Source of the DNA: the human T2T-CHM13v2.0 reference genome, Homo sapiens
Length of the DNA stretch: 64,000 nucleotides
Direction: 5' to 3' (one strand)
NCBI RefSeq assembly: GCF_009914755.1
Contig: NC_060929.1
Below the pieces are notes generated by a model that did no database searches, had not been told where the DNA came from, and was given only the letters and a program-made list of their open reading frames with translations. Within the stretch, counting starts at the first letter, position 1. Each line of letters begins with the position of its first letter. Of this stretch, positions 1-64,000 are shown piece by piece. The translations under genes were made by a program, and so were the position numbers.

Positions 1-1060
1 GCTGTTTTGGAAAGTAATTAATTATTGACTCAATTTCTTCAACAGATAAAGGCCTATTCAGATTACCTATTTGTTTTTATGTCAATTTTGGAAGACTGTG
101 TCTTTCAGGGAATTAATTCATTTCATATAAATTATCAAATTTGTAAACAGGGAGTTGATCATATTATTTTATTATTCATTTAACGCTCATGAGAGCTATA
201 GTGATGTCTCCTCTTTCATTTCAATATTAGGAATCTGAGTGCTTTTTTTTCTATGTTAGCATAGCTAACGTAATTATCAATTTTACTCATCTTTTCAAAG
301 ACACATCTTTTGGTTTCCTTACCTATTTCTATGGATTTCCTGTTATCAATTTCATTGATCTCTGCCCTACTTTTCATTAACTCTTTTATTCTGCTTACTA
401 CGGATTTAAACTGTTCTTTTTCTAGTTTCCTAAGGTGGAAGCTTAGATGACTGATTTTTAGTCTTTTTTCTAATATATGCACTCAATACTATAAAATTCT
501 AAGCTTTCACTGCATCCCACAGATTTTGATAACTTGGGCTTTCATTTTCATTTAGTTACACCCACCCACACATGCACACATGTGCACACACACAGCGAAG
601 GAGGAGGGAGAGAAAGTCTCACACCGTCACTCAGGCTGAAATACAGTGACACAATCACAGCTTACTGCAGCCTTTGACCTCCCGGGCTCAGGTGATCCTC
701 CCACCTCAGCCTCTTGAGTAGCTGGGACTACAGACGCATGCCACAATGCCCAGCTAATGTTTTTTAATTTTTTTGTAGAGACAGGGTCTCCCTATGTTTC
801 CCAGGCTTGTCTCAAACTTCTGGGCTCAAGCAATCCTCCCACCTCAGCCTCCCAAAGTGTAGGGATTACAGACGTGAACCACTGTGCCCAGCCTCAAAAT
901 ATTTTTAAAATTTCTCTTGAGATTTCTTCTTTGATCCATGTGCTATTTAGAATTATGTTATGTAACCTTAAAGTATTTAGGAATTTTTCCAGCTTCTTTT
1001 TTTTTACTGATTTCTAGTTTATATCCACTGTGGTATGATTGGACATTGTATTAATTTCTA
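1..1060 (-). mobile_element. Old L1 (L1M-type) ORF2 fragment, interrupted by an Alu
   Basis: ORF 216..482 gives degenerate L1 ORF2 (KLEKEQ...KSRAEINEI). The T-rich L1 antisense sequence resumes after 893. Confidence 0.75.
612..893 (-). mobile_element. AluJ-type SINE
   Basis: Reverse-complement Alu (ctcagcctcccaaagtg...actgtgcccagcc). Confidence 0.9.
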
Positions 1061-1650
1061 GCCTTTCTTTTTTTATTGCTTTTATTTTTTTATTTTTCCA
1101 TAAGCTATTGTACAGGTGGTATTTGGTTACCTAAGTTCTTTAGTGGTGATTTGTGAGATTCTGGTGCACTCATCACCCAAGCAGTATATACTGCACCATA
1201 TTTGTAGTCTTCTATCCCTTGCCCCCCTCCCACTCGTCCCCCCAAGTCCCCAAAGTCCAATGCATCATTCTTATGCATTTGCGTCCTCATAGCTTAGCTC
1301 TTACATAACAGTGAGAACATATGATGTTTGGTTTTTCATCCTGAGTTACTTTGCTTAGAATAACAGTCTCCAATCTCATCCAAGTCACCGCAAATGCTGT
1401 TAATTCATTCCTTTATATGGCTGCATAGTATTCCATCATATATATATCAGTCACAGTTTCTTTATCCACTCGTTGAGTGATGGGCATTTGGGTTGGTTCC
1501 ACAATTTTGCAATTGTGAATTGTGCTGCTATAAACATCCATGTGCAAGTGTCTTTTTTAAATAATGACTTATTTTCCTCTGGGTAGATACCCAGTAGTGG
1601 GACTGCTGGATCAAATGGTAGTTCTACTTTTAGTTCTTTAAGAAATCTCC

Positions 1651-1834
1651 CCACCCCACAACAGGCCCCAGTGTGGGGAGGCGGGAGGGATAGCATTAGG
1701 AGATATACCTAACATTAAATGACGAGTTAATGGGTGCAGCACACCAACATGGCACATGTATACATATGTAACAAACCTGCACGTTGAGCACATGTACCCT
1801 AAAACTTAAAGTATAATAAAAAAAATAAAAGAAA
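1651..1834 (+). mobile_element. Short L1PA 3' end with a 5' inversion, nested in the L1PB
   Basis: Target-site duplication (TSD) aagaaatctcc at 1640-1650 and 1835-1845. L1PA 3' UTR plus A-tail; the first 24 nt are inverted. Confidence 0.9.
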
Positions 1835-2139
1835 AAGAAATCTCCACATTGTTTTCCATAGCAGCTGTACTAGTTTACATTCCCACCAGCAGTGTAGAAG
1901 TGTTCCCTGTTCATCATATCCATGCCAGCATCTACTGTTTTTTGATTTTTTTATTATGGCCATTCTTGCAGGAGGTGGTATCACAATGTGGTTTTGATTT
2001 GCATTTCTCTGATCATTTTATCATGTTTGTCGGGCATTTTTTCCTGTGTTGAGCATTTTTTCATATGTGTATTGACTATTTTGTATATCTTCTTTTGAGA
2101 ATTGTCTGTTCATGTTCTTAGCCCACTTTTTGATGGGAT

Positions 2140-2216
2140 TGTTTGTTTTTTTCTTGTTGATTTGTTTGAGTTCATTGTGTTTGTTTTTTTCTTGTTGATT
2201 TGTTTGAGTTCATTGT
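2140..2216. repeat. 38-bp perfect tandem duplication inside the L1
   Basis: gtttgtttttttcttgttgatttgtttgagttcattgt at 2141-2178 and 2179-2216. Confidence 0.9.
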
Positions 2217-4438
2217 AGATTCTGGATATTAGTCCTTTGTCAGATGTATAGATTGTGAAGATTTTCTCCCACTCTGTGGGCTGTTTACTCTGCTAACTGT
2301 TCCTTGTGCTGTGCAAAAGCTCTTTAGTTTAATTAGGTCCCAGCTATTTATCTTTGTTTTTGTAGTATTTGCTTTGGTTCTTGGTTATGAAATCCTTGCC
2401 TGAGCCAATGTCTAGAAGGGTTTTTCCAATGTTATCTCCCAGAATTTTTCTAGTTTCAGGTCTTAGGTTTAAAGTCCTTAATCCACATTGAGTTGATTTT
2501 TGTATAAGGTGAGAGATGAGGATCCAGTTTCATTCTCCTGTATGTGGCTTGCCAATTATCCCAGTACTAGTTGTTGAAAAGGGTGTCCTTTCCCCACTTT
2601 TATATTTTTGTTTGCTTTATCAAAGATCAGTTGGCTGTAAGTATTTGGGTTTATTTCTGGGTTCTCTATTCTGTTCCATTGGTCTATATCCCTATTTTTG
2701 TACCAGTACCATGCTGTTTTGGTGACTATAAGCACTATAGTATAGTTTGAAATCAGGTAGTGTGATGCCTCCAGATTTATTCTTTTTGCTTAGTCTTGCT
2801 TTGGCTACATGGGCTCTTTTTTGGTTCCAAGTGAATTTTAGAATTGTTTTATCTAATTCTGTGAAGAATGAGAAAGGAATGGTTATGTCCTTTCCTGGTT
2901 TTGGTATTAGGTCGTATTTTGACAGGGACTGCATTGAATTTGTAGATTGCTTTTGGCAGTATGGTTATTTTCACAATATTGATTCTACCCATCCATGAGC
3001 ATGGGATGTGTTTCCATTTGTTCGTGTCATCTATGATTTCTTTCAGCAGTGTTTTGTAGTTTTCCTTGTAGAGGTCTTTTGACTCCTTGATTAGGTATAT
3101 TCCTAAGTATGTTATTTTTTTGCAGCTATTGTAAAAGAGGTTGAGTTCTTGATGTGATTCTCCTCCTGGTCACTGTTGGTTTACAGAAGAGCTACTGATT
3201 TGTGTACATTAATCAAAAGGAAATGCTATAAACAGGCCTTCAAGAAGGGAAGCGTTCTATAGTTCCATGACTAGGTCTGAGTCTTTTAGTGAGCCTATAC
3301 CTCTAGACTTCACAAGTACTTCTCAGTTCTTCCTCACCCCTTTATGCGTGACCAAATGGATGAGGGGGCTGGAGTTGTGTATTTCCCTTCCCCAGGTCAG
3401 TCAGGTTCTATAAAATCTCAGCACTTTAGGCTCTGGCTAAGCAGTTTCTACTGAAGGTAGACCTTATCAAGAAGTACAGAATAACCTAGTATAGTTTTAA
3501 AAGTTTCTTTTCCCTTCCCGCTGCTGGAAACACAAGGAGATTTTTCTGGGATAATCACTGAGAGAATCTGGTAGAGCTCTTGCAGGTAAAACTCACAAAA
3601 GTGTGGTGGGGAGCCTGATGACTGGGTCCTCCTCAGTTTATATTTCTCAGACTTGTCCCACACTGAGCCTCCAGCAATTTTTCAATTACGGTTCAGGTTA
3701 CCCTACCCAGGCACTGGTTCTCCCGGATGTTTCTGCTCCAGTGAGTTATGATTCTCTGTATTTGCCTGTCTCTCCAATTTGTGGGGCAGCAGCTTCTCCT
3801 GTGACCTCACTTCTCTTATGAATCTAAGTAGAATGGTTGATTTTTCAGTTTGTTCAGATTTTTACTTGTTGTCAGGACAAGTAGCAACTTCTTACGTACC
3901 AAACCCACTCCCTTCTTTTAATCTTTCCAGTGTTCCCAAGTTAACAATATTGTTGATATTTAATGGGAGATGAGAATGTTTTCAAAGATTGAACTATTTA
4001 AAATAGACTCTGTGCACCTATTTCTTGACATGTACAATACTATCATAATTTGTAGTGACTCTACAGTTTACTGCAAGTGAACAAGATTTTATAAATGAGG
4101 TAGACACTGAAATATAATATCTACAATAGCAAAGCTTGCTTTTAACTTCTGACCTAATGGAACCTGAGTTATTTTTTAAAGTGATTAGTGATCAAGGATT
4201 GGTGCAGAATAGAGCAAAAAAAAGGTTTCCAACCACTGGTCTAGATAATCTCTTCAAAGCGCACTTCTGCTCTACTATTCTATGTCTTATTAAGTCAAAT
4301 GGATGTGCCACAATTAAGAGAATTCTTTAGAAAACACATCTAGTGTAAATGAATTCCAAGCCCACAGCCAGACTATGCTTTGACAAAGTTGTTATAAACC
4401 ATTCTTAACTATTCCTTAAAGAAAAACTACCAGTATTA

Positions 4439-4914
4439 TTGCAGCACTATTCACAATAGCAAAGACTTGGAACCAACCCAAATGTCCAACAATGATAGAC
4501 TGGATTAAGAAAATGGAATACTATGCAGCCATAAAAAATGATGAGTTCATGTCCTTTGCAGGGACATGGATGAAGCTGGAAACCATCATTCTCAGCAAAC
4601 TATCGCAAGGACAAAAAACCAAACACCGCATGTTCTCACTCATAGGTGGGAATTGAACAATGAGAACACTTGGACACAGGAAGGGGAACATTACACACTG
4701 GGGCCTGTTGTGGGGTTGGGGGAGGGGGGAGGGATAGCATTAGGAGATATACCTAATGTTAAACGAAGAGTTAATGGGTGCAGCACACCAACATGGCACA
4801 TGTATACATATGTAACAAACCTGCACGTTGTGCACATGTACCCTAAAACTTAAAGTATAATAAAAAATAAATAAATAAATAAATAATAAAATAAAACGAT
4901 ATATTGATAGAAAA
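4439..4914 (+). mobile_element. 5'-truncated L1PA 3' end
   Basis: L1PA 3' UTR. 21-bp TSD aaagaaaaac(t/c)accagtatta at 4418-4438 and 4915-4935. Confidence 0.93.
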
Positions 4915-4935
4915 AAAGAAAAACCACCAGTATTA

Positions 4936-5330
<395 letters not shown>

Positions 5331-5892
5331 AAAATAGAGTTCCGTGGTCAAATAAGTTTTGGAACTTGGGAAACACTGGGTGTCTGTCTCTATTGTAGGC
5401 ATTCTCAGAGCCTTTATATGCTACTGTATCCTGTGAATTTCTAAGCTGGAGACACAGCATGCAGTGTTATCTAAACTTCCTTGGAGGGCATTATTATTCT
5501 CTGCCTAGAATGCCTGCCAACATCCTCTAGATTCACATCCACAGAATATCTTTTGGCAAACACTGCCATACATATAGGAAACCAACAGAACAGTTTCTTA
5601 TATTCTATAATTCAGAGTGCGTTTGACCTAGGTAGCTGAATTACTAAAATTCCACTATTTCACTTTTTAAAAAACAAACAAAAAATAAAAATTAAAAAAA
5701 AAAGCAGAAAAGCTTTATTTCACCCAAAATAGAACAATAACAGAAAACAGGGCCAAGATGGAGAAAGCCCACTACAATCTATCTCTCCAGTTGATTATAA
5801 CTAAACACTCCTGATAAAAACTAGTTAAGAACTCTGAAAAGTAAGGGGAAAGAGGGGACAACAGGTAGATGTGGCAAGGGGTCAAAATGTGA

Positions 5893-6246
<354 letters not shown>

Positions 6247-7535
6247 TTTTTCTCTTTTCTTCCTTCTGTGGCTTTTGCTCAAAGGCAGGCCCTTGACCAG
6301 GAAGCTATACAGTGAAATAGCAAAACATGCAGCTAAAATTCTGAAAGAAATCCCTCTAGGCAGAGGGGCTGGAAAAAAAGAGATCCCTGGGGGTTTCTTT
6401 TCTCTCTTCTCTCACAGGGCTCATGGCTCCAGTCATGACGACACACTGCAGAACAATGGAAAAGATAAAAAAATTCCAAGAGTGACCCAATTTTTCTGGC
6501 CAGAGGAAAAGGAAAAAAGTGTCCTTATGGGCTGAAGAGACTTAGGGAAATCCAAGAGGAAAGAACTGGAAATAAAAGAACCCAAACAACACATGACTTG
6601 GGCTTACCCTTGAGCTGTATATGCGCAGAACAGACTGAACCAGCACAGCAAAGGCTGTCTCAATGAGCTGATATTTAAAGCACTGCTGAAGCCTCAGATT
6701 AACCTCTAAGTAGTGAAAGCCCATGACAGACGCAAAGTGGCATATTGCAAAGGCTTTGAACAGTGGAAAAGAGATTAGAGCCATCCCCGCAACCCCTCTG
6801 ATGATGTCAAGACAGAACTTGTGTTCTGAACCCAACTAAGTTGACTAACTGCTTAAAAACACACTTACCCAAAAACATTGTCCAGAGGATTATAACAGGA
6901 CCCACAGTCTTTACAACATAATATCCACAATGCCCAAAATACTAGTTTAAATTACCTGGCATACAAAAATCAAGAAAGATGAACAATCTCAGGGGACTGG
7001 ACAATCAACAGATGTCAAGCTGGAGGTTACCCAGATGCTGACATGGTTAAAGATGTTAAGCACCTACTCTATACTCCACAGGATAAAGATAAACGTGCTT
7101 GAGGTAAATAAAAAAGAGAGAATTCTCAGCAGAGAAATAGAAACTGTAAAATATCATACCTGAAATTAAAAACTCACTTGATGGGGCGGAGGGTAACAGG
7201 AGAATAGAGATGAAGAGATGAAAAATTCAGTCAACTTGAAGATAGGCCAATAGAAATTATCCAGAAAAGGGAGGAACAAAGATTGAAAACAATGTGGAAC
7301 AATATCAAAAGATATAGTATTTATGTGATTAGAGTCTCAGAAGGAAAGGAGAAATTGGTACAGAAAAAAATATTTGAAAAAATAATGGCTGAAGACTTCT
7401 GAAATGTAATGAATGAAAGACGTAAATTTACACATTCATGAAGCTCAGAGAAAGGCTTCTTGGATATAATATCGAAAGCATGATCCATAAAAGAAAAAAC
7501 TGGTAAGTTGGACTTCATCAAAATTAAAATCTTCT

Positions 7536-8200
<665 letters not shown>

Positions 8201-8531
8201 AGAAAATGAAAAGACAACTCACTAATTGGGAAAAATATATGCAAAACATATCTAGCAAAGGACGTATCTAGACTACATAAAGAACTCTAAAAACTCAGTA
8301 ATAAAAAAACAAAGAACCCATTTTAAAATGGGTAAAAGATCTGAAAAGAAACTTCACCACAGAATATAGAGATGGCAGGTAAGCACATAAAAAGATGCTC
8401 ACTATCATCACTGGGGAAATGTGAATTTAAAGCAAAATGAGGTATGTTCACATACCTATTAGAATGGCTAGTATCAAAAAAAACTGAGATGATCAAGGGC
8501 TGACAAGGATACAGAACAAAAGCAACTCTCA

Positions 8532-8790
8532 GGCCAGGTGTGGTGGCTGCTCACGCCCGTAATCCCCGCACTTTGGGGCAGGCGCATTACTTGAGGTCAA
8601 GAGCTCAAGACCAGCCTGGGCAACACGGCAAAACACCATCTCTACTAAAAACAAAAAAATTAGCTGGGCGTGGTGCCACATGCCTGTAGTCCCAGCTACT
8701 CAGGAGGCTGAGGTAGGACGGCAGGAGAATTGCTTGAACCCAGGAGGCAGGTGACAGAGAGAGACTCCGTCTCAAAAAAAAAAAAAAAAA
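8532..8790 (+). mobile_element. Alu with internal deletions
   Basis: The right arm jumps from ggaggcag directly to gtgacagagagagactcc. Confidence 0.88.
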
Positions 8791-9753
8791 ACTCTCATCA
8801 CTGTAGATGGGAATGTGAAATGGTACAGGCACTTTGGAGAACAGCTGGGCAGTTTCTTAGCAGGTGAAACATACACTTACCATATGAGCCAGTAACCCCA
8901 CTCCTCAGTTTTCACGCAATGAACTAAAAATTTATGTTCCCCAAAAAACCTACAGGTATATAATTATGGTAGCTTTATTCATAATTGTCAGAAACTGGAA
9001 ACAACACAAACATCCTTCAACAGGTGAATGGGTAAGCACAGGAAAGAGGCAGAAAAGCCCAGGATAAGAAACGGGCAGGACAAGGGAATTGGGGGAATGA
9101 GAGAGCTGCTCCATATCGTGATTTTTGTAACAGTTATACATGTCTGTGTGTTTATCAAAATTCACAGAATTATACAACAAAAGAGCAAACTTCCCTGTTT
9201 GTAAGTTATAATGTTTTTTTACAAAGTTTAAAAAACATGTTTTCTTAAATATGAGGACATAAGATACAAACAATGTAAAATAAAATCAGATCAGATCAGC
9301 CATCAAACAGATTAAACATGGAAAAATAATCCAGTTTATCTACTACTGAAAAGTTAATGAAAACAATATAAGTTGCTCTATCATTCTGTGGTATTATTAT
9401 TTGAGTCCTTCTCAGGAACCATAAAAGGTAACACCTTTGGTTTATAAACTACCAATACCAGCTGGCAAAGTAATCAAGAGCCCTGTGATACTGGGATATT
9501 TTCTATTTACACCTAATACAGAATATAGAATGTGAATGTGCTTAGAGAAGGATAAGAAGTGAGACAATCCAGGGTCTTGTATTAGTTTCGGGGAAATGCT
9601 CTGGCTCTAGTTCTTTAGAACTACACTGAGAGCTGCCAAGATTGAGTGGAAGAGATAAAAACCAATCTAGAGTAAATGGAAAGATTGTCACATCTAGTGT
9701 CTAACACATAGCCACGATTCTAAAAATAATACATAAAAAATTCAGTCATTCAC

Positions 9754-9891
9754 CTTAATAGAATTATCTCGTAGGCCACTGATAATTTTTTCATCATCGT
9801 ACTGTAAACAGTAGACACCTTTACTATTTTCAGAGCGGCACTGAATCCTCTGCAAGTTGTGTCGTCCACACCGCCAGTTAGATTCTATAGT
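9754..9891 (-). CDS. FBXW11: FBXW11 exon (138 nt), entry into the first WD40 repeat, [46 protein letters not shown]
   Basis: Hand translation: ttttttccctag|ACT ATA GAA...ATT AAG|gtgaat, 46 codons. Confidence 0.96.
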
Positions 9892-10424
9892 CTAGGGAAA
9901 AAAGGAGGCAAGAGATGAGTTTTTATGAATCAACTTACTCTATTAGGTTTCAGACTTTGGCGTTGCTTCCAGAAACAGCATACCACCGATACCCCAATCT
10001 TGGTTTGCATAACTGTCTGTGGATAGGATCATGCTCTTTTCCAAGTAAGACATTAACCCAACAATGTTTTTTCTTAAACTTTCCCTGCCCATTTGGCAAC
10101 CGTCATAGGATTTCCAATGAGTTTTGGACTGGGCTTGAAAAAACTGGCCTAGACAGAATTCAGTATGTTTAAAGAATGCCGTTTGCACCCAAAACATGCA
10201 AATAAATAGTAACTCATTGGGTCGCTCCCTAATGCCAATTAAAAAACCATCATTAAGCATATATTGACAATCTACATATCCAAACAAAGAATTGTCTTGA
10301 TCACTGAGGAAAGATAGTGAGCAACTACTATAAGCCAACTACATAGGAAGAATTTTATCATTTTTAACCTTCCTAATGTTTCTGTAGAGTAAAAATGGTA
10401 CATTTTAGCCCTAGATTCTTATTC

Positions 10425-10760
10425 CTCTTATCATTCATGCAACATTTGCTGAGATGTTAATATATTCCACATAGTGTGCTAGGCACTGAGGATAAAAAGA
10501 TCAACAGGAGACATACTGCATTCAGGGAGGCACCACTCCAATATCTAGGCCCATGGTGTCTGGATCTAGAGAGACACTAAACTAAGTGTATTTGGTTAAA
10601 TGATCCATACAATAACCTTGGAAGGAAGGAAGTACTTATTATTTCCTTTTTACAAACAAGAAAACAGAGCTTAATTTGCCTGCAGCCACAAAATCAGTAA
10701 TCGGACTAGCTGGAAATCACACTCAGTTCTTTCCGACTCCAAACCCATGCTTTTGCTACT
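10425..10760. mobile_element. L2 and MIR fragments
   Basis: cattcatgcaacatttgctgag...gtgctaggcactgagg (L2-like) and acaataacctt...gaaaacagag (MIR-like). Confidence 0.55.
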
Positions 10761-11707
10761 AACATATTCAATGCCCACAAAGCAGGATGGGCCTGCCTCT
10801 TGCGGCAGTGCACACAGAACGTAAGAAGATCAGTAACAATTCCAAAAGTGCCAAATGAGTGATAAAAATTCTAAGTGCTGCAGGACTTAAGGGAGATAAT
10901 GAGCTCTATAGCCTGAGACACTGGGACAAGTTTAGTGAAGAAGTAGGTCATACCCAGAGCACCAGAAGACCTAACCTCTGGTAGTAGACATAAGTGATTT
11001 TTTAAGGCTCAAAAGATACAATGTCTCTACTAAGAGTAACTAAAGTCTGAATTCTTGATCCTTGAAATTAGGGGACAACAGGGATTTCCATAACCTGTTA
11101 CACTTCAGTTCAGGATATAGTTTCTCTCTGAGTAGCTAATTATTTCTGTACAGCTAAAAGTCTAATTATTTGCTTTGTTGAAGGAGTACTTAATTACTGG
11201 CTCTGCTGACATCTAACAAACTGTATTTCTTCTTATTTTGAAGATAGTATCCTTCTGTGCACTCTAAAATGTTACAATTTACTGAAAGCTACGTGCCAGG
11301 CACTATGCTTTTCTAACACTATACCACTCACTTTATATGTTTTGTAGCTAATTTAATCGTGACTCTGAAGCAGGAATCATTGTTCGCATTTTATAGAAAA
11401 GGAAATGGAGGGTTGGAGATATCGATACACGTATACTTAAAAAGCGATTATTTCCATCATTTGTGGCCCCAGTGCTCAGCAAGAGTCCTGGAAATACGGT
11501 ATCTTCCCTCAAGGAGCTCCCATACACATCCTGAGGGCAGGATGGTATATTTCCAATGCTCAGGAGATACAAGGAGGTGCCATGGAGATGCCAGGAGAGG
11601 GGAAATACTCATTTGTCCATCTGCCACCAAATCAGAACTTCCTAGCCTGGGTCATCATCTCTAGTGACTTGGTAAAATATTAGACATACAAAAGCACACT
11701 TCAAAAC

Positions 11708-11708
<1 letters not shown>

Positions 11709-11745
<37 letters not shown>
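11709..11745. repeat. Poly(A)37 mononucleotide tract
   Basis: Counted directly. Confidence 0.9.
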
Positions 11746-11747
<2 letters not shown>

Positions 11748-14700
11748 AACCCAACCATCTCTGCTACCTCTATCAAAGTAGACAACAGATCTGTCCGGAT
11801 AAGCGACTTTTTAAAAAGAGGTCCAGAATACAGGCATTTCTTAAGCAGAACTCAACGCATGGAATCATTTAGAGAAACAATGTATTTTTAGATAGTGACT
11901 GTGCCATCTCAGCATGCTAAGCACTCCAGGAAAATGCTGATTTAGTAGGCAGATGTACTGGTAACAAGTCTAATTTGTGGCCAGTGACTCTTGGCAGTAG
12001 TTACCAATGTTCACGTTATACCCTCTGGGGGCCCACAGAGTTGCTACAGAATGTATGATGTCATATTACAAGTATGACAGAGATGAATACATAATATATC
12101 TTTACATATATGTCAAGTGTTATCAAGCTGTTCTTAGGTTTAAGAGGTATACAATTGCTTTAAAATGACACTGAAGCAGTAAGTAGCTTTGTTATGCTCT
12201 ATATTTCAATGACTAGAAAAAGCACATTTACTACCGCATGAGAGTCTGAGGGGGAAACAATTATTTTAATTTAAAAGAGGGGATGGGGGGGAATCTCTAT
12301 ACCAAAAAGAATTTTCTCCATGCTCTCCCGCTGCTCTAAAATGTTTCCTAGAAGTGGGTGATGTGGTTACAATCTTTAACTGTACCCAAAACCCTGAAGA
12401 CGCAGCAGAGAAGACTACACAGAGGAGCCAGGGTCAGGTACATACTCAGCCTGTGATACATCAGTCCCCTGAGATGTCTGGACAGAGGACGACAACAACA
12501 TTAAAGGCTGGGCTATACCCTCTATCCCCAACCCTCAAGTAAGAGCTAGGGAACAGGACCTCTCAAAAGCTCTGCTAGATACCAGACTTTCATTCTAAGT
12601 TGAACAGAAGTTAGCAAATGGCTTAGCTTCTCAACACTTATAAAAAGCCTACTTTTCTCAAATAAGTTTCTGCATTTTAAAAGAAATAGTTTGTCAACCA
12701 ATTCTTGATGTGTCATTTTACAAAGTCCTCGCCTAGGCCTGTTTTAGAATCATTAGTTTCTTGAATCCCAAAGTGCAGCTTGCTTTGAAAAGCCACGAAA
12801 GAGACACGGAGCCAGATGAGGGAGTTGACTGCTTTGCTGCGCACCAATCCTGGGTAACTCCTCTTCTCAATTCCCAAGGCCACCGGCACAAGAAAGCAGC
12901 ACTTCCTGTCAACTACGCCGGCCTAAAAAACTGCCCCCATGATGTCTGACAACCTTGACTCTTACTTGAATGCTTATAACCCAGGTCTTTTTTTTTTTTT
13001 TTTTCTAGAAAAACCAGACCTTTAAAACTGGCAGGTAGCCCACTGTGGTAGAAAATACCTAGGTCAAGTAGTAACTTTGGCAAAGGACTCGCTGCTGTAA
13101 AGATGGGAAGAGTAATATCTACTCCCTCAAAACCACTGTAAGGTTCAAATGAGATTATGTATATAAGTTCTCATTATGGTGCCAGCAAATGGTAGCAGTT
13201 ATGTTCTTCTTCAGTTGTTGAAAACGTTAACCAAAAAAAAGTGGGCTGCAACAACAAATACATATATTCTCACAAAGTTGCCAGAAATTGTTGTCTCAGT
13301 CTAGGCTGATATTTAATGCTAATAAGCCTGAGCCTTCCCTAACCATTCCCAGGAAGAGGCTCAGCCTTCAAATGGAATCCAACTATTACCTTAATGCCAG
13401 CAGCAGGAACAGAGGTCATACACAGGTGCACCTCTTTATATGGATACCTATCATTTCACTTAGCCATCATGTGGTATGGCTACTGTAGAGGAATATTTCA
13501 TGTTTTTGAGAACTTGTAAAATCCCCTTACCCTGCGCAAATTTTCAAAATACTGGGAAAGTAGCCATGATACACAGAGTATACAGCGGCATTTAAATTGG
13601 CAATAGAGTGAAAACAGATGTCTGAGTATGGAGGAATAACATTATTTTTAGAAGCCTAAACACAACTGGGTGGGTGGGCAAGTTTTGACATTTTCTGGTC
13701 AGGACAATGTTAATATCAGGTTTGCAAACCACAAAAAAGCTCCCCACTTTCCCTGAATAAAATGTGGCTTATTAAAAGGTGTGATACAACACACCATCAT
13801 CTTCCCAGTGTCTGTCCAAGAAGAGCACTTCGGAGGCGTTAATGCAATGAATGAAGAGAGGAAGAAGGTAGATTACTTGAAGGAGTTTGTCACTACTCAA
13901 ATGGCAAAAGAGAAAAATCCAAGTTCAGAATACCAGAACTCTAGGGCTGTTATAACAACTCCTATCTCTCTGTTAATAGACAATTGGGGGCACGCTAGAG
14001 TGAAAGCAGCATGGGCTTTGAAGTAAGAATCTCAGCTTTGACAATTCGAGGATTAAATTAAATCACTTGTAGCAAAGTATCCAGCAGTCAGCCCACCATT
14101 AATGGTAACAACAACAATAATAACAGCAACAACTAAGACTCTAGACAGCAAAGGAGAATATGGCTGCTTCTTTTAGGAGCGAGCCTCAGGTTTTCTAGGA
14201 ATTCCTTCTCAATTCAGAGGCCCTCTAAACCCTCTCTATGTGTGGCAAGAACACCCAGGCGAGATGAGCCTTTGCAGAAAGCTTACAATACTTATTTATT
14301 CTCCCCAGACTCCATTTCTCACATCCTCATTTCCTGAATAACAGGAGTTGGCTGCACTAAGCCAGGTTCTCTATTTTCCCTTAAAATTAAGCCAATTTTC
14401 GGTGGGTCAATGTAGAAGCGCAGATTCAGAGATGAACATTTCCTTTCTCCTCATCAGAGCCAAATCTGGGAACGTACAGATTACAGGAGCTGGCACATAA
14501 GCCAAGCTGTCGAGGTGGAGGAAGAAGGAAAAAAAGAAAAAGGTGTTGTGAACTGGCAACCTTGCAAAGTCTAAGGGAAACAACACAAGAGACTCTGAAG
14601 CTATGTACAGGCAACTGGGGAGGGAGGGGGGACATAAACAGCCACTTGACATTCCAAGTGTCATTTATCTTTCTGCAATGTGCTTAAAACCCTACTACTT

Positions 14701-14904
14701 TCCCATAACTGGACTAAAACAGGGCCCACTAATCAGATCTTAACTCATACCCTTTTTTCAACGAACAGTCAAGGACACTGCGTATTCACACAATTAGAGA
14801 AAGAGGCAAAGGCCACCTTGAAATTCAGCAGGCATAAAACATGCCTCTTTCTCCCTCACTTCCTGAATTTTCCACTCTGAAAATGACAAACAACAACTCT
14901 CAGC

Positions 14905-15545
14905 CTGGATAGAGCTAGACAGACCTCAGTTAAAAGCCCATCCCATCTCTTCTACTTAACTATGTAGCAAGTCCTAAAACTTCTTTTAGTCTCAGTTTCC
15001 CCTTATTATAAAGATAATAACATGCACCTTGTTGTAAGAATAAAAAACAATCATCTATGTAAATCACCCAACGTGGTTTGATATATGCAAAAACTCGAAG
15101 TGGGTATTTGTAATTATTATAGTCTGCTTGTGAGGATTTCATACCAGTCATACGGACAGAGCCAAGCCCGTGAGAGGCTCTCATTTGATCCATGGATCAC
15201 TGGAAGAACTCTCTACATAAAACTCTATATATTCTGTTTTATTCCAGACAGAATAAAACACACTCTCAAAATGGGAGTAAAAAAAAATCTATTTTGAGGT
15301 GGTAGCAGTGGTCTATTGTTAAAAACTCGTATTAAGGGTAGAAGGGTACATGGTTGATCACAGACTCTCAATTACCCACTAGCTGTGTGATCCTGACTAA
15401 ACTGTTTAACCTTTTTAACCTTCTAAGGTTTCCTCAAATTTAAATAAGTACTTGGCCTACCTTTCAGGTTTTGTCCAAAATGTTAAAAGAGAAAATGCAT
15501 TATAAAGTAGTTAACAAAGTATCTGGCATAAGTAAATGCTATTAG
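14905..15545. mobile_element. MIR fragments
   Basis: ctcagtttcccc...ataaagataataa and ctagctgtgtgatcctgactaaactgtttaacc. Confidence 0.5.
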
Positions 15546-17300
15546 TGGTACATTACTTTTATGATTATTACTAGTAGCACATATATCAAAGTATAAACAT
15601 CATCCCTTATATCAAGAGGTCTAGCCCACAAAAATCTGGAGAAGACTTTTGTGGCCAACCAGTGGGTTTTTCCAAACCACACTTTAAGAACCACTGGGTA
15701 GACCACCATGATGTAGAGGCTGTGTCGCACAGGGTTTTCCCACAGAGCTGTTTCCCCTCACACCTGCCTCCTCTCCTACTTTAAACTATCATTTCAGCCT
15801 GAAGAAGTGATGATGGCAGGTGGTGTCAGATACTGTCATGCCACAGAATACTGAATTCACATTGTCAATTCTAACAGCAGTCATGAGGATTCAATCAAAC
15901 TATCTATGTTGCCACATCTTCAACCTGATCAGAGTTCTTCAAGGTTCCTGTTTGTTCATAATTAACTTTAAACATCATTCTTTTCAAAGAATTTTTTTGA
16001 TAAAATTATTCAAAGAAGTCTGGAAATAACTTTGTAAATAGTTGCCCCTCATCAAGTGAAAAAAAAAAACAGAGGGTAATGTAGTTTATAAGATGTGTAC
16101 ATAAGAAATGCCTTAGTACAACTACCTGGGGTAAGAGACAGCCCCATCTCCCCTACAATACACACACATCAACCTAAGATTAAAGTTAACACCATGTCTC
16201 AGCCACTAGCACTGTAGGGGCAACTTATTCTAAGTTTGGAACTGCCAATGGTCAATTAATTCTTAAACTTTATGATTTATCTAGTGAAAGTTTTTATTTA
16301 ACCTCCTTAAAGGGTTACTTTATAGATCATTTCAGAGAGCAGAATATTCAAGACAGTTTGGGCTTTAAATAATGATATTCCAGTCACATTCAGATTTACC
16401 ATTAATGGAATGATTCCATTATTCACATCTGCCTGGAAGGGTGGTGGGGTCTGAAAAAGCACATGTTTCTCCGTTAATGAATTTTGGCACAATAACTTTT
16501 ATGTCTATCACCTGGGGGAGAGGATTACTTCACATTTGGGAAACTGAGTATAACTTTATGGGTGATATTGCATTGCCTAGCAAAGGCTAAAGTTTTCTGC
16601 CAAGGAGGAAACAGTGAAGTAACCAAGACCTGCCAAGAACACATGTGAAAGAGTTAATGAGAAATGCCTGTGCATGTCTTTCCTGGTTCAAGGAAAAAGG
16701 CTAAAATAGTAAAACTGAACTAATTAGAACACATGAACGATATCAAACATCTCCAATGTTTCTCATCAAGTTTACAGAGTTTTACTGGTCTGGTGAAGTT
16801 ACGCTCAAATCCAAAATGGTCCAGGAGCATAATTTGCCCTATAAAATCCACTTAACTATTGCTTAGAATGATATCTGAGTCATGTTTATGAAAAACTATG
16901 AGTAATGTACAGAGAAAACTTGAAATGTGCCTTCTCTAATTCTCTAGAGATGGCTCAAAAATGTAAAACAATGCTTACTTAAAAAAACGGGGCCTTGGAT
17001 TTTGGAAAATTTATCAGCTTAGAATAAAAAGATGATTTTAGATTAAGGTTTGAATTAACCGGCAGCCTTGCAGAAGCATTTCATGTTTTAGAAAAGTTAG
17101 ATATTCTTTGCAAAAGACATTATTTTCTCTGCAGAATAGCTGCAGATTATATACAACATGACACATTTACTCCAAAAGCTCAACTTTTTAAAAAAAATTA
17201 TTAGTTCTACGATTTTAGACCAAAAGAACACTCTAAGGCAACATAAAAAGTTGAGAACAAGAAACAAAGAGCCCATAAAACAGATAAATCATAAAGTTAC

Positions 17301-17391
17301 CTCTATATCCTGGATAATCTTTGGGTATAATGACCTATAAAATGAATTTGGAGGGCCATCTGTGGGTCTGTTTTTAAACAGGTACTGATCC
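17301..17391 (-). CDS. FBXW11: FBXW11 exon (91 nt), linker (W)[30 protein letters not shown]
   Basis: Hand translation: ttgccag|G GAT CAG TAC CTG...ATA GAG|gtaact. The first base completes the split TG|G Trp codon from the previous exon. Confidence 0.96.
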
Positions 17392-18211
17392 CTGGCAAAT
17401 AAAAACAAACAGATGTTACATTTTTGCACATAAAAGGGTGAATTTTATCTAAACATGGTGCTGACAAAGATATATCTTTCATGTCTTTTAATTTGCATTG
17501 AGTTTTAACAGTTCAAAAGCAGGATTTCTGACAAATTTACATGTTACAGACAAGTTTAGCTCAATTCACAGCTCTCTAACAAAATCCTGATCGTGTTTTC
17601 TGAGTACTAATATGTAACAATCTAGCCTTTCATTCCATAGAGTTTAATAAAAAGCGCTAATGTAGCTTTGTGAAAAATCTAACTTAGTACACATCAAACT
17701 TCCTCCCGTAAGGAAAATACAGCCCTATATGCACCTCTGTCTGTAGCTCTCTCTCTTTGCTAACTGGGCCATACAGCATACAGCTAGCTATAAAGCTGCA
17801 TCAGAGTTATGAGTTTTCTCTGAAAAATCCTATCACTGTTATTACTTCCTCAACCAGCAGTAATAACAAACAGCAAAATGGCACTATCTGACTTTCTCAT
17901 ATTTTTGTCATATCTATATTTTGGTAATGGTATCATCAACTAAGCAAAATGTGAAGGAAAAAACATAAATACATAGCTTTGAAACGCCAAATCCCATTCA
18001 AACTATATAATACAGTTCATAAAGGAAATACACATTTCAGAGGGAGAAATTTTAACAGCTTTAACTTTTTCTTCCAACTTTTGACCACTCATTTTCCCCC
18101 CTTTTTAAAAATAGGCCAGCACATTTGCAAGTATAATTGCATTTTTGAGTAATCAAGCTGACTCTATGTCAATAAAATTTTTTCAAGGGAACAAGCAACC
18201 CAAGTACTTAC

Positions 18212-18398
18212 CACCCTCTTCTTTCTGAAAGTCCTTTCCATAGGGGATCAGTGCGTACCATTCGTTCAATCAGCTTCTTCCAAAGCATTCCTTCTGAGAT
18301 CACTCGCTGCCATTCTTTACATACCAGCTCTGCTGCACACAGAGACCTGGCATCCAGGTACGAAAGAATGTTTTCTGCTATGTGATCTAAGCCTTGCT
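18212..18398 (-). CDS. FBXW11: FBXW11 exon (187 nt), F-box domain, [63 protein letters not shown]
   Basis: C-terminal part of ORF 18208..18660. Acceptor ttttgtag|AG, donor GGGTG|gtaagt. Residues [11 protein letters not shown] and DPLWKGLS distinguish FBXW11 from BTRC. Confidence 0.98.
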
Positions 18399-21370
18399 CT
18401 ACAAAACAGAAAAGGGAATGAAGGAACGGGAAGAGAGATAGAAAGGTACCAGCCATCATTTCCTTAAAGATAAGAGGAATAAAGAAATCCTGAACCAAGT
18501 AAAATATTTTAGTCATATCAAAAGTTCTACAGATACTCAAATCCATGAGTACATAAACATATACACTTCTTTTTGGTTCTGATTTTTTACGATAAAACAA
18601 TTGATAGCAACTCTTCTCTGTGTGTAAAAGCTGACCTTGGACAGTTCTGTTATTTGTCAAATATTAAGATAAGACTTTTCATTTTCTTTTATATAACTCT
18701 CACAGCACTCCTATAGGGCAATGACGCCCCAAGTTTGACAGATGAAGCACAGAAAGGTAAAGAACTCAAGATTTTACACTCCCTTGGCTTTACTACTGGA
18801 ACTCGGATTTCTTGCTTCAAAGTTTGTGTTCATTCCCATCTTACTCACTGTCTCTCATAACAAATCATATCCCCATTAATCCATACCCGGTGTGAATCCC
18901 TGGGAGATCAGAAGACAAAAAAGGCAAAACACCGACTCATCTTGAAAAACTTATGAAAAGTTAAATGGCAATCCAAGAATTAAAGTCGATTGTGCTTAAA
19001 TGTATTTTTGTCAATCTTTTCATCTCCCTTTCGTGAGTATCCATTTTCTGTTCCTAAACAGATGGGACAATCCTCAAAAGCCATAGCCCCATGTCTACAA
19101 ATCCTAGAATCTTAGAGGTCATTGGCTTCAACCTCCCACGATACAAGGATACTCTCAAAGAAAACCACTTTCAGCCTCTGCCTGACATTCACAATGGGAA
19201 GATGATCAACATGGCCACCACTGTTGCCACCTGTAAACTCCCATCCTGTGGCGGTAAGTATGTCTTCTACAGTTGCAAGAAATAAAGCTTCTCCCCAAGC
19301 TTATTCTGTGTAGGGACGAGAACACAGAACTTATCATCAGAAAATTCCCATTTCAAGTCCCAGGTTCACCACTTACTAGTTCTATGACATGAAACAAACA
19401 CTGAAACATCCCTGTGCCTTGAATTTTTGTGCCCTAACATACAAAATGGTAATCACCAGTAACAACTATCCTTTCTTACACTGTCTGTCAGAATCAAATT
19501 CAACAGTTTTATGAAAACATTTTATAGACAAGCACTCTACAAGGTTAATATCTGTTCTCTTTTCTCAAAATAATTAGAAGTAGTATAATAGCACTAAACT
19601 TGGTTGTTGAAAGGCCAGATGTAGGTAAATTATTAAACTTTCAGAGTCAGTTTCCTCATCTGTATAAGATTACGATAATCTCTACTTGATTCTGAAAATA
19701 TCAAAATGAGATGATGCATGAAAAATGCTTTACAAACTAAAGTTCCTTCAATTCTAAGAATGACTATTATTATACCATTGGTTATAATTTCCAGGTCCTT
19801 CATATACTAAAATTCTCTTACTCTGGACTAGATCAAAGACCCAAGCTATGGTCTAAGAATAAAGACTACACTGGGACCACTGTCCTTTCCTGCATGTCAT
19901 TTACAGTTAATGTGGTCAAAGGCTGCACTGCCTTCATCTGATAGTCATATCACAGAAGACGCCTAAGATGGCAGTAAGTTAGAATAAAATCCCAGGCCTC
20001 TCCCCCAAAAACATCTATTGAAACAATTTCCCCGAATGCTCTATTTGCACAGCTAGTTGGAAAGGTGGGGGGCAGCTTTGTGCGGTTTATATTTATCCTT
20101 ACTATAATTCACCTTCAAAGCTTTGTCTGACCCATCCATTTCAGTCTCTAGAATTCTGATTTTTGTCACACCCAGAAGAGTGGGTATTCCACACCAGACC
20201 TGCATGATGGGCTAAAGTACTAAGGCAAACATGTTAAACCATGTTGGCAAACACGTTAAACGGGTCAGAACCAAGGACAGCACCCATGACACTAGCTATT
20301 AGTACCTATTATTATAATATTTCCCTCCAAGCTAGCACTGATGCCGCATCAATATGCCCAGGGCACCCACACTGCGACATCCGGTCTGTAGTCATCTATA
20401 TGTGCCATTGCCCAGTCCATATCTCTCTATTCTGTCCTCGGAGGTATTTGGAAAAATCAGCAGATGATGATATTACCATCTATTTACATCATTCTTCAGA
20501 CCTACCTACTAGCCTGGTAACTTTATCCAAAAAGGAAATAAGGTGAGGAGGGTATGGCTGCTTTCATGTTCCCGTGCTGGGGTTTACTACATAAAGTTGT
20601 ATTGCAATTTTTCACTTACATGTTGACACTAGCTGCTTGGTAACCCTTTTAAACATATCTAGTTCATGTTCATTATAGAAAATTTATAAAGTGTAGATGA
20701 GCAAAAATTTTTAAATCCCTAAACTCCATTTCCCAGAGAAGGGAACCACTTTTCACATTCTGTATACATCCTTCTAGGTTTACACAACCATACACAATCT
20801 TTTCAGAGGCTGATTAGCCTTTGAAACTCATCTAAGAATTCTGCTAAAGCACAACATCAAATTTAATAGCTAAATCCCCCAAAAACACCTTCTCCAGTTC
20901 TTAAAACCAGGAAGTCTGCTCATCAATCATCTCTGGTGCTATCATGCAAGACTACCATGTGCAACTGTACAAGCTGTACAGGGCACAATTGTACCCAATA
21001 GTTCTGCATACTGATTTTCAATTGCTTCACAATGTTCTACAATTTGAAAAATCACAACCACAGGTTTTGCCACTATCCAGGCATACAATGTATTTAGGCC
21101 TACTTGTCTATAGGAGCTATGTGATTGCTAAATATCTTCACATCTTTCTCAAACACAACTTTGCTAACCTTTGTTTTAAAGCCATTATTCTTGGGTTGGG
21201 GGGATGGTGGGATTAGGTTAATGGGAGTGAAAATATGTTGTTTCTTTCTATTATCACTATACTATCTATTCTAAGCACACTATCCCTTCATCCTTTATAA
21301 TCTGGCTCCAAATAGTTAATTATTTTGTTTTCAACTCTTTCAATTTACTTCAACATTTTGGACAATTTAA

Positions 21371-21694
<324 letters not shown>

Positions 21695-21965
21695 TGCCTT
21701 TCTTCCATCTTCTATGTTTACTTAAAATCAGGGAAATCCAAGGATAATCACATGGGGTTCTGCTTGTGCCTCTCCATCACTAGGATTGACAAATTATTCA
21801 TCAGAATTTCAAACTGCAGAATCCGTCAGCCTTCTTTTATCACATTTTTGTTCAGTCTCTAGCCGTGGACTAACAGACTTAGCTCTTTCAATCTTTCTAA
21901 CGCTGGGGTACTTATCTATCTTCCTTTTCTGATTTCTACACTTAATATTAGAACATAGCTAATTA

Positions 21966-22165
21966 CAGCATCTCACTCTGTTGCCCAGGCTGGAGTACAG
22001 TGACATGATCATGGCTCACTACAGCCTTGACCTTCCAGAATCAAGTGATCCTCCTGCCTCAGCCTCCCTAGTAGCTGAGACTACAAGTATGCACTACCAT
22101 GCCAGGCTAATTTTTTTTAAAAAAAATTTTAGTAGAGACAGGATCTCACTATGTTGCCCAGGCTG
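21966..22165 (-). mobile_element. AluJ internal fragment with no tail
   Basis: Right arm plus part of the left arm, flanked by agaacatagc direct repeats. Confidence 0.85.
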
Positions 22166-22260
22166 AGAACATAGCCACTTTTAAAGTAATGTAAACTTCA
22201 CATCATTAACCCAAATCCTCCTAACTGGTTATAAACACATCTCAAACTAATTCCTCTCTA

Positions 22261-22615
<355 letters not shown>

Positions 22616-22810
22616 AGAATGCATTAGATACTCGCCTTTTCAAACCTCAAAGGCTGCAACATCCCCATCATCTGTGACGGGAAAGCAGCACCCAAACCTT
22701 CAACCTATCTGGGTGGTCTATAAGCCTGTGTGGTTGTATCTGACTCAACTCAGGGTTACTGATTTTCAAAACAACAGCAAAAAGAAAAGATCCCCCCAAT
22801 CTTCTCCTGA

Positions 22811-23164
<354 letters not shown>

Positions 23165-24904
23165 CAGGAATCTGTATTTTTAAGAAGTGCCACTAGATAA
23201 TGCTGAAGTATTAGGAACTATTGGTTTATAGCAATGATATCCCTTTTAGTCCTCTTTGATTCCCCCATCAATTGCTCACAACTAGGCTATCATGAGTTTT
23301 TACAGAAATAAATCCCTTACTAATACTTATTTCTTCCTCTTTCAAATGCCATCAGTCCAATTAAGCAACATCTCAGTGATATCTATGAGATTTGACCTAT
23401 TTCCTTTGTCTGATACTTTAAATGCATTTCCTCCTTCTATGAGGCAGCATGTTTTAGTCTTGTGAAAAACACACTGCCTGAAAGTCAGAAAAACTAGGTT
23501 GCATCTCAGTTCTGTCAACTGCTAGTTGTGTGACCTTAAGCAGATCAGTTTTCCTTTTAGGATCTCAGTCTTCCATAATATCAGAATGATATTAAATGTC
23601 TGAAATAAATTACATCATATAATCTTCACAATAACCTTCTGAGATAGGTACTCTACATACCCTCATTTTACATAGAGGGAACCTCCCAGTCTTGCTGCGA
23701 AAGTTTAAAAAACAGCATACGTAAAGAGCTAGGTAAATAAGAAGTTCACTCAAGAAATATCAGTCTTTGTTCTACTCTCCCCCAAATCCTCTCAGCAGAT
23801 ATCAATGGACAAGGCCGATACACAATATTCTTCTTGTTACCTTCTGCAGAAAAAATACTACGCATCTCCTCCAGCAAAAAGCTAACCCCCCCCCCCCTAT
23901 TTTCTTGGTATAAGTCTCATGGCCCCTTAAATGTTTTGAGAAGAACAGGAATCACACAATCTCTATTCAGGTACCTTAGAGTGGCCACCCTCAGGAGCCA
24001 TGCAGAGCATGTAACTTTCTGGTTTCAAGCCTATTCAGGACAAAGAGGTTACTGAATAAGGTGGTCCATTTGCCTGGGCTAAAAAGTGCTTTGAGGTGTT
24101 AAAACTAAGCATTTTCTGAAGTACCTATGTCTGGCTCTCATTACTCTATCATGCTGAGACTCCCCCATCTCTCACCACCACCCCCTCTTCCTAAGGCAAC
24201 AAGAGGACACATTACAGCCTCAGAAAATTGAGGCCATAATACTTCGCACACAGTGCTGAAGACATGCTGCTGTTGTTAATTACAGGAACCAGATGAAAGT
24301 CTGGAAAAACTTCAATAATAAATTAAAACAATTAAAAGGCACAAATTTCAAAGCTCAATATGTAAATAACACTGTATCAAAACTCAAATGTCAATTAAAT
24401 GCCCTTGACTACAACCAGTTTTAACACAGCTGCTTAGATCATACAATTACAGAAACTTATATTATTTTAGAAATGCATTTCAAAGAGCAGCTGCAAAGAA
24501 ACTTCCTTTCCCACCCACCCGTGTTATCCCTTCCCCCTCCCTAGTCACAAATCTAGTTGTAAAATCTGAAGTTCTAAACGTTTTAAAAGAAAACAATGCA
24601 ATTGCTAACAGCAACAGTCCCTCAACGGATGCCTTTCACTTGGAAAACACCAACCTAAGGTTTCAGACAGAAATGAAGTGAAAAGAAGCTCAGGTCACAA
24701 AGTCTAACATCTTTTTTCCATAAAACACCCAGGAAACAAAACAACAAAGTGACAGACACCTATATGATGTCAGAATGAATCAATTCGGGAATCAGTGGGT
24801 GAATAATTAAAATTTCCTACCAATAAATCTTACTACCTCTGGAGAAGCAGGTGTTTCCTGCCTCTCTGGGCTTTTTCTTAAGCTGCCATCCTCAGAGTAC
24901 CCAA

Positions 24905-25090
24905 TAGATGCCAGGCATATTATAACATATTATCATTAATCCTCACACAATACCCATAAAGTATTACTATTATTCCCACACAGAGGAGGAAACTGAGGCT
25001 CCAGAAAGTGGGACCACACAGCTGTAAAGTGTAAGGGCTAGGATTCAAACCAAGGGCCTGTGTGACTCCAGCACCCATGCTTTTTCCTGT
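24905..25090. mobile_element. MIR
   Basis: cagaggaggaaactgaggctccagaaag...ggattcaaaccaagg. Confidence 0.7.
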
Positions 25091-26203
25091 CACGCTGCTC
25101 TGGCCGTGTACCCATCCTAAAGCCTTATCTACGCTCTGTTTCTTCCACATCTCCTGGGACTTTTAATCTAATCTCTGTCACATTTATGGTCCATAATGGC
25201 TTATCATCCTTTCTTGGGGATAAGACAATTGAATAAACCAGGGCCAGACAGCCAAGTGTTTCAAAACTCTTAATTGCTTAGACACCTCAACAAACCGATC
25301 ACCAATGCTTATCATCCTTTTTGAAGTACAATCTGTCCCTACTTTACATGGTATGAATTTTCCCATTAACAACAGTTCTTACAAACCGCAAACTCAGCCT
25401 GCAGAAATTGACATTGCAGACTAAACATTTACTATGATTTTTAGAAAGGCATATCATAATTATCACTTTTTCCACTGAGCCAAAAGGAGCCAGAGACCAC
25501 AAACATTTTCCATTTTCCCTATACTGACAGGTATGATATTCACAGCAAGCATTTAAAAGCTATAATTATAATTTTTACAGAATTAATGGTTTTCACAATC
25601 AAATGAAGTCGTAAGTTGACTGTCAATTTCAATAGTGTAAAAACCTCAAACTCAAGATGATGTACAGTAAAAATGAAACACCAAACTAGTATAATGATTC
25701 ATAAGTTGCTCCACACATTATTAAATCTAAGTATGAACATGGACACAGACCTGTTTCTCCTGTGATGCTCTTAAAGCAGAGTCTGTGTTAAGGAACTAAT
25801 GCCATGTTTAATCTAGGTCTACTAGATACTAACTAACACAATCAACTTGGCCAGCTCGTCCTCAGCTATTAGATTCATATGTATGATATACACTGACATA
25901 TGTATATATGTTCAGATCAAGTCCTGTTAAAACAAATAGCATTTTAACTAAAGTATTTCCATGTCCCAGCCAATGGTCCATTCATTTCATGTAATATTCA
26001 ATACCACAAAATTCCACTTTAACAGAGATATGGACAATGCCTTAACATTCGCTGTAATGAAAACTGAATTGTATGCAATTATACTAACCATATTTATATA
26101 CATAACACATGTTCATCTGTTCTGCTTCTTCTCCAAGGCTGTATACTCCCTAAGAGATGGGGTTGCCTCTGAACTATACTCTGAAAAATCAAGAGAACTT
26201 CAA

Positions 26204-26230
26204 CAGTGCCACCTTGTGGCTACTCTGCAA
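26204..26230 (-). promoter_or_regulatory. Candidate CTCF binding site (core plus upstream module)
   Basis: Minus strand TTGCAGagtagCCACAAGGTGGCACtg, compared with core CCASYAGRKGGCRS and an upstream TGCAG. Confidence 0.6.
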
Positions 26231-27086
26231 ATACAAGGTGAGTTCCCTGGCCCTCTAAAACGTTTGAGAAGCAAATTACAGGGAAGAAAATAAAACCAAA
26301 ACGGTGGAAAACAAACAATAAATTGAATTGCTTGAGAAAAATGAAGGCATCCTCTCATCAGTTAAAATCACTTATGAGGGACAAATACAATCACCAACTT
26401 AAAAAAAGACTCTGTCTTTTCTTGGTGTGAGATGCAGTCTGATTCCATAGGTTTCTGGGTTTGAGTTCTGTACATACAGAGAAGCTGCATCATATGTACA
26501 TGCCTCATCTTACTTCCATTCACCTGTAATTCTCTCTCACGCAATCAAAAGCATGTCTCCATCTCCCCCTCCCTGGATCCCTCCTTCATAATTAAAAGTG
26601 AGAATTATTGAACTGAGTTGTAATCCTTACATTCAGTACTTGGGGCCAATTTAAGGAATTTTCCTTAGCCGTTGTACTAATTTTTGAACCAACCCCTACC
26701 ATCATTCACATCACCACCACTATAATCAAGATGTGTGATTCTGGGCATCTCACCCAATTAACTTCTCCTTGGCTTCCTAATCTACACAATGAAAAACAGG
26801 ACTACGTGATGGCTAAGATCCCCTTCAGCAATTAAATAGTATGATTCTAGAAAGAGAGGATTTACGTTTTGCTTTCCTAGAGATTCTAATGGAAGAAATG
26901 AGCAAGTCATGCTAGATTTCAGCATAAAAAGAACGGCAGTGTCAAATTTTTCTAAGCTAACTCTCAAATATCCTTAAAACTCCCATTGTAGAAGGTAAAC
27001 TTACACGTTTTGGAAGAGAGATTAGAAATCAGAAGCTGGTTTGTCAATTTGCAGCCTCAGGTTTCAGGCCTGAGGCCTGAGCCTGG

Positions 27087-27149
27087 GTCTTGTTTGCTGT
27101 GGAAGTACTTAGAACATGAGTCTTGTTTGCTGTGGAAGTACTTAGAACA
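27087..27149. repeat. 33-bp-period tandem duplication
   Basis: gtcttgtttgctgtggaagtacttagaaca at 27087 and 27120. Confidence 0.9.
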
Positions 27150-27459
27150 CGGAGTCCTGATGTTCTATAAATCACAGATAGGCTAAGGGAGGAGCTACTC
27201 TTTAAGAAGCTATCCTGTAGCTCTGACAAGGGCTAGGGTTGTGGTAATGGTACTGGCTCATCCCTGGCTACTTCTAGGCTTATTTTGACATGGCAATTTT
27301 AACCACACACTACACTGGCCACATCAGAGGAAAACATTCTGGCCAGCATTCTCTATAGGAGTGAAATCTCTATATCTTACCTAGCCAAATTTAAATGGAG
27401 AATTTTTTAAAAAACAATATAGAAACAGAAAAAAATTCATGATTAATCATATTCAAAGG

Positions 27460-27592
27460 GGAGTTCAGCACAGTGGTGCATGCCTGTAGTACCAGCTACT
27501 CAGGAGGCTGAGGTAGGAGTATCACTTGAGCCCAGGAGCTCAAGGCCAGCCTGGCCCACACAGCAAGATGCCACCTCGTTGAGAAAAACAAA
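27460..27592 (+). mobile_element. Alu monomer (FLAM-like)
   Basis: A single arm followed by an A-rich tail. Confidence 0.75.
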
Positions 27593-27654
27593 AAGGTGGT
27601 ACAGAACACAGCAAATTTTAAATTATTTTTTAAAAATCAAAGGGAAATAAATAG

Positions 27655-27960
27655 GTGGAGCACAGTGAAACCATTCTGTAGGAGACTCTTAAGGCAGATA
27701 TATGTCATTAGACATTTGACCAAACCCACAAAATGAATAACAGCAAGAGTAAACCCTAATGTAACCTATGAATTTGGGGTAATAATGATGTGTCAGCTTA
27801 GGTTCATGAATTGTAACAAATGTACTGCTCTGCTGTGCAATGCTGATAGTGGGGCAGGCTGAGGGAACGGGTTATGTGAATATGGGAATTCTCTGCATTT
27901 TCCCTTCAATTTTGATCTGAACCTCAAACTGCTCTAAAAATATAAAGTCTACTTTTAAAA
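27655..27960 (+). mobile_element. L1M 3' end fragment
   Basis: gtaaaccctaatgtaacctatg...ctaaaaatataaagtcta. Confidence 0.7.
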
Positions 27961-28353
27961 ATCAAAGTAAATTTAACCAGATGTGTGTGTGTGTGTGTGT
28001 GTGCACGTGCGCGCATGCATGTACACACCTATGTGTGTATGAGACATATATGGGAAGACAGTAGTGAGGGAGAGGATGCAGAAACAGCTTTTGAGAAATA
28101 TAATAAAGACATGCTACCAGTTTTCCCAATGTATTTTTGCCATTCCTTAAGTGCCACTTCAGATACAAATGAATGCCCTAAACTTTTGGGACACTTCCCA
28201 AACATACAAACTATGTTTGAAGGGAAAAGAGTACCAGTTTTTTTAAAATTACATACAAAGGCAAAGTGCAGACTCTAAACTACATCAAAATAAAAAGCAT
28301 ATCATTAACTCATTCAACAGACCAAATGAAGCAACAGTTATGACCAATAATGA

Positions 28354-28660
<307 letters not shown>

Positions 28661-28865
28661 AGGAATGAACATTATTAAAGATACTGCCTATATTTCCTAG
28701 ATAGATACTAAATTATAATTCCTCGAGTTCCATATATTAAAGTATGCGTCCCAAAGAAATGCTGCCTCACACAGTACTCATTCAATCATTTCATAAATAT
28801 CCACCTAGGTCCTTGGGCCGGGCATTCTTCAACTGCTCAGCTTTTGAAAAGACAAGTACAGTTAC

Positions 28866-29091
28866 CTGGTAAAGCGGTAATAAAGTCCCGCTGCAACATG
28901 GGCTTCAGGTAAGAGTTAATATGTCCATGCTGATAATGACACATTCGTGAAATAAGATGTTCCACAAATTCCACTTGATCTGATTCAGACCACTGGTCAA
29001 AATATTTAATACACAAGTCTTTTTCTTTTTGATAGTTTCCTTCTGATGGCCTCTTTCTGGAGACGATCACAGATGATGTTCCATTACTTAT
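28866..29091 (-). CDS. FBXW11: FBXW11 exon (226 nt), D dimerisation domain, [27 protein letters not shown]...[10 protein letters not shown]
   Basis: Overlaps ORF 28837..29070. Acceptor ctaaaatag|ATA (AG at 29092-29093), donor CCAG|gtaact. Confidence 0.97.
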
Positions 29092-29544
29092 CTATTTTAG
29101 AAAAACAAAAAAAAAATTAGTTTAACAAGGAAAGAAACCTAATTAATATTTCATTAGAAATATTTTTCACCCTGTGTATTTAATCTTAAAATGCCACTTT
29201 TACCCTAAAGCCAAACTCATTCCTTTACTAATTCATTCAGGAATTAAAAATGTATTCAGGGTCTGTGTCCTCAAATTAGTCACTACAGGAAATGCCAAAA
29301 TTATAGCTATTTCTAAAAGGCACCTTAAATTATCATTTTCCAATGCTTACTACAAAATGATGCTCCAAAGGTATATACTGGGTATCTCTATACACGGGAT
29401 ATATATGAATTATCATCTCCAAAGATAGCTAATGCTGGAGATAACCATCTTAGAGAAACTGCTCAACTTGGCAAAGTGGCAACTGATTATTAACAGTTTG
29501 TTTTACTTCCTCAAAGTTCAAAGTTAATGCTACATACATTTATG

Positions 29545-29748
29545 CTAATGGTTCTCAAACTTGAGCTAGCATCAGAATAACAGGAGGGATTGTTAAACAC
29601 ACAGATTGCTGGGTCCCACCCTAGAGGTTTCGGTTTTATTAGTCTGGAGTGGAGCCCATGAATTTCTATTTCTAACAAGTTTCCCAGCAATGCTGATGCC
29701 ACCCGTCCAGAGACTACACTTTAGGGACCACATGTTGAGAACCACAGG
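29545..29748. mobile_element. MER5A-like hAT-Charlie element
   Basis: Termini tggttctcaaa...ttgagaacca; internal gcatcagaat and atttctaacaag. Confidence 0.8.
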
Positions 29749-30899
29749 TCTATATAACAAAGATAAGCTGTGTTGTGTTGAAACCTGAAAGCAATTCAAT
29801 CCAAAAAGCTTCATTTTACCCAACAGTTTCAATCTCCTCCATACTTTCCCAGGGCTACTAATCTGGCAGAACGGTTTAGACTTTCCCATCCTTCTTTTGA
29901 TTACCTTCTCAGAAAGTGACCCAAGGTAAATAAACCATGTATACCTGAAAAGTTCTGCATCTTACGTAGGTGGTTTATGGACAACTCACAGACTCTTATA
30001 CTAACAATGCATTTCTCATCAAATCTTCCTACAAGTCCTTACATAAAATCAGTACATATTTTTTAAAACTGAAACTACATACACTGCATCTGGACAGTAA
30101 CATTAAAAATAATCTCAATCACTAGACTCAAACCACAACTACTATGAAGTGCAGTAACCTCCCTGTCTAAAAACAAAATAACCTCAATACTTTTGTCAAA
30201 CATTTGTCAAGCTATCTATTGACCACTATTCTGACAGCCTCCTCATACATAATACCAGAAAAAATAACACAAAAGATAATTCTAAGAACTGAAGAGCTGA
30301 ATTACAAATACCTATTAATTCCGTTAGGAACTTATCTCAGGAGTCTTACATGGAATGAACCAAGAGCTTTCACTATCAGTATGTCCCCTAACTTAAAGTG
30401 GACTAAATCCATCCCAGAGAAAACATCCTTTATAAATATCCAAAGGAGTCTTCAGTTTTCCTTCACACAAAATCTTGTCTGAAGTTCTTATGTCCATATT
30501 TAGAGGTATGAGATGGGAAGGCATCTATCTTCCACTCAATTTATCCTAGCGCCCCACTGTCGAGGAATGTTTCTTCCCTTGTATCTTGGGTGAGGAAAAG
30601 CTCACTGACACCAGGTACCACCAGGGGGAAGCATTGAACAAGGATTTTGAAATTTTGCTTTTACTAAGACATTTGAGTCTTAACAGATCCAAAAAATAAG
30701 AGTTCAAAACAGAGATGAAAAGTCTTTGCTGTGATGAATATTGGCAAGAATAAGGGGCATCTAAGTTGCTTTAAGCATAAGAATGTCCACCACAATATAA
30801 CAAGGAAAAGTTAGAAATAACTGCCCAATTACAGGCAACTATTTAAAACAAATTCTAACACATCACCATTAAGAGCTATAATGTAAGCCACTAAAACTA

Positions 30900-31224
<325 letters not shown>

Positions 31225-32101
31225 TTATAGCAACAGAACATGCTTATGAAATAATATCAAGAAACAAAAGGCAAGATCCAGGATTTTATAAAACATTATG
31301 ATCACAGTAATTCATGACAAGGGGAACACACCATGACAGAGTAAAGGATATACATCAAAATCTCAAAAGTGCCTTATCTTAAGAAAAAAAACTATGTATG
31401 CTTTCCTTCCCCCTTTATTTCTATATTTGATTCCAAATAACTTGCCAAAATAATGGTTCATAACAGGTTAAATATAATGATAACAACTTGCATTTGTGTA
31501 CTGCTTTATAATTTACAAAGTACTTTCACAGCCATTAATTCATTTGATAAACAAAAGTGTTATTTTATTTACAGATAAGTTCCTAATCATCTGGCCTCCC
31601 TAGAGTGTTTGTATAACTATTAACTAGTTGACTGAAAGATAAATGAAAGAAAAACTGAAAGCTAAAGTGTGAAGAACCACTGCCAATTGAAAAATCATAG
31701 TAAATGAAGAGCATCCCACTGCAAAATAATAAACGTGGAGGGTACAAAACTCAGTCTGTACACAGTGTTAAGAAGAAAATAACAGCATGTGCACTATTCT
31801 ATAGCACATTTTCAATATGCTATTTCCAGCCACGTGCTCAGCCCAGCAAGCTCTTCCTAGCATTGTTTTTCTTTGCTTCATTTCCTCTTAAATGTGTTGG
31901 ATGCACTTTGTTCCTGCTAACTAATCTATCTTTTCAGTTTCAAATCAAATGAACCCAGAGAATTTATTTTTACATTATTATCTTCAGATTTAGATTTGTT
32001 TTGCTTTTAATCCTGTCTTCATGAAGGGGAAAGCCATGTGTACCAGCATGGTTGATAAACCACCAAATCGTGAAACTTTGCTTGCTCCCCAAACCCCCAA
32101 C

Positions 32102-32125
32102 CACACACACATACACACACACACA

Positions 32126-32172
<47 letters not shown>
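32102..32172. repeat. (CA)n microsatellite, about 35 units with two TA interruptions
   Basis: Read directly. Confidence 0.95.
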
Positions 32173-32174
<2 letters not shown>

Positions 32175-32640
32175 CCTGGGAAATTGGGAAGAAAACTGGC
32201 AAACCTTAAACTAGAGCCAAGGGAGAAGGAGACAAGCTTAAAAGGAAAAGGCAAACCAATGGAAATGGGAGAGAAGAGTAAAGGTTGAGAGCAAAAGGAG
32301 AAAAGGTCATCCATGTATACACTGGTGTGTGGCATGGTGCCATTCTGGTGACAAAGGATGCCATCACTGTCCATCTTTGGCTTAGGCAGAGGCCACAGAC
32401 AGAACATTTTAGGCTACAGCCAACTTCAGAATCTTTGTGGAAACTCCAAAATTATTTAGCATATTTGTAATGACAATTCCCTATGGAATGAAGATAAATT
32501 AGGGTGGATTCTGAAACTAGCAAAACTGCACAAAAGAAAACAAAATGCTTGGCTCTTGATTCCACTGAGGACATTAACTGAGGGAGCATCCTATCTACAG
32601 TAAGTCAGTTGCTATCTAATCTGTGCGCCGTCATTCCTAC

Positions 32641-32703
32641 CTGCCAAAGAGTATTTTTCTTTGGGGACTCATCTTCATTTTGATCTTCCATAACTGAAGT
32701 GTT
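32641..32703 (-). CDS. FBXW11: FBXW11 63-nt in-frame N-terminal cassette exon, NTSVMEDQNEDESPKKNTLWQ
   Basis: Minus strand reads ttttcccccccctag|AACACTTCAGTTATG...CTTTGGCAG|gtagga. It is 21 codons and matches the recalled beta-TrCP2 isoform segment. Not in the ORF track; read by hand. Confidence 0.93.
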
Positions 32704-33908
32704 CTAGGGGGGGAAAAACAGGTTATTTGAATTATACCAAGTTTTGCAAATCCTAAATAACTACAATAAATAATTTTGAAAACCCAAACTAGAGTGTACC
32801 AATACAAACCCAAGAACTATTTGGCTTTGTGGCTAACACATGCCATTTTGGGTCAAGGGAGATGTGCTCATCTTTCATAAATCGATAAAGTTAGTGGTTA
32901 GACAAAAGCAAGCATAAAGTCATTATTTACAAAGGTTGGGTGTGCTTAGAAAAAAAGGCTAAATTGTGGGAGTAAGGCTGAGGCTCAACCTCCGTCATCA
33001 CTGTTTTTGTACTTGTGACAAGAAATTCCAAAGACCCATGAGGTTTCCGATGATTGCACAAAACATTTACTAGAAGGTCTGCTATTCAGTAATGCACCCC
33101 AAGGAATCCGCAATTAGAAGTAGCAAAGCCTTGGAAGCCCCCCTGCCTTCGTCTTTCCTCCCCTGATAGCCTTGTTTTTCTGGAATGGCTTTGCAATCTC
33201 TGCTAGCAAGCATAGCGGGTGCCCCAACCTTCTCCCTGAAGAGGAGGATGCTGTTAGCCAGTAACAATCTGGCTTGCCTTGGGAATGCATTAGCTTTTGA
33301 TTTTTGTGCTTACTGCACAAAGAGGTACTGTGTAATTATTCTTTCTGGTGATCCAGTCGCTCAATAGATGCCCATTAACTAGAGATTATACATGATTGGA
33401 TTTTCCCTTTTGAAGCTCCCACCTAATGGCTAAATGGAAACTTAATGAGAAGGGGAAGTGGGCTAGTTGTGCTCTGAAAAGAGTAACAACTCATTTACGG
33501 ATAGCAGTCTCTCTAAATTCCTTCCAAAACCTAAAATTATAAGACTGGGGTATAAAATTTAAACAACATTTGTCTCATAGTATTATTCAAAAGGATATTA
33601 TAGATCTATTTAAGGTATCAGTGTTTTACAAGATCCTGTTTGTTGTCTTTAGGGAATAAGCCTCTCTCAAATTTTCCCTATTTTTCCTTTATGTTCTACA
33701 AGTCCTAAAATGTTTGGACTATTTATACAGTATTTCCAAACAATCCATTTGAAAATACCAATGTAGGTAATGATGTAAGAATCACCACTGAACACTAGCT
33801 GCTCTACAGGTCACAAAACTGGCTCTGATCAGGAATGCAGTATGATGGAGTAGGAAAGTCAAAGGCTTTGAAGCCAAAGAGAAGTTGGATTCCTGATTTG
33901 GTCACTCA

Positions 33909-33911
<3 letters not shown>

Positions 33912-33959
<48 letters not shown>
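33912..33959. repeat. (TG)~24 microsatellite
   Basis: Read directly. Confidence 0.95.
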
Positions 33960-33961
<2 letters not shown>

Positions 33962-34105
33962 CCTGAGCAAGTTCTTTTACCATGGGAACAAATACAAACA
34001 CACAGAGTTGTTGTGGGGATGGAGACTGCCCTACACAATGCTTAGTGCATAATGGGTATTCCAAAAAACATTACTTCACTCTCCGATTTGAAGATGCTAC
34101 TTTTC

Positions 34106-34576
34106 ACTGTGGCATTATTCACAACAGCAAAGACTTGGAACCAACCCAAATGTCCATCAATGATAGACTAGATTAAGAAAATGTGGCACATACACACCAC
34201 GGAATACTATGCAGCCATAAAGAAGGATGAGTTCATGTCCTTTGTAGGGACATGGATGAAGCTGGAAACCATCATTCTCAGCAAACTATCGCAAGGACAA
34301 AAAAACAAACACTGCATGTTCTCACTCATAGGTAGGAATTGAACAATGAGAACACTGGAGACACAGGAAGGGGAACATCACACACTGGGGCCTGTCGTGG
34401 GGTGGGGGGAGGTGGGGGGATAGCATTAGGAGATATACCTAATGTAAATGACGAGTTAATGGGTGGAGCATACCAACATGGCACATGTATACATATGTAA
34501 CAAACCTGCACATTGTGCACATGTACCCTAGAACTTAAAGTATAATTTAAAAAAAAAATGAGAAAAAAAAAAAAAA
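34106..34576 (+). mobile_element. 5'-truncated L1PA 3' end
   Basis: L1PA 3' UTR; TSD aagatgctacttttc at 34091-34105 and 34577-34591. Confidence 0.93.
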
Positions 34577-35179
34577 AAGATGCTACTTTTCCCCTGTGTT
34601 ATCTTCTTATGCTTTTCTAATTTCAGAGATTTTGACAGGATGCTCCAGATGGCTGCCTATGGGGAAAACCTGACTTTCTCAGTAAAATCTTATAAACCCC
34701 ACAGCATCAAGGTCCACAATGAGGGAGAGGGACAGGAGGGTGGGGCTCTATGTGAAAATCAACCATGAGCTAGAGAGGAAGGCAGTGTGTCCAAGAGTCC
34801 AAAACAGGACTGGAGTGGTGAAAGCAGTAAGTAATTCTGAATGGGATGAAGAACAAGGAAACAAAGGTAGTATTTATGGAGGTCTCTCCATGTAATCTTT
34901 TCATTGCTATCTTGAAGGGACCTAAGAGTTTAAAGCAAGCAGGTTTCCTCAGGGGAATAAAGAAAGGGGGAGCAGTGACTCAGTACAGCATCCCCTGAGT
35001 TTGGTAGTTACAAAGCCGTCTTGCAAGGCCACAATGTCTGGGTTCTAAGAGTGGTAAGGAGAACAAATGGCTGGAAACATGAAAGGTGGAGCACGGAAAG
35101 GAATGAGGAATTAAGTGGAAGAGAGATGGGAAGTCAGTCCCCACCCCATGTCTCCAGGTACTGCAGAGGAAACATATGA

Positions 35180-35526
<347 letters not shown>

Positions 35527-36071
35527 CAAGAGATGTATATATGTTTTAAACTAAAAGCTTTTGAAATATAGGAGCCAGAATCCTCCAGAGCTATTGTGAC
35601 CTAAACCACCTTAATATTTTCTTTACTTAAGATGGAAACACAAGAAATGTCAGACTTCCCTGTACACTATACATGAAACAACTCTTCACAGTGAGAAAAT
35701 TTCACTCTTCATTTATTCCAAAACAGAGAAATGATGTTTACTTATATGGTTGATAAGGAAACAACCCCCTGAAGAAAATAGCAGCTATTGCCTTAAGGCT
35801 TCATAAAGAAGGCTAGACATACAATTTAATAAAATTGTTTTTAATAAAACCATGGGGGCTGCAATAGTTCTCCCATCCTACATACTTTTCCACTTCTTTT
35901 ATAAAGGTTTCAGAAGACACCAAAGGGAAAATGCTGCTCTCAAGTTACACTGACCAGAGGATCCAGAGGATTCCAGGCAATGCAAAAGATGTCTGGAGAA
36001 AAAAGCATCCAAGAGTCTAATTAGGTTTAGAAATTAGAGAAATGCTATACACATCCTTGCACTCTAGACTC

Positions 36072-36075
<4 letters not shown>

Positions 36076-36113
<38 letters not shown>
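36076..36113. repeat. (TG)n microsatellite
   Basis: Read directly. Confidence 0.95.
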
Positions 36114-36118
<5 letters not shown>

Positions 36119-36463
36119 ATATATATTCAATTCAGAGATATATTTTATATATATGTCTCTCAGAAGTTACAATACACTCCATTAAGATACAAAAGGTTCT
36201 ATAATATACTATTATTTTAAAATTAGGTTAAATTCATTTAATCCAACTTTCCCAAGTTTGTTGGACATGGACAGCCCCCATTTTATAATAATATCTATTA
36301 ATAATAGCTCAGCACATATTGGCAAACACTGGACTAGAGCAACAGCCTGGCGTAATTCCTTCCTCTCTCTTCACCAAATACTTTTGGGAGACAAAGGAAA
36401 CACCCACTTTGTTAAATACAATACAGTCCTCTCCTATTCCCCATCATCTTTCTCAGCCTGCTA

Positions 36464-36587
36464 CAGGTTGAGCATCCCACATGCAAAAATCCTAATTCCA
36501 AAAGTATAATACAGATATTCTAAAATCTGTACATTTCCAAAATCAGAAACACTTTTGGTCCCAAGCAGATAAGGGATACTCAATCCG
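36464..36587. mobile_element. Tigger4/MER46-type internally deleted TcMar element
   Basis: Terminal inverted repeats caggttgagcatccc and gggatactcaatccg, with TA on both sides. Confidence 0.75.
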
Positions 36588-37009
36588 TACACAGGGTCGC
36601 AGGAATAAGTGGTGATGGCAAAAATAGAAAATTCTCTTATGGAAGCTATAATTTTTTTAATCACTTTGAATTTTATTCCTTAAAGGCAAGAGACAAAAGG
36701 TCACAGGTTCAAGGGTGAGGTAAGAAAAAACAATGAGCTTCCCAAGAGAAAAGAAAGGTCATTTCCTATATCCAAACTCTCATGTGAAACCATGGCCAAT
36801 CTGAGAGTTGAAATCCTCTTTAAGTCTCCAACACTTATGAGAAGGAAAAGTTATTTGAAATACCAACCAGTTTACTTTCTACCCTTCTCATCATTTCCTT
36901 CCTCTTATGTCTACCAAGGAGCATCACACGTAAATAGATTACAATGCAGACCCTCCTATTATTCTGATACTACTACCAATCAAAGATATAACCTAGGAAG
37001 AAGAAGCTA

Positions 37010-37231
37010 GACTCTCAGGCAGATCAATTTTAGTACTATTACCATTTTGAGATGGATATTTCTTTGTTGTGGGGCTGCTGTGTGCATTATAGAAGGTTAG
37101 CAGCATCCTTGGCCAGTGCCTGTGCCAGGAGCATTCCACACCCTCTGAACTGTGAGAATCAAAAATGTCTCCAGATCGCCAAATGTCCCAGGGAAGGGGG
37201 CTAAATCACTCTCTCCACTTGAAAACCAGTG
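37010..37231. mobile_element. MER20-like hAT element
   Basis: caaaaatgtctccagatcgccaaatgtccc...ttgaaaaccagtg. Confidence 0.75.
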
Positions 37232-38175
37232 CTCTAGGGATGTGGGCTCCTAAACTTGACACCGTGGGAGAATATACTAAGGCACTACCATCTCAGGCCT
37301 GGCCCTTCTTTCTCCTTAGCCATCTTTCCTTGGCCCGTGTGACAGTCTGTGATGCTATTCACATACATCCTGACCTCGCCATGGTAGGGTAATTCACGAA
37401 GTATGTTGATATCTAAATTCAGGGCTACGTCCTGCTTGCCATTAAATTCATATTTGGAAAACCATGGTTATCAGTGGTTCTTTACTAGAGGTCCATGGAC
37501 TTGGGGCATGAATGAGGACTATAAATAACAGGAAGCCATATATATACAGCTGATCATGGAGCAGATGGAGCCTAGGCATACGTTTTCCTTTCAAGTTCTC
37601 CAAGTAATTCTGATCTATCTCTGCTCAAAAATCATTGCTATGGCAAAATGATGCAGCCCATGTGGTAGCACCAACCTAAGTAAGGAAGCTGCACTGATGG
37701 TATCATGACAGACTCCATCCCAATATGTGATATTTCATAACTACCAAATACCACAATACTCTAACGCCTGTTCCTGGGTGTCTTTTACAAGGAAAAATTA
37801 TGAAACCAGTCATTCACTGGATATTAAAAACATGACCAACTATATACCTTATCAAGTAGCTCCAAAGAAGAATAGAGAAAATAATTGTTATTTAATGATT
37901 GCCTATGATGGTCAGGCATTGTGATAGAAACTTTATATAAATTACCTTTAATGATGACCTTGTATGATAGCACCTATATCCTGTTTTACACATTGGGGGA
38001 ACCATAGCTCAGAAATGTTACACAACTTGCCTTGGGTTACACATCAAAAAGTACCAAGATTCAAAGCTAGACTCTGTAAGACACTACCTTCCCAGTTAGA
38101 CTGCATATATATTATAGCTATTTGCAGCACAATGAAGATCCTAATCTTGTTTCAAAGACACTCTTCCCACCATCA

Positions 38176-38519
<344 letters not shown>

Positions 38520-38758
38520 TTACTCTGTCTTCATAAACTGAATTCTGAACATAAGTGGAAGTAGCGTAAGCTTCCATTCTAGGGATGACTGGTTTGGATG
38601 GTGTCTGGTTAGTTCATTTAGTCAGGTCTCCATTATCCTCAGAGTCAGATTTGGAAACTTCATGCCAACTGATCACAGATATGTTCGGTGAAGGAGGATG
38701 GGAAGCATAATCAAATTCCACACCGCTATTTAAAAAAAAAAAAAAAAAAACCCTGAAG

Positions 38759-39030
38759 GGCTGGGCACAGTGGATTTACTCCTGTAAATCCCAGCACTTT
38801 GGAGGCCGAGGGAGGAGGACTGCCTGAGGCGAGGAGTTTGAGACCATCCTGCACAACACAGTGAGACTCTATCTCTTAAAAAAATTTAAAAATAAGCCAA
38901 GCCTCGTAACTATTCAGGAGGCCAAGGCAAGAGGATCTCAGAAGTTTGAGGCTTCAATAAGCTAAGATCATGCCAATGCACTCCAGCCCGGGCAACAGAG
39001 CAAGCTTCATCTCTATAAAAAAGCAATAAT
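38759..39030 (+). mobile_element. Degenerate AluJ
   Basis: Dimer with deletions. Confidence 0.8.
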
Positions 39031-40064
39031 ACTAATAAACAAAATAAAAAATAACTGAAAATACATATAGTGTGTTTTTTTAATATGATAAACAGATTAG
39101 CAAAAGTAACTTTCCTTTTTATTTGTGCATTTTCATGAACATGGCGACCCCAATGCAAAAAGTCTTCGCCCTGGGAAACGAATGCATTCTAGGTAGCCGA
39201 GATGTAAATTACATTTCTGAAACTGAATTCTATATAAAACCAAACAAAACCTGAGAAAGTGGACCCCATTGCATCATCATTCTAAAACAAACAAACAAAA
39301 AAATCCCACAATATTGTGACTTGAAAACTTGTCAAGATGTTTTCATCAACTGGGTAATTTAGTACAGCAATACTGTGTCTGCTATGGAATCTCAGCTACC
39401 ACTTAGAATTCATTCTTTCTTCAGAGCATTTCAATAATCCTAGAATCTCTTCTGTACATTCCCCCTTCTCTCTTTCATACCAATCAACGGAAGTGGTAGG
39501 CTGGTTCCAATGACCTAGCCTCCAGTTTCATTTAGTTTATGTATAGGTACAACAGGCTCTTAGCAGTGATATATGTTTAACATAGGAGCCACGAACTGAC
39601 ACAGAATATATTTCAATTGGAAAACTCTCTACTTTGAGAATTATATGAGGAATCAATTTCCTGCTTTAAAAATGCTGCAAATTCTGCATTAAGTAATTAA
39701 CAGTTAAGAGTCACACAGCTAGTAAATGAGAGACACAGGATTCAGACCTAAGCCTGTTCTACTCAGAAATCAATGTACTTTCCACACAGAAAAATGTGTC
39801 TTAGGTGTTTTCCAACTGCTGGTTTTGGCCTATGAAATCAATTTAATAGACTGCAAGCAGAATGTTTTAATAAAACAAAGCTGAATTGAGAAGATCCCCT
39901 ACACACAAAGGTAAGCAAAATAACAAATTCATATAAAAAAGCCTAAAAGAAATGAGCAAAAACATAGAAAAATTCAAATTAAAAGGAAAGCAAGGGTCTT
40001 TATTGCAAGGAGAGCAATATTTACATTTTAAATCTCTGAAAAGCAAGATTCAAAAAGAAGAGTG

Positions 40065-40348
40065 CTTTTTAAGAGTCAGGGTTCCACTTTGTCACCCAGG
40101 CTGAAGTACAGAGGCATGATCATAGCTCACTACAACCTCGAACTCCTGGGCTCAAGCAATCTTCCCACCTTAGCCTCCTGAGTAGCTAGGACTACAGGTT
40201 CACATCATAACACCCAACTAATTTTTTAAAATTTTTCAGAGACAGGGTCTTGCTATGTTGCTCAAGCTGATCTCAAACTCCCAGGCTCAAGTGATCCTCC
40301 TGTCTCAGCTTCCCAAGTCACTGGGATTACAGGTAAGTCACCACACCA
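40065..40348 (-). mobile_element. AluJ
   Basis: Reverse Alu. Confidence 0.85.
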
Positions 40349-41128
40349 AGCAACAGTACATAAAGGGGAAAAGTTGGAAACAAACAAACAAGGGAGGGAG
40401 GGAGGGAGGGAGGCAGGGGCTTGATTTACTAGATATATCTCAAACTTTCTACCCAATAAGAGACTACATATTATTCTCAATTTTCCATGGAGCATTTTGT
40501 AAAAACTGATATAGGTCACAGAAGAAAATTCCAAATATAGTTAGAAATCAGGAACAGATTATTACATATTTAAGATTAGGCCAAGTAGAAAAATCTAAAT
40601 ATATTCCGCCAATTATTACTTGCTATAAATTCCAAAGATAAATACATAGAACAATGACTGGTAAAGGCAAACCAAACAGCTTTTCATTGTTCTTGTTACC
40701 TACACGTAGGCCCCTAAAACCCAAATCTTGCTAACACATTGCTGGGAATTAAAATCACTAGAAAGCCAGAAGTATTCATTTTGAAAAAGAAGAGATAAAT
40801 TTGTCTAAAATAGCAGTTCCTATCTCTCAAACAAACAAGGCAATTCAGAAGGAAGAAGGCCATATGTGCTCATACATTAACACAACCACCATCAAACAGC
40901 TTGACTGGAAATCTTCTCCCCTCTCCGGACAAACACTAAAATATAGGAATATACCAGTTATTTTCTTTCTGCCATCTCATAAAAATGTAAACCACTAATA
41001 AATTTTAAATCCATTAGGAGTTTGGTTGAAATTTGTTATATGGATTATTATAATACAGTAAGTTCTCTTCTAATTAATCTAAACTGTAGTTCCACTCAAA
41101 TTTGTAACAAGTATTTCATTGTTATTGA

Positions 41129-41528
<400 letters not shown>

Positions 41529-42159
41529 TGGATAACAAAGCTTTTAATCAATTTTTAGTTAGACTTTTTCTTACTGATTTCTAGAAATTCTATATATATT
41601 CTAGAATGAACTCCTTTCTCAAATGTATTATTACAAAGGTCTTCTCTCAATCTGTGGCTTAACTTTTCATTCTCTTAATGGTGTCTTTTGATAAACAGAA
41701 GTAATAAAGTTTAATGAAGTTTAATTTGTCAATTGTTTCCTTTCTTATTTATGCTGTCATCTTGCTCAAGAAATCTTTTTTCTTCTAACGTCATAAAGAT
41801 ATTCTTCCACACCTAGGTTTTATTTTACCTTGTACATTTTCATTTAAAATTCATCTTTACTGATTTTTAAGTAAAGCAGAAATTAAGATTCATATTTTTA
41901 AATTTTAAGTCCATGTTTTTCCAACTGGAGACTGCAATCCATTATAGTTTAAAATATCAATTTAAGGGATAACCAGCATTTTTTTTAAAACTGAAATAGA
42001 ATAGAGCACATATTATATCCTCTACTTCATCAATTCTAAGATGTATTTTTTTTTTCACATTTTAACGTCTCTGAAATAGAGATGTTTCTTATAATCAATA
42101 TCTTACAATTAAAAATGGCGGCAATTTTCCTGACTATACAGACATAACACATACACACG

Positions 42160-42222
42160 TGATAGCAGCAGAAGGCAGACAAAATCCTAGGCAGACAGGG
42201 GAGGGTCCGCGGTGAAACCCCA

Positions 42223-42255
<33 letters not shown>

Positions 42256-43474
42256 AGACAGAGTCTTGCTCTGTTGCCCAGGCTGGAGTGCTGTGGCACG
42301 ATCTCAGCTCACTGCAACCTCCGCCTCCTGGGTTCAAGCAATTCCCTGCCTCAGCCTCCCGAGTAGCTGGGACTACAGGCACCCGCCACGACACCCAACT
42401 ATTTTTGTATTTTTAGTAGAGATGGAGTTTCACCATGTTGGCCAGGCTGGTCTTGAACTCCTGACCTCGTGATCCACCCACATCGGCCTCCCAAAGTGCT
42501 GGGATTACAGGAATGAGCCACTGCACCCAGCCAAAACCCCACCTTCAAGCTAAAAACAGCCTGAAGCCTGAAGACAAGGCTGCTGGTTCTGGATGAAGCC
42601 CACGACCCAGAGTGAGAATTTCTATTCCTGTTTGCCAGCTCTTTCCCAATTGTTTCTTTCTGGATAATGCCTTTTAATCAAACATTGCCTTTTCCAATGC
42701 TACTTACTGCCCGCACCTCTCCCATTCTGTGACTATTAAAAACCCTGAACTCAGCCACACTGGGGGACTATGCCCATTTTGAGTGCCCTCTCCGCTGAGA
42801 ACTGTTTTGTCGCTCAATAAAACTTTCCGCCCTGCTCACCCTCCGGTTGTGAGCATAACCTCATTCTTCTTGGATGCGGGACAAGAACTCAGGACCTACC
42901 GAACATGGGTAGGTAAAACGCTGTAATACTGTAGCCCTCCACCCTCTGCCGGTGCCAGGCAGCAGCCCCGCATGACAGGAAGCAGCCACGGGGCCAGGCC
43001 AGCCCAGGAGCCGTGGGCCAGAGCAGGGCGACAGGATTAAATGAGCTGTAACATAAGTGGGCTGAAACACGTCCCACCCCCCCACCCCCGCTGATTGGTA
43101 GTGCTGCAGAGAGGAGAGAAGAGCTACAACCCTTCTGGGGCCCCAGACCTCGCCACTCCCAGAGCCAGAGTTGCGACATGCTGTAACACCCTCTTTGGGG
43201 TCACGCGGATGCTGGTGTCTCCAAAAGTTTCAAGTGCCACCGCATTCCCCCTTGTCTAGATGCCGGTGCCCAAGGCAGAAGCAGGCTACAGCACGCCTGG
43301 CCCCGGCACAGACTGAGTGCGGGATCAGGGCCAGGGCGCTAAGAGCAGCCCACCAGGCCAAGTGGGCAAGATACCTCCAACAGCAAGCCCAGGGCGGAGC
43401 GCGGCCCTGGGCAGGGGCACTGCCAGCTGCAAAGTCTCCAGCTGGCGAAGCAGCACAGAAAACATCCTGCATCA
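42160..43474 (+). mobile_element. ERV1 solo LTR of the LTR27/LTR28/MER52 group, with a nested Alu
   Basis: TG...CA termini (tgatag...gcatca), 4-bp TSD cacg/catg, aataaa near 42816, GC-rich 3' part. Confidence 0.8.
42224..42532 (-). mobile_element. AluS inside the LTR
   Basis: Poly-T plus reverse Alu; TSD aaaccccacct. Confidence 0.93.
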
Positions 43475-43764
43475 CATGCATATATATAAAAATTACCACA
43501 CACACACTAGGTATAAACATAAATTTCATTTCTTACATTGAAAACCCCTGAAAAACCCTGCTAAAGGTTAGCAGAGTATAATAAATCCCATACTAAAAGT
43601 TACTACCTTTTCAGTTTGCTTTCAATTCTAATTTCATCAAAAGATATTTTCACACCTCTCTAATATCTGCCATCACCTGTTTTTAACAAAAAGAGCCAGG
43701 CTACTGTTCAATTTTCTGTAAAAAACAAACAAACAAACAAACAAAAAAAACAGTATCTGGCTAA

Positions 43765-44052
<288 letters not shown>

Positions 44053-44686
44053 TAAGCACCACTGATTTTCCAGTCATGTAGTGATTACAGTTCCCTTTTC
44101 TGATTTACTTTACAAAGTAGATTTTTAAAACATGGTCAGCAGGTAAAAGAACAAATGGTGTGCAGACATGTCAAAAATTGTGAGGTTTGTACTCAAACTG
44201 CCCAAAGTCAGGGAAACACTATTTTAGAAGAACAATGATAGGGGAAAAGGCCTAAACTATTTTAAGTGGGAAAAAAGCAAGTCACAATATATCTGTACAA
44301 TCTCATCTTTACAAATAAAATTTATTTTACTATTTACAAAAGCAACCATGTGCTTACAATATTATCTCTGTAATTTTTATTTGATTTTTGCTTACTTATC
44401 CTACCTAAATTTTCCTTAAAGTACACACGTATCTTTTTAACAGCAAGGAAAAGTGATTTTGAAGTTAAACTTTAAAAGTAAGTAAAAGATTCACACCAAG
44501 ACCCCAGATATATATGCTGTGGTCTAGGGAAACAGAAACTCTTACTGAAAGGTCCAGCAGTGCTGTATTCCACTTGACCTCTCTGTGCCTATGTCCTCAT
44601 CCACAAAACTGAGGTGAAAACAGGGCCTCCCTGGCAGAGTAAGTGAGAAAATTTTAAGAGATAATCCTGGCACCCAAGCAGGGCTC

Positions 44687-45076
44687 TGACACAGTTTGCA
44701 TCTGTGTCCCCACCCAAACCTCTTGTCAAATTGTAATCCCCATTGTTGAAGGTGAGGCCTGGTGGGAGGTGACTGAATCATGGGAGCGGTTTCTCATGGT
44801 TTAACACCATCCCCCTTGGTGCTGTCGTGGCATGAGTGAGTGAGTTCTCACGAGACCTGATTGTTTAAAAGTAGCACCTCACCACTCTCTCTTCCTCCTG
44901 CTCCGGCCACACGAAGTGCCCGCTTCCCCTTCGCCTTCTGCCATAATTGAAGCCAAGCAGACGCTGCCATGCTTCCTATATAGCCTGCAGAACCATGAGC
45001 CAATTAAACCCCATTTCCTTATCAATTACCCAATCTCAGGTATTTCTTTATAGCAGTGTGAGAACAGACTAATAGA
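44687..45076 (+). mobile_element. MST-type (ERVL-MaLR) solo LTR
   Basis: tgacacagtttgcatctgtgtccccacccaa...gaacagactaataga; 5-bp TSD ggctc on both sides. Confidence 0.88.
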
Positions 45077-47076
45077 GGCTCCTTTAGTCAAATTTAACTT
45101 CCATAAGGCAGAGATATTTGGTTGTATTATTCAATCTGTATCCTTAGCACTTAGAATAATTCCCAGCATACTACTTAAGTACAGAGGTATAATAAATATC
45201 TATTGATAAATATTAGCTACACACTTCAGTGCAGTGGGAAAAGAATGGTCTTTTAAATAAAAGACTCTATCAACTAGATATTCTTAACATATTTTGGGCC
45301 CTACCCTCTCACATGCATACAAAGAAATACAAAAAAAAATCCATTCTAGATAGACTGAAGATCTAAGTGTAAAAGACAAAGCAGTAAAGCTTTTAGAAGA
45401 AGCCATAGGACATCCTCAAGACCTGGGAATAGGCAAAACTTTTTTAAACAATACACAACTGCTAACCACAAAGAACAATGTAATAAATCAGACTATATTA
45501 AAATAATTTCTGTTCATTGAAAACATTCAGAGATTGAAAATGCTTGAAAACTGATTTATGGTGATGATGCATCACTGGACTACATATGTGGATTAGTTTT
45601 GTGATATGCAAAATATACCACAATATACCTCAATTCTTTCAAAGGAACTAGATGTAGAAGAAAAAAGGCAACTTACAGAGCAAGAAAAGAGTGGCAATAC
45701 ACACAGAATTTTTTTTAACTCACTTCAAACCAAGGAAGAATCACAATCACACACATACTAAATTTTTAAATGAGCAAAAGACTTCCACAGGCACATCACA
45801 AAAGAAAATACACAAATGAAGTTTTTTTAAAAAGGAAAAATCAACCAAAATACTGCCACCTAGGGATGACCACTGGACCATTTTGGTACACAGACTGAAA
45901 ACTGCATATATGTAAGTGAAAATTGTTTAAAACATGCTCTTCGGTTAACTGTTTTTTCCATGTGTCATGCACATCTTTCCACATCATTGTAGTTCTACGT
46001 TTTCATTTTTAAGGGCTACAGTTCACTTCATCCCATAATTTCCTTACTCAATACAAGTAGTAACAAACATTACATTTTTTACTATTAAACACAACACTGT
46101 AATGAACCTTCATGCCTACTCTGACAATTACCTCTTGGTCAAATTTAGAAATCCATGAGATCCAAAAGGATGGCTGAACTGAATTTCCTTTGCGAATTCC
46201 TTGACTAATAATCATTTGTTTTCATCAGAAAAGACTTCATACTACAAGTTATTAAATCTAAGGGTCAATTCTTATTCCTCCTATTTCTTCACCGATCAGC
46301 AAGGTTGAGCACTTCCATCTTCTTGATATACTTCATTCACTTGGCTTCCAGGACTCTGATCTAATTCTCAAACCTTCACTACAAGAAACGTTAAAGTTCT
46401 TCAGACAAAAAGAAAAGAAAACTTGGATATAGTAAAGGAATGAAGACATAACTGAAAAGAAAAATAGTAAAAATGAGAGTGCATATACATTAATTTCTTT
46501 TCTTTAAATTTATAGAAAATATGACTAACTGAAAAGTATAAAATATTGCAGAAAAAATCAAAGAGACAAATAATAGAAAACACAATTCATGTTCATGGAT
46601 TGCAAGACTTAATATTAAGATCTTCGTACCACCCAAAACTATCTACAGATTTAATGCAATCCCTAAAAAAACCCAACGATGTTTTTTGCGTAAGTAGCAA
46701 AATCAACCATAAAATTCATTAGCAATCTCAAGGGACTCAGAACAGACAACATAATCTTGAAACACAAGAATTAAACTGGACTTCAATCAGCTTTGAAAAG
46801 CTGGTTTCAAAATTTACTACAAAGCTATTGTAACCAAAACTGTGGAACTAGCATGAAGACATATGTATAGACCAACGGGACAGAATGGAAGATTGTAATC
46901 GGTGCATTTCAAGCATTTGACAATATTCAACATCTATTCATGCTTAAAAACACTCAGATAACTTCCTCAATATGATAAAGGTCATATAATGAAACATCAT
47001 CATACTTAATGTTTAAAGATGGAACATTTTCCCCTTGTCCTGAAGGACAAAGCTAGAATATCCATTCACACTTCTA

Positions 47077-47690
<614 letters not shown>

Positions 47691-47880
47691 ATAATAAACC
47701 AATCAATAATTTAAAAAATTGAAAATTCGTGAACTTGAAATTGAAAATCACAAGTTTCACTATAGTCAATGCAACAGAGCAAGAAAAAGAAATAAAAACA
47801 TAAATAACAAAAAGAATGTAGATGGTATGACTGTCTAACTAGAAAATCCTGCTGAATCTACAAAATAAAAGTGATGGGAT

Positions 47881-48272
<392 letters not shown>

Positions 48273-48843
48273 TCAGTATAACTAAAAGGCACAGAACATA
48301 AGTAGAAATTTAAATCCTAGTACATCCTTATGCTCCAGCCATAAATCTTCATGAAGATCAAGGGCAGTTCAGGAAAACTGTGCAGAATAAAAAAAGAAGG
48401 AAACGAGCAGCAGATAAAAGATTGACATAAAATCACATTATGTATGAAAATACTTAAAAAGCGTCCTGCTAGTTCAGAGTTGATTACAGATAAAGAGGAT
48501 GCAAGATGCAAAAAGGCAGTCTTCAAAAGATCAGTTTTTAGGAGAAAGGAGTGTACAAACAAAAGGCAAATAGAGGAGAATTTCCTCAACGTGATAAAGA
48601 ACACCTGCAAAACACCTACAGCTAACATCATACGTATTAGTGAAAAAGTTGACACCTTCCCACTAAAATCAGGAACAAGGTAAGAATGTTCCCTCTCAAC
48701 ACTGGTTTTCAACATCATCCTCTAAGTTCTAGCTAATGCAATAAGACAAGGAAAGGAAATAAAAAATATACAGATTGAGAAGAAAGAAAACTGTTTTGGT
48801 TCACAGGTGACATGATTGTCTATGTAGAAAAACTGAAAGAATT

Positions 48844-49087
48844 GTTAAGAGTCATCACCACTCCCTAATCTTAAGTACCCAGGGACACAAACACTGCGGA
48901 AGGCCGCAGGGTCCTCTGCCTAGGAAAACCAGAGACCTTTGTTCACTTGTTTATCTGCTGACCTTCCCTCCACTATTGTCCTATGACCCTGCCAAATCCC
49001 CCTCTGCGAGAAACACCCAAGAATGATCAATAAAAAAAATAAATAAAAAATAAAAAATAAAAAATAAAAAAATAAAAAAAAAAAAAA
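48844..49087 (+). mobile_element. 5'-truncated SVA (SINE-R 3' end plus polyA)
   Basis: gttaagagtcatcaccactccctaatc...gagaaacacccaagaatgatcaataaa; 18-bp TSD agaaaaactgaaagaatt at 48826-48843 and 49088-49105. Confidence 0.95.
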
Positions 49088-50110
49088 AGAAAAACTGAAA
49101 GAATTAACAAAACAGCCCCTGGAACTCATAAGTGATTATGGCAGATCTGCAGTATACACAGTTTATATACAAAAAGTCAATCACTTTCCTATATACCAGC
49201 AATGAGCAAATGAAATGTGAAATTAAAAACATATTACCATTTACATAAACACCTATAGATATAATTAGGTATAAATCTAACAATATACACAAGATATCTG
49301 TAAGGAAAACTAGAAAATCCTGATGAAGGAAATCAAAGAACTAAATTAATGAAGAGATATTCCATGTTCATGGAAAGGAAGATTCAATAAGGTCAAGACA
49401 TCAGTTCTTCCCAACTGGATCTATAGATTCAATACAATCTCTATCAAAATCCAGCAAGTTACTTTGTGGATATTGAAATGACTCTAAGGTTTACATGGAG
49501 AGGCTAAAAAAAATAAATAATTCAAAATAAATAAATAATAACAAACACAACTGAAGGAGAACAAAGTTCAAGGAATGATACTGTCTGACTTCAAAAGGCA
49601 CTACAAAACTACAGTATTCACGAAAGTGAAAGTGTGGTACTGGCAACAGAATACAGAGCTAGGTCAATGGAATAGAACTGAGGGCCCACACAATAGACCC
49701 ACACAAATACAGTCAACTCATCTTTGACTGTGGAGCAAAGTCAATACGATGAAGAGTCTCATCAACAAATGGACATCTATATGCAAAAAAAATGAATCTA
49801 GACACTCAGCTTACACATTTCACAAAAATTAACTGAATACAGATTACAAGCCTAAATGGAAAATGGAAAGCTCTAAAACTCCTAAAAGATAACATAGGAG
49901 AAAATCTAGATGATCTTAGGTTTGTTGATTACTTTCTTAGACATATCAAAGGCACAATCCATGAAGAATTATTAAGCTGGACTTCATTAAAAATAAAAAT
50001 CTCTGAGAGACACTGTCAAGAGAATTGAAAAAATATGCCACAAACTCAGAGAAAATATTTGCAAAAAACATATATGACAAAGGACTGTTATCCAAAATAC
50101 AGAAACAATT

Positions 50111-50147
<37 letters not shown>

Positions 50148-50162
50148 CCTCCCTCCCTCCCT

Positions 50163-50204
<42 letters not shown>

Positions 50205-50480
50205 GGGTCTCACTCTGTCACCCACAATGCAGTGCAGTGATGCAATCACCACTCACTGCAGCCTCAACCTCCCAGGCTCAAGTGATCCTCCCACCTCAGC
50301 CTCCAGAGTAGCTGCGACCACAGGGGTACACCACCATACGTGGCTAATTTTTGTATATTTTGTGGAGATGAGGTCTTGCCATGTTGCCCAAGCTGGTCTC
50401 GAACTTCTGGGCTCAACTAATCCATCTGCCTCAGCCTCCCAAAGTGCTGGGATTATAGGTGTGAGCCACCATGCCTGGCC
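50111..50480 (-). mobile_element. AluJ with a (CT)n/(CCCT)n tail
   Basis: The microsatellite at 50111-50201 abuts a reverse Alu; TSD agaaacaatt. Confidence 0.9.
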
Positions 50481-50773
50481 TAGAAACAATTCTTCAAACT
50501 CAACAAGAAAAAAGTAAACAACACAATTTTTAAAATGGGCCAAAAACCTTAACAGTCACTTCACCAGAAAAGATATACAGATGACAAATAAACATGGAAT
50601 ATGGAGCATCTCTTCATAAGTCATCAGGTAAATACAAATTAAAACAAAATACCACAACACATCTATCAGCATGGCCAAAATCCAAAATGCAAACACCATG
50701 AAATGCTGGAGAAGATGTGGAGCTATAGGAACTCTCATTCATTGCTGGTAGAAATATCAAATAGTAAGGCCAC

Positions 50774-50916
50774 TTTATTTTTTTTAATTTGTACAAATTT
50801 ATGGGGTAGATGTGAAATTCTGTTACATGTATATAATGTGTAGTGATGAAGTCAAGGTATTTAGGGTTCCCATCACCAAAGTACAACACATTTTTGTAAC
50901 TATATTCACCCTACTC
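50774..50916 (-). mobile_element. Short L1MA-type 3' end nested antisense in an older L1
   Basis: Poly-T followed by gtacaaatttatggggt...ctatattcacccta. Confidence 0.65.
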
Positions 50917-51143
50917 TGGTGCAGTCACTTTGGAAGACAATTTGGCAGTTTCTTACAAAACTATATATACTCTTGCCCAACAATCTAATATTCATCCTCT
51001 TTTTTACTTGTCCAAATGAAGTGAAAACTAATATCCACAGAAAAACCTTAACATGGCTGTTTATAGCAGCAGTTACACATAACTGCTAAAACTTGGAAGC
51101 AGCCAAAATGTTCTTCAATAGGTGAATGAATAAACTGTGGTAG

Positions 51144-51510
<367 letters not shown>

Positions 51511-52700
51511 TCATCAAAAAACCTGGTGGAAACTTAAACATCTATTATTAAGTGAAAGAAGCCAATATGAAAAGGCTACACACCGTGTGATCCAACTAGA
51601 TGACATTCTGGGAAAGGCAAAACTATGGAGACATTAAAACAATTAGTGATTGTCAGGAAGGATGGATAGGAAGCACACATAGAATTCTTAGGGCAGTGAA
51701 ACTATTCTGTATGATACTGCAATGATGGAAACATGTTATTATATCTGTCCAAACCCAAAGAATGTACAACACCAAGAATAAATCCTAATATAAGCTATGG
51801 ACTTCGGGTGATAATGGTGTGTCAAGGTAGGCTCATCCATTGCATCAAATGTATCCCTGTGGTATGGGATGCCCACATTGTAAGAGGTTGTGTGTGTATG
51901 TGGGTAGAAGGGATCCTAGAATCCCAGGAGGAAGTATTCTAGGATCCTGCAAGAAAAGAATTTTTAATAACATCCAAAGGATACAAAGCCTTTCCTCCCA
52001 CCATCACCTGCTTATCCTGCAAAGGAAGCCATGCAGTAAAGAAATAATACTTTGATAAGGAATGCTCTTAAGCTAGGAATCTTATCAACTTAAACTACCT
52101 CAAACTGCCAGGTCTGTCTCAAAAAAATGTAGAGACACATGCAATTTTCATCTATTTAAAAAAAAAACTATACAGGGAAAAGTTCATTAAACTCCTACAT
52201 ATAAAAGAAGAGGCAGGGAGTAAGGGAAGGAGGGAAAAACAGAGAGAACTAAACAACATCCCAAACAAGCCTTTCTTAACTAAGGTTCTGTGAGATCATG
52301 AAGCCCTTATGAGAGTAATTTTGCAGACAGTTTTCTTAATTTCCCTAAGGATGGTACATAGATAATACCATTCCTGTCATGTATGAGAGACATTAATTCA
52401 CTATATACAATGTATGCCTTAGTGCGTAAGCGCATACTGTTTTTGAGAAACCTGGTTGAAAAGAGCTACTGCAAACTGATTTAAATATGATCAAACAGGC
52501 ATGTGATGTTACTTAAAAACACTCTGAAACACTGAATCAGAAATTGAAAACTTAAGACAGAAATGTACCAAAAACCAGAAGAAATGTAATAAGAATTGAC
52601 CTAACTCAAAAAATAAAAACAAAATTATAACAAACAAGAATACATTAAAATACCCCCAAAACAGATAAAGCAAATGAAAATTTTAAAAATTTGAAAAGTA

Positions 52701-53098
<398 letters not shown>

Positions 53099-53249
53099 TT
53101 AACATGGAAAACAAAGGAGATCCAACCTAAATATAATTGGAGTTTCTAAAGAAAAAAATAAAATAAAAATAACCTTTAAAACTATAATCCAAGCGGTTCC
53201 TAGGGTTGGATGGGTGAGGGATATAGGGAATGACAGCCTAAGGGTACAG

Positions 53250-53562
53250 TGGTTTTTTTTGTTTGTTTTTTGTTTTGTTTTTGAGACGGAGTCTCGCTCT
53301 GTAGCCCAGGCTGGAGTGCTGTGGCTTGATCTCACTGCAAGCTCCGCCTCCTGGGTTCATGCTATTCTCCCGCCTCAGACTCCCGAGCAGCTGGGACTAC
53401 AGGCGCCTGCCACCACGCCTGGCTAATTTTGTTTTTGTATTTTTAGTAGAGACGGGGTTTCACCGTGTTAGCCAGGACGGTCTTGATCTCCTGACCTCGT
53501 GATCTGCCCACCTCGGCCTCCCAAAGTGCTGGGATTACAGGCGTGAGCCACCGCGCCCAGCC
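53250..53562 (-). mobile_element. AluY-like
   Basis: tgcaagctccgcctcc and caccgtgttagccagg; CpG-rich. Confidence 0.9.
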
Positions 53563-54118
53563 GGTAGCGTGTTTCTTTTGGTGGTGATACAAATGTTCTA
53601 AACTGACTGTGGCACTGGTTATACAACTCTGTGACTATACTAAAAATCACTGAATTGTACACTTTAAATGTGTAAATTTACAATATTTGAGTTATGTCTC
53701 AATAAAGCTGTTATTTAAAAAGAAAAAAAAACGATAATTCAAAAAGCTTTCCAGAGATAAAAGGAAACCTGAACTACATGTTGAAAGGGGCTCCAGGTAA
53801 TAGGGGAAACTGGCCCACAGCAATAAACTCCAAGAGATATCCTAAGACAATTGTTAGACTTTAAAAATAAAGAAAAAATGTTTTCAATCCCCACCCCAAA
53901 TTTTTTTTTTAATTTAAGAAGAAACCTTTAAAGAGAAAGAGCATTAATTGGATTGGCATCAAATTTCTCGAAACAACACACCAAGCAAGGCATCAGTGGA
54001 GCAGCATCTTCCAAAATTTTAGAAAATAAAGGGTAAAGGTTTCCTTGAGTAATCCTGAGATGATGCAAAAAATTGTCAAAAAAATTAATGGTAAACATTT
54101 AAAACAATTATGGCTCTA

Positions 54119-54822
<704 letters not shown>

Positions 54823-55678
54823 CAGGAAATAGAGGCATTACAAAAATTATAATTAAAACTAACAAAAATACAAACCTCTCTATAAAAAGAAATTTCAAAA
54901 ATAAAAGAGCAAAGAAAGCACATCATGAACAGAAACAAACTAAAAGAAATGCAGAGAGACATGGATATAAATACACTATACACACTACTCTCACTACAAG
55001 ACAGCTCAAGAAAACAAAAAATAAAAATTCATAAGCATCAGTAAGGCAGGCAGGTCTTACAGGATATGATAACCTGTTTACACAGACTAAACTTGCTTTT
55101 CCAGCACGTGTAAAAAATTTCTGAAAGCTTATCATATATTAGATCACAAAGAAATAAGTTCAATAAAAAAGAAAAATTAGAAAATAAGAGCCTCTGATCA
55201 AAAGATAATAAAACTAAAAGCAATTCCTAGAAAAAGAAGAACAATTCCTTCAATCAATGTTATGGAACAATTTATAGAGCTTCTGGCCCATTTGTTCTTT
55301 AAAGGTCTGGTGGAATTCTCTGTGAATCCACACTGACCTGATACATTTTTCTGATTTAATTCTTTGACAGGTTTCTCTATTCTTTTCTTCATAACTATTG
55401 TTGGATAAGAGAACTCAACATTCGAAAGATGACAGTTCTCCCTAATTTATAAGTTTAACATTTCCCCAATAACCCCACAAGAAAATTCTTTATGGAGCTA
55501 GACAAAATGATACTCAAGTTCATATTCAAAAGCAAACTTACATGAGTATTCAGTAAAAAATACAAAAAAAGAAAAGTGGGGAATCAGTCCTACCAGACAT
55601 CAAAATACACCATAAATAAGCCTCTCTACTGAAAAGCAAGATACTTTCATAGCACATGAATACACAAATACTCCAGAG

Positions 55679-55860
55679 TAGGGTTGGCAAGCTTTTTCTG
55701 TAAAGGGTCAGATGTAAATATTTTGAGCTTTGCAGGACTCACTGATTTTGTCACAACTACTCAACTCTTCTGTTATAGGATGAAAGCAGCCACAGATGAT
55801 ATGTAAGTGAATGAGTGTGGCTGTGCTCCAATAAAACTTTATTTATAAAAACGCAGTGGG
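55679..55860. mobile_element. MER58A-like hAT element
   Basis: gggttggcaagctttttctgtaaaggg...ccaataaaactttattta. Confidence 0.8.
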
Positions 55861-56160
55861 GGCCGGATACAGTGGCTCACACCTGTAATCCCAGCATTTT
55901 GGGAGGCCAAAATCATTGAGCTCAGGAGTTCAAGACCAGCCTGATCAACATGGTGAAACCCCGCCTCTACTAAAAAATACAAAAATTAGCCAGGCATGGT
56001 GGCACACGCCTGTAGTCCCAGCTACACAGGGGGCTGAGGTAAGAGGATCACTTGAACCTGGGAGGTTGAAGCTGCAGTGAACCATGATTGTGCCACTGTA
56101 CTCCAACTTAGGTGAGAGAATGAGACCTTGGCTCAAAAAAAAGCAAAAAAAAAAAAAAAA
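55861..56160 (+). mobile_element. Alu
   Basis: Dimer plus A-tail. Confidence 0.9.
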
Positions 56161-56352
56161 GGAAAATTTAAACTAGATAAAAATTTTAAACTTTTGCACA
56201 GCATTTTTATTAACTACCATAAACTAAACCTTAAATGACAAACTGGAAAAAAAATTTGCAGCCTATGTCACAAATAAAAGAACTAATATCCCTAAAAATT
56301 TCTTTAAATTGAGGGAAGTAAAAAAAACACCAAAATCCCAATAAGAAAATGA

Positions 56353-56669
<317 letters not shown>

Positions 56670-57260
56670 ATAAACAGATTTTCAAAAAACATAACATGAC
56701 CCTTAAATAGGAAAAGATGTTCAGATTTACTCATAATTAAAGAGATGCAAATTAAAGCTACACATTTCTCACTTAACATATTGGCAAATATGTAGAATTG
56801 ATAACACATTCAGTCAATGAAGCAGTGAGGAAATAGGTGCTCTTGTGTATTTCTGGTGGGAAGGCAAATGTGTCACAACCCTTTTGGAAGAAAATTTGTT
56901 AATATTTAACAAAACTAATTGTGCATTTACTTTTTGATCAGCAATTCCACTTACAGGAATTCTCCCTGAAGATACACTAATTCAGTAACTATATGAAAAT
57001 ACATATATACAAGGTTATTCAGTCATTGTTTGTAATTTCAAAAAAAATGGAAACAACCTACATGCTCATACGAAAGACACTGGCTGAATAAACTATGGCA
57101 TATGAACACAACAGAGTACTATGCAGCCATAAGAAAGAATAAGGAAGGCCCCTGTTGACTGATATAGAATAACTTTCAGTATACACCTTTAGGTGAAAAG
57201 GCAAAGTGCAAAAGAATATATACTGTATACTACCTTTTGTGTAAAAAATAAGCAAAGATA

Positions 57261-58040
<780 letters not shown>

Positions 58041-58104
58041 ACTGTAAAGAATCTTTAGTATGGCTAGTGTTAGTACATGTATTTTTCAGTGATGTTTGCA
58101 AGGC

Positions 58105-58431
58105 GTGTCATCCCTCAGTGTCATCCTCAGGCATCAGTTTCAGGATACACACACTCTTCCCGCTATGGATATCAAAATCGACTGGTGCTCAAATTCCTTA
58201 TATAAAGTGGAATAGTATTTGCATGTAACCTAAGCACATCCTCTCATATACTTTAAATCTCTATAGACTACTTATAATTCCAAAAAAAAGTAAAAGCTAT
58301 GTAAATAGTTGTTCTACTGTATTTTTATTTGTATTATTTTTTACTGTTATATTATTATTTTTATTGGTTTTTCTCCCAAATATTTTCAATCCTAGGTTGA
58401 TTGAATCCATGGAATGCGGAGGGCCCACTGT
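58105..58431. mobile_element. MER2-like Tigger element
   Basis: gctcaaattccttatataaagtggaatagtatttgca...ggttgattgaatccatggaatgcggagggcccactgta. Confidence 0.75.
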
Positions 58432-58913
58432 AATTCTAAAACTACTTGATATGCATTCTGGGGTTGAGCAAGTGAGTAAATATATTGTGGAAAACCGGAG
58501 TCAGGTTTCTCACTGTTAGAGAAGCGAGTACTAAATATGAAAAGGGTTTCCTTCTGGAAGGCTAGAATGAGATCTGTGAGACTAGACTAGAATTGGATAT
58601 ATCAGTATGGACTCACAGTTTCTAATACATAGAACAAGGAGGGAAGTATTTTTATATAGACAAAAAATTATACATACATTTCCTAACACAGTTGGCTGAG
58701 AGGGCCTAGAAGCAATGACATTCCAGTAGCACTAAGCACACTTGCCACCCAGATCTAATACCATTCCTCAGTGAAAGGAAACAAGGCTCTTCGGAGAAAT
58801 GGCTGGTTCCAAGGCTGAGAGTGGGAAAATACAAGATAAGCCTGGAACATGTTGCAACAGAAAATAAGGAAGTACTTAAACAATTATGAGAACAGATCAA
58901 AAGGATACAGACA

Positions 58914-59239
<326 letters not shown>

Positions 59240-59539
59240 CTAAACTTTAAACACTCTGACCATCGAAATAAATAATGATAATAAAAGATTAAAATAACGT
59301 ACTGAATAAAATAGGAAAATATAGGTGTATACTGATAGAATAAATGAAAAACTGAAATTCTGATGAAAACAGGATATTTGTGGAGTTTCAAAGTACCTCC
59401 CCACCCAATGCATAATTACAAAGGGAAAAAGAATAACTTTACAATGAAGAAGGCTTGATAGACATTTCCTTACTCAAGTGATCTAAGTGATCACCATTCT
59501 GAATGAGAGAAATCAATATTATGTACTACCTGAGAGGAT

Positions 59540-60830
59540 GCAATGAGAAAACAGAAATCGCTTTTATGATATTCATTTAAACTAAATCTAACCATAAGGA
59601 AACAAAGGACAAACCTAAATTGACAGACTATGAAACAGCTGGTCTGTAATCTTCAGAAGTGTCAAGGTCGTGGAAGTCCCGCAAAGACCAAATAACTCTT
59701 CCAGACTGAAAAAAACTAAAGAAGTGTGACAACTAAAGGCAATGCATCATTCTGAACTGGGTAGCTCTGCTATAAAGGAAATTATCAGGACCTCTGATGA
59801 AACTTAAATAAGGGCTGAGAATTAGTTGGCAGTAACCTGTCAGTGCTAATTTACCGATTTGATTCTCGTATTATGACTATGTAGAACATCCTCCTTTGTA
59901 GGAAATACACAGTAAAATATTACAGCATGAGAGAAGCATTCGGTCAGCTTTACTTTCAAATTGAGAAACAAAAGGTTCTGTGTGTTATACTAATAACTTT
60001 TCTATAAGCTTGAGACTGTCTCAAAATAAATAAAAAGCAATATTTCAATGGCTTGTTTACATTAATTATTACCTAACACTTCAAACTATGAGCTCATATC
60101 CCCAGGAATAAATGTGCTAAAAATCCTTTGTGACTTTTAGGTTGGGAAAGACGCATGAACCTGTAGTGTCAGTCAGTGCTAGTTTGAGAATATTTGTTCA
60201 TTAAGATCATGTGATTAAAATGTGGTGGTAAAAAAGTCACAAAGGATTTTTAGCACACTTATTCCTGGGGATATGAGCTCATAGTTTGAAGTGTTAGGTA
60301 ATAATTAATGTAAACAAGCCATTGAAATATTGCTTTTTATTTATTTTGAGATAGTCTCAAGCTTATAGAAAAGTTATTAGTATAACACACAGAACCTTTT
60401 GTTTCTCAATTTGAAAGTAAAGCTGACCGAATGCTTCTCTCATGCTGTAATATTTTACTGTGTATTTCCTACAAAGGAGGATGTTCTACATAGTCATAAT
60501 ACGAGAATCAAATCGGTAAATTAGCACTGACAGGTTACTGCCAACTAATTCTCAGCCCTTATTTAAGTTTCATCAGAGGTCCTGATAATTTCCTTTATAG
60601 CAGAGCTACCCAGTTCAGAATGATGCATTGCCTTTAGTTGTCACACTTCTTTAGTTTTTTTCAGTCTGGAAGAGTTATTTGGTCTTTGCGGGACTTCCAC
60701 GACCTTGACACTTCTGAAGATTACAGACCAGCTGTTTCACAGTCTGTCAATTTAGGTTTGTTCTTTGTTTCCTTATGGTTAGATTTAGTTTAAATGAATA
60801 TCATAAAAGCGATTGCTGTTTTCTCATTGC
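59540..60830. repeat. Long inverted repeat: 599-bp arms (59540-60138 and 60232-60830) with a 93-bp spacer
   Basis: Base i pairs with base 120370-i throughout, with no indels. Five mismatches found by eye. Confidence 0.97.
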
Positions 60831-60845
60831 TATTGTGACAGCTAC

Positions 60846-61120
60846 CACCTGTAATCCTAACACTTTGGGAGGCCAAAGCAGGCAGATCACTTGAGCCCAG
60901 GAGTTTAAGACCAGCCTGGGCAACACAGTGAAACCCCGTCTCTACAAAAAAATCCAAAAACACTAGCCAGGCGTGGTAGCACACACCTGTAGTCCAGTTG
61001 CTCAGAAGGCTGAGGTAGGACGATCACCTGAGCCCAGGAGGTTGAGGCTGCAGTGGGCAGTGATCACACCACCGTACTCTGGCCTGGGTGACAGAGTAAG
61101 GCCCTATCTCAAAAATTAAT
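60846..61120 (+). mobile_element. AluJ lacking its extreme 5' end
   Basis: Starts at cacctgtaatcc. Confidence 0.88.
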
Positions 61121-61769
61121 TAATTAATCAATTAAATTTTTTAAATTTAATTAAAAATAAATTATTATTTTTAAAAATAAGGGGTTCATCCATCTATCTC
61201 TTTTCTGTGAACTCTACCAGATGCCCTGGGCAATGTTTCTTTTGACAGTCTTTTTCTTTCAAATTAGGTGACAGTTTCTTCCTATCTACTATCATCAGAG
61301 CTACCATTACTTTAACCCTCAATTTTTCATTTCTTATTGTCTTAAAGATGAAGGATTTAACATTTGCCTTCTACTCCAAATTAAGTAACTAAGATGCATC
61401 CTGTAATGTAAAGATTTTACAGGGATGCCAATAAGTGACTGTTGGTTTTCTAAAGAGAGGAACCTTCTTTATATTAGGGTAGACAGTGTTCATATGCAAT
61501 CTGTCTACAACAATTGGCAGCTTGTTCTCTGCATGTAACATAAGGCATGGGACATAGTAGGACTCAGAACCATGGTACATAAATATGTCCAAGATATAAG
61601 AGTGATTCTGTTTTCTTAAGTAGTTTGTGAGTAACTCCATTCTAAGTGAATGATCTGAATTTTGAAATCTAGTTGTAGCAGCCAGGCAACTCAATGGCAG
61701 GCTGTTGTTAGGTGTTTGGACATCTCTTGACATCCTTTTCTTGGCCAAGCACAGCAGCACAGATCTTCT

Positions 61770-62057
<288 letters not shown>

Positions 62058-62602
62058 TAGATCTTGTTTTAGTAGGCCATGCCTTAGCTGACTCAACATA
62101 TATTCAAACTGCTCAGGGGAAAGAGTTGCCACTTGTAAAGAGGTTTGAATTTAGAGCATGCTACTAAATTATACAGAGCAACAGGCTTGCTAAAGCTTTT
62201 CAAAATAAAAATGTTCAATCCTAGTGAAGGCATAATGAGACGTAAACACTCCGGGAAACAATTTGACAAGATATATATGATGTATCTCCTGGAAATATAT
62301 CCTAGCTAATTCAAAATGAAGCCAAAGATTTACGCACAAAGATGGTGATTAGCTTTTTGGATAATTAAGAATAAAGACTCTAAGCACCCAAAGAAATGAC
62401 AAGTTATGGAAAGTTCATAAAATATATAAGACAATGTCAAATTATGCTATGAGAAATTATAGGAATACATTAATACACTCATTCTATTAAGTATACAAAG
62501 CATAGAAAGTAAAATTATACATCTATTTATATGCATATAATAAATTATATATATAATAATCCCAACTATGTAAAACATATGCATAGATTTAAAAGTAAAA
62601 GA

Positions 62603-62905
62603 AGGCCGGGCGCTGTGGCTCACACCTGTAACCCAGCACTTTGGGAGGCCAAGGCAGGTGGATCACGAGGTCAGGAGATCAAGACCATCCTGGCTAACAT
62701 GGTGAAACCCCATCTCTACTAAAAATACAAAAAATTAGCCGGACGAGGTGGCGGGCGCCTGTAGTCCCAGCTATGCGGGAGGCTGAGGCAGGAGAATGGC
62801 GAGAACCCCGGCAGGGCGGAGCCTGCAGTGAGCGGAGATCGCGCCACTGCACTCCAGCCTGGGCGACAGCGAGACTCCATCTCAAAAAAAAAAAAAAAAA
62901 AAAAC
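62603..62905 (+). mobile_element. AluY, resembling the AluYe lineage
   Basis: cgaggtggcgggcg, gaaccccgg...ggagcctgcag and gacagcgagactcc. Confidence 0.85.
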
Positions 62906-63254
62906 AACTAAAAGAAAACATGCCAAAAATATTAAGAATGGTACTCCATAAACTGTGGTTTCTCATTTTTCTTTCCACTTTTACCCCAATGGTCTATAAT
63001 AAATAGTATTAATTTTACAATCAAAAGAGAACTTTTTAAAGCAAAACAAAATACAGTCTGATTTGAAGACTTTCAAATCAAAATCAGTTTTTTTCAAGAT
63101 AATCTTTCAACTCACAGGAATACTTACATTCACAGAATTCAAAGAAAGAAGTCCAAAGTAGTCCTAACTATGACAGCAAATAATATTATACCAGATAATC
63201 CTAACCAAGCTTAGAAATAGCCTTTCCTTCACATTCCAGCTTATTATGCTTATT

Positions 63255-63900
63255 CTTCATTCAGTAAATAATTATTGAGCACCTACTACCTGCTGGGACT
63301 GTTTTAGAAACAGATGTGTTTACCAAGCAGTGAAAAAGAAGACATGACCCGTTTTCTCATAGAACTTGGATTCTGGTGGGGGAAAAGACAACCGACAGGA
63401 GGAAAACAAACAAACATGGAATATAATTTCATACAGTGCTAAGCACTATGAAGGAAAAAAATAAAGCAACATAAAATAACAGTGGAAAGCAGGAAGCTAT
63501 TTTCAATTGGGTGGTCAGAAAAGGTCTCTCTGAAGAGGAGATATCTGATCATGCAAGCTACTGGTATAACAACATAAATAGCATTCCTATTGCGTAATTG
63601 ACCTGGGATTTAGAAAAGTCTGTTTACAACTTAAAATATAAAAATCATCCCCATGAAAATAGTTTCTACTTTAAGAGGCAGTAAGGTATAATAGAACTAG
63701 AAAGACTAGGTTTGAATCGTGGCTCCACTACATAGAAGGTAGATACCCCTGTTTAGGTCACAAGCTCTCTCTCCCTCAGTTCAGTTTCCTCACATATAAA
63801 ACAGACAGAATAGTGCCTAGCTTATAAAGTTTATAAAGTGAAGAAAGATAATATATGGGAAAGAGCTTAGTAACATGTTTAGGCATGTAGTACTCATTAA
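63255..63900. mobile_element. L2 and MIR fragments
   Basis: ttcattcagtaaataattattgagcacctact (L2-like) and ctcagttcagtttcctcacatataaaa (MIR-like). Confidence 0.6.
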
Positions 63901-64000
63901 CTGTAAGTTCCCTACATACTTATAGTTCTTCCACAAATTGAGCACTATATACTAATGGTTCTCTGCGAAGCACTCACTATTTCACTATTGCAAGTAGAAA

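What the first reader, a model, noticed from the sequence alone, without database searches (positions are those of the whole stretch)
59540..60830. Near-perfect 1.3-kb quasi-palindrome (599-bp arms, 93-bp loop) inside an FBXW11 intron
Seen: 59540-60138 is the reverse complement of 60232-60830 with no indels and five mismatches (left-arm positions 59555, 59608, 59630, 60018, 60112; about 99% identity). The arm is old L1M 3' sequence plus flank, so this identity cannot come from two independent insertions. The left arm runs on into upstream L1M sequence and the right arm ends abruptly, so the right arm is the derived copy. Established: long inverted repeats with short spacers are unstable, can form hairpins or cruciforms, and long dsRNA is an ADAR substrate. 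Inference: this is a young fold-back or template-switch duplication, or one homogenised by arm-to-arm conversion. FBXW11 pre-mRNA would carry a ~600-bp hairpin far more perfect than an inverted Alu pair. That makes it a candidate hyper-editing or small-RNA source, with a spacer that may flip orientation.
Basis: partly seen in the sequence, partly recalled or inferred. Interest (0 to 1): 0.8.

Follow-up and report, generated by a model that had tools for sequence, protein, structure and literature searches.

The report
Catalogued 599-bp inverted duplication, FBXW11 intron
A 599-base stretch of an FBXW11 intron was copied in reverse 93 bases downstream of itself, giving a real near-perfect palindrome that a 2020 survey already lists and found almost absent from, and barely edited in, tissue RNA.

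Summary
Arms 59540-60138 and 60232-60830 are 599 nt, with 5 mismatches at the stated positions, no indels and a 93-nt spacer. It is not an assembly artefact. Barak et al. 2020 (PMC7006430, Table S8) list the same structure in hg19, with 599-nt arms, a 93-nt gap and 98.83% identity, which equals 7 mismatches.

The left arm is the parent. In 16 of 23 genomic copies of the same old repeat, the alignment runs straight through the arm's outer edge. An L1 ORF2 remnant lies upstream on the same strand. The arm also carries 104 nt of unique flank beyond the repeat. The right arm is a derived inverted copy that ends within about 3 nt of the 5' end of an old Alu.

The geometry fits a "3-2-1-4" template-switch or fold-back synthesis event, but neither junction shows microhomology. 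Age is roughly 1-20 Myr and cannot be refined without ape orthologues.

In pooled poly(A) GTEx RNA the locus had FPKM 8e-4 and editing indices of 0 and 1.3%. The hyper-editing idea therefore has almost no support so far.

Verdict: a real, already catalogued and probably neutral rearrangement relic.

The parts
56712..57143 (+). Remnant of L1 ORF2 (post-RT region), upstream context of the parental repeat
   Evidence: tblastn with an 889-aa open L1 ORF2 piece taken from own-genome locus L033 matches three collinear segments, E 6.9e-12. Pfam scans of stop-free pieces found nothing.
58460..58912 (+). Upstream part of the old dispersed (L1-type) repeat that contains the left arm
   Evidence: Family copies L003, L004, L006, L007 and L008 align here, collinear with 59201-60039.
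58913..59204 (+). Younger Alu inserted into that repeat, flanked by an 'aaaaggatacagac' direct repeat
   Evidence: Matches many Alus in the window at 80-85%; flanking direct repeat read; SRP/Alu hits in Rfam.
59205..59539 (+). Repeat sequence directly upstream of the left arm; it shows the arm's outer edge lies inside the repeat
   Evidence: 16 of 23 family-copy alignments begin at 59401-59510 and run through 59540. Five of the six copies with longer flanks reach back to 59201-59292.
59540..60138 (+). Left arm, the parental copy: repeat 3' end (to about 60035) plus 104 nt of unique flank
60139..60231 (.). 93-nt spacer (the loop), unique in the genome, 37.6% GC
60232..60830 (-). Right arm, the derived inverted copy; at least 3 of the 5 differences are derived here
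   Evidence: Family homology stops at 60830, or earlier at 60792, in 5 of the 6 copies; the L003 alignment runs on to 60851 and L005's merges into the Alu. Polarisation.
60831..61175 (+). Old Alu with a degenerate A/T-rich tail; its 5' end abuts the right arm within about 3 nt
   Evidence: MAFFT alignment with 10 other Alus of the window; 72-78% identity to other Alus; sequence read.

Best explanation
This is a local DNA-level inverted duplication with no demonstrated function. [quoted passage not shown] The most likely process is a switch-and-return of a DNA polymerase onto the complementary strand, either at a replication fork (a '3-2-1-4' template switch) or during fold-back repair synthesis at a break. 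The event is fixed or at least common, since it is present in both hg19 and CHM13. Shown: the structure, which arm is the parent, the uniqueness of the copy and its presence in two assemblies. Inferred: the mechanism, an age of roughly 1-20 Myr, and neutrality. FBXW11 pre-mRNA should fold it into a 599-bp hairpin, but published poly(A) RNA data show almost no reads and little editing.
For: Structure. Only two near-identical copies exist genome-wide; the remaining 39 matches are 66-78% identical and confined to arm positions 28-495. Left arm in native context: 5 of the 6 copies align continuously across 59201/59292-60039 (L005 only in two pieces), 5 of the 6 continue across the Alu to 58460-58911, and 16 of 23 alignments cross 59540. 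An L1 ORF2 remnant lies upstream on the + strand. Right-arm homology ends at the Alu, and nothing right of the Alu matches the sequence left of 59540. At the 3 polarisable sites the left arm keeps the family-majority base: 14 of 21, 16 of 22 and 8 of 13. The geometry matches the '3-2-1-4' type that creates an inverted repeat (PMC5453318, passages). hg19 carries the same arms and spacer. The adenosine count of the right arm in FBXW11 sense (220) reproduces the table's inosine-per-transcript values, which ties the row to this locus.
Against: Neither junction shows microhomology; pairing stops dead at both ends. That is not typical of microhomology-primed switching and would fit end-joining capture of a copied fragment equally well. 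At 599 nt the copy is far longer than the tens of bases described for short-range template switches (PMC5453318). The ancestral state was not seen, because no ape orthologue is reachable with these tools. The attempt to show from the Alu's target-site duplication that the spacer once abutted the Alu was inconclusive (P = 0.36 and 0.30). Neutrality is assumed, not shown. The poly(A) read depth is about ten-fold or more below the authors' FPKM 0.01 cut-off, and I could not explain this.
Confidence: 0.75

Rival explanations
1. This is an older palindrome whose arms are kept alike by arm-to-arm gene conversion, so 0.8% divergence greatly understates its age.
For: A 387-nt mismatch-free centre; the chance of a gap that large among 5 random sites is 0.032 (post hoc). 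The mismatch count differs between assemblies, 5 in CHM13 against 7 in hg19. That difference could reflect conversion or ordinary polymorphism.
Against: Arms of 599 nt are far shorter than those of palindromes known to convert (recalled). The differences seen are one-sided, with 3 of 3 polarisable ones derived on the copy arm; conversion does not predict this. All 6 CpGs are retained in both arms, which fits youth as well as conversion.
Confidence: 0.12
2. This is a much younger event, possibly human-specific or polymorphic, in which most arm differences were made by low-fidelity synthesis during the copying itself.
For: All 5 mismatches lie within 120 nt of a junction; mean distance to the nearest arm end is 63.8 nt, P = 0.012 (post hoc). 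At least 3 are derived on the copy arm. Replicative repair is reported to be error-prone and to give point mutations with rearrangements (PMC4352052, passages citing Carvalho 2013).
Against: Three of three on one arm has P = 0.125 one-sided, and both tests were chosen after seeing the data. hg19 and CHM13 both carry the structure, so it is not rare. All three polarised changes are plain transitions, as ordinary drift also gives.
Confidence: 0.2
3. This is a functional RNA hairpin: a nuclear ADAR, Drosha or Dicer substrate that yields small RNAs or modulates FBXW11 pre-mRNA.
For: The predicted single stem has -1080 kcal/mol, with only three true mismatches and two G·U pairs in the FBXW11-sense RNA. 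Muscle-pool editing index on arm 2 is 11.4%, which equals 5/44 and suggests one heavily edited read (the fraction is my inference). Read depth is very low despite rescue of both-arm reads; this could mean rapid destruction.
Against: FPKM 8e-4 and editing indices of 0 and 1.33% in the 15-tissue pool. No Rfam family reaches threshold; the MIR6140 hit scores 52.5 against a 140-bit cut-off and is a generic hairpin match. No full-text paper links FBXW11 to inverted repeats in this sense, and none of the 15 papers listed of the 173 found holds 'FBXW11'. Immunogenic dsRNAs reported so far are mostly 3'-UTR Alu pairs (PMC13251931, passages).
Confidence: 0.07
4. This is an assembly artefact of T2T-CHM13.
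For: None found. Palindromes can in principle arise from chimeric long reads.
Against: hg19, built by other methods from other DNA, has the same 599/93/599 layout.
Confidence: 0.01
5. These are two independent L1 insertions, or one L1 inserted with a twin-priming inversion.
For: Most of each arm is L1-type sequence.
Against: The arms are 99% alike, while family copies are 62-78% alike. Both arms share 104 nt beyond the repeat's A-rich end. Twin priming gives adjoining, not identical, segments (recalled).
Confidence: 0.01

Closest known systems
Long, nearly perfect inverted duplicated sequences in human pre-mRNAs (Barak et al. 2020, Genome Biol, PMC7006430, Table S8; 197 loci)
   Same: This very locus is a row of that table: hg19 chr5 171368234-171368833 / 171368926-171369525, length 599, 98.83% identity. 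It meets both criteria of the class, arms over 300 nt and identity over 96%.
   Different: It has the shortest gap of the 197 rows I read: 93 nt, with the next at 172 and 175. The paper does not discuss it individually and says nothing about its origin.
Short-range template-switch mutations, type '3-2-1-4' (Löytynoja & Goldman 2017, PMC5453318; Walker et al. 2021, PMC7954356, listing only)
   Same: A reverse-complement copy of nearby sequence is placed just downstream, creating a new hairpin-forming inverted repeat. The order of switch points is the same.
   Different: The described events are tens of bases long, whereas this copy is 599 nt. No outgroup was available to show the before-state.
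Fold-back inverted duplications with a spacer (Hermetz et al. 2014, PMC3907307; abstract in search listing only)
   Same: An inverted duplication separated from its parent by a short single-copy spacer.
   Different: Those are large, pathogenic and paired with terminal deletions. This one is 0.6 kb, interstitial, apparently without loss, and shows no junction microhomology.
Intronic inverted Alu pairs, the common ADAR substrates
   Same: An intramolecular duplex in an intron, formed from retroelement sequence.
   Different: Alu pairs in this window are 72-82% complementary over 156-267 nt. This one is 99% over 599 nt and arose by duplication, not by two insertions.
Arm-to-arm converting palindromes of the sex chromosomes, and spacerless AT-rich palindromes (PATRRs); both recalled, not looked up
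   Same: Near-identical inverted arms that can form hairpins or cruciforms.
   Different: Arms here are far shorter than sex-chromosome palindromes. Unlike PATRRs it has a 93-nt spacer and is only moderately AT-rich (65.6% AT).

Membership tests
Long nearly perfect inverted duplicated sequence in a human pre-mRNA (Barak 2020) | Arms longer than 300 nt | tested here: met
   599 nt.
Long nearly perfect inverted duplicated sequence in a human pre-mRNA (Barak 2020) | Arm identity above 96% | tested here: met
   594/599 = 99.17% in CHM13; 98.83% in hg19.
Long nearly perfect inverted duplicated sequence in a human pre-mRNA (Barak 2020) | Both arms inside one RefSeq transcript unit | tested here: met
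   The hub annotation places FBXW11 across the whole window. The locus is listed in Table S8, and its adenosine count matches FBXW11 sense.
Template-switch mutation, type 3-2-1-4 (four-point model) | The new fragment is a reverse-complement copy of nearby sequence, with switch points ordered 3<2<1<4 | tested here: met
   Parent 59540-60138, copy 60232-60830, return at 60831. Model as described in PMC5453318.
Template-switch mutation, type 3-2-1-4 (four-point model) | A close relative lacks the copy (ancestral state seen) | not testable with these tools
   No primate genome other than the window's own is held.
Template-switch mutation, type 3-2-1-4 (four-point model) | Short range and short copied fragment (tens of bases) | tested here: not met
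   The range is short (93 nt back), but the copied fragment is 599 nt.
Fold-back inverted duplication | Microhomology or a short inverted repeat at the fold-back junction | tested here: not met
   No complementary base beyond either arm end.
L1 twin-priming inversion | The two inverted segments are different, adjoining parts of one L1 and contain no flank | tested here: not met
   The arms are the same segment and include 104 nt beyond the repeat's end.
Recombinogenic long inverted repeat (criteria quoted in Lirex paper PMC5414712 from Lobachev 2000) | Identity above 85% | tested here: met
   99%.
Recombinogenic long inverted repeat (criteria quoted in Lirex paper PMC5414712 from Lobachev 2000) | Spacer under 20 bp; arm-to-spacer ratio above 16 | tested here: not met
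   Spacer 93 nt, ratio 6.4. Criteria as in the passages.
Hairpin-RNA / endogenous siRNA locus | Transcript folds into a long perfect hairpin | tested here: met
   A prediction only: one stem, -1080 kcal/mol.
Hairpin-RNA / endogenous siRNA locus | 21-23-nt small RNAs map to the arms | not testable with these tools
   No small-RNA data on hand. No Rfam microRNA family passes its threshold.
Hyper-edited ADAR substrate | Clustered A-to-G mismatches in RNA reads | tested here: inconclusive
   Published pools give editing indices of 0 and 1.33% (15 tissues) and 0 and 11.4% (muscle), at FPKM 8e-4 and 6e-5. That is too few reads to decide.

The most novel reading that the evidence does not exclude
The copy is far younger than its 0.8% divergence suggests. 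On this reading it is a hominin-lineage, possibly still polymorphic, 599-nt template-switch event whose differences were written by the low-fidelity polymerase that made it. All five differences lie within 120 nt of a junction, and at least three are derived on the copy arm. That would make it a natural record of the error signature of long-tract template switching in the human germline. It would also be the human genic hairpin with the shortest loop in its published class, removed from RNA pools faster than ordinary intron sequence.
Probability: 0.15. Interest if true: 0.45.

Novelty: already known. Interest (0 to 1): 0.25.

Why it matters
Long, nearly perfect intramolecular RNA duplexes are rare in human genes and are discussed as potential triggers of dsRNA sensors. 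This one is among the longest and tightest, and it has the shortest loop in the published list of 197. It is intronic, and published poly(A) data show almost no reads and little editing. Its practical importance therefore seems small. What remains useful is that it is a clean, datable example of a 0.6-kb inverted template-switch or fold-back duplication with both junctions intact. It is also a place where short-read mapping, variant calling and PCR will misbehave.

Tried and rejected
1. The second inverted pair near the locus (59080-59201 / 61777-61898) is not an outer part of a larger palindrome. It is an ordinary Alu pair.

2. I looked for a continuation of the right arm beyond the Alu and found none.

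3. Pfam scans meant to prove L1 identity found no reverse transcriptase. These covered 14 stop-free pieces upstream in the window and 70 of the 151 pieces of at least 45 aa from the upstream flanks of six family copies, taking the 70 longest. PF08333 is not in the library.

4. tblastn with a natural L1 ORF2 open frame then gave the upstream remnant in the window. Its hits in L003, L008 and L028 lie on the wrong side or strand of the family copy and were not counted.

5. The target-site-duplication test, meant to show which sequence the old Alu originally abutted, was inconclusive.

6. Rfam with permissive thresholds gave only Alu/SRP-type hits and a sub-threshold generic hairpin match.

7. Literature. 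'FBXW11' with 'inverted repeat' found 2 unrelated papers. 'FBXW11' with hyper-editing terms found 173 papers holding at least 2 of the 5 terms; none of the 15 listed holds 'FBXW11'. Wang & Leung 2009 (FEBS J), which catalogues human intronic long inverted repeats, is not held and may also list this locus.

9. No structure, complex or protein-database tool was relevant.

Full report
**Observation**

The repeat finder reports arms 59540-60138 and 60232-60830: 599 nt, 99% complementary, 93 nt apart. A base-by-base comparison gives five mismatches and no indels:
- They lie at left-arm positions 59555 (A/C), 59608 (G/A), 59630 (A/G), 60018 (G/A) and 60112 (A/G).
- No base pairs beyond either end of the arms.

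blastn gives 99.165% over 599 nt.

Within the window this is the only inverted repeat of at least 150 nt and within 3 kb that is not an Alu pair. The five others are 72-82% complementary. A second pair near the locus (59080-59201 / 61777-61898) is simply two Alus in opposite orientation.

**Not an artefact, and already in print**

Barak et al. 2020 (Genome Biol 21:26, PMC7006430) aligned every human RefSeq pre-mRNA to itself. Table S8 lists the 197 inverted duplicated sequences longer than 300 nt and more than 96% identical. I read the results section, the methods passages and all 197 rows.

One row reads: chr5 171368234-171368833 / 171368926-171369525 (hg19), length 599, identity 98.8314%.
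- The arm length and the 93-nt gap are identical to the window's.
- The position agrees within about 11 nt with my rough transfer of coordinates. That transfer used the FBXW11 gene start and recalled hg19 gene coordinates.
- The table's 'inosines per transcript' (2.93 and 25.0) equal its editing indices multiplied by 220. The right arm has exactly 220 adenosines in FBXW11-sense RNA.

98.83% is 592/599, so hg19 has seven arm differences against five in CHM13. The structure therefore exists in two independently built assemblies, and its arms vary a little among humans.

By my reading of the 197 rows its 93-nt gap is the shortest; the next are 172 and 175 nt.

**What the arm is**

A search of the window's own genome with arm plus spacer found the two arms and 39 further matches at 66-78% identity. 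All of these are confined to arm positions 28-495, i.e. window 59567-60034. The tool warns that such counts are lower bounds.
- Most of the arm is therefore an old dispersed repeat that ends at about 60035 after an A-rich stretch.
- The last 104 nt of the arm and the spacer have no other match.

I aligned 23 copies of the family.
- 16 of the 23 alignments start at 59401-59510 and run through the arm's outer edge at 59540.
- Of the six copies fetched with longer flanks, five align in one stretch from 59201-59292 to 60027-60039. L005 aligns only in two pieces.
- Five of those six continue across the inserted Alu (58913-59204) to 58460-58911. Again L005 is the exception.

In the right arm the same copies stop at 60830, or earlier at 60792, in five of the six. 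The L003 alignment runs on to 60851, and L005's merges into the Alu. What follows is an Alu. Nothing to the right of that Alu resembles the sequence left of 59540.

The L1 identity was harder to show.
- Pfam scans found no reverse transcriptase. They covered 14 stop-free pieces upstream in the window and 70 of the 151 pieces of at least 45 aa from the upstream flanks of six family copies, taking the 70 longest.
- tblastn with a natural 889-aa open L1 ORF2 piece from the same genome found a collinear remnant at window 56712-57143 on the + strand, E = 6.9e-12.

This supports 'old L1 3' end'. The subfamily label L1M rests on recall, because no repeat library was available.

**Junctions**

Aligned with ten other Alus of the window, the sequence after the right arm corresponds to Alu position about 4 onwards. 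The copy therefore ends within about 3 nt of the 5' end of an old Alu, which is 72-78% identical to other Alus.

Neither junction shows microhomology.

I tried to decide from the Alu's target-site duplication whether the spacer once abutted the Alu. Both candidate flanks scored like shuffled sequence, P = 0.36 and 0.30, so the test is inconclusive.

**Mechanism (inferred)**

The layout is parent, then 93 nt, then reverse-complement copy, then resumption of the original sequence. This is the '3-2-1-4' outcome of the four-point template-switch model, which creates a new inverted repeat (PMC5453318, passages). It is equally the product of fold-back synthesis at a break followed by end joining. 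Fold-back duplications with spacers are described at much larger scale in PMC3907307, for which I saw only the abstract in a search listing.

Two points count against a textbook template switch:
- The copied tract is 599 nt rather than tens of bases.
- The junctions are blunt.

Two independent L1 insertions and L1 twin priming are both excluded. The arms are 99% alike while family copies are 62-78% alike, and both arms carry the same 104 nt of non-repeat flank.

**Age**

Five differences give 0.83% divergence (95% Poisson interval 0.27-1.95%). Seven give 1.17% (0.47-2.41%). With recalled human substitution rates of 0.5-1 × 10^-9 per site per year and two diverging arms, that is roughly 4-12 Myr centrally and about 1-20 Myr at the extremes. 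So the event is not clearly 'young', and it may or may not be shared with chimpanzee.

Two observations warn that this clock may mislead.
- The differences hug the arm ends. Mean distance to the nearest end is 63.8 nt (P = 0.012), and the largest gap is 387 nt (P = 0.032). Both tests were chosen after seeing the data.
- At the three sites that the family majority can polarise, the left arm keeps the majority base: 14 of 21, 16 of 22 and 8 of 13. The fourth repeat-borne site is a tie (5 A, 5 C of 16), and the fifth lies in unique flank.

So at least three changes are on the copy arm.

One-sided, junction-near changes are what error-prone repair synthesis would leave (PMC4352052, passages citing Carvalho et al. 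2013). That would make the event younger than the clock says. A mismatch-free centre is also what a conversion tract would leave, and that would make the event older. The data here cannot separate these readings.

**RNA level**

FBXW11 is on the minus strand and the locus is intronic (hub annotation). The minus-strand RNA is predicted to fold into a single stem of -1080 kcal/mol. The five imperfect positions are U·C, C·A, G·U, C·A and G·U (derived).

Barak et al. pooled 30 GTEx poly(A) samples from 15 tissues, plus a muscle pool. They kept reads that map to both arms in opposite orientation and re-aligned hyper-edited reads. For this locus they report:

| Pool | FPKM | Editing index, arm 1 | Editing index, arm 2 |
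|---|---|---|---|
| 15 tissues | 7.96e-4 | 0 | 1.33% |
| Muscle | 6.3e-5 | 0 | 11.4% |

The two non-zero indices equal 1/75 and 5/44. My inference is that they rest on a handful of reads.

The locus is below the authors' FPKM 0.01 cut-off, which only 20 of the 197 pass. The hyper-editing idea thus has almost no support in steady-state poly(A) RNA. Nascent RNA, dsRNA pull-downs and small RNAs remain untested.

Other checks:
- Rfam gives nothing above threshold. A MIR6140 hit at 52.5 bits against a 140-bit cut-off is a generic long-hairpin match.
- No full-text paper links FBXW11 with inverted repeats in this sense.
- The FBXW11 plus hyper-editing search found 173 papers holding at least 2 of its 5 terms. 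None of the 15 listed holds 'FBXW11'.
- Recent work isolating MDA5-bound RNAs points to 3'-UTR Alu pairs rather than intronic hairpins (PMC13251931, passages).

**DNA level**

By the criteria quoted in the Lirex paper (PMC5414712, passages), strongly recombinogenic inverted repeats have spacers under 20 bp and an arm-to-spacer ratio above 16. Here the spacer is 93 nt and the ratio is 6.4. Persistence of the structure in two assemblies is therefore unsurprising. Spacer flipping is possible in principle but could not be examined.

**Verdict**

The locus is already catalogued in a published genome-wide list with expression and editing measurements. The most likely reading is a neutral relic of a single template-switch or fold-back duplication.
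- The parental arm is identified.
- The shared unique flank is shown.
- The copy is placed at the Alu edge, with blunt junctions.
- The arm differences are one-sided and lie near the arm ends.

Interest is low to moderate.

Noticed in passing
window 58913-59204: A younger Alu sits inside the old L1-type repeat, with a clear flanking direct repeat ('aaaaggatacagac'). It forms an 84%-identical inverted pair with the Alu at 61766-62058, about 2.6 kb away. That pair brackets the whole palindrome and would compete for pairing in the pre-mRNA.
   Followed up: partly
window 56712-57143 (+): A remnant of L1 ORF2 (region after the RT domain) was detected only by tblastn (E 6.9e-12); Pfam scans of stop-free pieces missed it. 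It probably belongs to the same old L1 whose 3' end forms the left arm. Contiguity across the Alus at about 57240-58050 was not shown.
   Followed up: partly
window 61113-61178: The tail of the old Alu has decayed into an A/T-rich low-complexity stretch (ttaa/aaat-type units) rather than a plain poly-A.
   Followed up: no
PMC7006430 Table S8 (hg19 rows): A few other genic palindromes in the published list also have short gaps: chr2:109884229-109885044 (172 nt), chr3:168467926-168469435 (175 nt, 667-nt arms) and chr3:10132340-10133597 (213 nt). They may be products of the same process and could be examined together.
   Followed up: no
window 59540-60830, published RNA data: Poly(A) read depth over the arms (FPKM 8e-4) is about ten-fold or more below the FPKM 0.01 cut-off the authors applied, even though both-arm reads were rescued. 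Whether this reflects RT or PCR bias against a perfect hairpin, rapid decay, or low intron retention is unexplained.
   Followed up: no
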